Source: Styela clava
Lineage: Eukaryota
Direction of reading: 5' to 3'
NCBI RefSeq assembly: GCF_964204865.1
Contig: NC_135263.1
Coordinates: 7,068,001 to 7,132,000, forward strand
Length of the DNA: 64,000 bases
Below, one piece after another: positions 1 to 64,000 of this stretch. The notes under the pieces are model-generated. The model was not told where the DNA came from, did no database searches, and saw nothing but the letters and a program-made list of their open reading frames with translations. Each line of letters starts with the position of its first letter. The first letter of the stretch is position 1. The position numbers and the translations under genes are program-made.

Positions 1-3000
1 CTTTCACACTCGTTTATATCTATGATAAAAAATGATTCAAATGAAAAAATAGATAAAATCTCATTGTTATCAACACATAGAAAAGCGATAAAAAGGGGAC
101 AGCAACTATAGCTCCCCGGTTTAACATTTATGGAACAACTTGTATGAGATATATGTTCTCAGACATCCTTAGACAAAGTTTGAAATAGGTCTAAATGCCA
201 TTCGGCCCGTTTAGACGCTATTGGGCTGCATTTCACCTGGCCGAGGGCGTAAGAAAAGTGGTATCCTATAATAAACTCATACTAAACGGCCATTCAAAAC
301 TTAGTAGGCCTTCCACCACTGATTAGTTGCTTGTATACGTTATGCATGAAACATTCCACAAAACAAAAAATATCGCTTAGTTTCGTACCTGTTTGGCAGT
401 TCGTTCCGGTGTAGCCAGGCTGACATTCACACTGGTATTCTGTAGAACTTAAATGATTACATGTTCCACCATTCTGACAGGGCTCCGAGGCACATGGAGT
501 TATCACTGAATGATAATAATAGAATTAAAAATTTGTGTTATTATTTCAAATTTTTATTAGCGTTCGTTTTATCCATCTACTTTACAGTAAATATTGCTTA
601 TCTTCGTGCACATGCAGCTGTCTATGAGCAATAGAGACTACCCATCTATTGGGTTGATTTAACAATCGTGTATCTAAAGCAAGAGAATTTATCTAACAAT
701 TTATTTAGCGTGCAAGATTTAAAATGGCATAAATTAACTGAAACTTTGTAAAGTTGAGATATAGAATTTAGACGGTTTATCACAGGAAAATACGCGCGCT
801 TCCATTTCGGCTATTGTCGTTAACTTGTAATGCTGTTGAAGTTTCATGGACCTTTAAATGCATTAGTCTTGTGTCCGGTGACAAATCCACACTCACGATT
901 CTGAATGATATGCCGTTGACTATAAATATAACTACATTTATAGAGATATTTATACATTTATGTTTTTTTACACAAATAGATACAACAGGTCATCATCACC
1001 AGTATATCTCATCATCATTAGTGAACATATCTTATTGATATTTTTTCTAGCGGCAATTTCTAATCAGTATTTCGACTATTCGAAATAATAATCACGAAAA
1101 AAGATCGCTAGATTGCTCAGAACAGCTGGTTGCAAAGATGATATATGATTTTATGTCGTATACATAAAATTGGCTTTCTACATAAAAACGGGAAAGAATC
1201 CATAAAATGTTTGTGATTCTTTTGTAAAATTTTTAATTTTTACTGAAACACAGTGGCGTAGCTAGAGGCTGGTTTTGCGGGTCGCCCCCCCCCCCCCCTT
1301 TTGAAATGTAAAAAAAAAATCATCTTTCCGTATCGGTCGGACCTGATAGCTGTTTCGATCAAACTTAGCAAATAAAAATTTCAGAACCCCCCTTTGAAAA
1401 TTTCTGGCTACGCTCCTGCTGAAACACACACAACATTTGAACACTCACGGACAACTACGTATAACTTGCTTCATTTGAAAAATAAATAAAACAGGTTAAA
1501 TTCGGAACATCAATTCATATCTACTCCTGCCCACCCTTGAATGTAAGAGAAAATCCAGTAGATGTCGTTTTGTTTACACTGGTTTTTAACACAATTTCAA
1601 ACGGTCCATAACCAGAGGTTCGTTTTGCATTTCCTGCCCCGAACCCGCACATTTTATATCGCCCTCCCTTTCCAGAGGTCCCATGATAGACTAAACCAAT
1701 ATAATCTTCAGAACACTGTGAGGATTCTGATATGTTCAAATAGGAAAACTGCACCTATTTAAAGACGAGAATATATGTGGTCAACAATAAATATTTTTGA
1801 TAGTTAAAGGTACAATAACGTGATTTGGACATTGTTCGTTTTCCGAAATAATATTCTATTATATTATGAACCTTTGCTTTAATGTTAAGTATGACTTAGT
1901 TTATAAGCTAACTCGCTACCATGAGGTGACATTGGGTGACTATGTGCACATGAAAAGCAAAAGGCGACCATGCACTAATACAATCTAAATACTGAAATGC
2001 ATCGATCAGTATGAAAAGCAAGACATGCTCTTCTTCATGCTATAGGAACCTTTATATTTGGCACTGAAACCTATTCCGGTGATGGTTTGATCTGACGACA
2101 ATGTAATATTTAAAGGGGTAGATCCGGATAAAGGATTGACTCCATCATCCACAGATGAACCGCAAAATCTTCTTGCTGTTTCTCCAGCAAATGTAAATGA
2201 CATATAGTCGTATTGACAATTCTGTGAATTCTCAATACCAATCCTCTCGATTATGACCTGATAGGGATAATGATTAAATATATCGCCTATTTTGGAAAAT
2301 ATATAACTGCTTCTTGGTGCATTGTATTATCGGTGTTTAAAACTGATTTGTAAGTTTTTGGTGGCCAATTGTCCGGAGACCACCAGTCGTAAGGCTTGAA
2401 TTATATTATAGAATTACGATTTAATGTCATCACTTAATGGTTCTTTTCATTTTATACTTATTTGATTTATATCGCTATATTTTGACACTTTATTAATTTC
2501 TTCTTTTGCTGAGATATAATATTTAAAGTCGCTATAATTTCAATATACTAACAACAATTAATCTATATAAAGACATACCTCAACCATCATGTTTCTTGAT
2601 GTTTTGACAGTCCATAGACAGAGCAAGTTATTTTCGTAATTGTTTGGATAGCCAGGAGATGTTATCCGCCCCTCTAAAGCCGCTGTTGCTCCACCGCATT
2701 CCGAATAAACCGGAAGACTTGATCCTGTATTTTCCTGCGCTAATCCTGCATAAAATGGATGTATTGTTAACAAGTTGTTTGGTAAACCAAACATTTTTAT
2801 AATTTTCAAGACTTCGTCCCTAATGTAACAATGGTTTATATCCTTATGCTATACTTAAACAACGACTTGTTTTGGTAAAACTTCGACCTAGATTAATGTG
2901 TCTGAGCTGAATCCATAATCATTTTCTGCTGACATCGACAAATTAATTTCAAATTTTCTTGACTTGTATATAAAAGTTACAATTTCCTAATCGTAATAAA

Positions 3001-3307
3001 ATAAAGAATTTAAGTAGGCGTGAGTTATAGCAATTTAGTAATACTAACAATCTTATACATGATCATTCGAACATACATTTTGTTCAAACGTTCATTGCCA
3101 AAGATGTCCTCAATTTCAAATCCGAATGACTATTACATATTTTTATTGGTATCACTTCATATCTAGATTTAGACAAATGTAAATAAGCTGACACAAATTA
3201 TCTTATTGATCAGCATTACTTATTTCTATATCTTACACTGAATATGCCTTATACTGACCTATTGTAATTAAGAAACTGGTGAAGAGGCATGCGTACCATC
3301 CGCTCAT
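1..3307 (-). CDS. Secreted CUB-domain + EGF-repeat protein (fibropellin/cubilin-like architecture), 3' incomplete. Exons (-): 3307-3259, 2745-2579, [2257-2050 OR 1754-1535], possibly 1464-1449 and 900-794, 505-389, 19-<1
   Basis: Exon 1 MSGWYACLFTSFLITI joins GLAQ to give a signal peptide. The next exon is a CUB N-half (CGG...GRITSPGYPNNYENNLLCLWTV). Two CUB C-half exons follow (CQYDYM...RFCGS...GFSAKY and CSEDYI...KMCG...GFSLTF). Then EGF (PCASEPCQNGGTC...YQCECQPGYTGTNCQ) and the start of a Ca-binding EGF (DINECES) at the window edge. All boundaries are GT-AG with compatible phases. Confidence 0.9.
1251..1418. mobile_element. 168-bp non-autonomous hAT-type MITE in an intron of the CUB-EGF gene
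   Basis: Imperfect TIRs CAGTGGCGTAGCTAG / CTGGCTACGCTCCTG, with a perfect 8-bp target-site duplication CTGAAACA (1243-1250 and 1419-1426). A related end occurs at about 41407-41455. Confidence 0.85.
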
Positions 3308-6300
3308 CGTCAGATTATATCCACTTTTTCTGATTAATTGCACTTATTCCTCTAACTCATCCAAGCAAAACAACTTGAATAAACTGGTACTTGTATATGT
3401 ACTTTAAACTAAGATTCAAAATTTATTGTAGTAGAATTACAACAAGAAAATGAATTAAACAAAGTTCCGCATTTGCATGTTCACGTTCCCAAACAGGCAA
3501 ACCACTGATCATCAACCGCACCTTTATTCCAGCACAAGATTAGATTCCTACAACTGATGCAACTCCACATATTATTTTATTCTGAACCATAGTTTAGTAA
3601 TTCTGAACTAGCTAATTTTCGAGTGTATCTGTATCTAAACATTTCAGATTGATCGGAGGGTATTTTTAGCCACAAGTGTTATATAACCACGAGAAAAACA
3701 CAACTTGGACTTTATACTAAAACATAGTTAAGACTGACAATAGCAACTACTTCAATATTGAGTTTAAATTGTTACAATAGATATCAATTGAAAAAGATTG
3801 ATGCTACTATTATTCACCGCAAAGTATACCAAATAATAACAATGGAATCTAGGGGGTGGTGTGATATCATATATATGAGAAAAAAAATTTCGAACTAATG
3901 TTCGTCTTGCCCTGACAACTGTAAATTATTTTGAGCTTTGTAACTAAAAAAATAGAAACAAGATATACTCAACATCGCTTTATGACCTCACAAACATGAA
4001 ACCATAAAACAAATAGCGATTTCTTGATTATGTCTTGCCGTATAAAATATTGCATTAAGTAGGCTCTTTCTACTGTCGTGCACTTGTTTCGTTTCATTAC
4101 TTTTTTAATTTCTGAATTATTAAAAAAAAAAGAAATTACGTTTTCGCTAATATACAAACTTAATTTTGATATCAAAAATACCTATACCTGATAAATCACA
4201 TTAAAATGTATATTTGTTAGCGTAGTCAAGGTGGGTTTTTAAACAAAAATATGACATACTTGAGAAGTTTTATCTAGCCTGTCCCAGAGATAGACTATAT
4301 CACTACTGCTTAAATTATCTAAGTTGAGTCTATGATTTATGGTGATTTTTTCGATGGCAATTTTCCAACGAGGACAATACCTACTCAAATTGACACGGGT
4401 CCGTGTACCCGGATTTCACGGTTTACTATCATAACACGAATTGACCTAATCCGCCACGATAAGGATCATAATATAACCCATATTTTATCTCATATTTCAT
4501 TGGTATAAACCGCGAAGAATTTAATAAACGGGGCTTAAAATAAATTATATGTCCTGCTAACATTGCTCAATTTATTTTTAATTTCGAAATTCAAAAATTA
4601 GCGTCGAATCAAGTTTCCTACTATCGAGAAGCAACCGTGTGCAAGTTGCTCAGGTCGTACCGAATCGGATAGGCGATTCTATATTTTTGGAATTATACGC
4701 TATTATCACGAAGTTTGAAATATCGAATATTGTTGCAATTCATTATGCAATTATTTGTGAAAAAATTTAACCTCCACCCGAAATGAGCTTATGAATCAGT
4801 TATTATCAGCAAGTAATATTAACTTGAACAGAATCGTCCGGCTAAGTTCGTACAACAAAAATAACATAAATCATATTGTATATACGACGGATTTTTGAAA
4901 CACAATAGTTGCTCAAGGCAATATCTTTCTATTGAAACCAGCGGGAATTTCCCTCAAATTCCTTCCTATAATTAATCTGATCTGAAAACTTTTAATATAA
5001 TTAATCAGCTACTGGTCTTTCTATCTAATCTAACGTGTTGACAAGGTAAAACTCAGCACACGTCAATTGGCAACGCATCCACGTCTAAAATACCACTATT
5101 AGAAAAAGGTATCGTAGTAAAAGTATGGTAAGTAAAATTTATTCTACCTATTTTATAACCAAGTCCCATTTCTCACGCAAAAATCACCACAATAAAATAT
5201 AACTGTTATTTTTTCACACGGGGGTGATAGCGTCATAGTGTACATATGTTTTGAATGATTCTTCAAGTAATTAGATTTGTAATCCACGAATGAATATCAA
5301 CTACACGTAATCATATTTGGCAAAAAAAAGTATTTTGATGCGTTGTCAAAATATTGTTTTTTTGAAACAATTTTAAATTGAAACGCCACAAAAAGGTATA
5401 CAAACAAAAACACGCGGTTGCTTTCAAGTCTGCGTCATGATATATCCAAAAATTATTATTAAAAATCGTTTACAGAATCCAAACTCGGAAATCTTTCATC
5501 TATTTAAACTCCTCTTTCACATTACTCGTATATTCATCTTAATCGGCTCCTTTAAAACTTGTCGTTTTTTCACTTTATCCCTAAAAATAACAACAACACC
5601 GAAAACCCTGTTTACTATTTTATTTCTAGATACGAAAGTACACGAGTTACCACACCGCATTCGTGTTAATTATCCCGTTATTGATGAAGAGTAATTCTCA
5701 TTGATAAAATATGTTTGTTGACGTCGTTGAGAACCACCGCGCACTCGTTACGGTATTTTGTTTACAATATGCCACAGATACTGTTAAGTTGATGAAAAAG
5801 TTAGCGTTAATCGAGCTTGGCGCCTGTAGTTAAAGCAAGTATGTAAATACATGGATCAAGCATATGACGCTTTTCCTTTTGCATTGTTCATACATTGATT
5901 TAATCTACCTTATAATACTATCCCATTTCGGGATTTATTTTGTTACAATTAAATGCATCTAATTTTGCAATATTTTTTTTATAAATTTTATGAATCTGAT
6001 AGGATGATTAATTGAACAGAAAATAAATATGTTTTCAATTATTGTGACTCACAAAAATGACCAGCGCGCGCTCCAAGTACCACTTTAACTAAGTATGATA
6101 GGCCTGTCGATCGGGGCACGGGGGTCAAGAGTAATGAAAAATTTTATTCTGTATGGCAGTGCTAAAATGGGAAATTTCTGATATTGCTGCCATTTTCCTT
6201 TCATGCTGCAAAGTTTATTTAAAACTTGGTTCAATATAATCAAACATAATGAGCTTAATGGTGATCGCAATTGTTTCGCAAATGATCGAAAAAGCAAAAA

Positions 6301-6448
6301 CAAACACTGACATAGTTAGGAATCTTTAGTTGCCATTAGCGGAAAGCAGCAACTGATTTCTTAGCAAAAATTCCTGTGAAAAATTAAATTTTATTTATTG
6401 AATATAGGAAAAGAAGCCTAAAAGCGAACACTTTCTATCGCTCCATAG

Positions 6449-7735
6449 CAGCGTTTCCCAACCTTTTTTGGTCGCGGACTATTTTCCTTTGCGGACTCAA
6501 GGTGCGTTTATTGCAACCGTACTCTGTGTGAAGAAGTGAATAAAACCAAACACAACAGAATTTTAACGGCACAATATTCAATCCATGACAACGACGAGAA
6601 TTTAAAATGTCTTTCTATTTTATTTTAATTGTGTTCATGGTAACTCGCGGTTGAGTCGACGGGTTACGACAGGATGAGAGCATTACTTCTTTAAAATGCC
6701 ACGGCAATCTGCAAACATAATAATGTGAGAATATATTGCCCGATTATATTTAATTTTGATACATATTTTTTGCGATCTTGCGAATTTGTTATCGCCGTTA
6801 GAAAAATCCGACTATCTGCTATAAATTATCAGAAAGTACAACTTGATTTAGTACTTTTTAAGAATATATTTAAAGTATATATATTAGTAAATCAAAAATA
6901 CATATTCATTGCCTTGCTTTATTATTAATTTTATGTGATCTTTTTAATCTGCGGTTTGTCTGGACGAAATAAAAGCAATACTACTCAGAAAATATCATGA
7001 CAATCCGTGAACATAAAATGCGTGGCAAATTGCCCGATTATAGTTTGTTTTAATTCTTATTTTTGTGAATTCGACAAATCTGAGCTGTTCGTACAACACT
7101 TACGGCGGGTACTGTACGTACCAATGTGGAGGGAGTAAAGCAAATGGTTCCATTACATTTGAACCCACGTACATTTGAACCTATGACAATTGCACCTGTA
7201 TGCTATTGCACCTATGGAATTTTTTTGTTCCACGGATAAAAAAAATTATGGTGTTCCCCGTTTTATTTTTAGTATTTTGTATTGCCGCTTTTCAATTTAA
7301 AAAATTTGGGTTGCCACAATTGACCCCTACCAGAAGAAAAAAAATTCTTCCTCGTTGTTCGAACTCGCGAAAAACACCATCTATGGATACGTGTGCAGAC
7401 TCGTGTTTTCGTCGGAAATCCGCAAGTGAGTCCCATCGTTTGATTAAGCAATGCGCAAGTGAACTGTCGCGTCACCTGTTACCAAATTTTCGAATAGTAA
7501 ATTGCTATTCTAATAGTTGAATATTCAAATATATGCCCAGCCCTACTCATTATCCAGCAATTATGTTATGTGAATAAACTTGCTTTATATGTAAATTCTA
7601 ACGTAAATCATAACTGCTGATAGTTAAGTTTCGCAAAAACGTTCGTGGTCCGCAGTGAATTTCTGGCTCGTTGCGGACTCATCCAAATGCTCTGCGGACT
7701 CATTTGAGACCGCGGACTCGGGTTGGGAAACACTG
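6449..7735. mobile_element. About 1.3-kb non-autonomous hAT (Charlie-like) element
   Basis: TIRs CAGCGTTTCCCAACC / GGTTGGGAAACACTG, an 8-bp TSD CTCCATAG / CTCTATAG (1 mismatch), and clustered subterminal GCGGAC(T) motifs at both ends. No transposase ORF was seen. Confidence 0.85.
7154..7217. repeat. Four degenerate 15-16-bp tandem units (consensus about ACATTTGAACCTATG) inside the hAT element; possibly the end of a nested MITE
   Basis: tacatttgaacccacg / tacatttgaacctatg / acaattgcacctgtat / gctattgcacctatgg. Confidence 0.6.
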
Positions 7736-8281
7736 CTCTATAGGGTAAAATCTGCAGGTCAATACCCAACGACGAAAGAGGACACAAGCAGTAGAACAAG
7801 ATTTATTAAGTAGTGCCAAGTTTTTATTTATTGTACAAAACAACGTGAAAAAAATCGCATTTATAGTTCGCGGTTTATATGAATCATAGCATGTTTTTGT
7901 GATTTCTTAGGAAAGCAAAATAATCACGAAAACATTGTATCGCGTAACTGGTAAATCGAAAATAGACCAACAATTTTTTCAAGTAAAATGTCTAAATTCT
8001 ATCCTCATGTGATGGTTGAATATGAGAATAAATAGATTGTATTTTATTAGACGTCAAGTGGTAATGAAGACATCTGATGAGTAATCATCGTAAGCGGTCG
8101 TTAATACAATTCAATTACGTTTTATTGTCACAGCATATTACGATCCAACGATGACTATCACTAGGAACCGCCCCGGGTTCATTTTATTACTTCGAATGGC
8201 GCGTCGAAACATTCAATACCCAAATGTTTTGAAGAAGTGCTGGAAGCATATCGGTTATACGAACCTACCTGTGATCTCTGA

Positions 8282-10644
8282 ATGGATTTATATGGAAATG
8301 AGAATTCTCAAAGTTTTAGTTCGTGTCGTCGATTTTGGGGTATATTGTTTCTGTGCTGCGCGGTTATTGTTGTTATAATTTCGTCGCCTATTGATAGGTA
8401 TTATAAAATAAAACCAATTTTTAGAAAAGAGAAGTATCTAAGCATTCGAGAACGCAGTGCAAATAGTGTATTCAAAGAGGCCAACTTGCATGAAATTGAT
8501 ATCTCTGGTCTAAATTACTTGAAGCCGACATGTGAAAATATTTTGTCAAATCTAACCGATGGAAGATGGATACGTAAGGCTGATCTACCCATGTAAGTTC
8601 AGGCGTTATAGAAAACTCAAAGATTTTTTACTTCGTTGAGATAATTTTAGCAAACTTTGTAATAATTGATGGATCCCAAAAGTCGAAATATTTAATCAAT
8701 TTCGAATTTTAGTCAAACTAAGATATAGGAACTATTGTTTTATGTTAATAATTAATTATTGTTGATCTTTAGGTTTTGATATTGTTATATTGATATTGTT
8801 ATTTCAATTGTTCTATTTTTTATGTTCTACAGATCTGATAATAGTTCTTCAGGCTACTATAACCCAATAGGAAAAAAGATTGGCGATCGTATTCAGCAAT
8901 ATAGGAAAGAGAAAGGAATTCAATCAAAAATGTGGAGAGACGATGAAAGCTGTGGTTTTCGTCGGTAAGCACGGTTTCACATCCTAGATAGAGGCTACAA
9001 AAGGGAGGCGCAGTTCTTACCACTTCATGGAGGCTCCTGCCTACGAACGAACCGCGGCGTCTCTTGGCATGGTTTTATGGCGCTATTACCGGTATATTCA
9101 CAAAGTCAGATTTTAGCTTATCATGCTGAATTATATTATCTTAAACTTGAAACCTAACCCCAAATCCATCAAAACTGTATCCATAAAGAAAATGTTCCAA
9201 CTTACCCAAAGTGTGTCACCATCAGGGGCAGTCCTGCCATTACAGCCTACATGCCTTGGTTGTGACAGCACAATTTTACCCGCCATTGGTTTTTAATTTG
9301 CTGCCGTGGTACCCGCCTCACGCCATTTGTTTGTGGCAGCTAAAAAGTCAGCCGCTGTAGTTTGACCATAGCGACCATGGTTTGGAAATCCCGCCATGGT
9401 TTTGCGACAGCTTCAGACGCCACAAGGTGCTTAAAACTGCACTTGCCTGACGGGGCGACTTACTGCAGAGAGTGTTGAATTTTGAAAAAAAATCGTAGAA
9501 ATATTAGAGACTTTGAAATTTGACTTTGCATGTCATCATCCATTCAAGTTTATTATTAATTGTAAACTATTCTACTTTATAGGTTACAGACAAAACTCGA
9601 AAATTCGAGTTGGCCGTACGTTGGAAGCTGGTGCAATGCTAACAGCGATAAATCTTGTTGTAGTGACTATGACTCTGGGAAATGTGTAGCAGGCAGTTGT
9701 AGATGCACAAGGTATTGAAATTTTTTTCGCTTTATTAAATGAGAGACAGTGCCTTTTCTTGTGATTATTAAGTTCTATGGTTTATTTCAACAGGTGTGTC
9801 GACATGAGACAAATTCTTCACGCTGAAGTTAGCGAATGGATACCTTCCGATATCAGATGCAAGCCACAAAACTACTCTGCTAAAGCTGCATGCGAAGTAA
9901 TTCAGAAAGCAAATTTGACTGAACTATATTTTGTCGGAGATTCATTCGCAAGAAAAATGTTTAGAGCTTTTATATTGACAATCACGGACGATCGCTGGAA
10001 AGGGGCATTTACGAAAAATATGACAAAAGAAATGAAACAACTTTGCATTGGATACGATCAATTTTATTGGCCAGAGTGTCGTTTTAAAGGAACATCACTC
10101 GATGATATAGAAAACACAAATTTGTTATGTGGCGGAAAAGGAGATGCGCCATTTAACGCCTATACTTTCAATTATTATAAAGTGAATAGATTACAAAAAT
10201 TGCTGGCGCTAGTAAATAAGCTTCAAAACAAGCCAGGTACAGCAATATTACTTAGCGTAGGACTACATATGGATTGTAACTTTAACCACGTAAAACGTAA
10301 ATTTCTTCAACACGTTGTCAATGCAGTGCGGAATATCAGTTCAACAAGTCAGACTAAATCAGAACAAGGCAGAAAAATATTTCGGCCTAAATTAATAATA
10401 CTACCGCCTGTCTCAGCTGGTCTATTGAAGCCGCCAATTTATTTGAAACAACAGGGAAATGAAATCTGTGATAAGTATGCATTTGAGTTAGTTAGAACTA
10501 TTTGCCAGAAAATATAATTTACCAGTTCTCAATTTCCGAAAATTGACGAGAAACGTTATAAGCTTTGATGGAACTCATTATGGCATGGCGGTCAATTTAA
10601 TGAAGGTTCAGTTTTTGTTGAATTACCTGGCATCTACTTTATAA
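8282..10644 (+). CDS. Type-II membrane protein: TM anchor + hevein/chitin-binding-type-1-like Cys-rich module + SGNH/PC-esterase-like (GDS...DxxH) domain; frameshifted near 10487-10512. Exons 8282-8592, 8833-8964, 9583-9711, 9794-10644
   Basis: TM segment FWGILFLCCAVIVVIISSPI. Cys module WRDDESCG...WCNANSDKSCCSDYDSGKCVAGSCRCTRCVDMR. Motif YFVGDSFAR. After the in-frame TAA at 10515-10517, the +1 frame reads KYNLPVLNFRKLTRNVISFDGTHYGMAVNLMKVQFLLNYLASTL*. All three introns are phase 2, GT-AG. Confidence 0.8.
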
Positions 10645-12183
10645 TATAAAACTCATCAATTATGAGGATTATTTGTTAGGATATATTGTAATTTATTCAA
10701 CTATATATATATTTTTTTTTTCGCATTTTTTATCACAACTCGTGCAATATATACAATATCCGATACGTTAAATATTCAATAAACAGAAATATGTTTTTGT
10801 AAATATGGTTCTTTAGTTTATCGGAAAGTGCGAACGCAGTAAGCTGATGTAAGATGTAGTGATTTCACAATATATATAGTTAATTTGATTTTGAACAAAA
10901 GTCGTTGAAATATCATCTTAGTGATCGAACAGTTTCACATATAGATATTCTCTACCTTTAGAATGCATAGACTATTATGTAAATAAATTGAAACGAATCT
11001 TAGTCTCCATTGAGTCAAATCAAAATTTTCCAACTTTGGATTGCAATTCCTATGGCTAGATGACGGGAGAGAGCAAGAATGAAACCACGAATAAACTGCG
11101 CTTTGACTGATATCGTGGGCTTATAGCAATGGTGAAACTAAAACTTTCTTTGACATAATTTTTTTTTCAATATTCCAAATCATGATACTATTTGGCTTAC
11201 AGAAATAAAAAATAAACACGTTTTCATGTAAACTGAAAGGTATGCAAAAACGCTAGATAATACACAATTGCTTTCAATCCTCATCACATTTGTTACATGC
11301 GTATGTGTAACTCTCTATTTAAATGGACCAGATTATACGGTTTATTTGTAAATTCTATAGAACAATTTTCACGTGGAGTAGTTAGTAATACAATAAACTG
11401 TAACACACATGTTCGTGGCACAATAATGACATAATTTGTAAATGCACTTATGTTATGTGATGTGGATATATGGTAAATATTGACGTGAAGAACCCTTAGA
11501 TGAAACTATGAAAAATTTAAGTTTTTCATACGTCAGCCATTATTGGGTATAATAATGAATAAAAAATATCGCTACCAATATATACATATCTACATTGCAA
11601 AAACATAATGATTTGTTCTGCTCGGCTGTCTTGACAATATTCCATGAAAGTGTACAAATAGGGTTTGCAGAAGGGAACTTAACTGCAGTCAAATTCTAAC
11701 TTTTTTATCATAGATGTGAGAAAATCACAATGATTTTTTATTCATGTACTCAAAACATTAATGTTGGTAGTGCTTTGTTTTTACATCAAAGCTTTCTGGA
11801 TTAACACGGCATTTCACGAGTTATGTTTAGATACGATCGACACGACCTGCTGGCTAAGGTATGTCGTGTTCCTTTCCGTATAGTCTAACACAAACAAAAA
11901 ACAATCCCGTACGCCTCACCGAGCATGACGCGACAACTGTCGACCGATAACCAGGTCTGAACCCTCGCACTTTTCAGAAACAGTGTTACGAAACGGACAC
12001 GCGATAGATGGAAAAATTTCTTTTGATCGAAATCTAATCTACGATAGCCGCGGGCAGCAGGGAAACTCGATCAAAGTAGGCGAGAAGTACGATTTTTCGT
12101 AAAGAATACGTTGCAAAATGCCAGCACCCCAATAAGATTTAATATTCATTTTACGTTTGAGATCACAGATAGATTTTACCAAC

Positions 12184-15100
12184 ATGGAACAACACTATGA
12201 AGATGACAATATCTATTACGATAATATGGAAATTATGGAGAAAATTGAGCAACGTAAAATCCAAGAGGTGATCGATATAAAAGCCAAACATAAGATCCAA
12301 AAGCAAAATAATGTGAATCCAACCGAGAAGCCACCAGCGCTGCCACCGAAAAAGAAGAATTTACCCAAATCATCGAACAATATAGCCAAGAAAGAATCTG
12401 AATCCCCAAAAGTGCCTAAAACTCAAGAAGCGATTCACAATCGCCAACAACAATTGGTGAAAGAAAAGAAACCTGAACCACAACCTCAAACGCAGCAGAC
12501 ATGCAGCCATCCACAACTTTTAAGAACTCGTTCAATTGTTGATGAGCCTTTATCCCCTATTATGGAGGAAGAAAGTGTTTTAGGAGATTCTCCACACGGG
12601 AGTTTGCACGGTTCGGATGACGAGTTATCAGAACATCCAAGTCAATCAGCATCGGATACATTTCATAGTGACGATTCTTCCAGTGTGTTTTATGAATCAT
12701 TTAGTGATCAAGCGAATGTTAAAAACAACAATACAAACTTTAATGAAAGTAGGGAAAATGGCAAATCTACGAATAAAACCATTCAAAATGGTATAACAGA
12801 TAATAACTCGATTTCAGATTCTGGTGGATCGGGAAACTCAAGATCGTCCTCACAGAAATCTAAAGACAATTCTCAATTTACGCAGAATACAAAGACAGGA
12901 TCGGGTGGGAGTTTTCCTAATTCATATGATACAAGTTCCATCGATGATGAGTCGGAGCAAGATGGTGTCCAGCCTTACGGTATGGTTGATCTTGCACAAC
13001 TCGATGAAGCGGAAAATAAACGAAAAATTCCACCAAAACCACGCATTGATGCGAGACAACTTGCGAATCAGAATAGAGATAATTTACACAAACTCAGACA
13101 GCATTCTAGGAATCAGAATGCACCTAGGGAAGAAATCAACGAATATGATAACTTGGATGAATATAACGGTAAGTGAACTTGGAACTTAGCATTTGTCCAT
13201 TCTTTGCTGAGCTCCCTTATTTCATAAAAAAAAATAATACTGATATATAATTGATTGTTTATACTACAGGAGTAGTAATTATCTACTAAATCCAAAAAAA
13301 TATAAGAAAAAGCTTTAAAGATTTATAGTCCTCGTGAATTGTTATTATTGGATTCGGTCAGAGTTATATCATTTATTTTTTTAACTTATTTCAACATTTT
13401 TAGTTTTTTCGAAGAATTTCTTCCGCTCAGTTTAAGCGGATGGAGTTTAAGTGAAATCTGTCATTTAAAGATTTAATTACAGGCTTTGTCATATTATTAT
13501 TCGCGGCGTTCAAACTCAAAACATAAACAAATAATGAAATAATTATATGTCGTATGCATTTTTACCGGTTTATAACAAATAATTTTTTTGATAAGTTCAC
13601 GGTAAATTCACAGTATATGTCAAGAGAGTAAGTGGGGACGGACGGCTGAAATTACATTTCAGATAAATTTTCATAAAACAATTTAAATTTACGAGATTAA
13701 TTTTGTAGTACAGAGAAGTTCATATAGAATCAATTAGATTGCTTTTGTATCTTTCATGCCCTTCACAATTAAATGTAAGACATTTTATATATACGACTGT
13801 CGATATACACCGAATAGCATATTGGTATAAGCTTATTTAAAATCTTGCACAATAATATATTATCTAACGAAAAAATAGTTTGTCATAATCTGTAAAGTTG
13901 TGGTTTCCGTTTACGGTTGAAATTTTTTAATAGCGAACCTACATACCAATTCTTTGTTCTAACATCCGGTCATTTTGAGATTTTAAAGTCGTCAGACCGT
14001 AAATTTGCGTCTATCAAATGATAAGATCTCTTTAATGACAGTATCGAAATTTTTTTAACAAATTTACTAAGTAAGAAAAAGTTGTACTGTAAGGTGCAGC
14101 ACGTTTCAATTGTGGGAAAAGCTTAAATGATTCTTGAATAGTTTATTTTTCTATTTTAGCTTGACATTGATCCTTTCTTTGTATTTATTGCCTTGAAGGC
14201 ATTTATATGTCGCTGTTAGTATTGTACAAGTCTAACGTTATCAAAACCTTGGTATTTATTAGGCTGGAAAAAATTAAATTAAATAAAACATCATTTTAAA
14301 ATGTCCAGTATCTCGACGTTTATTTGATTAGAAAATCTTTAAATAATATAATAATATGAAAAACTTTGAATCAAATTTAAAATTATTTGCGTAACAACAG
14401 TGATGTTTATGTTTTTCTAAAGACACTCGAAAGTTAAATTTCGATTTACTTGACTATAGTTTTTTCAGTCCATATCATCTATTGTGAAATATTATGATTA
14501 ACTCCCAAAACTCTAGAATCACAATTTCTAATAATCTCTAGCTACTTTCCAGCTTAAAATCTAAACTAGCCCAAGAACGCCCTCATTCCAGTTCATCTTG
14601 CTTGGATTGATAAGGTATTTTTGAACTGTCCAGTGCTGTTATCCAATACTTCACAAACAGACCCTCACAACTCACAAGTACTTGAGACCAACTATCCAGA
14701 AATGATATACCAAATAAGGGCTATTAAGTTGGGCAATATCCGACCAACCTAGGGTAGGGAAGAAATTCACAAATTTATGTTATTGCCATGTCTAATCAAA
14801 TGAAAAAATTTGACTGGTTGTGAAATATTTTGGTTAATTTAGAAAGATGAGTTACCCAATAATCCAAATCACGCTAGCCCTTAGCCGTCATATAAAATTA
14901 CCTTTTCAACAAAAGCTCGGCTGATTTGGCAAGTGTTTGGTGACAACTTGACTTTTGTTTTCACAATGGTCCGAAGTGCAGAAACATGGCGATCGCATTT
15001 TTGTGCAATTGAATAGGGAATGGATTACATTGTAAGTACGGAAAATCAAATATTTGGGTTACGAAATACCCGAAAGATTGGGGGCTAGGAATAAAAAAAA

Positions 15101-18100
15101 CAGTAAAATGCTTTTATATTAGAACCGACTAGCCGACATTTCCAAACTCTTTTATCTCATACCAAACATTTGCTTTGTAATATAATATATATTTTTAAAC
15201 AATACATTTCACACTAATTCGCCTTTTAATAAAAAGGGAAGTGCTGCTGCTGATAAGGCAGACAATCTTGTATGTTGGTGGTAACTAAATATTCTTGATT
15301 TTACTCAGTACAGAAAATAATTGTTCACTGTGCAGCCACTCAAAGACATTTTATTCTAACTTCATCACATAGGCTAATGCATTTGGGCGCGTCAGTTTAC
15401 CAGAAAAGGTATCGATAATATAATATGTACATATTACCCGTATACATTCGATTTAAGATCACAAAAATTAGTTGGCTTATTGAACTTTATTGAAATTCAA
15501 CGCTCGAGGGTGTTTAAAAATTGAGTTTTGTTACAATGATAGCAATACAATCAAAAGGACAGAAAAATATGATAATAATACACAATTTTTGGATTCTGAT
15601 TAGTTTTGTTGTAAATAGTACCTTTTCATATATTTATCCGTATAGTATATATTCGTTCATTACTTCATCTTGATGTTGAATACACTCATTGATTCATTTC
15701 GATGAAATTAAATAAAAATAGGTGCGGTTTTATCGCTCCACTTACACTGTATCGATTTCTATTATAGGCCGACACAGTACAGCCGTGTCGTCATTGGACA
15801 AGCAGGGAATCCAGAGGCCGCCTTCAACTGCATCACCAAAGTCACTGCCAAAAAATATGACAAGGAGTTCAAATGTTAAAAACGAAGAACAACGTACAAA
15901 CAGAAGAACTCTATCAGACAGTAGAGAAAAGCGCGACGCACTTAGACGTAAAGAACTGCAATCCATACAGGGTCAAAGACCCAGATCATCTTCGGATCGC
16001 AGCGACTCAAGTGTCGATAAACGTATGAAAGGTCCTGCACTTCCACCAAAACCAGCACCGAAAGTACTACCTATCCCTGTCAATGTAAAAGAAGAAGATC
16101 TTTTCAAAGATGACGTAAATTTGTATGAAGAGATCCAACCACGTGATGAGGAAGAGAGAAATCACGTGCTACAAACCGACGCAATGGAAAAAGCGTGGGA
16201 CGACATTCAAGAAATTTTAGAATCAATGGAAATTCCAGATTTTGGCGACGCACAACCGAAGTCAAAAACCCTTTCTACGAAAAGGTTCCCGGTCTCACAG
16301 CAATACAAACAATACGAACCTCCTCAATATGACAATTTTGCAGATTTAATGAGCAATCAGAATCTGCAAACTACTCCAGTTACAGCGAGAAAAATGGAGT
16401 CACCACTTTTACCAAAACAAAACCCACCATCTCCAAAACGAAAAAATAGTTTTGGTAGTTTGAGCAGTTCTAGCTACAGGTCAGAGCTTTCACACAAATA
16501 TGATCAACAAAATACCACAAACATCACAGCTTTTAACTCACCCAATACTCAGAATCTACATGGAATGAAGCCACACGAAAATGCACAGGATAATTTATAT
16601 GTAAATGACAAACAGTTCAGACAAGATGACTTAGATGAGATAATACCAAGCGATATAGACACCAGGTATTACGAAGGACCGCGAGAAAATAGAAATCAGG
16701 CACCGCCTCCTTTGCCTGCACCCAGAAAAAGCTTTGCGAAATCACAAAGTTCAGGCCAACTTGTTGGAAATCCAAAGAGTAAACTGCATGTTATGAGCAG
16801 AACAAATTCCGGACCTTCAATATTAATAGACGAGCGATACGAATTGCCTGCAAATAATATTCCGGAAAATAAACAGATGTATAGAAAGTCAAAATCTCTT
16901 GATGAAAAAGAAAAATCCGCATCCTCTCCAGACGGTTCGCTTCCACGTAGAATGAAGAGTAGAGAGAGTGACGGTGACAGTGGTATGTTTTCACAAAATG
17001 TCACAGATGAAGGTTTAGCAATGAAATCTGGTTCCCAATATAGTGATGAATCAATGCTCGACACAAGTGAATCTTTAAAAGGAAGCACCAAGTCCTTAGG
17101 TCGAATCGCTTCGCGTGAACGCAAAAAATCTCCTCTCAGATCAAAATTCAAATTTCGCGTGCGATCAAAATCCCAAGAACGATTTCAGAGTGATTCCGGA
17201 TCAGTTGCACAACAATCTGGCAACAGTGATGTTGACGATGACGCGAAAGGTCGTCGACGCAAAGGGTCAAGACTATCACGCAGAATATCGAGAAAAACTG
17301 CGGAGAGAAGAGGGCGTTCTGCTGATCGCAGTAAGTCTGGAGATGAGGACGAATCTCGTGGTAGAAATCCTGTGAATTTTATCAGAAAACTGCTACGAAA
17401 ATCGAGAGAACCAGCAGAAGAGATTTCAGCGCCAATGCAAGATTTTGACGTGGAAGCTCATGGTGAGATTTTGGTTTTAAAAGCATTCGATCACTCGACA
17501 AAAAATTCTTTTGCGATATAGTCAACCACTATTCCACTTTTTGATTACTACTTTTAATTTCAATTAATAAAATTGTATACATTAGGTTGAATGTATTATT
17601 TAATGTACGTTTTATGTTAAAATAAGAATCATCCACAAAAAAACAGCAATTTACAGTTTCACACTTTTGCATCTAAGTCTTAGTTTTCTGGGAATACGTT
17701 ATTTGCTTGTCTTTCAGTATTGATTTGTGCAAAACACTTTAGTTTAAACGCTCAGTATGGGGAGCTAAGGTTTTTCAGCAAATTTGGTGATCATTATTTA
17801 AACTTGGAAGGGCATATTCAACTTTTGATCTACAAAATCTGAGCTCGATCTGTCCTGGCGCATGGTCAAATAATTGAAATATAAAATCAAGCACTCTGCC
17901 AGAAATAGTCCAAGTAAGAAATTGATGTCATTCTGTAATACGTTATGTCATTTAAATATCGTCAGCGCAATTTAATCCACACATGCCACTGAAATTGCAT
18001 GTACTCGTCAAAAGTGTCTCTGAGGTGAGCTTAGCCAGACAAAAACCAAGGAGAATGTTTTAGCATTGCATGACGGCCTTGTTTACTATATGGGTGGCAT

Positions 18101-21100
18101 CGTGAAAGCCGACAGCACGATTATATAAGTAGCAATATTATTTATTTTGTGTTGCTGTTCTTAATATTGTAGATTTAGAAATTTTATCATTTGTGCCAAG
18201 TTCAGACTAAACATAAAACAAATAATGCATATATATACAGAAATATTTCTCCTTATTTCGATTTTTAAGTTTTAAAGAAATTGAACTAAAAAATTACTAT
18301 CTAATGACACAGCGTAAAATCACGTTTCTCCCAGAAATTCAATTGTTTGAAGTCATATATATTCTAGGTTAAAGGTAGAAAATATCTTCAACAACGAGTT
18401 TATTTTGTTCACTTTAGTTGCCAATCAGAACTTGTACGTCCAGTCACCCGTAGAGAAGGCCCCTTCGGTGACATCACAACCAGAAAGACATCAGAAACCA
18501 TTGGACCCACCTCGGTTAGTATATGTTATGTTGCGATACATATGTGTCTCTCAAAGTTATGTAATGCGGTAGATATATAAGCCATCGTTTCCAAGTAATT
18601 TGGTAGAAAAGTAATAAAAAAAACAATCGATAAAATTCCAGTGAGAAACAGTTGATATCGCCGCCTTCTCGTCGAGCAAGAAAAATGCTACATTCAAGAA
18701 GAGCACGCGAATACGCAAGTTCATCTGACGAGGACGATAGTGACGTCATTACCAATAGAAGAGATGGGTATGATCAAAGAAATGCAAAACTTGGTAAATA
18801 TTAGTATTATGACACCATAATTGAGTGGGCAAAATAATGATTCCAAGCATAATAAAGTTTAATAGAAGCAAAAATAAACTTTTAAATTTAAGGTGGACAA
18901 CGTCCGGATCATCACAATTCTTTTCGAAACCAACGAAGAAATTCGCCTTCGACTTCAGATTCAGAAGAAGACTACAGACCATCATATGAGGTTTGAAACG
19001 TATATGATTGAGTATTTAGCCGACTACTTGATATCAGTTTATTCAAATGCATCAAACTCCGGTTATACATCATTTTTAATTGATCTAAAATGTAGATATT
19101 CTGTGATCATGTCTGAAAAAACAAAATATAAATAATATTTACAGAACAACAGAGGAGGAAATGGATTTGACGATTATTCCGGTAGAAGAAAAAGTGGAAC
19201 AAGATATGATTATGAAAAAGATGACAAAGCGATGAGGTAGGGGCTTTCTTTTTAGTACTCCTTTATCTTTCGTTGTTCGGCCTTCAGCAAGCCCCGATTT
19301 CTGTACATTTTTATTCCTATTCCATGTTTTATAACCGTGCCTGTGTAGGGCATGTTTTATACATCTTAGAAAAAATGTAATTCATTTGTCATAACTCGCT
19401 ATCTGTGCAAGTTATAAAAAGTCAATCAATATTAGCATTTGTAAAAATTAACAATAGTATCTAAATATTTACGGTTAACATTTCAATAAAAAATAATTCC
19501 GATAAATTCGAAGCATTCATTCTATCAATCCATTAAAAAACCACCCATTTTAGTACAGTACAACCTGTAAATAGACTTAGCATATAACATGGTATGTTTT
19601 TCGATCTGATGAAATATTTTTCTCTGCATTTTCCAGAGATAGGAACCAAAGAACTCGCATACAACATCCAAGAAGACGACATTCAGACAAAAGAAGAAAT
19701 TACAATGACGGAACACAACAACCATCAAACAATGCATCACAACAACATGAAAAATACAGAACTCTCGTTTCTCTTAACGCACAAACCTTGAAAAAGGTAT
19801 TAAATATTTTGCTTGTACACCATATTGGTATTGTCACAGTCAGCGATTTCTCATTGTATCAGGAAGTTTGCAATATCTATTGGTTTAACATCTAGTAAAC
19901 GAATCTGTATGCTAAAGTGATCCTAAAATTGTAGACAAAACGATAGAGAAAATTTCAATTGGAAACAAATGAACTGAATGTTTTTTAACATTCGTGTTCA
20001 TCCTCAATATTTTCATTATAATGATAATTTTAATTTAACTATGTTGTATATTTACTGTTGTTGCTTATTTATATTATTTATGAATGTCCTGCTCATAAAA
20101 AGTATGGCATTTTGATCCTGCAAATTATCATATCGAAATTGACAAATACGGTCCCAAATATTATTATTTTAAGCTTTGCGTTATACGCCACGGTAGAGCT
20201 AACTTTGAACTAAAAACAGCAAGAATGTGATGACACCGAATAGAATAAAAACAGCTGCGCTTCACTTTTGTATCAACTTTTGCAAATTCAAAATAACTGT
20301 AAACTTACACTTTGGTGAATAGAAACAAGCAATTTTGAGATAAAATGACATCCGCCAATAATGAAATTTGAGCCGGCCAAGCCTTAAAAAATTTACCATA
20401 ATTTTAATGGAATCCAAAAATTTTGTTACCTCTGCAGTATTCAAATGTATGCTATTTACACAAATAGAGGCCGAAACTGACTTTGGCCCAAACTGCGCAT
20501 TTCATGAGCATTCACTCACACATAGACTTCGTGTTTTCGTTGTGAAATGTTCATGAAATTTTCTGACAGACAAGGTTTGCAATAGTATTGCCATTCTGCT
20601 ATAGGATTGGCAAAAATACAAATTATATTATCTAAAACGTAAAATAGAGCTTACTTCGTCTTTTCAACAGACATTACTATTATTTTAAACTGAATTCTAT
20701 ATTTCGCTCATGTTTGGTTAAGCAAAACCATGGGATTTGATTTCCGGTTGAATGGTGTACCTCGTATTCCCTACCAGACAGTGTTACATTCCACCGTAAG
20801 TTTCGGCTCAAAAATATCAAGCGTTAAAAGGGGCTCTGGGTTCCGAATACGTCACAATCCACGTCAAAATACGTCGCTATATGACATTACTATACACTTT
20901 TCTCACGCTCGCGAGTAAATAACTCCGAGACTATTTCACTATACACCAACAAAGAACGAAAAACATAATTGACTATTTATCAAAAAATACTTTTATGTTG
21001 TGTTTAATTAGACACAGTTAGACTTTAATAAGAAGCATTAAAATAGACATAATTTATGAACACTCATCTTATTGTTACAGTTCTGAATGTATGTGGTAGT

Positions 21101-24100
21101 TTATATCAACTTCTGCTCAACATATTTCAATCTGTTATTTCTAACAAATGATGAGTGATGAACAAGTTACTGAGATAACCAATAAGCTATTACCACTTGT
21201 ATACTACAATTTTGGCAAACACTAACGGCCTAGCAAATATGTCTGTATTTTCAGTATAGTTTATTGTGACAAAAGACTATGGTATTTTGTTTTTCTTGAA
21301 GAAATTCAATTGCATATACAGAGGCTAACTCCTTCAAATTTGCTAATTGTTCCGAAACGAATGATAGGCTGGTAAATTAGATGAAATGTATGGATTATGA
21401 AATTTTTTTAGTGTATCCTCAATAATTCACCCAGAATACTTACAGGTATTTCTTCTGTCATATTATATTTAACTTGCAAATACAAATTATCATTTAATCG
21501 CATAAACCACAGTGTTCAAAATATTATTAGTTTGCTTTAATATTATAACATTATTAAAGATTACAGAAAAATGGTTGACGGAGTGGAGAAATCAGTTACC
21601 CGTTGGTGGATTCTTGATTACGTCATGGTCTGACGTAGTTTTGGCCAGCAAAAGACCTCAATGCATTTTGGGAAAAACTGTATTATATGTTGCTCATTTT
21701 TCTACCAATCCAGATCATAAGCTAGCTTGCCAGGTATATAGAGTTTTTCTTGCATTCTATTTTATATCTCATTTGTCTCATTACATGCGCGGTAAATATA
21801 GACAAAGGCACATTGAGAAGTTAGAATTCGTTAAGTGAGTATTACATATGGACTATTGAAGAAAACATATTTTTCTGTACGTGTAAGTTCGGTTTTCTCT
21901 TCATTTTCGTTTTAAATATTTCAACATTACTATTTTAATCTACCCATAGAAAACACATAATACGTAATAACCCATTCTACATGATGGTAGCAAAAGAAAA
22001 TTACAATAACGAAAAGATGGCTATGTTTTGAAGATTTAGATGAAGGTTGTTTGAGGATGCATATTTGCTCTTACTTGCATTTACAACAACACGACGACGA
22101 TTTCCCCATCTGTATTTGTCTAAAGAATTCATGTATATTAATCTTTGTCCTCGTTTGGCATATTTAAGCATCTCAATTACAGCTATCGTGCAAAAATTTA
22201 TATATTTCAATCAAACCCGTTAAACACCTCAAAAGAAAGGTTTTCATAAGGTTGAGTTGGTGACTTATTATGTTTGTCAAGTCAAAAGTAACTTCTCTGA
22301 CCCATGATTTTTTAAGTGCAACCAAACTAATAACATTTCTTTAGAAACAAAGATATGCATTTATAATCCATTGTTACAATTGTTACAATGTGTTGAGCAA
22401 AATTCAATCCTATTTCTAAAATAATTGTAGTTTTTTTTTCTATCCATGCCCTCTGCTGACGGGACAAAATTATTGTCAATATTTAGACGTGCACATAAAA
22501 CTAGTGATATGAAGTTATATCTGCACATGGTCCTTTCTTCATATGAAGATTTTAATGAAAGGTCATTCACAGAATAATGAGAATTTGTTCCCTAATTTTA
22601 GATGTTTGATCAAAAAGATATCAACTCTCGCCTCATACGTCAACTCGAAAACTGCTCTACTTTGACGGCGCACCCGAATCTATGCAGCGTTTGCAGCCAT
22701 TTCCCTTGTCAAGTGCCTGGTTCGCTGATCAACCCTGCTTATGGAGATAGACCCGTGAAAGCCTTGTGCGTTGTATTGGCAAACGTACCAGCTATGTCAC
22801 TAGCTGAATATCTTCAGAGATTGGGAGAAGAAAAAGAACCCAAACAAGTTCACAAGTGAGTTAATGTGTCACTCTCACGTTTTTTCAACAACATTTTAAC
22901 GTATGCATTTCTGTGTTTATAAGTGACTAATTGATTCCAAAATAGAAACAATGGCGTCATCAAAGTGAAGTGAGGGCACGCACTTCTCAAATGTGAGAAA
23001 ATAGTTATCTTGAGTGCCAAATACCAAATTAATAGAGATAGGGAATTTATTGTAGAGTCCCAAGTCACAAAGAATTCAAATCAACCATGCAGTTTAAAAA
23101 CAGCATTTATCCTAACATACTGCGAAATAAGGTTTACTCGGCAGTAGGCAAGCTAGTAATCCTACTTCCAACCATTTCAAAACTAAGTAAGAACCTCGGG
23201 TAACGCATATTTAGTCTGCGGTGTACACTTGATAAGATTTTTTAGTTTATAGTTAACAGTTTATAGTTATAGTGATTAGGCGTCGCCTCGAATGGAATCG
23301 AACTTTTTGATGTCAATATTTCGCAACCATTGAAAAAGACAATTCCACCATAACAATGGTGCCGTCAAAATTAACATTGTTTTATATACTAACAATTAGG
23401 AATTGTATTTCAATTTATTGTTAAGATGATGGCCTTCTTTTTTAATCTTGAAAGCGAATCCCTTTTGGTAGCATACGCGATTCAAACACAATGTTGAACA
23501 TCATTTCAGTAAAATATTTTGCAATAATACCAAACATGAGACGCCAAAATTAGATAATATATAATAAATATTAAATTACGCTTTGTGAAAACCAAAATAT
23601 TATATTTCACAGGCAAATCCTGCTGATGTTACTTCAGCTGCTTCAGGCGATGGACAATCTATCTTCTTCCGGATTCAGTATTTCATGCATAAAACCAGAC
23701 CATCTTGTGGTAACCCAGGAAAGAGGACTATTACAGATTCTTCCTCATATGGATTGCGCGGACGAAAACTCTACGGAGAACGATGAGGGCTTTCGAAGGT
23801 TACCAATCATGCAACAAATAGCAAAGTTAGTATCGTGGATGCTCCAAATCGGTACAGACATACATAATTCCAGATCACAAAAACCTGCGGCCGCATCTCC
23901 GCACCTTTTTGCTCTTAAAAAGATTGTATATATACTCACTGAACAACCACAAAATCTGGACAGTCGTGCAATACAAAGCATCGCCCAATGTGCTTTATGG
24001 GGTCCTATGACGTCAGAAGAATTGGATCTGGGTATGAAAAATACGTACGAGGCACTTGAAATGTGGGTCGACATGAAACAAGCAAAACTTGTTAACAGTA

Positions 24101-24225
24101 TTGCTGTTTTATTTTCTGGGAAAAGCAACTCGGTGCCGATATATATGTTTTACAAACATCAATATTTTTCACAAATCAATCCCGAAAGTTTGTTTCAGAA
24201 TTTGAGAACATTGCAGCGAATTTAG
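12184..24225 (+). CDS. PEAK1/pragmin (SgK269/SgK223)-family pseudokinase scaffold. Exons 12184-13168, 15768-17462, 18418-18514, 18642-18793, 18893-18990, 19145-19236, 19637-19796, 21560-21733, 22602-22855, 23613-24225
   Basis: Long S/P/charged low-complexity N-terminal region with PxxPxK motifs (PPALPPKKK, PALPPKP, PPPLPAPRK) and YDN/YEE/YVN tyrosine motifs. The C-terminal region resembles PEAK-family features: SLNAQTLKK (alphaS-like), SWSDVVLASKRP, HPNL, LLMLLQLLQAMDNL, QCALWGP, WVDMKQAKLV, QYFSQINPESL. All ten exons splice in frame. Confidence 0.85.
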
Positions 24226-25510
24226 TTAAAAAATAAGACTGAAAATGGCACACTAACATTTGCAATAATGTATTGTGAAATCTTGAACAGAGCTAACATA
24301 ATTTACAAAATTTGATAAAAGTGTTACCATTTGAATTATGACAAGGTGGATAAGAAAAAATAACAAAATTAGACATTTTCATTGAATATGCAAAAACTCT
24401 TAATACCAGACTATATATTTGTTTGTTTTATATTGCTTATGTTAAATTGAGTTTATATGATAAAAGGAGCAGTTGCAGTTCTACGAGGTGATAGTTACAA
24501 TCATACCTCTGTCAATTTATAAAAATATTATTACTTTTTTACGGTTTCAGGGAATTGTAACATATACTCATTTTCCACAAATCGTTTTGAAAATGACTAC
24601 AAGCAAGTAATGTCAACTATACCTTTTTATTATTTGCTTGACAATCATACATTCATGCATGTTTGTCTTAACGAGCCATATTACATATTTTTGCCTTTCT
24701 ATGTATTTTGCTCTGGGAAGGTCCAGTTTCAACAATATGGCTGTGTAATGTGATATCACAGTATTTTATATTCCGCCCACAAAATGAGCCGTTTGGGACC
24801 TTGTTTCGAGTGTACTCTTGTTATCTGTATTATTACATAATTTCCGTTGTCAACATTATTGCTTTATTTTATCAGTTTCATATATATTATAATGCAAATG
24901 TGTGAAGATGTATCTTCGTGAATGGCAATATATTGCATCTATTGGCCAATTTTCAAGACTTTTTCAATAAGAGATAATATAATTGATGGGATTGGCAGTA
25001 ATGACTTGTTAGATTATTCATATAATTCCCCGCAATTGAATAAAAGAATATACAGTCATTTCAAACCGACCTTTTTGGAATCTTAAGTTATGAAATTCAA
25101 GCTTGATTAATTGTTAGGTCAGCGATACTCAGTCGAAATATATAGAGAAAAATCACGTCAGCAGTGGAAATGACTTAACTTAAAAATTGGCGTTCTGTTT
25201 GGAAATATGCATGATCTCAACATAATAGGAAAATGCAAAACAAAATAAAAAGTTCTCAATAAAACTGCAGGATGTATTAAATGATATACTTGTTGCAAAA
25301 CCTAAATAGAGCTAAACTGTGAATACTAATTGAGTTATCACAATTTTTCGCGCCACGTTTGTACGACTTTAAACTGCCGTAGAGAGTTGAACTTATGCCA
25401 TATTCGCACAATAAAGGTTGTTCTTATGGATCATTTCAATAAAATAATCTTTTACGCTTGTGCGAATCGCTGCCAACATTTGTTATCACTTTGCCATATG
25501 TCGTCGAGGG

Positions 25511-25549
25511 CAGATGTGTCTGGCGTACTTTAGCACCTACTAAAAATAA
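25511..25549 (+). promoter_or_regulatory. Candidate muscle cis-elements upstream of the troponin C-like gene: E-box CAGATG (25511-25516) and MEF2 site CTAAAAATAA (25540-25549)
   Basis: Exact matches to CANNTG and YTAWWWWTAR about 200-240 bp before the ATG. Short motifs in AT-rich DNA can occur by chance. Confidence 0.4.
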
Positions 25550-25750
25550 ACGTCGATCATAATGAGCTAATCAAATCATTATACCAGAGTCTTTAGTGGA
25601 GGAAAGTTATTGACCGATTGTCATTCCGTTGGGAGTTGTTGGAACCGCAGATATCTATTAGTCGCAGTTCAAATAGTTCAAGCCGGCATATTTGGTGTGC
25701 GAGTGGAAATTTATTTAAGCTGAATAGTTGGAACGACTGAAGGAATCATA

Positions 25751-27809
25751 ATGGTAAATAATATTTTGTTATGATATTTTTTCAATTGTGGCTAGCGGTA
25801 TTTTTCCTATGTTGGTCTCTCCTATACAGAACTCGGAAAAAATTGCTTTTAGTTAGTGGAAATTGGGTTTGTGTGGGTGTGTAGATATGATTAGGCAAGA
25901 GACTTATTTGTTTGCGCATATTTCCGCAGAATAAAGGTGTAAGACTAATTAATTTAACATTTCAACATATCTTTTAGCTTATGGATTTAGTACAATTCAT
26001 TCTGAATTCTCGCGCAGAAGTTATTAAAACGACATATGGTTCAAAAGCCTAATTTGCTCGAGCAAAATTTCAAAGATTGCCTTTCACATACCGGTTTCTG
26101 TTGAAGCTGATAAATTTAAAGCAATGGCGTTTTTACTCTACCTAAATGTTCGTTTTAATAGGATTTTATTATTGCATCAATTACTATTTTATTTGGTGTT
26201 TCAACTCAATTGACTTTTATTCATCTATAAAAATATATCTTTAGTCGATGACAGTAGAAGAAGCTAGAACTTCTCTCACGAAGGAACAAATCAATGGTAA
26301 GTTGACAAAATTCTTTTACGGTGAAATCCTTCCCCATAGAAACTCATTTGCGCATGACAAGGAAAAAATGAAATTTGAATGTTGAACATATTTTGTCTTT
26401 GAATAATTGTCTTTGACAATTTTGTATATTAGTTAATAATAAATCATGAAAAAATGATTCACATAAATTTTTCTTTCAACTTCTGCTATTTCTAACCCTT
26501 CAATTGCATTCATATTTTCTGAATAAGATAATGGAAGCGACAACGATGGATCAATTATCATACAACTCTATCGAAGATTACCAATCTTTTGATAACATCA
26601 AATATTTTACTTTGTGTATTACAGAATTCAAGCAAGCTTTTGACATCTTTGATCAAGACGGTGGCGGCGACATCAGCACAAAAGAATTAGGAAGAGTCAT
26701 GAAACTGTTAGGACAAACTCCATCTAAAGATGAACTAGACAAAATTATCGAAGAAGTTGACGTCGATGGTGAGCTTTCTTTCGTGTTTTCAAACAATTTC
26801 TGTCAACCATGGTCAATAATTTTACACATTTGAGAATAACTATTGAATAGTTGAATAGTTGGTGATAATTATCAAATAGATTCCAATATTTTTACTCGTA
26901 TATATTCAGGATTAAACAATATCATTTTAATATTATTTCAGGAAGTGGTACCATTGATTTTGATGAATTTTTGATTATGATGGTTATGCAAATTGCCGAA
27001 GAAGGAAAGAATTTGGGCGAGGAAGAATTAAAAGATATTTTTAGACTCTTTGATGTGTAAGAAAATCTGCATGTAATAAATTTTATATCCTGAATGTCTA
27101 CTGTTTAAATTTGATTGGTCAATCATACATTTCTAACCATCATAATTTATTTAGCTGAAAACTGAAAAATAACATAATATCTTTCGAAACCAAAAATAAT
27201 AATATTTTTTTTTCTAATGAATACATACAAATATATTGAATATAGTCATTCTTATAATTATTTGCAAATAGAAATTCTTCATTTGTATTGTATTTATCAC
27301 CTAAACTTTTTTCATTCTGCTACGGCTTTCAGTTCACTTTCAACGTAGGAAATTTTATTCACTTGAATTCATTTTATTGCTTTTGCAATTTAGTAACGGT
27401 GACAACTTTATTGATTGGCCCGAGTTGAAAAATGCTTTGATGTCATTAAATGTTGATCCTAAAGTTGAAACATGGGAAGTGGATGAATTGTTCAGAGATG
27501 CTGACAAAAACGGTGATGGAAGCATCGATGTCGAAGGTAAGAATATAGTAAAGACGAAACTATCTGATACATCTTCATCTAGAAACTAAGAAAAGCCAAT
27601 AAATAAGTATTTGCTTTCGTAAATTATAGTTAGTAACGTGCCAAAGGTAAGTTAGATGGCGCTGGTTCAGTTTTAAACAAATCAGAAAATAACATTTGTC
27701 TCCGTTGGGATATTTGGTGTTTTTCACCTTGTTTGTTCGCCAATGACATTTCTCATTATATTTTTTTCCTTCAACAGAATGGAGCATATGGATGGACGGA
27801 GTACGATAA
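25751..27809 (+). CDS. TNNC: Troponin C-like EF-hand protein, 162 aa. Exons 25751-25753 (ATG only), 26245-26296, 26625-26768, 26942-27056, 27394-27536, 27778-27809
   Basis: Spliced product [162 protein letters not shown]. It has an N-helix, the [14 protein letters not shown] and EVDxDGSGTIDF signatures of TnC, and a six-exon structure with an ATG-only first coding exon. Confidence 0.88.
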
Positions 27810-28802
27810 ATTGTAATAGTGAATACTTAGATTTACTAAATGAAAATTGCTAAATTATACTTGTTTATCTACCAAAATGTTCGAAATGTGGCACGCATGT
27901 GTTATTTGCAACCGCATTGGGTATCAAATTTTCCTTAGATTCTGATGATTTGTTTTATATTTGTGCCTGACCCCAGCGTGTTAAAATGATGATTGCTCTA
28001 TAAAAATAATATCTTTGAATTTTCTACATTATCTTCCGTACGACTTTGAAGTTATAATTATATTGTGGTACATATCGGAGTTATACTGCTTTGGTTGATG
28101 AAAAAATTGGGGAATATATACCCGATGAAATTTTATTTAGTGTCCTTTGTTTGTCACTTGTCCGAAAATCCTATGTAATAAATTTGAAAACAGAAAATTG
28201 AATCAAACATTTTTCGTAAAGTGGGATTGTTGGGAGACTGCAAGCGAAGTGAACGAAGGGCTTTTGTGTGTGTTTACAACGTAAAAAATCTTTTGGCCAC
28301 ATACTGTAAATTGCAGGAATCATATACATACACAATCCATACAAATCAAATCAGTGAGAAAGTACAAAGTGGCTCCAAAACGGAACCCAAGTCATTTTAG
28401 ACATATTTTAGAGACAACATAATCTTTGTGCTAAGCTTGATGAAACTTAGACTGAGAGTTTTGGGTACAATAATATACCCAAACAGAAGTTCGGGTGTTG
28501 AGTAAATTCTCTTCATTTTCTTGGGAAGTGGGCATATTGGGAAATTTATAGGTTCTGTGTTTTGTGTAAACCTATTGTAAATACAGAAAGTTGGAAATAT
28601 GGTTGGAACTATAATGAACATCAAGATCCCTCAAGCAGATTTGAGAGCTTATTTTTTCAATCCCTTAAGACTAGCTTGGTTTTCTATTTTGCTAAAAGAT
28701 AGTCACAAGATACGCGTAATTATGTAAAACTCGGTTTTAGGTAACTGCCTAACAATTCTCACTGAAAAAATAAAATTTTCAATGGCATTTGTTTATCTAG
28801 AC

Positions 28803-29260
28803 CAGGAGTGGCCAACCAGCCAGAGACCAAGAGTCGCGTTTCCCACTTTATTAACGCGAAGAGCCACATTATAAACAAGAACACACATGAACATCAGATA
28901 TACTTTCAGCTCTGTTAGAATGCTAGTTTATTGTAAATGTAACTAACCAACATCATTATGGCAGAATTTACAAGCCATTTATTGTTTAGATTGCTATTTG
29001 GTGGGATTGATTTCATGTGTTTACTGTAGAAAACACAGATTCGCAGACGTATGTTGACCTAAACATTGACAATATCTTAAGCGCAGCTCGTTTGACATTG
29101 GGGTATTTGTTCATTGGCATGCTTTTTCATAACCTAATGGCCCCTTCTCTCAAAGCTTATTTCAGTTGGTCTTCCTCATAAAGGTGGACCATCTTCAACT
29201 CAGTTGCAGCCTCCTCTGAGACTAGAGAGACTTTCAAACCATTCGTTTCAGTAGTCGATG
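28803..29260 (-). mobile_element. 3' end of a decayed hAT (Charlie/GTF2IRD2-like) transposon with transposase dimerisation-domain remnant
   Basis: Terminal CAGGAGTGGCCAACC preceded by ATCTAGAC (Charlie-type NTCTAGAN target). The minus strand at about 29225-29015 reads LVSEEAATELKMVHLYEEDQLK*ALREGAIRL*KSMPMNKYPNVKRAALKILSMFRSTYVCESVFST, with stops. A matching AAGAGCC(A/G)CAT subterminal motif recurs at about 32571-32605. Confidence 0.8.
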
Positions 29261-29463
29261 ACTTAATCTGTGACATTTGTGTGCACTTATATTACTTTAC
29301 TCAGTGTTAAACTGCACTTTTGTCGCCGAACTTCGTTTTCGATACGATTACGACATCCGTTGTAGTGCAGTAAACGCGTCTCACAACAATGAATTTAATT
29401 GTGACGCAATAATGGAAGATTGTAAGTAAATTGAATGAAGACGTTCACGTATCTGCTTCGACG

Positions 29464-29630
29464 TCAATCAATCAATCAATTTCATTTTGGTCCCTTTGGT
29501 ATAAAATAAAATAACAACAAACGAACAAACAAAACGCAGAGGACCTGGAGGACGAGCATAACTTAAAGACAAAGTTAAAAACGCGTCCATCCACCAAAGA
29601 CAGTCAAATAACACAATAAAATAAAAATAC
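29464..29630 (-). mobile_element. 3' tail of a non-LTR retroelement (L2/CR1-like LINE or partner SINE)
   Basis: On the minus strand it ends in AAATGAA(ATTG)4 and is preceded by a stem-loop (GGACG..AACTT / AAGTT..CGTCC, about 29548-29592). This is the typical organisation of L2/CR1-clade 3' ends. Confidence 0.55.
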
Positions 29631-30566
29631 ACGATACTAGGGTTGGATTATCGGTTAACCGAGAGTTATTTTGCAATCTGATATCCGGATATTCTTGTGA
29701 CGGTTAACCGGATAATAGAGCAGTATATATAATATAGCATATAATACCAACTTTTATTCACCTCCTTAGGCGCATTGCTACTTTTGTTAGTTACATTGTT
29801 ACATAATTTTGTTTGCTACGTTGCTGTATGTTGTTTATTTTGCAGTATAGATGCAGTTACTGGTTTGTGACTGATCAATACTGATTACTAGGGATGTCCA
29901 GGCATTTCGTTTAGAGTTGTATTCAAATTTCGGTTGATCTTGTAAAGTGTTCAAAACTTGAGACAGCTGCCGCTCGAATTTTTTTGTTACGTCGGTAGTT
30001 CAAAATAAATATGTAAAATATACTTATATAATAAATACTTCGCGACTATTTGTGAAGCAGTCACTGCGATCATGACACTCGCTGATAATACCGCCTACTT
30101 TTTCAGTTTATAATTATTTTTTCATTGCGCAAAATATTCAATTTGTAGCCGATTCGAGCATTTTAAAATGTCTTTCCATGATAACTGTGTTCAACGTATC
30201 TCACGTTTGCATCGACTTACGTTAAAATAAAAGCATTTCTACTCTAGATATGAAAATACGTGGTAAGCTGCACTGATAAATCCAGTCTTAATTCGTATTT
30301 TTGCGATATTGCGAATTTATCAAATTTGAGCTATTATTGCAGTTCCAATGAGTATAATTTATTTAGTACAATAAATGCAGATATTAATATATCAACATAT
30401 TCGGGAGAAAATTCGAGTGCGGTCTCGTCGGTATATAATGCCGATAATTGTTTTATTTCGCCCGAAACTGAAATCGCCGTACTATGTTATCTATATCGTC
30501 GTATTTATTTATCGTTAAAAAAGTAAATCTGAAACACACATTTTTGACTGAAGATAAGCCGCAAAT

Positions 30567-31383
30567 CAGTGGTTCTAAACCTGTGGTACGCGTACCACTA
30601 GTGGTACGCGGAAGTTGATCAAGGGTACACGAGCAGCTTTGAATTATTGCAACAATTAACTTTTGAGTTGGCCAAAAAATGCCGACAACTCTTTATCTTC
30701 CATACTGATTGTATTCGCTGAACGGCCTTTATGAATGCCCCCCCCCCCCCCGTGCATCAATTTTCTTGTTTACTTCCGTAACCAGCAACAATCAGAAAAC
30801 ATTGCCTCATTTTGTAGTTCTGCGTGTTATTTGTCAGTTTTCAGTTGCGTTTCAATAAAATAGTGAATTAAATATCTTAATTGTCATTATGTCTTCAAAG
30901 GAGCATTAATTTAGTTGCTGCAATCAAAATGAGTCTCGCAAATGCTGCGATAGACTAATCTAAACTATCAGTGCCTGTAAGCGGCACATGGTTGATTAAT
31001 TTTAATAAAAATGATGGTTTTCAAACACGTAAACCAGCTTATAAGCGCCAACACATCAAAACACCCTCAAAATAAGTAATTTTTTTTTTACAATAGTAAA
31101 GTATAGGAAGAATTTTTCTGGGGTCAAGGGCAGGAGAAACGTCTTATGAGTCAGTCCAGTCTTTATAAATCGCCCTCGCCTGCTATTGTCCACGAACGAA
31201 TTGAGATGGGCATGTATTCGTCCGTCTTGCGAATTAGGTCACTGAGCCACATTATAAAATACTCCCATAGCGCGTGTCTTGTGCCATTGTTCGCCGCGCA
31301 AAAAAATGGCTATTCCAATGGTACGCGGCCAGAGTAAAAAACAGTAAAGTGTTACGCGGTCAGTAAAAGGTTGAGAACCACTG
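30567..31383. mobile_element. 817-bp non-autonomous hAT element
   Basis: TIRs CAGTGGTTCTAAACC / GGTTGAGAACCACTG, a degenerate 8-bp TSD CCGCAAAT / CGGTAAAT, and subterminal GGTACGCG repeats. The interior (about 30760-31130) resembles the repeat at 39222-39706. Confidence 0.8.
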
Positions 31384-31518
31384 CGGTAAATGCTAACGAA
31401 AATACCACGACTCTTGATTTATGAGCCAGTGATAAATTGAACAAAAACGCTATTTTTAGCGTTGTTGAATCGCCAAAATTACGTAATAATCGTATTTACT
31501 GAATTTGCAACAAGGGTT

Positions 31519-31556
31519 ACTTTTCACGGGATGTAACTTTTCACGGGATGTAACTT
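31519..31556. repeat. 17-bp direct tandem duplication (ACTTTTCACGGGATGTA x2)
   Basis: acttttcacgggatgta-acttttcacgggatgta-actt. Confidence 0.85.
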
Positions 31557-31939
31557 CTCATCAAATTAAAACTGGCATAATGCCGATGTTAATTCCCAAA
31601 ATAATCACGCGACGCGGATGAAAACAGTCGGCGATGCTAACAAAATTAGTGACTTATTAGTGAGTATCTTTGTCATTAAAAATTCACGGTCTTTGTCCCT
31701 CCTGTATTATACTGGTTCCTTCTCACCAAAATAAAATGTGTCCTCCGGTGGGTTATCTGGGATGTTTGTTTGTGGTTTTGTGACTGCGGGATGGGGATTT
31801 GTTGGATGTTTTGGAAGATATTTTGAATTTGGATAATTATTTCATAGACTATCGGTACGCTACACACACAATGTAAAAGAATAATGCACGACGAATAATA
31901 ATATGTTTAATCGAAACAACAATTGTAATAATATCGATG

Positions 31940-32536
31940 TTACCAGTATTAGCTATCTATTAATTGATGTAATCTGGACTACATTTTAGCAATATTTTGG
32001 CATGTCTTTGGTGAATGAAAAGGTCTAGTCCACCTCTTCATGCAATCAACTTTGATTGGGCAATTCGGCACTTAACTCCAATTGTAATAAGCTTGGCGAA
32101 ATCATTTTTTTCCTTATATTAAATACTGTTCACTCTTGTTCGGGATTTTTTACAAAATTATTAAAACGGTGTGGCAAACAATTCTTGTTATTTATTACAC
32201 TTCTTATCTTTTATTCTAATTTTTTTTTATGTGATTATTTTTTTTTACCATATAATTTATCTAACGCTTCTCTCTTTTTTCTAATTTTATTAATGCCTTT
32301 TGGTTGTGTGTGTGTGTGTGCGAGTGTGAATGATTTGATTCAGTAGTTTAAGGTGAGTGAACACGTACCACTTCTTTTTGGCTATACCTTCCATCTTATA
32401 TTCTGTACGTTTTAAACCTTATTCAAGGTTTTGTTTACTCTCCTGATTTCATGATCAATTTTTATTTATTTGTTTCTATCAACCGTTTTATCGCGTTTCT
32501 GGTGATTATGGAGTAGAAATAAACTTATCTTATCTT
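31940..32536 (+). mobile_element. About 600-bp interspersed repeat, non-LTR retroelement 3' region (copy 1)
   Basis: Colinear with 38187-38790 (GGTCTAGYCCACCTCTTCATGCA, GTGTGGCAAA, a (TG)n tract, GGTGAGYGAACACGTAC, GATTATGGAGT). It ends in AATAAA(CTTAT)n. Confidence 0.75.
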
Positions 32537-33253
32537 GTGTCCCCCCCCCCCCCTAAAATAACCATGGCGAAAAGAGCCGCATAAAACCGGCGCAAGGGCC
32601 ACATGCTGAGTATCCTCATTTGTGGCGTGAGAGGCTCGATGCAATCAAACTACACAACAGAAAAACATTAATTAATAAATAAATTTATTATTTCATGTTA
32701 ATCGCGGTCTCGGTCGTAACAAATGGTTAAATGCGTATTACCTAAACTGGAATCTATTTAGTTGAGACTCAAATATTCTGGCTCAGTTGTTCATGATTTT
32801 AAAGAATACATATCCGCAGGTGTATATACTGTATTGCTGAATATCAAAAATGTATAAGTCGAATCCCTTTGACGAATACTGTGAAATAGCTCTCGTTCGA
32901 TAAGCTCCCCATGCCAAACCGTTTGATCTATTCGTTCGTTAAATTTATACAAAGTTATACATTTTGTTATCAGTTACCCATATTTGGGAGAATAAATGTT
33001 CAAAGTTCCCCAAATTATATAATTTTTGCTAGTTTATACGGACGACTGAGCCTAGGCTGTCGGATAAATGTATTCAAACGCATCTCCAATAGCAACAATG
33101 AACTAAATTTGCTCTGTTAACAATAGTTTGTGTACGTGATAATTCATCAAAATCTATTTTATAAAAAATTAAATGCATCAATTTTTAATATTGCAACTAT
33201 ATATCACAAAATCACCTCTCTAAAACGTATGAAATATTACGCGGATGAATACA

Positions 33254-33317
33254 CGTTGCTATCCGTTCGTAGCAACGACGAAAGGCGGAAAAGTCCATAA
33301 CAACTGGCCGTGGAAAC
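33254..33317. promoter_or_regulatory. RFX X-box-like motifs upstream of CFAP20
   Basis: Inverted half-sites CGTTGCTA-N8-TAGCAACG (33254-33277) and CTGGCCGTGGAAAC (33304-33317; 11/14 to GTTGCCATGGAAAC), about 150-210 bp before the ATG of a ciliary gene. Confidence 0.55.
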
Positions 33318-33463
33318 CGAGTGGCATCATCCGTGGCGGTCGCTAGTGGTTTCGTGGTATTTTTTCATCTGTTTTTGCTGCTGAAGTCGATAGCTTTATA
33401 GATCAGTCGTATGAGATCGTACTTAGTTAGAGTTCGTATATTAAACACATTTCGCCGTTAGTC

Positions 33464-36400
33464 ATGTTTAAAAATACATTTCAAAGTGGATTTTTGTCAA
33501 TTTTGTACAGTATTGGAAGTAAACCATTACAAATTTGGGACAAAAAGGTAAGTTTAATACTTTCCAGTGACTGTGCATAATATATATATATACTACTTGT
33601 TTGACTGAAAAGCAGAATATTCATCTGATATTAAGGCATCATAGCGATTGAGCCATTGTCATTATCTGTCTCTCTGTTTCGTTGTCTGGTTGTAGGTTTA
33701 GATATCTCTATATTCTTTTAGGGCACTGTCATGTCAGCATGTGTTATTACGGTATGTTTTATGGGAGGTTACAATTCAGTCAGAAAGTGCATGTGACTTT
33801 GTGTTTTCTGCAAGCAGTACAGTATTTTCTATCTTTTAAATCTGTAAACTCACAAAAACAATTAACATTGTTCCTGTAGTTTCTATTTATTCCTATATTG
33901 TCTTAGTTTTTCACTACATTGCTCAAATAACATTCTGAAATAGTGAAATTTTCTTGTAACACACTGCAATCACTCGCTACAGGATATCTGCTTCAATAAT
34001 TGTCTTATACCTGAATACTATGTTAATCAGCTTTATGAATATCATAATACAGTACTGTAATACCAATGTTTATCTGGAATCCACAGTTAATACATTCAGA
34101 CATTACATATAAAGTCTGGGGGCTAGCAAAGTACACCTTAAATGCTTATATAAGGCCACACAAAAATGTGATGTGAAAATACTGCCCAAATTATGATTTT
34201 TTCTAAAAAATAAGTCTGTCTCGCGTGGAACGTTATCGGTACCTTATGTGACATGTCCCAGTTAGTTGAAAATTGAGTGGGTTTAGTTTAAGTTAACATG
34301 TCTTTCAGTAATTTTATTCTGTGCCAGAGAGACTTTTTTTCAAAAAACCACGAAAATTTCACATCTTATTTTTGTTTTGCATTATTCAAGCAGTTTCGGC
34401 ACTCATTTCACATCACAGCTTCAGATGTTGTTTGATGGTATTTTGAGGAGTTTACTTCTTCACCCCAAGTCTTGAGGGTTGTAAATTCGTAAAACCCATT
34501 TATTTGGGTCATTGTTATCTTCTGTATTCATCATTAAGCAGCTATGCATTGCTTCTTTTGAAACGTTGCATGGCGACCTTTATCTGCACGGGGCTCAACT
34601 TTGATGAAATTGACAATAATGAAAAACAACATTTGTGTTAGTTTGCAGCAAAGTTCTTGAGCCACTTAAAATTATAAACAAAGTTGTTATTTATGTCAGG
34701 ATGCCACAGCTTAAGTGAAATATTGCATCTGGCTAAATATATAATAATCAGGAATCAGGATAAACCATTTCTTAGCAGGGATTCTCAATTTTTTTAACTT
34801 TCAAATTTTACAATTTTTCACATCAACTTCAAATTGTTTCTAGTATTTATATTATGATGTCATAATGTTAAGTCTAACCAATTGCTAATTAAATTACTAT
34901 TTGTAGCTCGATTGTACAGGATAAATTCATAGTACATATTGTAAGGTATTATTATAGTTTTTAAACACATATGCATATTTCACATGTTTAGTCATTGAAA
35001 AAAAAACTCAATAGTTCAAAGTAAGGCAATGTTTACAAAGGTTGGCAAACCAATTTTCATTCATATATGGGAAATCACAAAATAATTATTTTTGATTAGC
35101 ACTATGGCAAGACTTTGATTGTCAGTCCGTTACCCTAATCCTAATCTTCAGATCTTTCATACTGACAGAATATTTCAACCGACCCGTGATTATTATCATT
35201 ATACAATACTGATCTTCCTTTTCAATCTACATTCAGGTTCGAAATGGCCACATTAAGAGAATCACAGACAATGATATTCAGTCATTGGTTTTAGAAATTG
35301 AAGGAACAAATGTCAGCACCACATTTATCACATGTCCTGCAGATTGTAACAAAACACTCGGAATTAAGTTACCGTTTCTTGTTATGATTATTAAGAATCT
35401 GAAAAAATATTTCACATTTGAGGTTCAGGTAGGTAACCAATAGTTTTTTATAATTGTTAGGGAATAAAATCTTTTAGGTTGTTTATTTTGGTAAAATTCA
35501 ATAAAGTGTTACTAAAGTGGCAAAAGTGTTTCTGTCTGTTGTTATGTTAATAGTTTGCTAAAATTCTCTCTTTGTAGAGTTAATAGTAGCAATCAAATGT
35601 TTTTCTTTAAACAAAGTTCAAAAAAATTATAATATATGTTAATATGTGTATTCATTTTAAATATATCCCAAAATGATGTTTAATTAATAAATGAGATTTT
35701 CCTCATTCATAAATGATTGTTTTAAATTTAATATCACAGTTGATAGAGATATGTGCACAAATACCTCTCCATCGCTTTTATGCAAAACAGCCTTGGTTAA
35801 CCAAAAGTGGATTTTATCCTAATGGGCAAACATTAATTTTAACATCAGGTCTTAGATGACAAAAATGTACGACGGAGGTTCAGAGCTTCTAATTACCAAA
35901 GTACAACACGAGTGAAGCCATTCATTTGCACAATGCCTATGAGACTAGATGATGGTTGGAATCAGATTCAATTTAATTTATCTGATTTCACACGGAGAGC
36001 ATATGGAACAAACTACATCGAAACACTACGAGTACAGGTCGGTAATGTTATACAAGTCTTTTGAATCAGTGGTTCTCAAACTGTGAGAGATACTCAGATG
36101 TGTTACAGAGCTTTTTGAATTAATAGGAAAGCAATTGTTATTAGTTTATTTAATTTTTCTTTATTCATCTAAAGTATGGACTTATTTACTTTTAAAAACA
36201 ACTACATCGATTGCACAATAATTTACAGTATGAATAATCTAACAAATTTGTTTGTAATGAGCATGCCCTGAATTTTTTTGTGGTCGCAGACTGAAAAGTT
36301 TGTTCTTGTGGTGAACGTAAACTGTATCACCTTTATTTAGTTTGCTTCACAGCTCTGTGGATTTGGATTAGTTAGTATGTCTAGTCCCTGTTATGAAATG

Positions 36401-37001
36401 AAGGCCTTATTTATGCGTAATCATACATTCAGGCAGGATTTTTTTAATTTCATTTCAAAAATTACAATTGAGTAGTATCATCTATATTTTTGTTCATTCA
36501 TGCTACATTCAGATCTGATTTGTTACTACACCCTTTCGTTGTTTGCAAACACTTAGAACAAGAGTTAGCTTGTAAAATTGTTTGAATATTGTGAGACTTA
36601 CAATTACTTGTTTTGTTCAGATTCATGCAAACTGCAGGATAAGAAGAGTATATTTTTCAGACAGATTATATTCAGAAGATGAATTACCAGCAGAATTTAA
36701 ACTCTATCTGCCTGTGCAAAACAAAGCAAAGGTAGATATTTTTAAATATTTGTAATACGTTTATCATGATATCATTTTTTTTACTTTGTTTGCTGTTGCA
36801 GCAAATAATTTATCTCTCCATAGTTCCTGAAATTATGAGATTATTAAAGATGCATGTAAAGATGCACAAGTAAAATTTATCAATGTAATATATCCTGATG
36901 TCGTATAGCTCTAATTATGACCAGGATGAATCTCGAGTGTACTGCATCTTATCTTATCATTAGAATATATTAATTACCATATGTTACTTTTTCAGGTCTG
37001 A
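33464..37001 (+). CDS. CFAP20: Cilia- and flagella-associated protein 20 (BUG22), 193 aa. Exons 33464-33547, 35237-35428, 35849-36037, 36621-36731, 36996-37001
   Basis: [62 protein letters not shown]...[56 protein letters not shown]...[38 protein letters not shown]. All introns are phase 0. The gene is missed by the ORF track. Confidence 0.98.
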
Positions 37002-37547
37002 AAGATTCCTCAACTTGATGATTTTTTATTATTATTCGTTATTTTCAAACTATTTTTTGCATCTTCTAAATATACTGAAGATATTATTGGAAACTAATTT
37101 TTATTATTATTGGTTTTGCTACACACCCATCATTTGGGAATATTAAATTCAACAAGAAACAACATGGTTACAGGTCAAATCACATTTTCTGTGTATTGAA
37201 ATATAATATTGATGATTTATATTTGAACAATAATCAGAAGTACGCTTTGTACGCTATAAATGTTTTTATGGACAAAATAAATCCATAAGACATCCCTGAG
37301 CATTTCGGATTAACTATTAATAATGATATGTATGCACGCCTGGGGCGGATATTCTGTGTAGCACATTTAGTATATTACTATACCTTACTGTATGTATATC
37401 GTTGTCTGTAAAATGCACATGTTACTTTGTTGTATGCCTGTTTCCTTGTTTTTCATAAAAAAGTCGTTGGCTGCATACATGCACACGCAAGAAATAAATT
37501 CCAATACATGTATCTTAATGTTCAGTTATCCAGGTATGGGTTATGTC

Positions 37548-37729
37548 CAGAGGTGGGATTCAAATTTTTTGTCAGCCGGTTCCCTCACAAAAGTTATATT
37601 TTTTTTAGCCGGATCTGTTACAAACAGAACACTGACAGTAACCAGTAATGCCAACCGGTTCGCCGATCTCATGAAATTCCGCGAGATGGTTCTACAGAAC
37701 CAGTGCGAACCGGCTGAATCCCGCTACTG
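37548..37729. mobile_element. 182-bp hAT-type MITE downstream of CFAP20
   Basis: TIRs CAGAGGTGGGATTCA / TGAATCCCGCTACTG, a perfect 8-bp TSD GTTATGTC (37540-37547 and 37730-37737), and internal CCGGTTC/GAACCGG motifs. Confidence 0.9.
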
Positions 37730-38186
37730 GTTATGTCCCAAGAAGTTATAAACTGTTAAATTAAACTACAAAACACTGTCAACTGAGCCTTTATGCAAAC
37801 AACTCATATATGCAGTTCACCCAACAAAACGGGCTTCTTCAAATTTTGATGGAAGCTTGGGATTCACTCTTTATCAAGTTTGAATGAATGAAAGCATTGT
37901 CCAAAAAGTGCCCAGATGCGTTATCAAGTCAATAAATTGACTAAGAACAAATCGACCAATCAATCATTTATATTTATAAAAGGTGTATACATCAACAAAA
38001 CTTGCAGACTGATGAATCATCCGTGATGAAATCGAACTGACCGCAGCGATCAACAACCTCAATTAAATTTGCTTGTTTTAATCCATGACTTTAGAAACCT
38101 TACTTGAACCTTTAATATCCTATATATTCACGTAACCAATTTTCCTACCTCTGTATCATACCGTCCTAATTGATTTTAATTATAAT

Positions 38187-38790
38187 TACCGGTACCTCAT
38201 TGATTAATAATATTTAAAATAATTTGGACGTTAATTTGGTTTGATTAGTTTTGGCTTCTATCTGGTGAGGGAAGCAGGTCTAGCCCACCTCTTCATGCAT
38301 CCAACTTGGCAATTCTGATTGGGTAATTTGGCATTAGGTGACTCCAAATATAATCAGCTTGACGATATCTTTTGAGGAATATTTTTTCTATCTACAGTAC
38401 ATAACTCCTTTTGACTAATTCGGTATCCAATTCGGCAATCCTCATACTATTATTAATTTGGTGTGGCAAAAGAATTTATTCATTTTTTTTTATTTGTTTG
38501 TATATTTTTCTTCTTACTGAGTAATTAATTTTATGTCTCGCTTTTTTTACTCTCGAGCTTATCATGTCTCGATGATTGTATGTTTGTGTGTGTGCGTGCG
38601 TGCGTTAATTAGTTTTAATATACTTGGGTGAGCGAACACGTACTACTTCAAATATGTAGCCTACGCTTTAAACTTTGCTTGAGGTTTCGTTTGCTTTCCC
38701 GACCCTATAATCAGTTTTATTTATTTTGTTTTTATCAATTGCTTTATCGTCCATTGCAGATTATGGAGTCGAAATAAACTTATACTTATT
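38187..38790 (+). mobile_element. Non-LTR retroelement 3' region (copy 2 of the 31940-32536 family)
   Basis: Colinear similarity to 31940-32536; ends GATTATGGAGTCGAAATAAACTTATACTTAT. Confidence 0.75.
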
Positions 38791-38835
38791 TGCTCCTTTG
38801 CCCCACAGCGTGACGTGTGACAATTGAGTATACCG

Positions 38836-39031
38836 TAAGTTTATTTCGACTCCACAATCAGCATAATAGACGATAAAATAATTGATAAAAACAAAATAAA
38901 TAAAACTGATTATACAATCGGGAGAGAAAACAAAACCCCAAGTAAGGTTTAAATCCTACAGATTTTAGATGAAAAGGTATTGTTGAAAGAAGTAGTACCT
39001 GTTCGCTCACTTAAAAGTATTAAAACTAAAT
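38836..39031 (-). mobile_element. 5'-truncated copy 3 of the same retroelement tail, inverted and tail-to-tail with copy 2
   Basis: TAAGTTTATTTCGACTCC...AAAACTGATTATA...GTTCGCTCAC is the reverse complement of about 38607-38782. Confidence 0.75.
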
Positions 39032-39221
39032 GATATACGCACGGACACAGGATAAGATCAGGAGAAAAAAAGGAAAAAATAAGGTTGCCACTAATATGAA
39101 GGTAATTAATTTTGTTCGCCTACTTTACATCAAGTTCTGTGAAGGGACTGAAGCCAATGCGCATGGGGTATATCCACTTGGCTAACACAGACAGTTCCCG
39201 ACTCGTAATGGACCTTTACCC

Positions 39222-39614
39222 GAGCATCGACTTCCTTGTTTACTCCGTGACATTGGCCAATCAGCAAGATGCAAAATGTGACGTAACAATGCTCCCTTTT
39301 TGCATCCGCTCAGACACTTTTCTCACTCAGACAGATTTTTAAGCGTGGTCGTAAACATTACCTCGTTTTCGCGTTTTTGAACTCTATTCGTTAGTTTTCA
39401 GTTGTGTTTCGGAAACTTAAATATAAATCAGATAATTCAATGATCACTCTGTCTTCCTAGGAGTTTTAATTCAACTACAGTAATAAAAAATTAGTGTAGA
39501 AATAGCTGTGATAGACTAGGCTAAAATTCTTTACCTGTACTTTTAAAAAACAGATTGTTGTATGCGATTAATCCTAATGATGATTTGAAACATATACGCC
39601 ATTTTACAGGCGCC
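39222..39614 (+). repeat. About 390-bp interspersed repeat; left arm of an inverted pair with 42548-42940
   Basis: Closely similar reverse-complement match read across the full length (e.g. GTGACATTGGCCAATCAGCAAGATGCAAAA...CAGACACTTTTCTCACTCAGACAGATTTT...CCATTTTACAGGCGCC). Confidence 0.9.
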
Positions 39615-39712
39615 AACTCGCATAAGCTCTCTTAAAATAGTCCCGAAAATTTTGCAATGGTAAAGTATAGAAAGAATTTTTCGGGGGTCAAAGGTCCATA
39701 GAACTAAATAAG

Positions 39713-40400
39713 CAGTGGTTCTTAACCTTTCTACCCTGGCGGACCGGTAAAATTAAATTAAATGTACTCGCGGACCGGCAAAAAAATGAAATGACCGGAA
39801 CAGTAAAGAATAACATATATTTGAGTAATTTAATGCAATGTCGGACACTCAAAATGCTTCTATACCAAAATGAACACTTAAAAACATTTCACACAAAGAT
39901 AAACTATCAAATAATGTGCAGGCCAAAAATTGAAATGGGTGAAACATAAAAAATACCATATATTTGCGTAATGAAATGCAGTGTTGAGCACCCATTATGC
40001 GTGAGAAAGGCACACATAAAAAACATGCACTTGCCAAATCATGTACAAACACAATTAACTCTGATGAGAATTTTGCTGGTGTTTCGTTTCCAATATAGGA
40101 TTGCAAACGAGGTCTCAGAGAAGTTTCTGCAACACGTAGCTCTGCAGCGGCGTGCAGCCGATTTCTTTGCTTCGTTTTAATTAAAGCTAGTGATGAGGAT
40201 GTTTTTTCGCAGAACGCATAAGTAACTGGTTGAAGATACGGACAACAGTTTGATTGATAGGTTACTTAGCTATGGGTATTCGAGTAAAATTGCGACAGTG
40301 ATTCTTTTTTAAATCTGGACTGTGAAGTAGAATCACAATTTCAATCAAGCTTTTCTTTTTCATCGGGTTTATCATATTCATCCCTCTGCAGTTGATCGAC
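39713..40400 (-). mobile_element. 3' end of a decayed hAT (Buster/Charlie, ZBED5-like) transposon with transposase C-terminal remnant
   Basis: Terminus CAGTGGTTCTTAACC with GCGGACCGG subterminal repeats. The minus strand at about 40290-40070 reads EYP*LSNLSIKLLSVSSTSYLC / CEKTSSSLALIKTKQRNRLHAAAELRVAETSLRPRLQ, matching the hAT dimerisation motif (TYLCExxFSxLxxIKTKxRNRL), with a stop and a frameshift. Confidence 0.8.
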
Positions 40401-41035
40401 GCCTCAAACGAAATGAATTTACATTACAATAACACAGGCACCAGGCTCAAAATCCTACTGTGTCTGTGTCACGGATTTTATTATCCGTATGTTTTAGTTT
40501 AGTTTGTCTTCTTAGATTTGCCTATATGCTTTTCGAGGACCCTTAATTTGGATATACTTCATCCGGATCCGGTTACTGTAAGACTCCGATCACTCTCAGG
40601 TCGTAAGAAAATGGATCTTCGTCCTATTCTTCGCTCGGCTGGGTTGGATGCCGGACGTGTTTCCCTGTGTCCTCTGTTTTGACTGTGAAGCTGCCTCATA
40701 ATAAACGTAAATGTAAATTTACTGACGATATGAAGGCAAAACACCCGTGCTTCCGGAAAGGCAGGAAGGAATGGGGAGCAGAATGCTTAGTTTGCAAACC
40801 AGGAACATACATCTCGGTTTCGCGGACTCAAAATCACATATAAGTTCTGAAAGCAGTAAGGGAAGCTTCCCCATCTATTAAAGTGACAAATTATTTTGTC
40901 ACAACAGAATGTAAAATAGAAGAAAATATACCATATACACCATAATATAAGTCTTTTGGTTACAAAATTGGTTAAACTTGCTCATTAAAATTTTGACAGG
41001 GATTTTGTATTTTCAGATGTGGTAACGTCTATAGC

Positions 41036-41105
41036 TAGGGGTCGGCAACCTTTTGAACTCAGCGTGCCATTTTATGAATAATGAGCACCTTCGCGTGCCA
41101 AACCT
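41036..41105. mobile_element. Orphan hAT-like terminus (similar single ends at 36067 and 43385)
   Basis: TAGGGGTCGGCAACCTTTT followed by two GCGTGCCA subterminal motifs. The partner end was not found. Confidence 0.55.
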
Positions 41106-42547
41106 TTTTATGTTTTGGTTTGCATAGTCAACTGTCTGATTTGAATAGCAAACGTATGAAAAACAAATTTATTTTATAAGATAACGTGCATGGAAATTAG
41201 CTTACTACTATCTCTACCTTCGACCTGTCTTTGCACGACTTAGGACATAGGTATGAAGGTCAATCACGATTAGTTTTGTAGCCAGAAACAATGTGAACGC
41301 GACAATACTGAATAAGATAAAATTTATTCCATCATCTTGGTTAGGGCTACATGTAGCTCACGCTGAAATGATGAAAATTTTGACTTCCGTGAGGTACCCA
41401 GCCAGCCAAGCGCGCAGCCAGGATTTTCAAGGGAGGGGGGGGGGGGGGGGGTTCAAAATAGGAAATTTATATTTCATTCTGAAACAGACGCCGCGATTAC
41501 GCGCTCATGAAGCCGACTTTTCATGGTATACCATAAAATATTCAATTCATGACAGCTACGAGAATCTATAAAATTTTCTTCTATATTGATATAATTGTGT
41601 CCAACGTAACTCGCGGTTCCGTCTTCTTGTGTCAAAATATATATAAACATTACTTGTCTAAAATACCGCTCAATTCTGTTAGCGTATAAAAATATGAGAT
41701 AGACATGCGTGGTTGTATTTAGTGTGGATACTTTTTTGTGACCATATTCAAAATGACTTGCTTTATTATAATTTAATTGTCTTCAATTTCACCCGCGTTT
41801 GCGTCGACAATATGGATCCGTATTTTTGCCTTTTTGTTTTAGTACAATAAAAATTGATTGATTATACTAATTACTTATCTTAAATATCACCACGACTCGG
41901 GAAAAAGTCGCGTTTCTAACCTTATAATATGAATCGTATGATATTTACAAGAACATTTCCGACGGCAAGTAAAATAGAAAAATCCGCGCACAATTAACTG
42001 TGTTTCGATTCTAGTGGCGTTATGATTCTTAACGCCGCTTAAACTTACTGTATGTGTTCCATGACCCATAGGCATACGTGATTTTGTAATTTACATTTTT
42101 ACAATGCCTAAAGAAGCGTTTTTGAGCTGTCGCGGGCAAACTACAACAAATTGTTTACGATTTTATTTTTGATATTTTTAGTTGCCGCTCTTCGATGAAA
42201 AAATTTGCGTCGCCGTTTCACTCCTTTGTTTGACTTAAGCAACTCGCCGCCGATTATTGTATAATAGCTCTCAACAAATTCCCAATTCTGGGCGAGTAGA
42301 AAAAGAAAGTATCGTTGTCGTTAAATAATTTTTTTGAATCAGGGAGAATAAACAACAACTTAAAAGTGTTTACAGCCTAACACGCCACGCTGACAAAAAC
42401 AATCGCGATTTGAGCAAAAAGCTGTACGAAAAGTTGACCAAAAGTATGATTTGATAAAATAATATTCAATATTTCACGATTTTTGAAGGGCAAAAAGTAA
42501 CCCAACAGTAGTGGGAAAAGTAGTACAACGACAAGTCTCCTGTACAA

Positions 42548-42940
42548 GGCGCCTGTAAAATGGGGTATGTGTTTCAAACCATCATTATGATTCATCGCAC
42601 ACAACAATATGTTTTTTAAAAGTACTGGTATAGAATTTTAGCCTAGTCTATCACAGCTATTTCTACACTAATGTTTTATTACTGCAATTAAATTGAAACT
42701 TCTAGGAAGACAGAGTAATCATTGAACTATCTGATTTATATTTAAGTTTCCGAAACACAACAGAAAACTAACGAATAGAGTTCAGAAAAGCGAAAACGAG
42801 GTAATGTTTACGACCACGCTTGAAAATCTGTCTGAGTGAGAAAAGTGTCTGAGCGGATGCAAAAAGGGAGCATTGTTACGTCACTTTTTGCATCTTGCTG
42901 ATTGGCCAATGTCACGAAATGAACAAGGAAGTCGATGCTC
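42548..42940 (-). repeat. Right arm of the 390-bp inverted repeat pair (partner 39222-39614)
   Basis: Reverse complement of 39222-39614. The ORF track shows the same pseudo-peptide (VTLANQQDAKxDVTMLPFCIRSDTFLTQTDF) on opposite strands. Confidence 0.9.
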
Positions 42941-45900
42941 TGGGAAAGTTTCATAAAACAATGAACACACATATACACAAAAATAAATGATGAATTATCA
43001 TTGTTACCGACACAGTCAATATGAGAAATATGCAATAGTTGCGACTTGTACGATGTTTCCCACGTCATTATTACGTCACAGCCATCAAGATTTCTGATTT
43101 GTTCGCGATCATAGTATCCGAGTATGTCAAAGGAAGGCACCAGTCCGTAGTCTATATATACCGCTGCACAACACTTATTCAATGACAATGAAAAATTAAA
43201 ACTAAACAATGTACACTAATTGCGTTGCATTTGAAGTATAGAAATGGTATTGCAATTTCAATCGGTGTCATTATTATACTAGTCAGATGCACCAGGCTAG
43301 AAAACAGCGGGAAGTGGTGCGATTATCCGTCAGTTTATTTATTTTTTTCTTCACAAGCAATAAATGTGATAACATATGTTAGACCAGCGGTTCCCAAAGG
43401 GTGCGCCGCGGCGAGTTGATGTTTTTTTGTTTCCTATTTTAAATTATGTGTATATGAATAAATAAATTTATTTTCCTTTTCTATGTCGTTTACTTCCTGT
43501 TACGTAGTGTCTGCCTTTATTTGGTATATGACAATAGAGAGAAAAACTACATGGTGCAATTTCGCGAACTGCAGTTCAAATATCTACTGAACCGAGTTTA
43601 GCGAATATGGGTGATTTTTCCAGCATTTCGAAGGAAAATCGAGCAGAGATGAGGAAGAAGAGTTGATCTTTTGCTTTTATTCCGTATGCCTACGTGTTTA
43701 AAAACTTTATAATGCATAAAGTACACATTAGCGATAACAAAATTGAGTTTTATTCGAAAAGCTGCATATTTTCGTGTAAGTGTGTCGTGAGTTTTTTTCC
43801 GTGATAATTTGGTTCCGCATGAACAAAAAGTTTGGCAACCGATGTGTTGGACTATTAGGCAAAATGCCAACCGCGACGCTTGCGAAAAGCGGGAGAATTT
43901 AGCTTATAATACAAATCGAACTGGCGTTGCTATTCAGAAAGTCTTTACAAACAAGATGTTAAAAAATGTGGTGGAAAGATTTTTAATCATGTGAGCCACT
44001 ACCAAACCATTTACTGTATACCACAAACAGCGTCAACAAACAGCGATAACATTACTGAATTTAAATAATTGATTAAAGTAGTTATTGGGTCTGGAATCGT
44101 GGTATGCCGTACAACATTTCTGGACGAAGAAATGTTTTTCCCCTGCCCACGCTTCTTGACTCGAAAATCACCTTCATTACATTTAGTGATTAGAATAACG
44201 TTAATTTCTTTACTATTGATGGAAAGTGCGTGCGTAAAGACGTAATTCGCTTTCACGGCCATATTGGACAATCTTTTCGTGATTATGAAATTGTTTCGCA
44301 ACTTCGTATTTAGCGATAGATTATCTTCTCATTTATGTAAATGGAAGACAATTCAAATCAATGAATTTGTCCCTTGCGACCTAACTAACGTTCCGCTGTA
44401 ATTTACAAATTCATGAATGAATGGTTTTCATACTTCAAAAAATTCTCGCAAATTCTACTATGATTTACCATCAACTTTTATTATTCATTGAAATGATTTT
44501 GCTGAGTATTGTATTTAGTCAGGCATTGACCGCAAATAATTAGAGTTGAATCTTACTTGTCAATGTAGAAGTTATCAGCTATTACATCACCCATTCCAAT
44601 ACCATAAAATCATACTTAAACTTACCACTTATTAATAATGTGTGTTAGAAAAAATAATTTCCAAGCAATTACGTAAAAGGAAATCGATTCAACTCGTTTA
44701 TAAATATTTCTAAACATCGAGAGTACTAATCATAAAATGGATGTGCAATGCATTGGATTGAATATCGATGTAGTTTATAAAGCTAAGCATGGAATCTATA
44801 ACCAGAAACTGTGTGATTATCAAACTTTAGTTACAGCACTGTTCATTATCAAGGTATATTTTCACATTTCGATCTCTTTCTCAACTGTAAATATCCATTG
44901 GTGAGCATGTATTTCATATGTGATATCAGGAAAATGTAAATACATTTCTATGAAGATAATCAGAGTGTGTTTATATATGCGAGTGAGGCTCACAGGCGAT
45001 AGCCAGGCCAACCGATAGGTGAGTCAGAATAGATAACGTATAGTTGCTTAAAAAAATGGTATAATTATTGGCCTCTCTTTGATTTGATGGAATATTTCCA
45101 TCAGTAAACTTTTTCTTATAAAATACATTCAATTTTCAAATTAAGGTTTTGAATTTTAAGATTTTAATTTCGCTTCATTGTAGAATTTGTTTGAACTTAT
45201 TCAATTTTCCTCTTTATGCTGATGCATATGAGAATGTTTTTTTATATTAGATATTGAAATTGCGCTGGAAAATGTTTTCGTATGCTAATCTGGGCGCGCA
45301 GGCACGCAAAACAAGGCAAATACCGGATTCGAGTTCAGTTTTTGACTGAGAAAGTCCTGTTGTAGCGACCCGTGTACCTTGTGGCGAGACAAGTTTAACG
45401 AAAAGTTTACGGTCGCATATGTTCACTAAAACATAGGGCGACCTCGTCAACACTCTATTTACGCGATGATTCTGTATGAATAATTTATTGTAGAGTCTTT
45501 TAGTTGTGCTGCCCTCGCTTAAAAGAAACTTGCTCTCATCTGATAGAAAATTGATTGATTTTACCATGCGTGGTACATGTCTGAAGTCGCTTTGGAGATA
45601 TTCCACATGTACTGATCATGCTTCGTCGGTATTTAGTAGGAATTTAAATTTTGAATATATCTGAATTCCATCTGGCCCTGACCGGAATAATAGCAATAAA
45701 TTTCATTTCCCTCTTTCGTGGAATTCTTCCAGCAGCTAAAAGGGGCTCTCTCGTGCGACATTCTCCAGTTTATGCGTCGCGATCGTAGATGGCGGTCAAA
45801 TATAGGATGAAATCTGCAACTATAGCCAAGAAAATTTATTGTAAATATTCTGAATATGTCTATTTGAGGAAAAGAAAAATTTAATAATCATTTGTGTTGA

Positions 45901-46142
45901 AACTTAGTCAGTTGGAATGGTTGTAAGTTCTTAGTAGCTTGACTGCTTTAACTCAGATAAACCTGACCTGGATTGGTACGCGTAGTAAAGCCTCTCACAG
46001 CCTTTCCTCTATCTGTGGTAAAATGAACAATAATAAATCATACGTTCATCACGCTAAAACTAACTATTAAAAAAATTCATTTCATATATATGTTGTTAGT
46101 TGTTTTCTTTCTGCCAGCAATTTATTCACAAATATACTAATA

Positions 46143-49100
46143 ATGTCACCGGACGGAAAATATCGTCGGTTTTCAGTTGATGACAACAACGAAATAAAAG
46201 AATGGAATCCTTACAATATGAGGCCAAGTAACTCGTCAAATTTTAATGAAAGCAGGAAATCAGGATTCATTTATGAAGTCCAGCGACTTATAAGAAAAAT
46301 TTATGCATTACAGTAAGAGTATATTTCAATTAAGTAATAAAATATAACACTAGAACTTTATTTTGACTTTATTTTGTGTCAATTATGCGGCAAAGATAAA
46401 TACAATAAATTGAAAATTCAATCAAGTGTAAAATAAGAGCAAATCAAATTATGTAAACTAGTTTCCTTTATGACGCAAGAATGCATAATTGAAAAATATT
46501 CAATGACGAATTGACTTACTTTATTCTTTGAGAAAAATCTTCAATTCAAAATTTTTCTGTCAAAAACCAAATTAAATTACGTTACCCTGTTCACAAGGTT
46601 TAGTTTGTCTGAATTGTCTTCTGCCATTTGGTTGAATTTCTACTGCAACTGCGTGTCTTTGATGACACTATCGGAAAAATTGTGGAAATTGCAACATCTA
46701 TATATATCTTTACAAATGTAACAAAATTGCTTCTAATTTCAGCGTTTCCATGCTTCAGTATGTATCGTGTTGTCCATGGTTCCCAAAGCGATATTTTCTT
46801 GCTTTCCTGAGTGGAATAGGATTCTGCATAACATTTGGAATGCGATGCAATCTTGGTGTGGCGATGGTTAGGATGTCCAATAACTATACAAAATATAGCG
46901 AAAACGGGACTAAAGTTATAATGGTACGTGTAAAATATTTTACTTCTGGTGCGGTGTATTTGTGAAACTTAAATTCAAGACGCCATTGACTAATATTTAA
47001 AATGAAAACCGCGTGTTTCGGCTATTTGGAAAAGTCCTCGTTTGCAAACTCAAAGACCACATCGCCTGCTCCGAATGGTAGCTTTGGTTCCTATTTCACC
47101 GATGCATCTTGCTTCTTCAGTTATAAACTTCAGTTTGGGTTACGAAAACGACTATTATGGTAAATTTGGGGCAGTTTTCATAAAATTGGCATTAAATATG
47201 ACTATAAGATAAGTTATATAAGACTATAAGTCATTTAAATTTGTTAATTCATAATATGATTGATTAACAAACGTGAACTTCTAGGGTCAAGTAAATGTTT
47301 TTATGACAGGATATTGCACAAATATTAATAGAAGCAAAATTGTATGTATCGATGTATTTTAGAAGTACCTATTTATTTAGTAGACTTGATCAAAAATTCT
47401 TCCTCTAAAACCGTCTCTATTCATTTTTCAATTGTCAATTATTTATAAGGTGATCAATCATACGTTTATCTCTCAGTTTTTCAACTGCAAAATTCGAGTA
47501 ATTTAAATTATTATTAGTCTTGTAAGAATAACTCGAAACACGTCTTGCAAAGTGTGCTTCAAAGATGTTATAGCAATAAAACGGGAAATCATTATCAACA
47601 TCCTGCTATAGTGATTCTTTGTAGTGGGATAACTAAGGTCGAATTACTTTAAAATTACATTTGAATTTCGATCATTCATTCAATCACAATGTAGAAATTC
47701 TACAAAGAGAATTTTCGAATAAAAAGTATGAATGAGGATATAAAGCACTTCCTACGTGTGATGTAATGTGACCTCCTGTATCATATTCCATTTTAAATTT
47801 ATGAATTCGTCTATGCTTTCTTCCCTTCCTTAGAATTTCTAACAAATTCTCACCGATTAATTTGACCTAGGAATCCAGAATAACTTTAAGCTAAATAATG
47901 AACGATGAGGCAACATAAGGAAGAAATTATAAATCATGAATGAATTTAAAACACAGAAGTTAGATTTTATTTCATTTTTCGAACTGTTTAAAAGCAACGT
48001 AATAACTTACCATAGACATACAATTGGTGACACAATTTGTAATCTTGTAGAAAATTATACCCAAAATGGGATTCTGTCAGCTATAAATAAAACTGATACT
48101 TAAACTCCACACCCACCAAAGAATTTCTTTATTCTTATTTCTGGTTCATATTTGCGTAAACGTCGTTTGCGACATAAATTTTTAATTCGTAAATATTTAT
48201 GATTTCGGTAGTTTGATGCACTATTTTAGGAATCTATTAAGACCAATTTAATTAATATTTGGAATGTTTATTAGACGACGTTCATTCACGTTTTTCTGCC
48301 CTCTTATTATGGAAGAAGAAAATTCCCATCAGCATAATTTTTGTTTCCACGAAATTATCATTCGGAATACACAAAAAAATATTGTTTTTAACATCTGATT
48401 TGGCTAATGCAATATCGATGAAAAAAATTGACCAAAAAAAAGAATAATACTTGTTTGAGAAGATGTGGTAACATCATGAAAAAGTACGATGTTATAAAAC
48501 AAAGTTGAAATTTGTAATCACACAAAAAAGTAGTTGTAATTGTGTCCCGAAGGACATGTTCTGATTATATCCTCTAAAATGGAATGGCATTTTCGAAAAT
48601 GAGGTAATCTGGATCGCCAGCTGTGAAAAAAATTCAAATATTACGCAATACCACCCTATAGATAAAATATTAGAGGTTTGAAATCTGTAAATTAATATCG
48701 ATTAATAAAATATAAATGTTATTGTAGCTTCCAGAATTAAATTGGAGTCCTGCAACTCAAGGAGTGGTACATGGTGCATTTTTCTGGGGATACATTGTTA
48801 CTCAGATACCTGCCGGATATCTCGCATCTAGGCTTTCTCCTACCAGGTAAATGTTTATATAAACAGTATATTCACTATCTTGGGAGGCGAGCTGCGCTTT
48901 GAATGAGATGTTGCAATAGTTTTACTATCGAAGCTTTAACATTTCAAATTTCTCTTGTTTTTTTTTTGGTAAACATATATTAAGCAAACTTTGTGTGTAA
49001 AATATTCGGTTAAAATTCCATGCTCATATATGTCAAAAACGAAAATGGAAATAACATGGCGAACAAATTTATACAAACCAATCTACGTATTTCATGTTGG

Positions 49101-52100
49101 GTTTGGGAATATAAATCTATGCCGGAGGCATGAGATTACTTTAAGTCTACAAGCTTCTAGAACACGTCAGATTGGGATCAATGGTGTCTACCATTAACGC
49201 CAAGAGGTCAATTATTGTGAAATCTGGAAAGCTGTACACCTATTTTAAACCATTTTGTCGTCGAAAGAAAAATAAACTAAAATTATAATGTTCTATTCAG
49301 AATGTTCGGGTGTGCAATATTTTCAACATGTGTTCTCAACTTCCTACTTCCAATCGCAGCAAGAACTCATTGGTCATTATTTATATTCATCCGGATAATG
49401 CAAGGATTAGCTGAGGTAATGGATACTGAAGGAAAATACCCTATTTTCATGTAATCTTACGGTCATTAGTCTGCACCAACACGCCAGCTGGCCATGCGAC
49501 ATTGGACGATAAACTTAAAAACTAAAACTTGTACTATACATATTCTGTTTTCGAAGTATATTTAGAAATACTTGTTTTAAACTTGAACTTCCAGTATTTT
49601 TTTTGCGATCAAAGTAACAGTTGGTTCAAAGGTACTAGACTTAACCGTGTATAAAAATTGTTACCACAGCTAAAGTAATGAAGATTTCCATTGTGCAAAA
49701 TTATAAATCATCAATTTTAGAATTCTCACTGTGTATCACTGTGTATATTCGAGATTAAAAAATATAATCATACAGTTTTACTGGGGAAGGGAAACCACGG
49801 GGAACCAATGCTTGTTATCGAGCAGCGACACCCAAGATGATAGAAAACTAATTTTTCATTGTTCATTCCTTATTCATTCTTTTATATTCCTTAATTTTGC
49901 AGTTGAGTGTGACCGAGACGACATGCATGCATTGTATTGATGCTATCGTTAAGTTTTTGCATCTTTCTCTCAAGATTGACTATGTGTATTATTCCGCTAA
50001 AATATTCAGTTTGTGGTTTTACTTTAACATTTACGTCCTTCTTAATAATTGATAATATACTGAAATATTTGATCTTTTGGGAAATGGCCCCGCGGACCTC
50101 TAGAATTTTAAAGCATGCGAGGGGCATTTTACTATTCACTTTTTCCAGAATTAAGGGTTTATTTTTTACAGGGCGTTCTATATCCCTCGTGTCACGGAAT
50201 ATGGAGCAAATGGGCGCCACCTTTGGAAAGATCTAGGCTTGCAACAATATCCTTCTCTGGTAGGCAATTTTATGTTTAAGTATTTTATAGTTCGGTACAT
50301 TTCGTATATAAATTTGAACTAACCAGTATTTAAAAAAATAAGTTAGATGTGAACTTATTGTATATCCAATCATACATCACATGTGATACCCCCTAAACGG
50401 TTTCATCCACAAACGGTCAGTACTGAACTAATACTTTCCTATAGGTGAACATTACATATAATGATCCTGAATTTGATAACCGGTACAGCACATCTGTTAC
50501 GTAAAGTTACGAAAAAAGATGTAAATATATTTTGGTGCAATCAAATTATATTGCCTTATTATTATTATTATCGTCGGATATTAAAAGTCATACTGTCCAT
50601 TAAAATAATTCATGCCAGATGTCTTTTTTTGAAGTACATGCCTTAGGAGACAGATGCGTAGGCGTTACGGTTGTAAAACATATTTGTTACACAACACAAC
50701 AAACCACAAAATGCATGAAATAAATGCAGAAAAAAGCGGGTTTTCAGCAGTGACGTGTCTGACATTTCGTAGAATGTCTTGTCGATGAGACACGATGCGT
50801 CATAGCGGCGTTTTATCAAAGGCGACCCCATCAATCAGCTATTATGCAAACGACCTTCCCAGTGTGAAATTGATTTTACGATTTTGGAGCCATAATTGAA
50901 TAAATTTAATGAACCATTTTTCAATTACTGATTCAATGATTTTTGAGAGAGTTCTACGGATATTTACATTTTTTTTCATAGTTGAATCACTTTAGAAAAT
51001 TTTCTATTAATATCAAAACATATGCCTTTCTTTCCCTCTGAGTATAAACTTTTTAAAGCAACTGGTAAAAGGATGATGCGAATCTCAATTAGCCCCAATG
51101 GGCGATAAGCGATTCGCTACTACCAAGCGACAGAAAGCTGCGGGGAATTATATTCTGCCTGATAGAAAAAGCTGGACTTAATCCGAATAATAACTTTCTC
51201 TAGTTCGTGTCAGTCTCCGGCTTGTTAATAAGTCATTCATTTTGCGGGCACATCCGCATGTTGTAGATATTAGTATACTGGTTTTTTACGAGCGCTACAA
51301 TGAATAATTTAGTTTTGTCGTCGCCAGACTCAGTTTTTGTCAGTTTCGAAACATTCACATAAATTTTTAATAAACTTCTTTTTTTATCTACTTTTGTTCT
51401 TGATAAAGTGGGTTGGAATACAAATCGCACGTAATCGCCCAAGCAAGTATGTCACAGTCATAATCAGTGGTTTCCCGAGTGAAATTTCATTGCCTATTTC
51501 ATTCATATAACGATAAAGAAAATATTATGTCCATTTTTGCTCAATCCTTATTAATACTATTTCGCTATTGCAATGTTGATTTCTTACTTGCCGTCTGTAG
51601 ATATAAATAAAAGCACCAATTCAAGCATATGAAATAAGCGGCTGAAATTACCTAATCTAGTCCTAAGAAATGTTTATCGAAGTGGACAAAACGATTTATA
51701 TATATATACAGGTAGCTATGCTGGCGCAGTTGTGGGAATGCCTATCGGTGGATTACTTGTCGATTATGCGGATTGGCCTTCTGTTTTCTACGTATTCGGT
51801 AAGATTACGTAGGTGGAGATTATTTTTAACAAAATGGTGCTAAGAGTGTGACCGTCATGGCACACTCCTTTAGATGAACCTGTTGATTATCGAACCCGGT
51901 CAAAATTTGTTAAAATGAAGTCTTTTTGTAACTATTTCCAACAAGAATACATATTTTCATACTTGAAATTCATTCAAAACGAGAAACCATTGATGGATCT
52001 AGTGTTATTGATGCACCAAATGTTAACGTGGTTTGGATTTAATTCATTTAACGCTTCGATCAATACAATATCATGTGTTTGCATACAGATGGTGGAAGTT

Positions 52101-55100
52101 TTGGATGGTAGTGTCCCAATAAATATTATTTTGTTAATATTAAGGTGCTGCTGGCATCATTTGGTTTGTTGTTTGGGTATTAACCGCCTTTGACAACCCA
52201 GGAGTGCATCCAACAATTTCAACTGACGAAGCAAATTATATAAAAGAGTCAATCGGCCAGCTTGACTCAGTTGCAATACAAAAGGTATTTTGTAAGTTCC
52301 TGGCCACTTTATGGCCATGGAACTCCCTTTAGTAAACTGCATTTTGAGCTTCAATTTTACATGGATTTGCTAATATTTGGTACGAAACTATTGACAATGT
52401 ATGAGATATGTTTCACCTACCGTTCCTGGTAAACTGTGTAACAGGGGAGTTGGGAATCTTTACCCTTTCAATTACAAGCAGATCTCGCTAAATCAACTTT
52501 GCCGACCATAGCTTCTTCCAAACTACATGTCAATGACTGATATAAGAAATCTCCTTACGAATTGTTTGTAGCTTTTTGGCTCGACAACTACAGTATAAAG
52601 ATACAATCTATATGCACTAAATATTTAATTCTTTTAATTTAGTGGAATGGAACTCCATGGAAGAAGTTTTTTACATCCATGCCGGTTTGGGCTATCATTG
52701 TTGCTAATTTTTGCAGAAGTTGGACATTTTATTTGTTGATTATAAGTCAACCAACCTACTTTGAACAAGTCTTCGGCTTTGACATTTCACAGGTAAGATT
52801 TTCAATGCAAAAATCATTGACCTTTGACTTCATTCTGCATTGCTCCATTAATTCACCATTCTTGTTCGCTGCTTTAAATGAGCCTCCAAGCAGCATTAAT
52901 TACCGTATTTCCCGGCGAATAAGTCGCTTTAGGCGTCTTATTAGGCGAGTATGGTAATTTTCATTTTTTTTTCGGATTCGCTTTATTATGTATTACGTAA
53001 TGTTTTTTTATGGTGGACACAATCGGTAGTTGAATACAATTAGGTTAAAATTTAAAGACAGTTTGAATTCCCGTAGTTATTATGGATTGAATATTACCCT
53101 ATAAGAAAACGTCATTATAGGCTATTTTACCCAATGCGCAAACGCGTCGACCGCTTAAAAGGCATTGCATGGTAGTTTGAGATTCCGATGATGACGCTAT
53201 TTTACTACATCGACTTATTGGCAGGTTATTTGCAAAAACCCATTTTTTCAGGCTTGGAAACGGGCCTCGTCTTATTTACCCGGTAGACTTATTCGCCGGG
53301 AAATACGGTATCTGTTTTCTATATATTTCTCATTAACAGCAATTGCGTAATATATTACCTTATTCCGTGATAATTAGATAGTCGATAACAATTGTAAGAC
53401 AAAATTGCGATTGTTGAGATAACATCTGTTATGAATCGTCCAAATTTTAGTAGGCCTAATTAAAGTATATTGTTACGATTTTTATGTTGATTCAAGACTA
53501 ATAGTTTGCCGGTGGTCAAAGCAGACTATCTGTGTAGTATATATTTCACTAATCATCAATTCTTTCCATGAGCAAAATTACTCACCAAATATATTATTCA
53601 ACTTTTGAATTATTATTTTATTCATATCAACGCTTTAATCAGATGAACCACGATTATGTTTTTTAATTATATTTCTGGGTTTTTAAAAAATTTTCGTCTG
53701 ACAAAATTGGTAAAAAAACAACATAATCACCGAAATATATTCTTAGAAAACGGCTTAAATTTTTATGTAATCTAGTATGAAAGGGAAGCAGTCCATTAAG
53801 CGTCTTACTACTAACCAGATAATGCGGTTTTAGTTTTTCAACGACATTAAACTCTGGTATTCAACTTACCAATCAATGTTTGGCCCTGAAAACTTAGGGT
53901 GCTATGAACCGAAATTAATTGGGTCATCCATTTGAAACTCTTCGTAAAATATATCGATTTTTATTACGACATCTTTATTCACGTATAAATATTAATACAA
54001 GCTCTTGTTAACAAAAAATCATTAATATAAATTTCTATGGTCTATCATGGGAAGATATATAGTTAGGTCTAGACTTACACGGACAAGACCTATTACACAC
54101 TCCGAAGGCACCATTCATTTATCAACAGCTATCTCTAAGATCACCAGTCATATTTAACGAATAAATACAAATTCGTTAAAAATTACATGTTCTTACCTAC
54201 CTATGAATAAATTTCAGTTGGGGATATTGGCAGCTGTTCCACATCTTGTTATGACTATAGTTGTGCCGGTCGGAGGAGTTATCGCCGACTATTTGAGAAA
54301 AAATAATATTCTCACTACAACTACTGTTCGAAAAATTATGAATTGTGGTGGATTCGGACTGGAAGCCTTCTTCCTTCTCATTGTCGGATGCAGTCACGGA
54401 CAGACCGTAGCAATCGTGTGTTTGGTGTTCGCTGTCGGGTTCAGTGGATTTGCAATATCAGGTAAGGGTTTATGAAATCAACCCAGAATATGTTAAATAT
54501 TCAGTAACGATACGACATTTTGCCAAAATGCGTACATTGTACATCATATCATTCAAAAAGTAGCTTGAATTCGTTCTCTGGAATGCCCATTACAGAACGG
54601 TATTTTTTATTTTCATTCTATTTGTCGAATAACAAACAGCGGAGAAATTCAGACTGAATTGATTACTCTGTCCCCGTGGAATACGAAAGCCAAGTTCGAA
54701 GAAAAATAGGAAAGAATGATAATACCATTCTCCGCATTATGATTGAGCGACTTATTTTCAATGTGTCACTTAGATGGGGAAAAGATAAATTAAATAAAAG
54801 CTAACATTTTTCGATTTTGAGTCTGATGTACAACAAAACAGATAGCACTCAATAAGAAAATTTTAACTAGACGAGTATTTCAGGTACAAATGCCCATTTC
54901 CACCCACTACCTACATATCATTAACCAATGCTTTGGATGTAGACAATTGACGTAGATAAAAAGATATCTCTGATACAAGAGTTCCCCAAATTGGTCTGAG
55001 TTTTTCTTCTTTCTTACAGATCGGTGGTTGAAGTTTTAATGCAGTCTAGTTATTCCAGTCAATACCAACATCCTTCCAGCCAAGTCATTTTTTTCCAAAT

Positions 55101-56955
55101 TTTTCACATTATAACTGTAAGGCCTGAATTTACATTTAAGATTATTTCAAAATAATGAATGCAACACTTCGCATTGGGACAACTGTATGTGAAATTCTCT
55201 GTGCCATTGCTATAAAATTTATCGACCCATATTTTAATCCCTTTAAGGCCCATTTTGAAATTAAATTTATGTAATAATCGCTTTCTAATCGTCAAAATTA
55301 TTTCAAGGATTCAACGTCAATCATCTCGATATTGCACCGAGGTATGCTAGTATTCTCATGGGAATATCGAACGGAGCAGGTACTCTGTCAGGAATGATTT
55401 GTCCGCTTGTCGTCAGCGCCGTGACGAAAAATAAGGTATATTATTTGCTTTTATTTCTTCACAAAATCAGTAACGCCAAATTTACACATAAAATTCAATA
55501 TTTGGAGTACGGGAAATATAAAAATTTCAATTTCATTGATTTATCTAAAAATTTGCATATTAAGTTTCAGTTTCAAAAACACTTACCACATATAGCGTTA
55601 CCATATTTAGTTAATAAATTTATTAAATTTAAAAACTCCAGATTGACGTATTGCGATTCATTACAATATATGCGCTGCTGTAAACATTCCTGTAAAAATT
55701 GTCCTGTTAAAAGCGTAGCATTGTTAATCTCGAACTTGTGACGATATCTGACTTTTAAGGTCAAGGTTATATATACATTGGAGACTTAGGATCTCTGTTG
55801 AATTCCCAGCACACTTGCATATTTGTTTCGGCAAACTTGTACTAATATATGAACACGGATGGAGAAGCATGCATTACAAAATAGATACATTAACTTTCAT
55901 ACGCCCGTAAGATGGGCTGTCCTTTCTGGAATCAGCAAATGAAAAAGTCACTGAAATTCGAGTTGCACTTTAGATTCATATTCTACACTTTACACCATTT
56001 ATTCTCTAGAGAATTAAAGTCAGGTCAAGATTTCTAAGCATATGGTGCATTAAAATGTTACAACAACGTTACGTCTTAAACATAATTTTGCGGCTACAAT
56101 ATACTCTTCCAGATGTAGTATTTTGACAATAACATGGGGATACTGTAAACGAAAGCAAAAGCTATGCCATTAAATTGCCAACTTGATCTCTACAGATTAA
56201 ATTGGTTGCATCAAAATTTCAAGTTTTATGCTTGAATATCTTACGTAATTATATTGTAAAGATCTTTGGTTCATAATATCTGCCGTTTCCATCTTTTTCA
56301 TCACAAATCTCTTGACTCAGTCTGATTAATATGAACTTTATTCCGCTTCAAAGATTGAAATAAGCTGTAGTAATTCTATTTACAGAGTATAGACGAGTGG
56401 AAGATTATCTTTATAATCGCGTCGTGCATTCATTTTTCTGGAGTCATATTTTACGCCATATTTGCTTCCGGAGAACGACAGCCTTGGGCTGATCCTCCTT
56501 CAGAGGAGCGTGGTATTATTGAGGGTGATTACTTACAGCAAGCATATGGACTTCATAATGAAGAATCCAATGAAAGACAACAATACGGTTGTTCATCCTT
56601 TACTTCCGTCACAAAAAAGAAACTCAGAGTGAGTTCTTCCGAATCTTTGTACGGTGATGATTACTCTTCTAATGAGTCAAGAGATTCAAGTTCAAATCAT
56701 CCTAGTTCTGGAAATGGATACACAATGACTAAACCTCCAATAACGCGTTTGTCATCAAATGAACAGGATATAGAACAAGACAATATCACAATAAATAAAT
56801 CTAATTCTAGAAATATATCTGACACCGAACTTGAAAAAAATACGAGTGACAACTCTCCCGATCCAGAGAATCCATCCCAATTTCCAGATGAGAAATTTTC
56901 CACTAATCATTTTCAAAACTCATCTTGGAACTCGGATGATGCTGACGGTGAATAA
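46143..56955 (+). CDS. VGLUT: Vesicular glutamate transporter (SLC17A6/7/8-like). Exons 46143-46312, 46743-46923, 48728-48846, 49301-49415, 50172-50259, 51712-51798, 52145-52284, 52643-52792, 54218-54461, 55308-55435, 56386-56955
   Basis: Motifs [149 protein letters not shown] and [16 protein letters not shown]. The TM1 Arg, TM2 His and TM7 Arg typical of VGLUTs are present. All exons are in frame; the first coding exon is the least certain. Confidence 0.95.
52903..53308. mobile_element. 406-bp Tc1/mariner-superfamily (pogo/Tc2-like) MITE in VGLUT intron 8
   Basis: Perfect 23-bp TIRs CCGTATTTCCCGGCGAATAAGTC / GACTTATTCGCCGGGAAATACGG, flanked by TA on both sides. Confidence 0.92.
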
Positions 56956-59410
56956 CATTTTCAATATTAATGTCGGGAATATCAAAAATATCTTAGAGAC
57001 AGTGACGTATAATCTAAATTATATTTTAAACAAGTTTTGTTTGTAACCAAAAATGTGTTAGATGCAAAGATATAGATGTAGTTTATATTACTAAGTTCTT
57101 GATTTAACAAGAAATCTCGATATATTTCATAGATCATATATTTCATGAATTGCGTGGTATAATGCTCTCTAAGGCCTTTTAATTTTAAAACATTTCAGTA
57201 ATTCGTTCAGAGAAATTTCTAATTAGTTGTGACAAAAAGTTAGAATTTAATTTCCTCTGGATACCTTACTTCTTCACCCGATAACGAATAATACACAATT
57301 ATTATTCTGTAGAAAATTACTTAAAACTATTTTGTGTTGCGGTTACGATGTATTTATTACTATTTCAATGAATGTATCTTGCTCTGTTGTATGTTCAAAT
57401 GCATTAATCAATGAATGATGAAAGAGAGAGTTGGTAGCAACGACACATAAGTTAGGAAGTGCTGCTAAAACGTCGACTGAATAATTACCTCAGATGATGT
57501 ACTAAATAAAAATAATTGAACTCACATTGAACCGACTAAAGTAATTTTATATATTTACAATACCGTTTTCTTATTTTGGTGTTGGTGCACATTTAGTTCA
57601 TAAAACATTGACATATTTATATATTAAACACTTTATAATTATAACATGTTCTATTTTTGTTTTTGGTATATACCGTTTTTGTTTTAGAAATAAGATTAAG
57701 ATATTTCGTCCAATATATTATTATCTATATATGTATATTAGTTGCCAATGGAATAATTTTGTTATTTACCATGAACAACAAATAAAAATCACTTAGCTCA
57801 CTGAAATTGTTTTTTTTTCGTGGAAAATGCATGTGTTTCTTTTGTAACACAGAATATTCAAACTCTGGCATAGAGATTAATATCGGAGTAATCTCACCAA
57901 ATATGTCGTGAACGTGGCACGATATGAACTATTAACAAATATATATACGTTTGGCAAAACACATATCTCGTATAAATATTGTTCGAGATCACAAACTAGT
58001 TTTTGGTTGAAGCTGCTGGCTCTAAAAGCCTTCAATGTTGAACACTAACTAAAAGTTGTTATACCGTCCAGATTCAGCATAATCAGCAATACTGTATGTA
58101 TATTCATTCCGGTACAAAATCGCTAGACGAAGTGTCTACCTTACCCTAAATAATCTTTTAATGGAAATTCCATCAATTGTCAGTCAGTATATCTGTTCAC
58201 CTCGCATAAGGCAACTGTGTCGGCGATGACACTTGTTTGCATTTCGCATATTTGAAATTTGAATTATTAGTCTCAGATAAGTGAAAACACTGGTATGCAG
58301 TGAATTGTCAAAACTGGCTCACCATTATACTTGTACGAACGGGAAATGCCTCATCATGGTTGCATAACTGTACATTGAGAGATTCATAGATTATCCTCGC
58401 AGATTTGCCTCCGCACTTGAAGACATACTTTGTTGAATGACATGTTGTCTGTTCGCAAATAGTTAGTTCGCAAATATTAAGTTAGTAATGCTCAAATGTA
58501 TGGACACGAAAGTCTAACCATCGCAGTACCGGTAGCCTGTTCAACACATACCACAACAATATACACTGACAATTTGAAAACAATTGGTCCTTTAGTTTCG
58601 CAGAAAACGAAGTGTCCCTAACAACAAATGTCATCCCACAAATAAAGCGAACAGTTCGTGTCCAATAAGGAATAATCTGTCGGATCGGAAGCGGCGGTTC
58701 CCGAGGAAGGCGCATTTCGAGTTTTAACTTGATGCAGAATTTTTAGAGTTTGAAAGTGAAATGAAAAACTTTTTGATCGATTTGTTTAGGTCCTGGTCTG
58801 TTCAGGGAAACATGGAACTGTTAGCGATATTATCTGGTGTTAAAATACTTCACTTTCGATCAGAATAAATAAATCAATGTATCAATCCTGGTTTAAGTGC
58901 AATTTTATTTCTAGAACTAAACGTGATGGAAAAAACTATCCACTAAAATAAGTACATACGTGTAATATTAAAATAAAATGGAGCATATCTGCAGCAATGA
59001 TTTAAAACAGTGGAATTGGTGCAAAAATAAAAGATAACAAAATTATTTATGAAAATAGTATTTATTCATATTCCAGTCATAACTATCTTCCAGGTTGTAA
59101 CTTATAGACATACGTGCCTCTGTGGTGCACTGCATCAAATGTTCATATTCATACTCAAGTTTATGACTGTGATCTTATAATATTAATAGAGGATACTGGC
59201 ATAGCCAGTAGTTTCTGTACAACAAGTGCATATGGGTGATACAAAAATAAATTCTTCAGACAAAAATACTCCAATTTTACTCGATCAATCATGAACAAAG
59301 ATATATTAGGCCCAGAAAGGTGTATGTTATATATGGTGCAATTTTGATCGGGCTAAATTGAAGTGTATATTTCAGACATTACTGCGGCAATGCGAGTTCA
59401 TTGGAAGCTT

Positions 59411-62400
59411 TCACATTAGAACACAAACTTTAGAGCTCTTTCCATTGTCAGCTCCTGCGTCGGCTTGTTTCTGTCCGCTCGGTGCCGACTGAAATTGAAA
59501 AAATATAAAAAAAAACTGTTGACTGTAAAAAATTTAAATCATAAATGAATATTAGGTTTCTTTACAATATCAAATATGTTGATTGAATAATCATTATCAC
59601 CTAATAATAATTTTAATTGTTCAGTTGCACTGAAACAAAGCTGAATTATATGTAACTTTAACTAGACATCTTAGAGTTGAACAAAAGCCACATAATAGCA
59701 TTTAGGTCGATAAAATAATCGTGAAACCCATTTGTTAAAAAATTTACCTTCGGTTTACTTGTACCGTTTGTAGTTGCTGTTGTTTTCATCTGAAAAAAAC
59801 ATATAGAAGTTAAATATTTAGTCGTTTCCTGTTTACAAAAGTGTGAATTAAGAATGATGTTTATATAGTGAAAATTAAAATGTGACAAGTATAGGAACAT
59901 GCAAATGTGGAATAAGCTTTAAAATATGACTAAAACTATAAACGCGTGATATTGTCCATTATATTCTAGTCGAAGCTTGAGAAAAGCTTAACAAGCACCT
60001 AGCCTCACTTTTTTTTATAAAATGTAAATCGAATACGCTATAATACATGTCAAGTGAAAAACGTTGGTGCAAATATTGGGCATGATGCAAATTGTTTACG
60101 AGGTGAAATGTGAAAGAATTTTGGTAAGTATTTGGAAGTGCCATGATTCAATAACTTACATTTAGAGAAGGTAAAGCGTATTTTTTGTTGATCCATAAAA
60201 CCAAAACAACACAGTAAAAAAGATTTGCGGCTGCAGCTTACGGTTAGTACGTGACAGAAGTCGGATATACCAGACTTTTTATCAATAAAAACAAATCAAT
60301 TGGTCTCCACAAATAGTTATCAACTCGAAAAAAGTGCTAGTATTATATTCTTCAACCTAATGGAAGACTCGAGGAAGAGGACTTATTGATTGGGGGCGAT
60401 AAAACAAAACAGTTTTTTTTTTATTTCATGGTAAGGTATTCTATGCATATATAATCTCAGTTTTCAATCATTTCACTTTACAACTGCGAAATCCTAATAC
60501 CATTTACGCGGCATCTTCAGTATACACACTGCACCACATTTTTGAACACCACGAACGTGAGTCTAGTCTTGTTATCAGTGAGAAATTAATATGACAATGA
60601 ATATTGATGACGAATTAAAATAAAGGTTTATGTAATGAAAGGAATAATCGCGTTTGCATATTTAATGAATCAAACGTAGCAATACACGAGCGACAGACAA
60701 AGCACAATTTCGATGTGCGGATTCGTCACCTTGGTTTCTTGACGCAAATTCTAAATGACCGTTAATCTTATTTGGTAAAAATGATATGAATGTGATTTAT
60801 CAATTCCCAAACGTGAACTTTTTACAAACTTACGACGGCAAACAAACTACCTTTTTGCCATTAGCGCTCGATTTTGGCGTGTCATGTTCATCTTCTTCTT
60901 TGATAGGTCCTTCTGTCGGTTCGGCAATTATCCTGGAGTCAGGCGGCATTTCAAAACTGTATATACTGTACGAGTCCCCGTCGATTGATGGCTATAGTAT
61001 GCATATAGATAGCATGCATGTGAGGAAACAAATTATAACAAAGACTCAACATATAATTTTGGCTAATAATACTAAATTGTACTCAGATGTTTTGTGAGTT
61101 GCAACACTTTTACGGTACTGAGTTATATACTGTTGAATTGAATATACTGAGGTATATACTGTTGAGTTCAAATTTCTGTAATATATATTCTTCCGTACCC
61201 ATAACATTTTCTTAGATTCGAGTAGGGGTTAGGGTCACTCGGTAAGGAGAGTCACTCGGTTAGAATTAGGTGGCTGCAGATCACAGAGACTGTGCGCTGG
61301 CTATTGGATTGAGATAAGAACAAGACTCTAGTGTTAGAAACTTTTTTCGGAGACCCAGCAGAGATGCATCTCTCTTTACGTTCAACCAATTCGAATTATA
61401 ATTCATACATCTTAGGGATCTTAACTATAACTATTTTTGTTAATTTCAGTATTATAACAAACATTTATATAATGCAACACGAAAATGAAAAAGCAGATGT
61501 TAAAAAAACTGAAAGTCGTTATATCCTCGGCTTACACTATGTACTGCCTGAGAACATATTTTCATATGTTAAAAGGTAGGAAGATGTGACACATTCAATA
61601 ACACACTTGCTAAGAAAACAGCAACAACAAACATGAATATCGGCTTTTGAAGACCATTTTTTGAAATATATATATTGTATTACAACGTTATATTCTTCAA
61701 TTTAATTACTTACATTTAAATTTGTTAGTGTGTTACATTCGATAATTTATAATTTCATATTTTAATGGCAAGAAGAATACACAGCATACTAAAGCCTTGA
61801 CAGATGAATTCTACCATGTAGTACATACAATAGAACGACTATTATTAATACATACTATACATTTTATATACTCGGAGAGCATTATAATCATTTAGGAATA
61901 ATGTTTGCGACAAATTAGTTGGTTGAAAAATTGTTTGTTTTTGATGCTATTTCGATTGATTACCTAATTACTATGGACCCGAATTGCAACTTAAGAATTG
62001 TAGTACTTCTTAGGTATTCCCTCTTTATATGTCACTTTTATTATGTGTTACAATTACAATAATTTTATTGCTCTTACTGTCTAACAAATAAAATATACTG
62101 AACGATTACTGATTTAAAAAAGTAAATCACAACAAACACCAAATCTAGAGTCTAGAAGCAAATTGAAAATACTGCAAGCAAATCACAAGATGGGTGGTAT
62201 GATTGTAATGCGTCATATTAAAAACTACATCGTAGATCAGTGACGTCACAAGCAAACCTATCACTGCAACATGCACAACCGGCATTTCCGCATTTTCATA
62301 CCAGGCAAATAAACCTACAATTACAAAAGCTTATCCGTATATCGCGCATTAGCTCAGATATGTCAATTTTCACTATTATTGTAAGTAACTATAGCGAGAT

Positions 62401-63961
62401 AACGGATAAGTTTTTGTGGAAAAAGCAAACACGCTCACTCTTTGTTTTTCTTGAACATATTTTTGAGCTTGAAGAACCTGTGCAAAAAATCAAGCGCACG
62501 AACAAATGAAATTGTGCAGTTGAAGTTTGATAGTGAACACTGACACTTTTTCATAAAAGAGAAACAGAGAGAGAGATAACGTTGATAAGAAGAGAGAGGA
62601 AAGTGAAAAAGTCAACAGCAGAACAACCACTCTTCATTCGAGCACATTTGACCATGTAGGCTTCAATAACGTTTCACAAATTATATAATCGATATAAACG
62701 AGTGACTTAAGTAAAAATATACTAACCAATGGGGAAAAATTGTCTGTTTGGACAACATCTTGGCATCTGGGAAATGCCTATGATGCATGCATCTGCTTTT
62801 TCATCTTCGGTTGCATAATAATTATTTAAATTCTACTGCGGGGCAACAAACACCAGTTTAGCGAAAGTAGCAATTTCATCTCCTTCAGTGAACAATTTAA
62901 ACAAAACCTTAAATAATTTCAAAACAGGACAACGAACAAATTCTGTTTATATTCAATCTCACATGTTTAAGGACTCACCCATACGGAAACACCAAAAGAA
63001 TCAGGAATTTTGAAATCAAGTTGTATAAGTCTCCATGCTATCTCATAGGATTAAATTAACCTACCTGCGTCACAAGTCTAACCTTATTCCTCAGTTTATT
63101 TCCACTGCTGAAAGCGACCGCGTTAACGGCACGCATTAACCCGTCGAAATCTTGTTCCTTTTTGGGTTTGGCTGACCATTCTTTGCATATTTCCTGTAAT
63201 ATATATTTCATTTTAATTTCAATTATTATTAATTAATTATTAATTAATTTCAAAATGCGCTTGTTTGATTATGACTGACAACCCGTCGTACAAGTTCGTC
63301 ATTTTTTTATAAAAAGCAATGTTTTTAAAAGCCAGGATTCCTACCTGAATTCGCCGTTCTTTCCTTTCCAAACGATTATATTTTCCTTGCAATGTGTGAA
63401 GCTCAGCTCTCTGCTGTGTGTCATGGATAGACATTGCTGTTGATCTTCTTGCTAACGGTTTCTTTGCTACAAGAATTTGGGTGTCCATCTCTTTCAGTTC
63501 CTGAAATAAAACGAAGTTATTACCAGTAGAACTTTTATAGCGGAATTACCTTCTACTTGGTTATTGCCCCGGTAGTGTTATGTTTTAATCAGGTGTCAAC
63601 TGATATTTTCCGATTTCACTGTGGCAAGCTTGTCATTCGAGGTTGAATCTCTTCACCTGTCGAGAGCTTAGAACTTTGATTTAAGCAAATTGTACAATGG
63701 AAAAGCAAAAAAATCAAAATCATGCCGAAAGTAACAGCATCCATCTACAAAAGTACTGGGCTACGAAAAAACAAGTAACACGACCTGAAGTTCTTATACC
63801 TTTGTGGTAAGTTTCTTTACGCTTGCATCTGGAGCCGAATCTATTTGCACGCCATAAACTTTAAATGAAATACTGCTGTTGTCGAAGAAGTCTAAGTGTT
63901 CTTGTGACATGGACGGGATAGAGATGATTCGTTGGTGATTGAAATCTGGTCGCAGTGTTCC
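59411..63961 (-). CDS. KIF28: C-terminal part of a KIF28/KLP6-like kinesin-3 (5' part outside window), ending in CaaX. Exons (-): 63961-63800, 63500-63345, 63193-63065, 62477-62439, 60991-60851, 60750-60730 (?), 59789-59748, 59488-59411
   Basis: GTLRPDFNHQRIISIPSMSQEHLDFFDNSSISFKVYGVQ resembles the C2-like tail block of kinesin-3 proteins. It is followed by a coiled coil (QQRAELHTLQGKYNRLERKERRIQEICKEW) and the terminus GKSSKVCVLM*. All introns are phase 0, GT-AG. The motor domain is not in the window, so the family call rests on the tail alone. Confidence 0.65.
61116..61173. repeat. Two degenerate 29-bp tandem units
   Basis: tactgagttatatactgttgaattgaata / tactgaggtatatactgttgagttcaaat. Confidence 0.7.
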
Positions 63962-64000
63962 CTAGTGTTGAAAAATCAAAAACATTTGGTTATGTATGTG

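What the first reader, a model, noticed from the sequence alone, without database searches (positions are those of the whole stretch)
1535..2745. One CUB N-half exon followed by two interchangeable CUB C-half exons: candidate mutually exclusive half-domain swapping
Seen: the CUB N-half exon (2745-2579) ends in phase 0. Two homologous C-half exons follow, A (2257-2050, 208 nt: VIIERIGIENSQNCQYDYM...RFCGS...LNITLSSDQTITGIGFSAKYK) and B (1754-1535, 220 nt: VQFSYLNISESSQCSEDYI...KMCGF...FEIVLKTSVNKTTSTGFSLTFK). Both start in phase 0, end in phase 1, are stop-free and keep the two CUB cysteines. No second N-half exon is visible in the 295 nt between them, and joining A to B shifts the frame to a TGA within about 16 codons. 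Established: the CUB Ca2+/ligand-binding acidic residues lie in this half of the fold. Exon A keeps E..C.YDY and SD-like residues, while B has the SD position replaced (KTSVNK) and is more basic. Inference: a secreted protein that switches its CUB binding face by mutually exclusive splicing, with exclusivity enforced by frameshift/NMD.
Basis: partly seen in the sequence, partly recalled or inferred. Interest (0 to 1): 0.8.

Follow-up and report, generated by a model that had tools for sequence, protein, structure and literature searches.

The report
Spare half-domain exon in sea-squirt gene
A sea-squirt membrane-protein gene carries two intact alternative versions of the exon for the second half of its CUB domain, but the only RNA seen skips both, so real swapping between them remains unproven.

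Summary
On the minus strand lie exons 1-5 of Styela clava LOC120341371. RefSeq gives a 692-aa protein: signal peptide, one CUB, five EGF, a membrane helix and a long tail. It is therefore a membrane protein, not a secreted one.

One CUB N-half exon (2745-2579) is followed by two intact C-half exons, A (2257-2050) and B (1754-1535). They are 28% identical and both run phase 0 to phase 1. Only inclusion of exactly one keeps the frame. A plus B gives TGA at the 16th codon. Skipping both gives TGA TAA at once.

RefSeq uses B. A is unannotated, yet it is the more canonical half. It matches 22 solved CUB proteins and keeps all three acidic Ca2+ ligands. B matches none and has lost one ligand. A also has the weakest donor in the gene (gttcct).

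Spliced RNA contigs from two runs join the N-half exon directly to the EGF exon. No RNA run showed A or B.

Mutually exclusive use is therefore possible but unshown. The rival is that A is a silent relic. The same scan flagged other exon-swap candidates in this genome (GRP94, FGFR) on other DNA.

The parts
3259..3393 (-). Exon 1: 5' UTR plus start codon (ATG at 3307) and 16 codons + 1 nt of signal peptide; donor follows 3259. The RNA contig reaches 3393, so the true 5' end may lie further up.
   Evidence: Exact mapping of RefSeq P0151. RNA joint L001 4244/4245>4758/4759 in X1, X2 and X3.
2579..2745 (-). Exon 2: linker plus CUB N-half (two Cys), phase 1 to 0, donor GAG|gtatgt.
   Evidence: Pfam CUB 1-39, E 6.8e-8; P0151 mapping; covered by RNA contigs of X1, X2 and X3.
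2050..2257 (-). Candidate exon A: unannotated, intact, canonical CUB C-half. 208 nt, phase 0 to 1, good acceptor, very weak donor AAG|gttcct. Keeps the E/D/D Ca2+ ligand positions.
   Evidence: Pfam CUB 44-110, 25.1 bits. 22 of 23 PDB hits at E<=1 are CUB proteins. Sits in a 106-codon open frame. Absent from RefSeq protein, RNA contigs and protein database.
1535..1754 (-). Exon B: exon 3 of the RefSeq model. Diverged CUB C-half, 220 nt, phase 0 to 1, donor AGG|gtgggc. The third acidic Ca2+ ligand is replaced by V.
   Evidence: P0151 mapping. Pfam CUB 41-110, 17.0 bits alone, 57.9 bits with the N-half. No CUB hit in PDB at E<=10. No RNA contig depth in X1-X3.
389..505 (-). Exon 4: first EGF domain, phase 1 to 1. 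Read in phase 0, as after double skipping, it begins TGA TAA.
   Evidence: Pfam EGF E 1.3e-10; mapping; RNA joint 505>2579 in X1 and X2; translation.
1..19 (-). Start of exon 5 (EGF 2 and 3). It runs on to 208 bases before the window. The gene ends about 3,689 bases before the window start.
   Evidence: Mapping of P0151 on L006 plus the window; RNA joint L001 1519>1889 in X1 and X2.

Best explanation
The region is the 5' part of Styela clava LOC120341371. This gene encodes a type I membrane protein: signal peptide, one CUB domain, five EGF domains, a membrane helix and a cytoplasmic tail.

A phase-0 intron splits the CUB domain. The N-half exon is followed by two old, homologous C-half exons, each a multiple of three plus one base long. 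The reading frame therefore survives only when exactly one is included. Including both, or neither, gives an early stop and a likely target of nonsense-mediated decay.

My reading is that A and B are both regulated cassette exons with weak donors. They would form an alternative pair built like FGFR IIIb/IIIc. A would give a canonical, Ca2+-site-bearing CUB face. B would give a diverged, basic face lacking one ligand. Double skipping is the default, unproductive state in the RNA sampled so far.

Shown here: the exon anatomy, the frames, RefSeq's use of B, and double skipping in RNA.
Inferred: that A is ever spliced in, that the choice is regulated, that decay removes the out-of-frame forms, and that the two faces bind differently.
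For: - Anatomy and phases are confirmed.
- Exactly-one frame rule: A plus B gives a stop at the 16th codon. Skipping both gives TGA TAA at once.
- A and B are only 28% identical, so the split is old. Yet A still scores above the Pfam cut-off (25.1 against 21.4).
- A matches 22 solved CUB proteins among 23 hits.
- A keeps both Cys and the residues aligned with MASP Glu49, Asp57 and Asp263 (ligand list from passages of PMC5300068).
- A lies in a 106-codon open frame. The chance is about 3e-4 from base composition, and 22 of 7,879 stop-free runs in the window are that long. A long-dead exon should have decayed.
- Neither exon behaves as constitutive. Both are skipped in X1 and X2.
- Both have weaker donors than most of the gene. 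+5 G is present in 9 of 11 model donors. B has 2 and A has 0 of the three consensus features +3 purine, +4 A and +5 G.
- The whole 692-aa frame is intact across 12 exons and 681/692 identical between two RefSeq versions, so the gene is alive.
Against: - No RNA or protein record contains A. RefSeq gives a single product with B.
- Searches for A (58-185 aa range) and for B (40-128 aa range) found no candidate.
- The search with the CUB region of P0113 (380-1211 aa range) found only P0113 itself plus 3 distant proteins among 174 candidates.
- A's donor gttcct is the poorest in the gene.
- RNA contigs of 2 runs skip both exons, and 0 of 3 RNA-like runs laid show any depth on A or B.
- The 3 RNA-like holders carry 0.11, 0.08 and 0.05 of the sampled words. 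The N-half exon alone accounts for 0.116. N-half plus B would be 0.277. So B also lacks direct RNA support here.
- No related species could be examined, so conservation of A and B is untested.
- No convincing competing RNA pairing was seen.
Confidence: 0.4

Rival explanations
1. A is a silent relic and B is the only productive C-half exon. A was left by an old tandem exon duplication, or by a two-CUB ancestor that lost its second N-half exon. It was disabled fairly recently, for example by decay of its donor. The gene then makes one protein, the RefSeq one, plus unproductive double-skipped RNA.
For: RefSeq has one product and it uses B. No record contains A. A's donor gttcct has none of +3 purine, +4 A or +5 G, whereas 9 of 11 model donors have +5 G. 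No RNA depth lies on A. At 28% identity the pair is as far apart as separate CUB domains of one protein. Passages of PMC8373072 say many predicted exclusive-exon clusters that rest on unannotated exons lack support.
Against: A is fully open, in a 106-codon frame, with both Cys, the acidic ligands and a better CUB score than B. That is hard to square with long neutrality. B is equally absent from the RNA seen, so absence from contigs does not single out A. No remnant of a second N-half exon exists in the A-B intron.
Confidence: 0.35
2. Neither exon is used to a meaningful extent. The transcript is mainly the double-skipped, prematurely terminated form. The gene is then decaying, or acts only as RNA or as a 72-aa secreted fragment, and the RefSeq model is a frame-saving prediction.
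For: The only spliced form seen joins 2579 to 505 (X1 and X2). Shares of sampled words in RNA-like runs fit the N-half exon alone.
Against: All 12 coding exons give an uninterrupted 692-aa frame in this assembly. The earlier RefSeq version differs at only 11 of 692 residues with no break. Both C-half exons are intact. Logan contigs drop rare variants, and only two samples of one study show the joint.
Confidence: 0.1
3. Assembly artefact: a second CUB N-half exon between A and B is missing from this assembly. A and B would then be constitutive halves of two successive CUB domains.
For: The phases (A ends in phase 1, B starts in phase 0) would fit an intervening phase 1-to-0 N-half exon.
Against: A DNA-run contig crosses window 1384-2330 with 0 gaps (X4 record 21), though it may come from the assembly's own sample. 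The window has no N. RefSeq joins the single N-half to B. No other close N-half copy exists in the genome; the best non-self match is 43% identical.
Confidence: 0.03

Closest known systems
FGFR2 exons IIIb/IIIc (exons 8 and 9): alternative C-terminal halves of Ig domain III
   Same: A constant exon encodes the first half of a ligand-binding beta-sandwich domain, and two adjacent homologous exons encode alternative second halves. Double-inclusion and double-skip products exist, and the double-inclusion form carries a premature stop open to nonsense-mediated decay (passages of PMC2880598). Here too both non-single forms hit early stops.
   Different: The fold is CUB, not Ig. Use of each exon is proven for FGFR2 but not here. 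The only RNA seen here is the double-skip form. The exon lengths of FGFR2 are recalled, not checked.
Tandem exon duplication-derived mutually exclusive exons in general (e.g. Dscam1 half-Ig exon clusters)
   Same: Adjacent homologous exons of the same phase that replace part of a domain (passages of PMC8373072).
   Different: Those events are defined by transcripts and by conservation of both exons across species. Neither could be shown here. The same paper warns that most duplicated exons become constitutive and that many predicted clusters with unannotated exons lack support.
Ca2+-binding CUB domains of MASP-1/-2/-3, C1r/C1s, cubilin and PCPE-1
   Same: Exon A aligns with them and keeps the residues at MASP-1 Glu49 and Asp57 and at MASP Asp263, the CUB2 equivalent of Asp102 (passages of PMC5300068). 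The CUB-then-EGF order recalls the CUB1-EGF module.
   Different: Here one CUB is followed by five EGF domains, a membrane helix and a long tail, with no protease or CCP modules. Exon B, the annotated one, lacks the third acidic ligand and matches no solved CUB by sequence.

Membership tests
CUB domain (Pfam PF00431) | Profile match above the curated cut-off of 21.4 bits | tested here: met
   N-half 33.3 bits; A 25.1 bits; B alone 17.0 bits, below the cut-off. N-half plus B in P0151 scores 57.9 bits over profile 1-110.
CUB domain (Pfam PF00431) | Four conserved cysteines, two in each half | tested here: met
   Two Cys in the N-half exon and two in each of A and B, read from the peptides. The Cys align between A and B and between A and MASP or PCPE-1. 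That four Cys define the fold is recalled.
Ca2+-binding CUB subtype | Acidic triad equivalent to MASP-1 Glu49, Asp57 and Asp102 | tested here: met
   Met for A: E, D and D align with MASP Glu49, Asp57 and Asp263 (ligand list in PMC5300068 passages). Not met for B: E and D are present, and the third position is V by the A-B alignment. Metal binding itself was not tested.
Mutually exclusive homologous exon pair | Adjacent, homologous exons of the same phase and similar length | tested here: met
   208 and 220 nt, both phase 0 to 1, 295 nt apart, 28% identical, E 8e-6.
Mutually exclusive homologous exon pair | Each exon is found on its own in mature mRNA | tested here: not met
   A appears in no RNA contig, RefSeq protein or database protein. 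B appears only in the RefSeq model. RNA contigs of X1 and X2 contain neither. Contigs drop rare variants, so this is weak negative evidence.
Mutually exclusive homologous exon pair | Joint inclusion or joint skipping is prevented or removed | tested here: inconclusive
   Both forms hit early stops, so decay could remove them. Yet the double-skip form is the one assembled in 2 runs. Decay itself is not testable here.
Mutually exclusive homologous exon pair | Both exons conserved in related species | not testable with these tools
   No orthologue was found in the protein searches. No other ascidian genome is reachable. There is no close paralogue in this genome.

The most novel reading that the evidence does not exclude
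A CUB domain whose ligand-binding half is exchanged by FGFR-style alternative splicing. Exon A would give a canonical Ca2+-site face and exon B a basic face without the full site, in different cells or stages. Double skipping would serve as the default off state of the gene. This would be the first described half-domain swap in a CUB fold. My two paper searches found nothing that describes one.
Probability: 0.3. Interest if true: 0.6.

Novelty: new member of a known kind. Interest (0 to 1): 0.38.

Why it matters
If both exons are used, one gene would offer two different binding faces on a CUB domain. CUB is a common recognition module in complement, development and receptor biology. That would extend the FGFR/Dscam principle of half-domain swapping to another fold, in a close relative of vertebrates.

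The double-skipped, prematurely terminated mRNA as the main visible form would also be a clear case of a gene held off by splicing.

If A proves silent, the locus is an ordinary annotated gene with a well-preserved spare exon. It would then mainly be a caution against inferring exon swapping from sequence alone.

Tried and rejected
- Protein database searches for A and B gave no candidates. These reach only 58-185 aa and 40-128 aa, so longer products are not covered. The region search with P0113 (380-1211 aa) found no A-bearing isoform and no orthologue. Products of 185-380 aa were searched by none of these.
- The exhaustive search with the N-half listed 150 best of 1,663 hits. Only 1 (P0113, 98% identical) is this gene. 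The other 149 are at most 57% identical and mostly multi-CUB proteins, so no orthologue could be named.
- Paralogue searches in the genome for B, A and the N-half found only the locus itself or distant CUB exons. The origin of the pair (tandem exon duplication or loss of a second N-half) stays open.
- The repeat scan for competing RNA pairings gave only short AT-rich matches of chance quality. I rejected these as evidence.
- The AlphaFold2 model of P0151 without an alignment was poor. Mean pLDDT was 38.2 and the CUB region was below 50. Only the helix at 363-400 reached 74-85. It says nothing about the CUB, and I ran no fold search.
- I considered a U12-type donor at A and rejected it by eye. 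gttcct does not fit the recalled consensus, and this was not tested.
- Diversity in the DNA run was too thin to test selection. There were 3 differences across window 1384-2330, one of them a synonymous change in A at 2246.
- Supplements of papers were not opened. Those of PMC8373072 list exon events but are unlikely to bear on this gene.

Full report
**What is there**

Read on the minus strand, the region holds three CUB-coding exons.
- A CUB N-half exon lies at 2745-2579.
- C-half exon A lies at 2257-2050 (208 nt).
- C-half exon B lies at 1754-1535 (220 nt).

Each has an AG acceptor and a GT donor.

Pfam places the three peptides on CUB profile positions 1-39, 44-110 and 41-110. The E-values are 6.8e-8, 2.4e-5 and 0.0079. 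B alone falls below the 21.4-bit cut-off. A and B align at 28% identity, E 8e-6.

tblastn of the exon peptides against the window, and against 20 kb downstream, finds no further CUB half. The 295-nt A-B intron shows nothing like an N-half in any frame.

**Which gene**

An exhaustive search with the N-half peptide listed 150 best of 1,663 hits. Only one was near-identical: P0113, 692 aa, 98% identical.

P0113 is XP_039265795.1, 'uncharacterized protein LOC120341371 [Styela clava]'. Version .2 (P0151) sits on a contig of 20,054,287 bases, the length of the window's contig. The two versions are 681/692 identical.

P0151 maps exactly onto the window and the DNA before it as 12 coding exons. In window coordinates these are:
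- 3307-3259
- 2745-2579
- 1754-1535
- 505-389
- 19 to -208
- seven more exons, down to -3689

Exon 3 of this model is B. A is not in it.

Pfam finds one CUB (residues 33-144, 57.9 bits) and five EGF stretches. Residues 369-393 form the most hydrophobic stretch. They are also the only confident part of a single-sequence AlphaFold2 model, a helix at 363-400 with pLDDT 74-85. The product is thus a type I membrane protein, not a simply secreted one.

**Frames**

The N-half ends in phase 0. A and B both run from phase 0 to phase 1, and the EGF exon starts in phase 1.
- Reading B after A gives TGA at the 16th codon.
- Reading the EGF exon straight after the N-half gives TGA TAA at once.

Only exactly one of A or B keeps the frame. 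This fits an exclusive pair, but it also follows simply from the usual CUB exon phases.

**A against B**

| Feature | A | B |
|---|---|---|
| Solved-structure hits | 23 sequences at E<=1, 22 of them CUB proteins (cubilin, PCPE-1, MASP-1/-2/-3, C1r, C1s, neuropilins, Neto2) | 1 hit at E<=10, not a CUB |
| Ca2+ ligand positions | E and D align with MASP Glu49 and Asp57; the SD motif aligns with Asp263 | E and D present; V at the third position by the A-B alignment |
| Net charge | acidic | basic |

Passages of PMC5300068 name these MASP residues as Ca2+ ligands.

So the unannotated exon is the canonical one, and the annotated exon is the diverged one.

A lies in a 106-codon open frame. The chance of that from base composition is about 3e-4, and 22 of 7,879 stop-free runs in the window are that long.

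**Splice sites**

Among the 11 donors of the model, 9 have +5 G and 9 have a purine at +3. B (gtgggc) has both. A (gttcct) has neither, and no +4 A. A's acceptor is good. No convincing competing RNA pairing was seen.

**RNA**

The run search listed 11 runs.
- 4 runs of one sample hold 0.75-0.89 of the sampled words and look like DNA.
- 3 RNA-like runs hold 0.11, 0.08 and 0.05.
- 4 further RNA-like runs hold 0.00.

The N-half exon alone accounts for 0.116 of the 31-letter words. N-half plus B would give 0.277.

I laid X1, X2, X3 and X4 on L001:1-6000, which is window -1499 to 4500.
- One contig each in X1 (786 nt) and X2 (681 nt) carries GT..AG joints at the model's exon borders for the EGF exons.
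- X1's contig also carries the exon 1-exon 2 joint. X2's 681-nt contig stops at the 5' end of exon 2 in the listed pieces, though the joint table records that joint for X2 as well.
- Both contigs join window 505 directly to 2579, skipping A and B together.
- X3's contig shows only the exon 1-exon 2 joint and ends inside exon 2.
- Depth over A and B is 0 in 3 of 3 RNA-like runs.

The spliced joints show that these runs are RNA. X1 and X2 are two samples of one study.

Contigs drop rare variants, so in-frame forms may exist at lower levels. What can be said is that the main assembled form is the prematurely terminated double skip. Direct RNA support for B is also lacking here.

The DNA-like run crosses the A-B region in one contig with 0 gaps.

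**Databases**

Searches with B, with A's open frame and with the CUB part of P0113 found no A-bearing product and no orthologue. Their length limits leave products of 185-380 aa unsearched. The genome has no close paralogue of any of the three exons.

**Reading**

The long survival of a canonical, open A beside a diverged B points to a regulated alternative pair of the FGFR IIIb/IIIc kind. So do the weak donors of both exons and the fact that neither behaves as constitutive. Double skipping would be the unproductive default. I give this 0.4.

Nearly as likely (0.35) is that A is a silent spare exon with a ruined donor.

Less likely are a gene that makes only the truncated RNA (0.1) and an assembly fault (0.03).

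The origin of the pair is open. It could be a tandem exon duplication or a two-CUB ancestor that lost its second N-half.

**Literature**

- No paper held both 'mutually exclusive exons' and 'CUB domain' (0 papers).
- Of the 24 papers with 'mutually exclusive', 'CUB domain' and 'exon', none of the 15 listed titles describes such an event.
- PMC2880598 (passages) describes FGFR2 exon 8/9 choice with double-inclusion and double-skip products.
- PMC8373072 (passages) cautions that predicted exclusive clusters with unannotated exons often lack support.

**Earlier notes of this scan**

Earlier notes contain nothing on this locus. They list other exon-swap candidates in the same genome (GRP94, FGFR), which I did not test.

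Noticed in passing
window 1246-1421 (intron between exon B and the EGF exon): A short interspersed repeat with a G-run. 69 of the 70 genome matches of window 1-3200 fall in this stretch, at 77-91% identity on many contigs. They often come as two halves (about 1250-1334 and 1333-1418) roughly 160 bases apart. The element also draws very high depth and many broken joints in the DNA run.
   Followed up: partly
about 19,100-19,900 bases before the window start (L005, minus strand): At least three further EGF-like exons of a neighbouring gene, 38-50% identical to the EGF repeats of P0151. No CUB exon was seen beside them.
   Followed up: no
G000:C18:7046175-7046294, plus strand (about 21.8 kb before the window): A weak CUB N-half-like match (45% identity, E 8e-4) with one in-frame TGA. 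It may be a broken or intron-split CUB exon of another gene.
   Followed up: no
2,851-3,022 bases before the window start (exon 11 of the gene, L006): The RefSeq model needs a GC-AG intron here (donor CAG|gcaagt). A walk allowing only GT donors failed, and one allowing GC succeeded.
   Followed up: partly
window 2246 (exon A), 2270 and 2277 (intron): The DNA run X4 differs from the assembly at these three places across window 1384-2330. The one inside exon A is a synonymous third-position change in a Glu codon.
   Followed up: no
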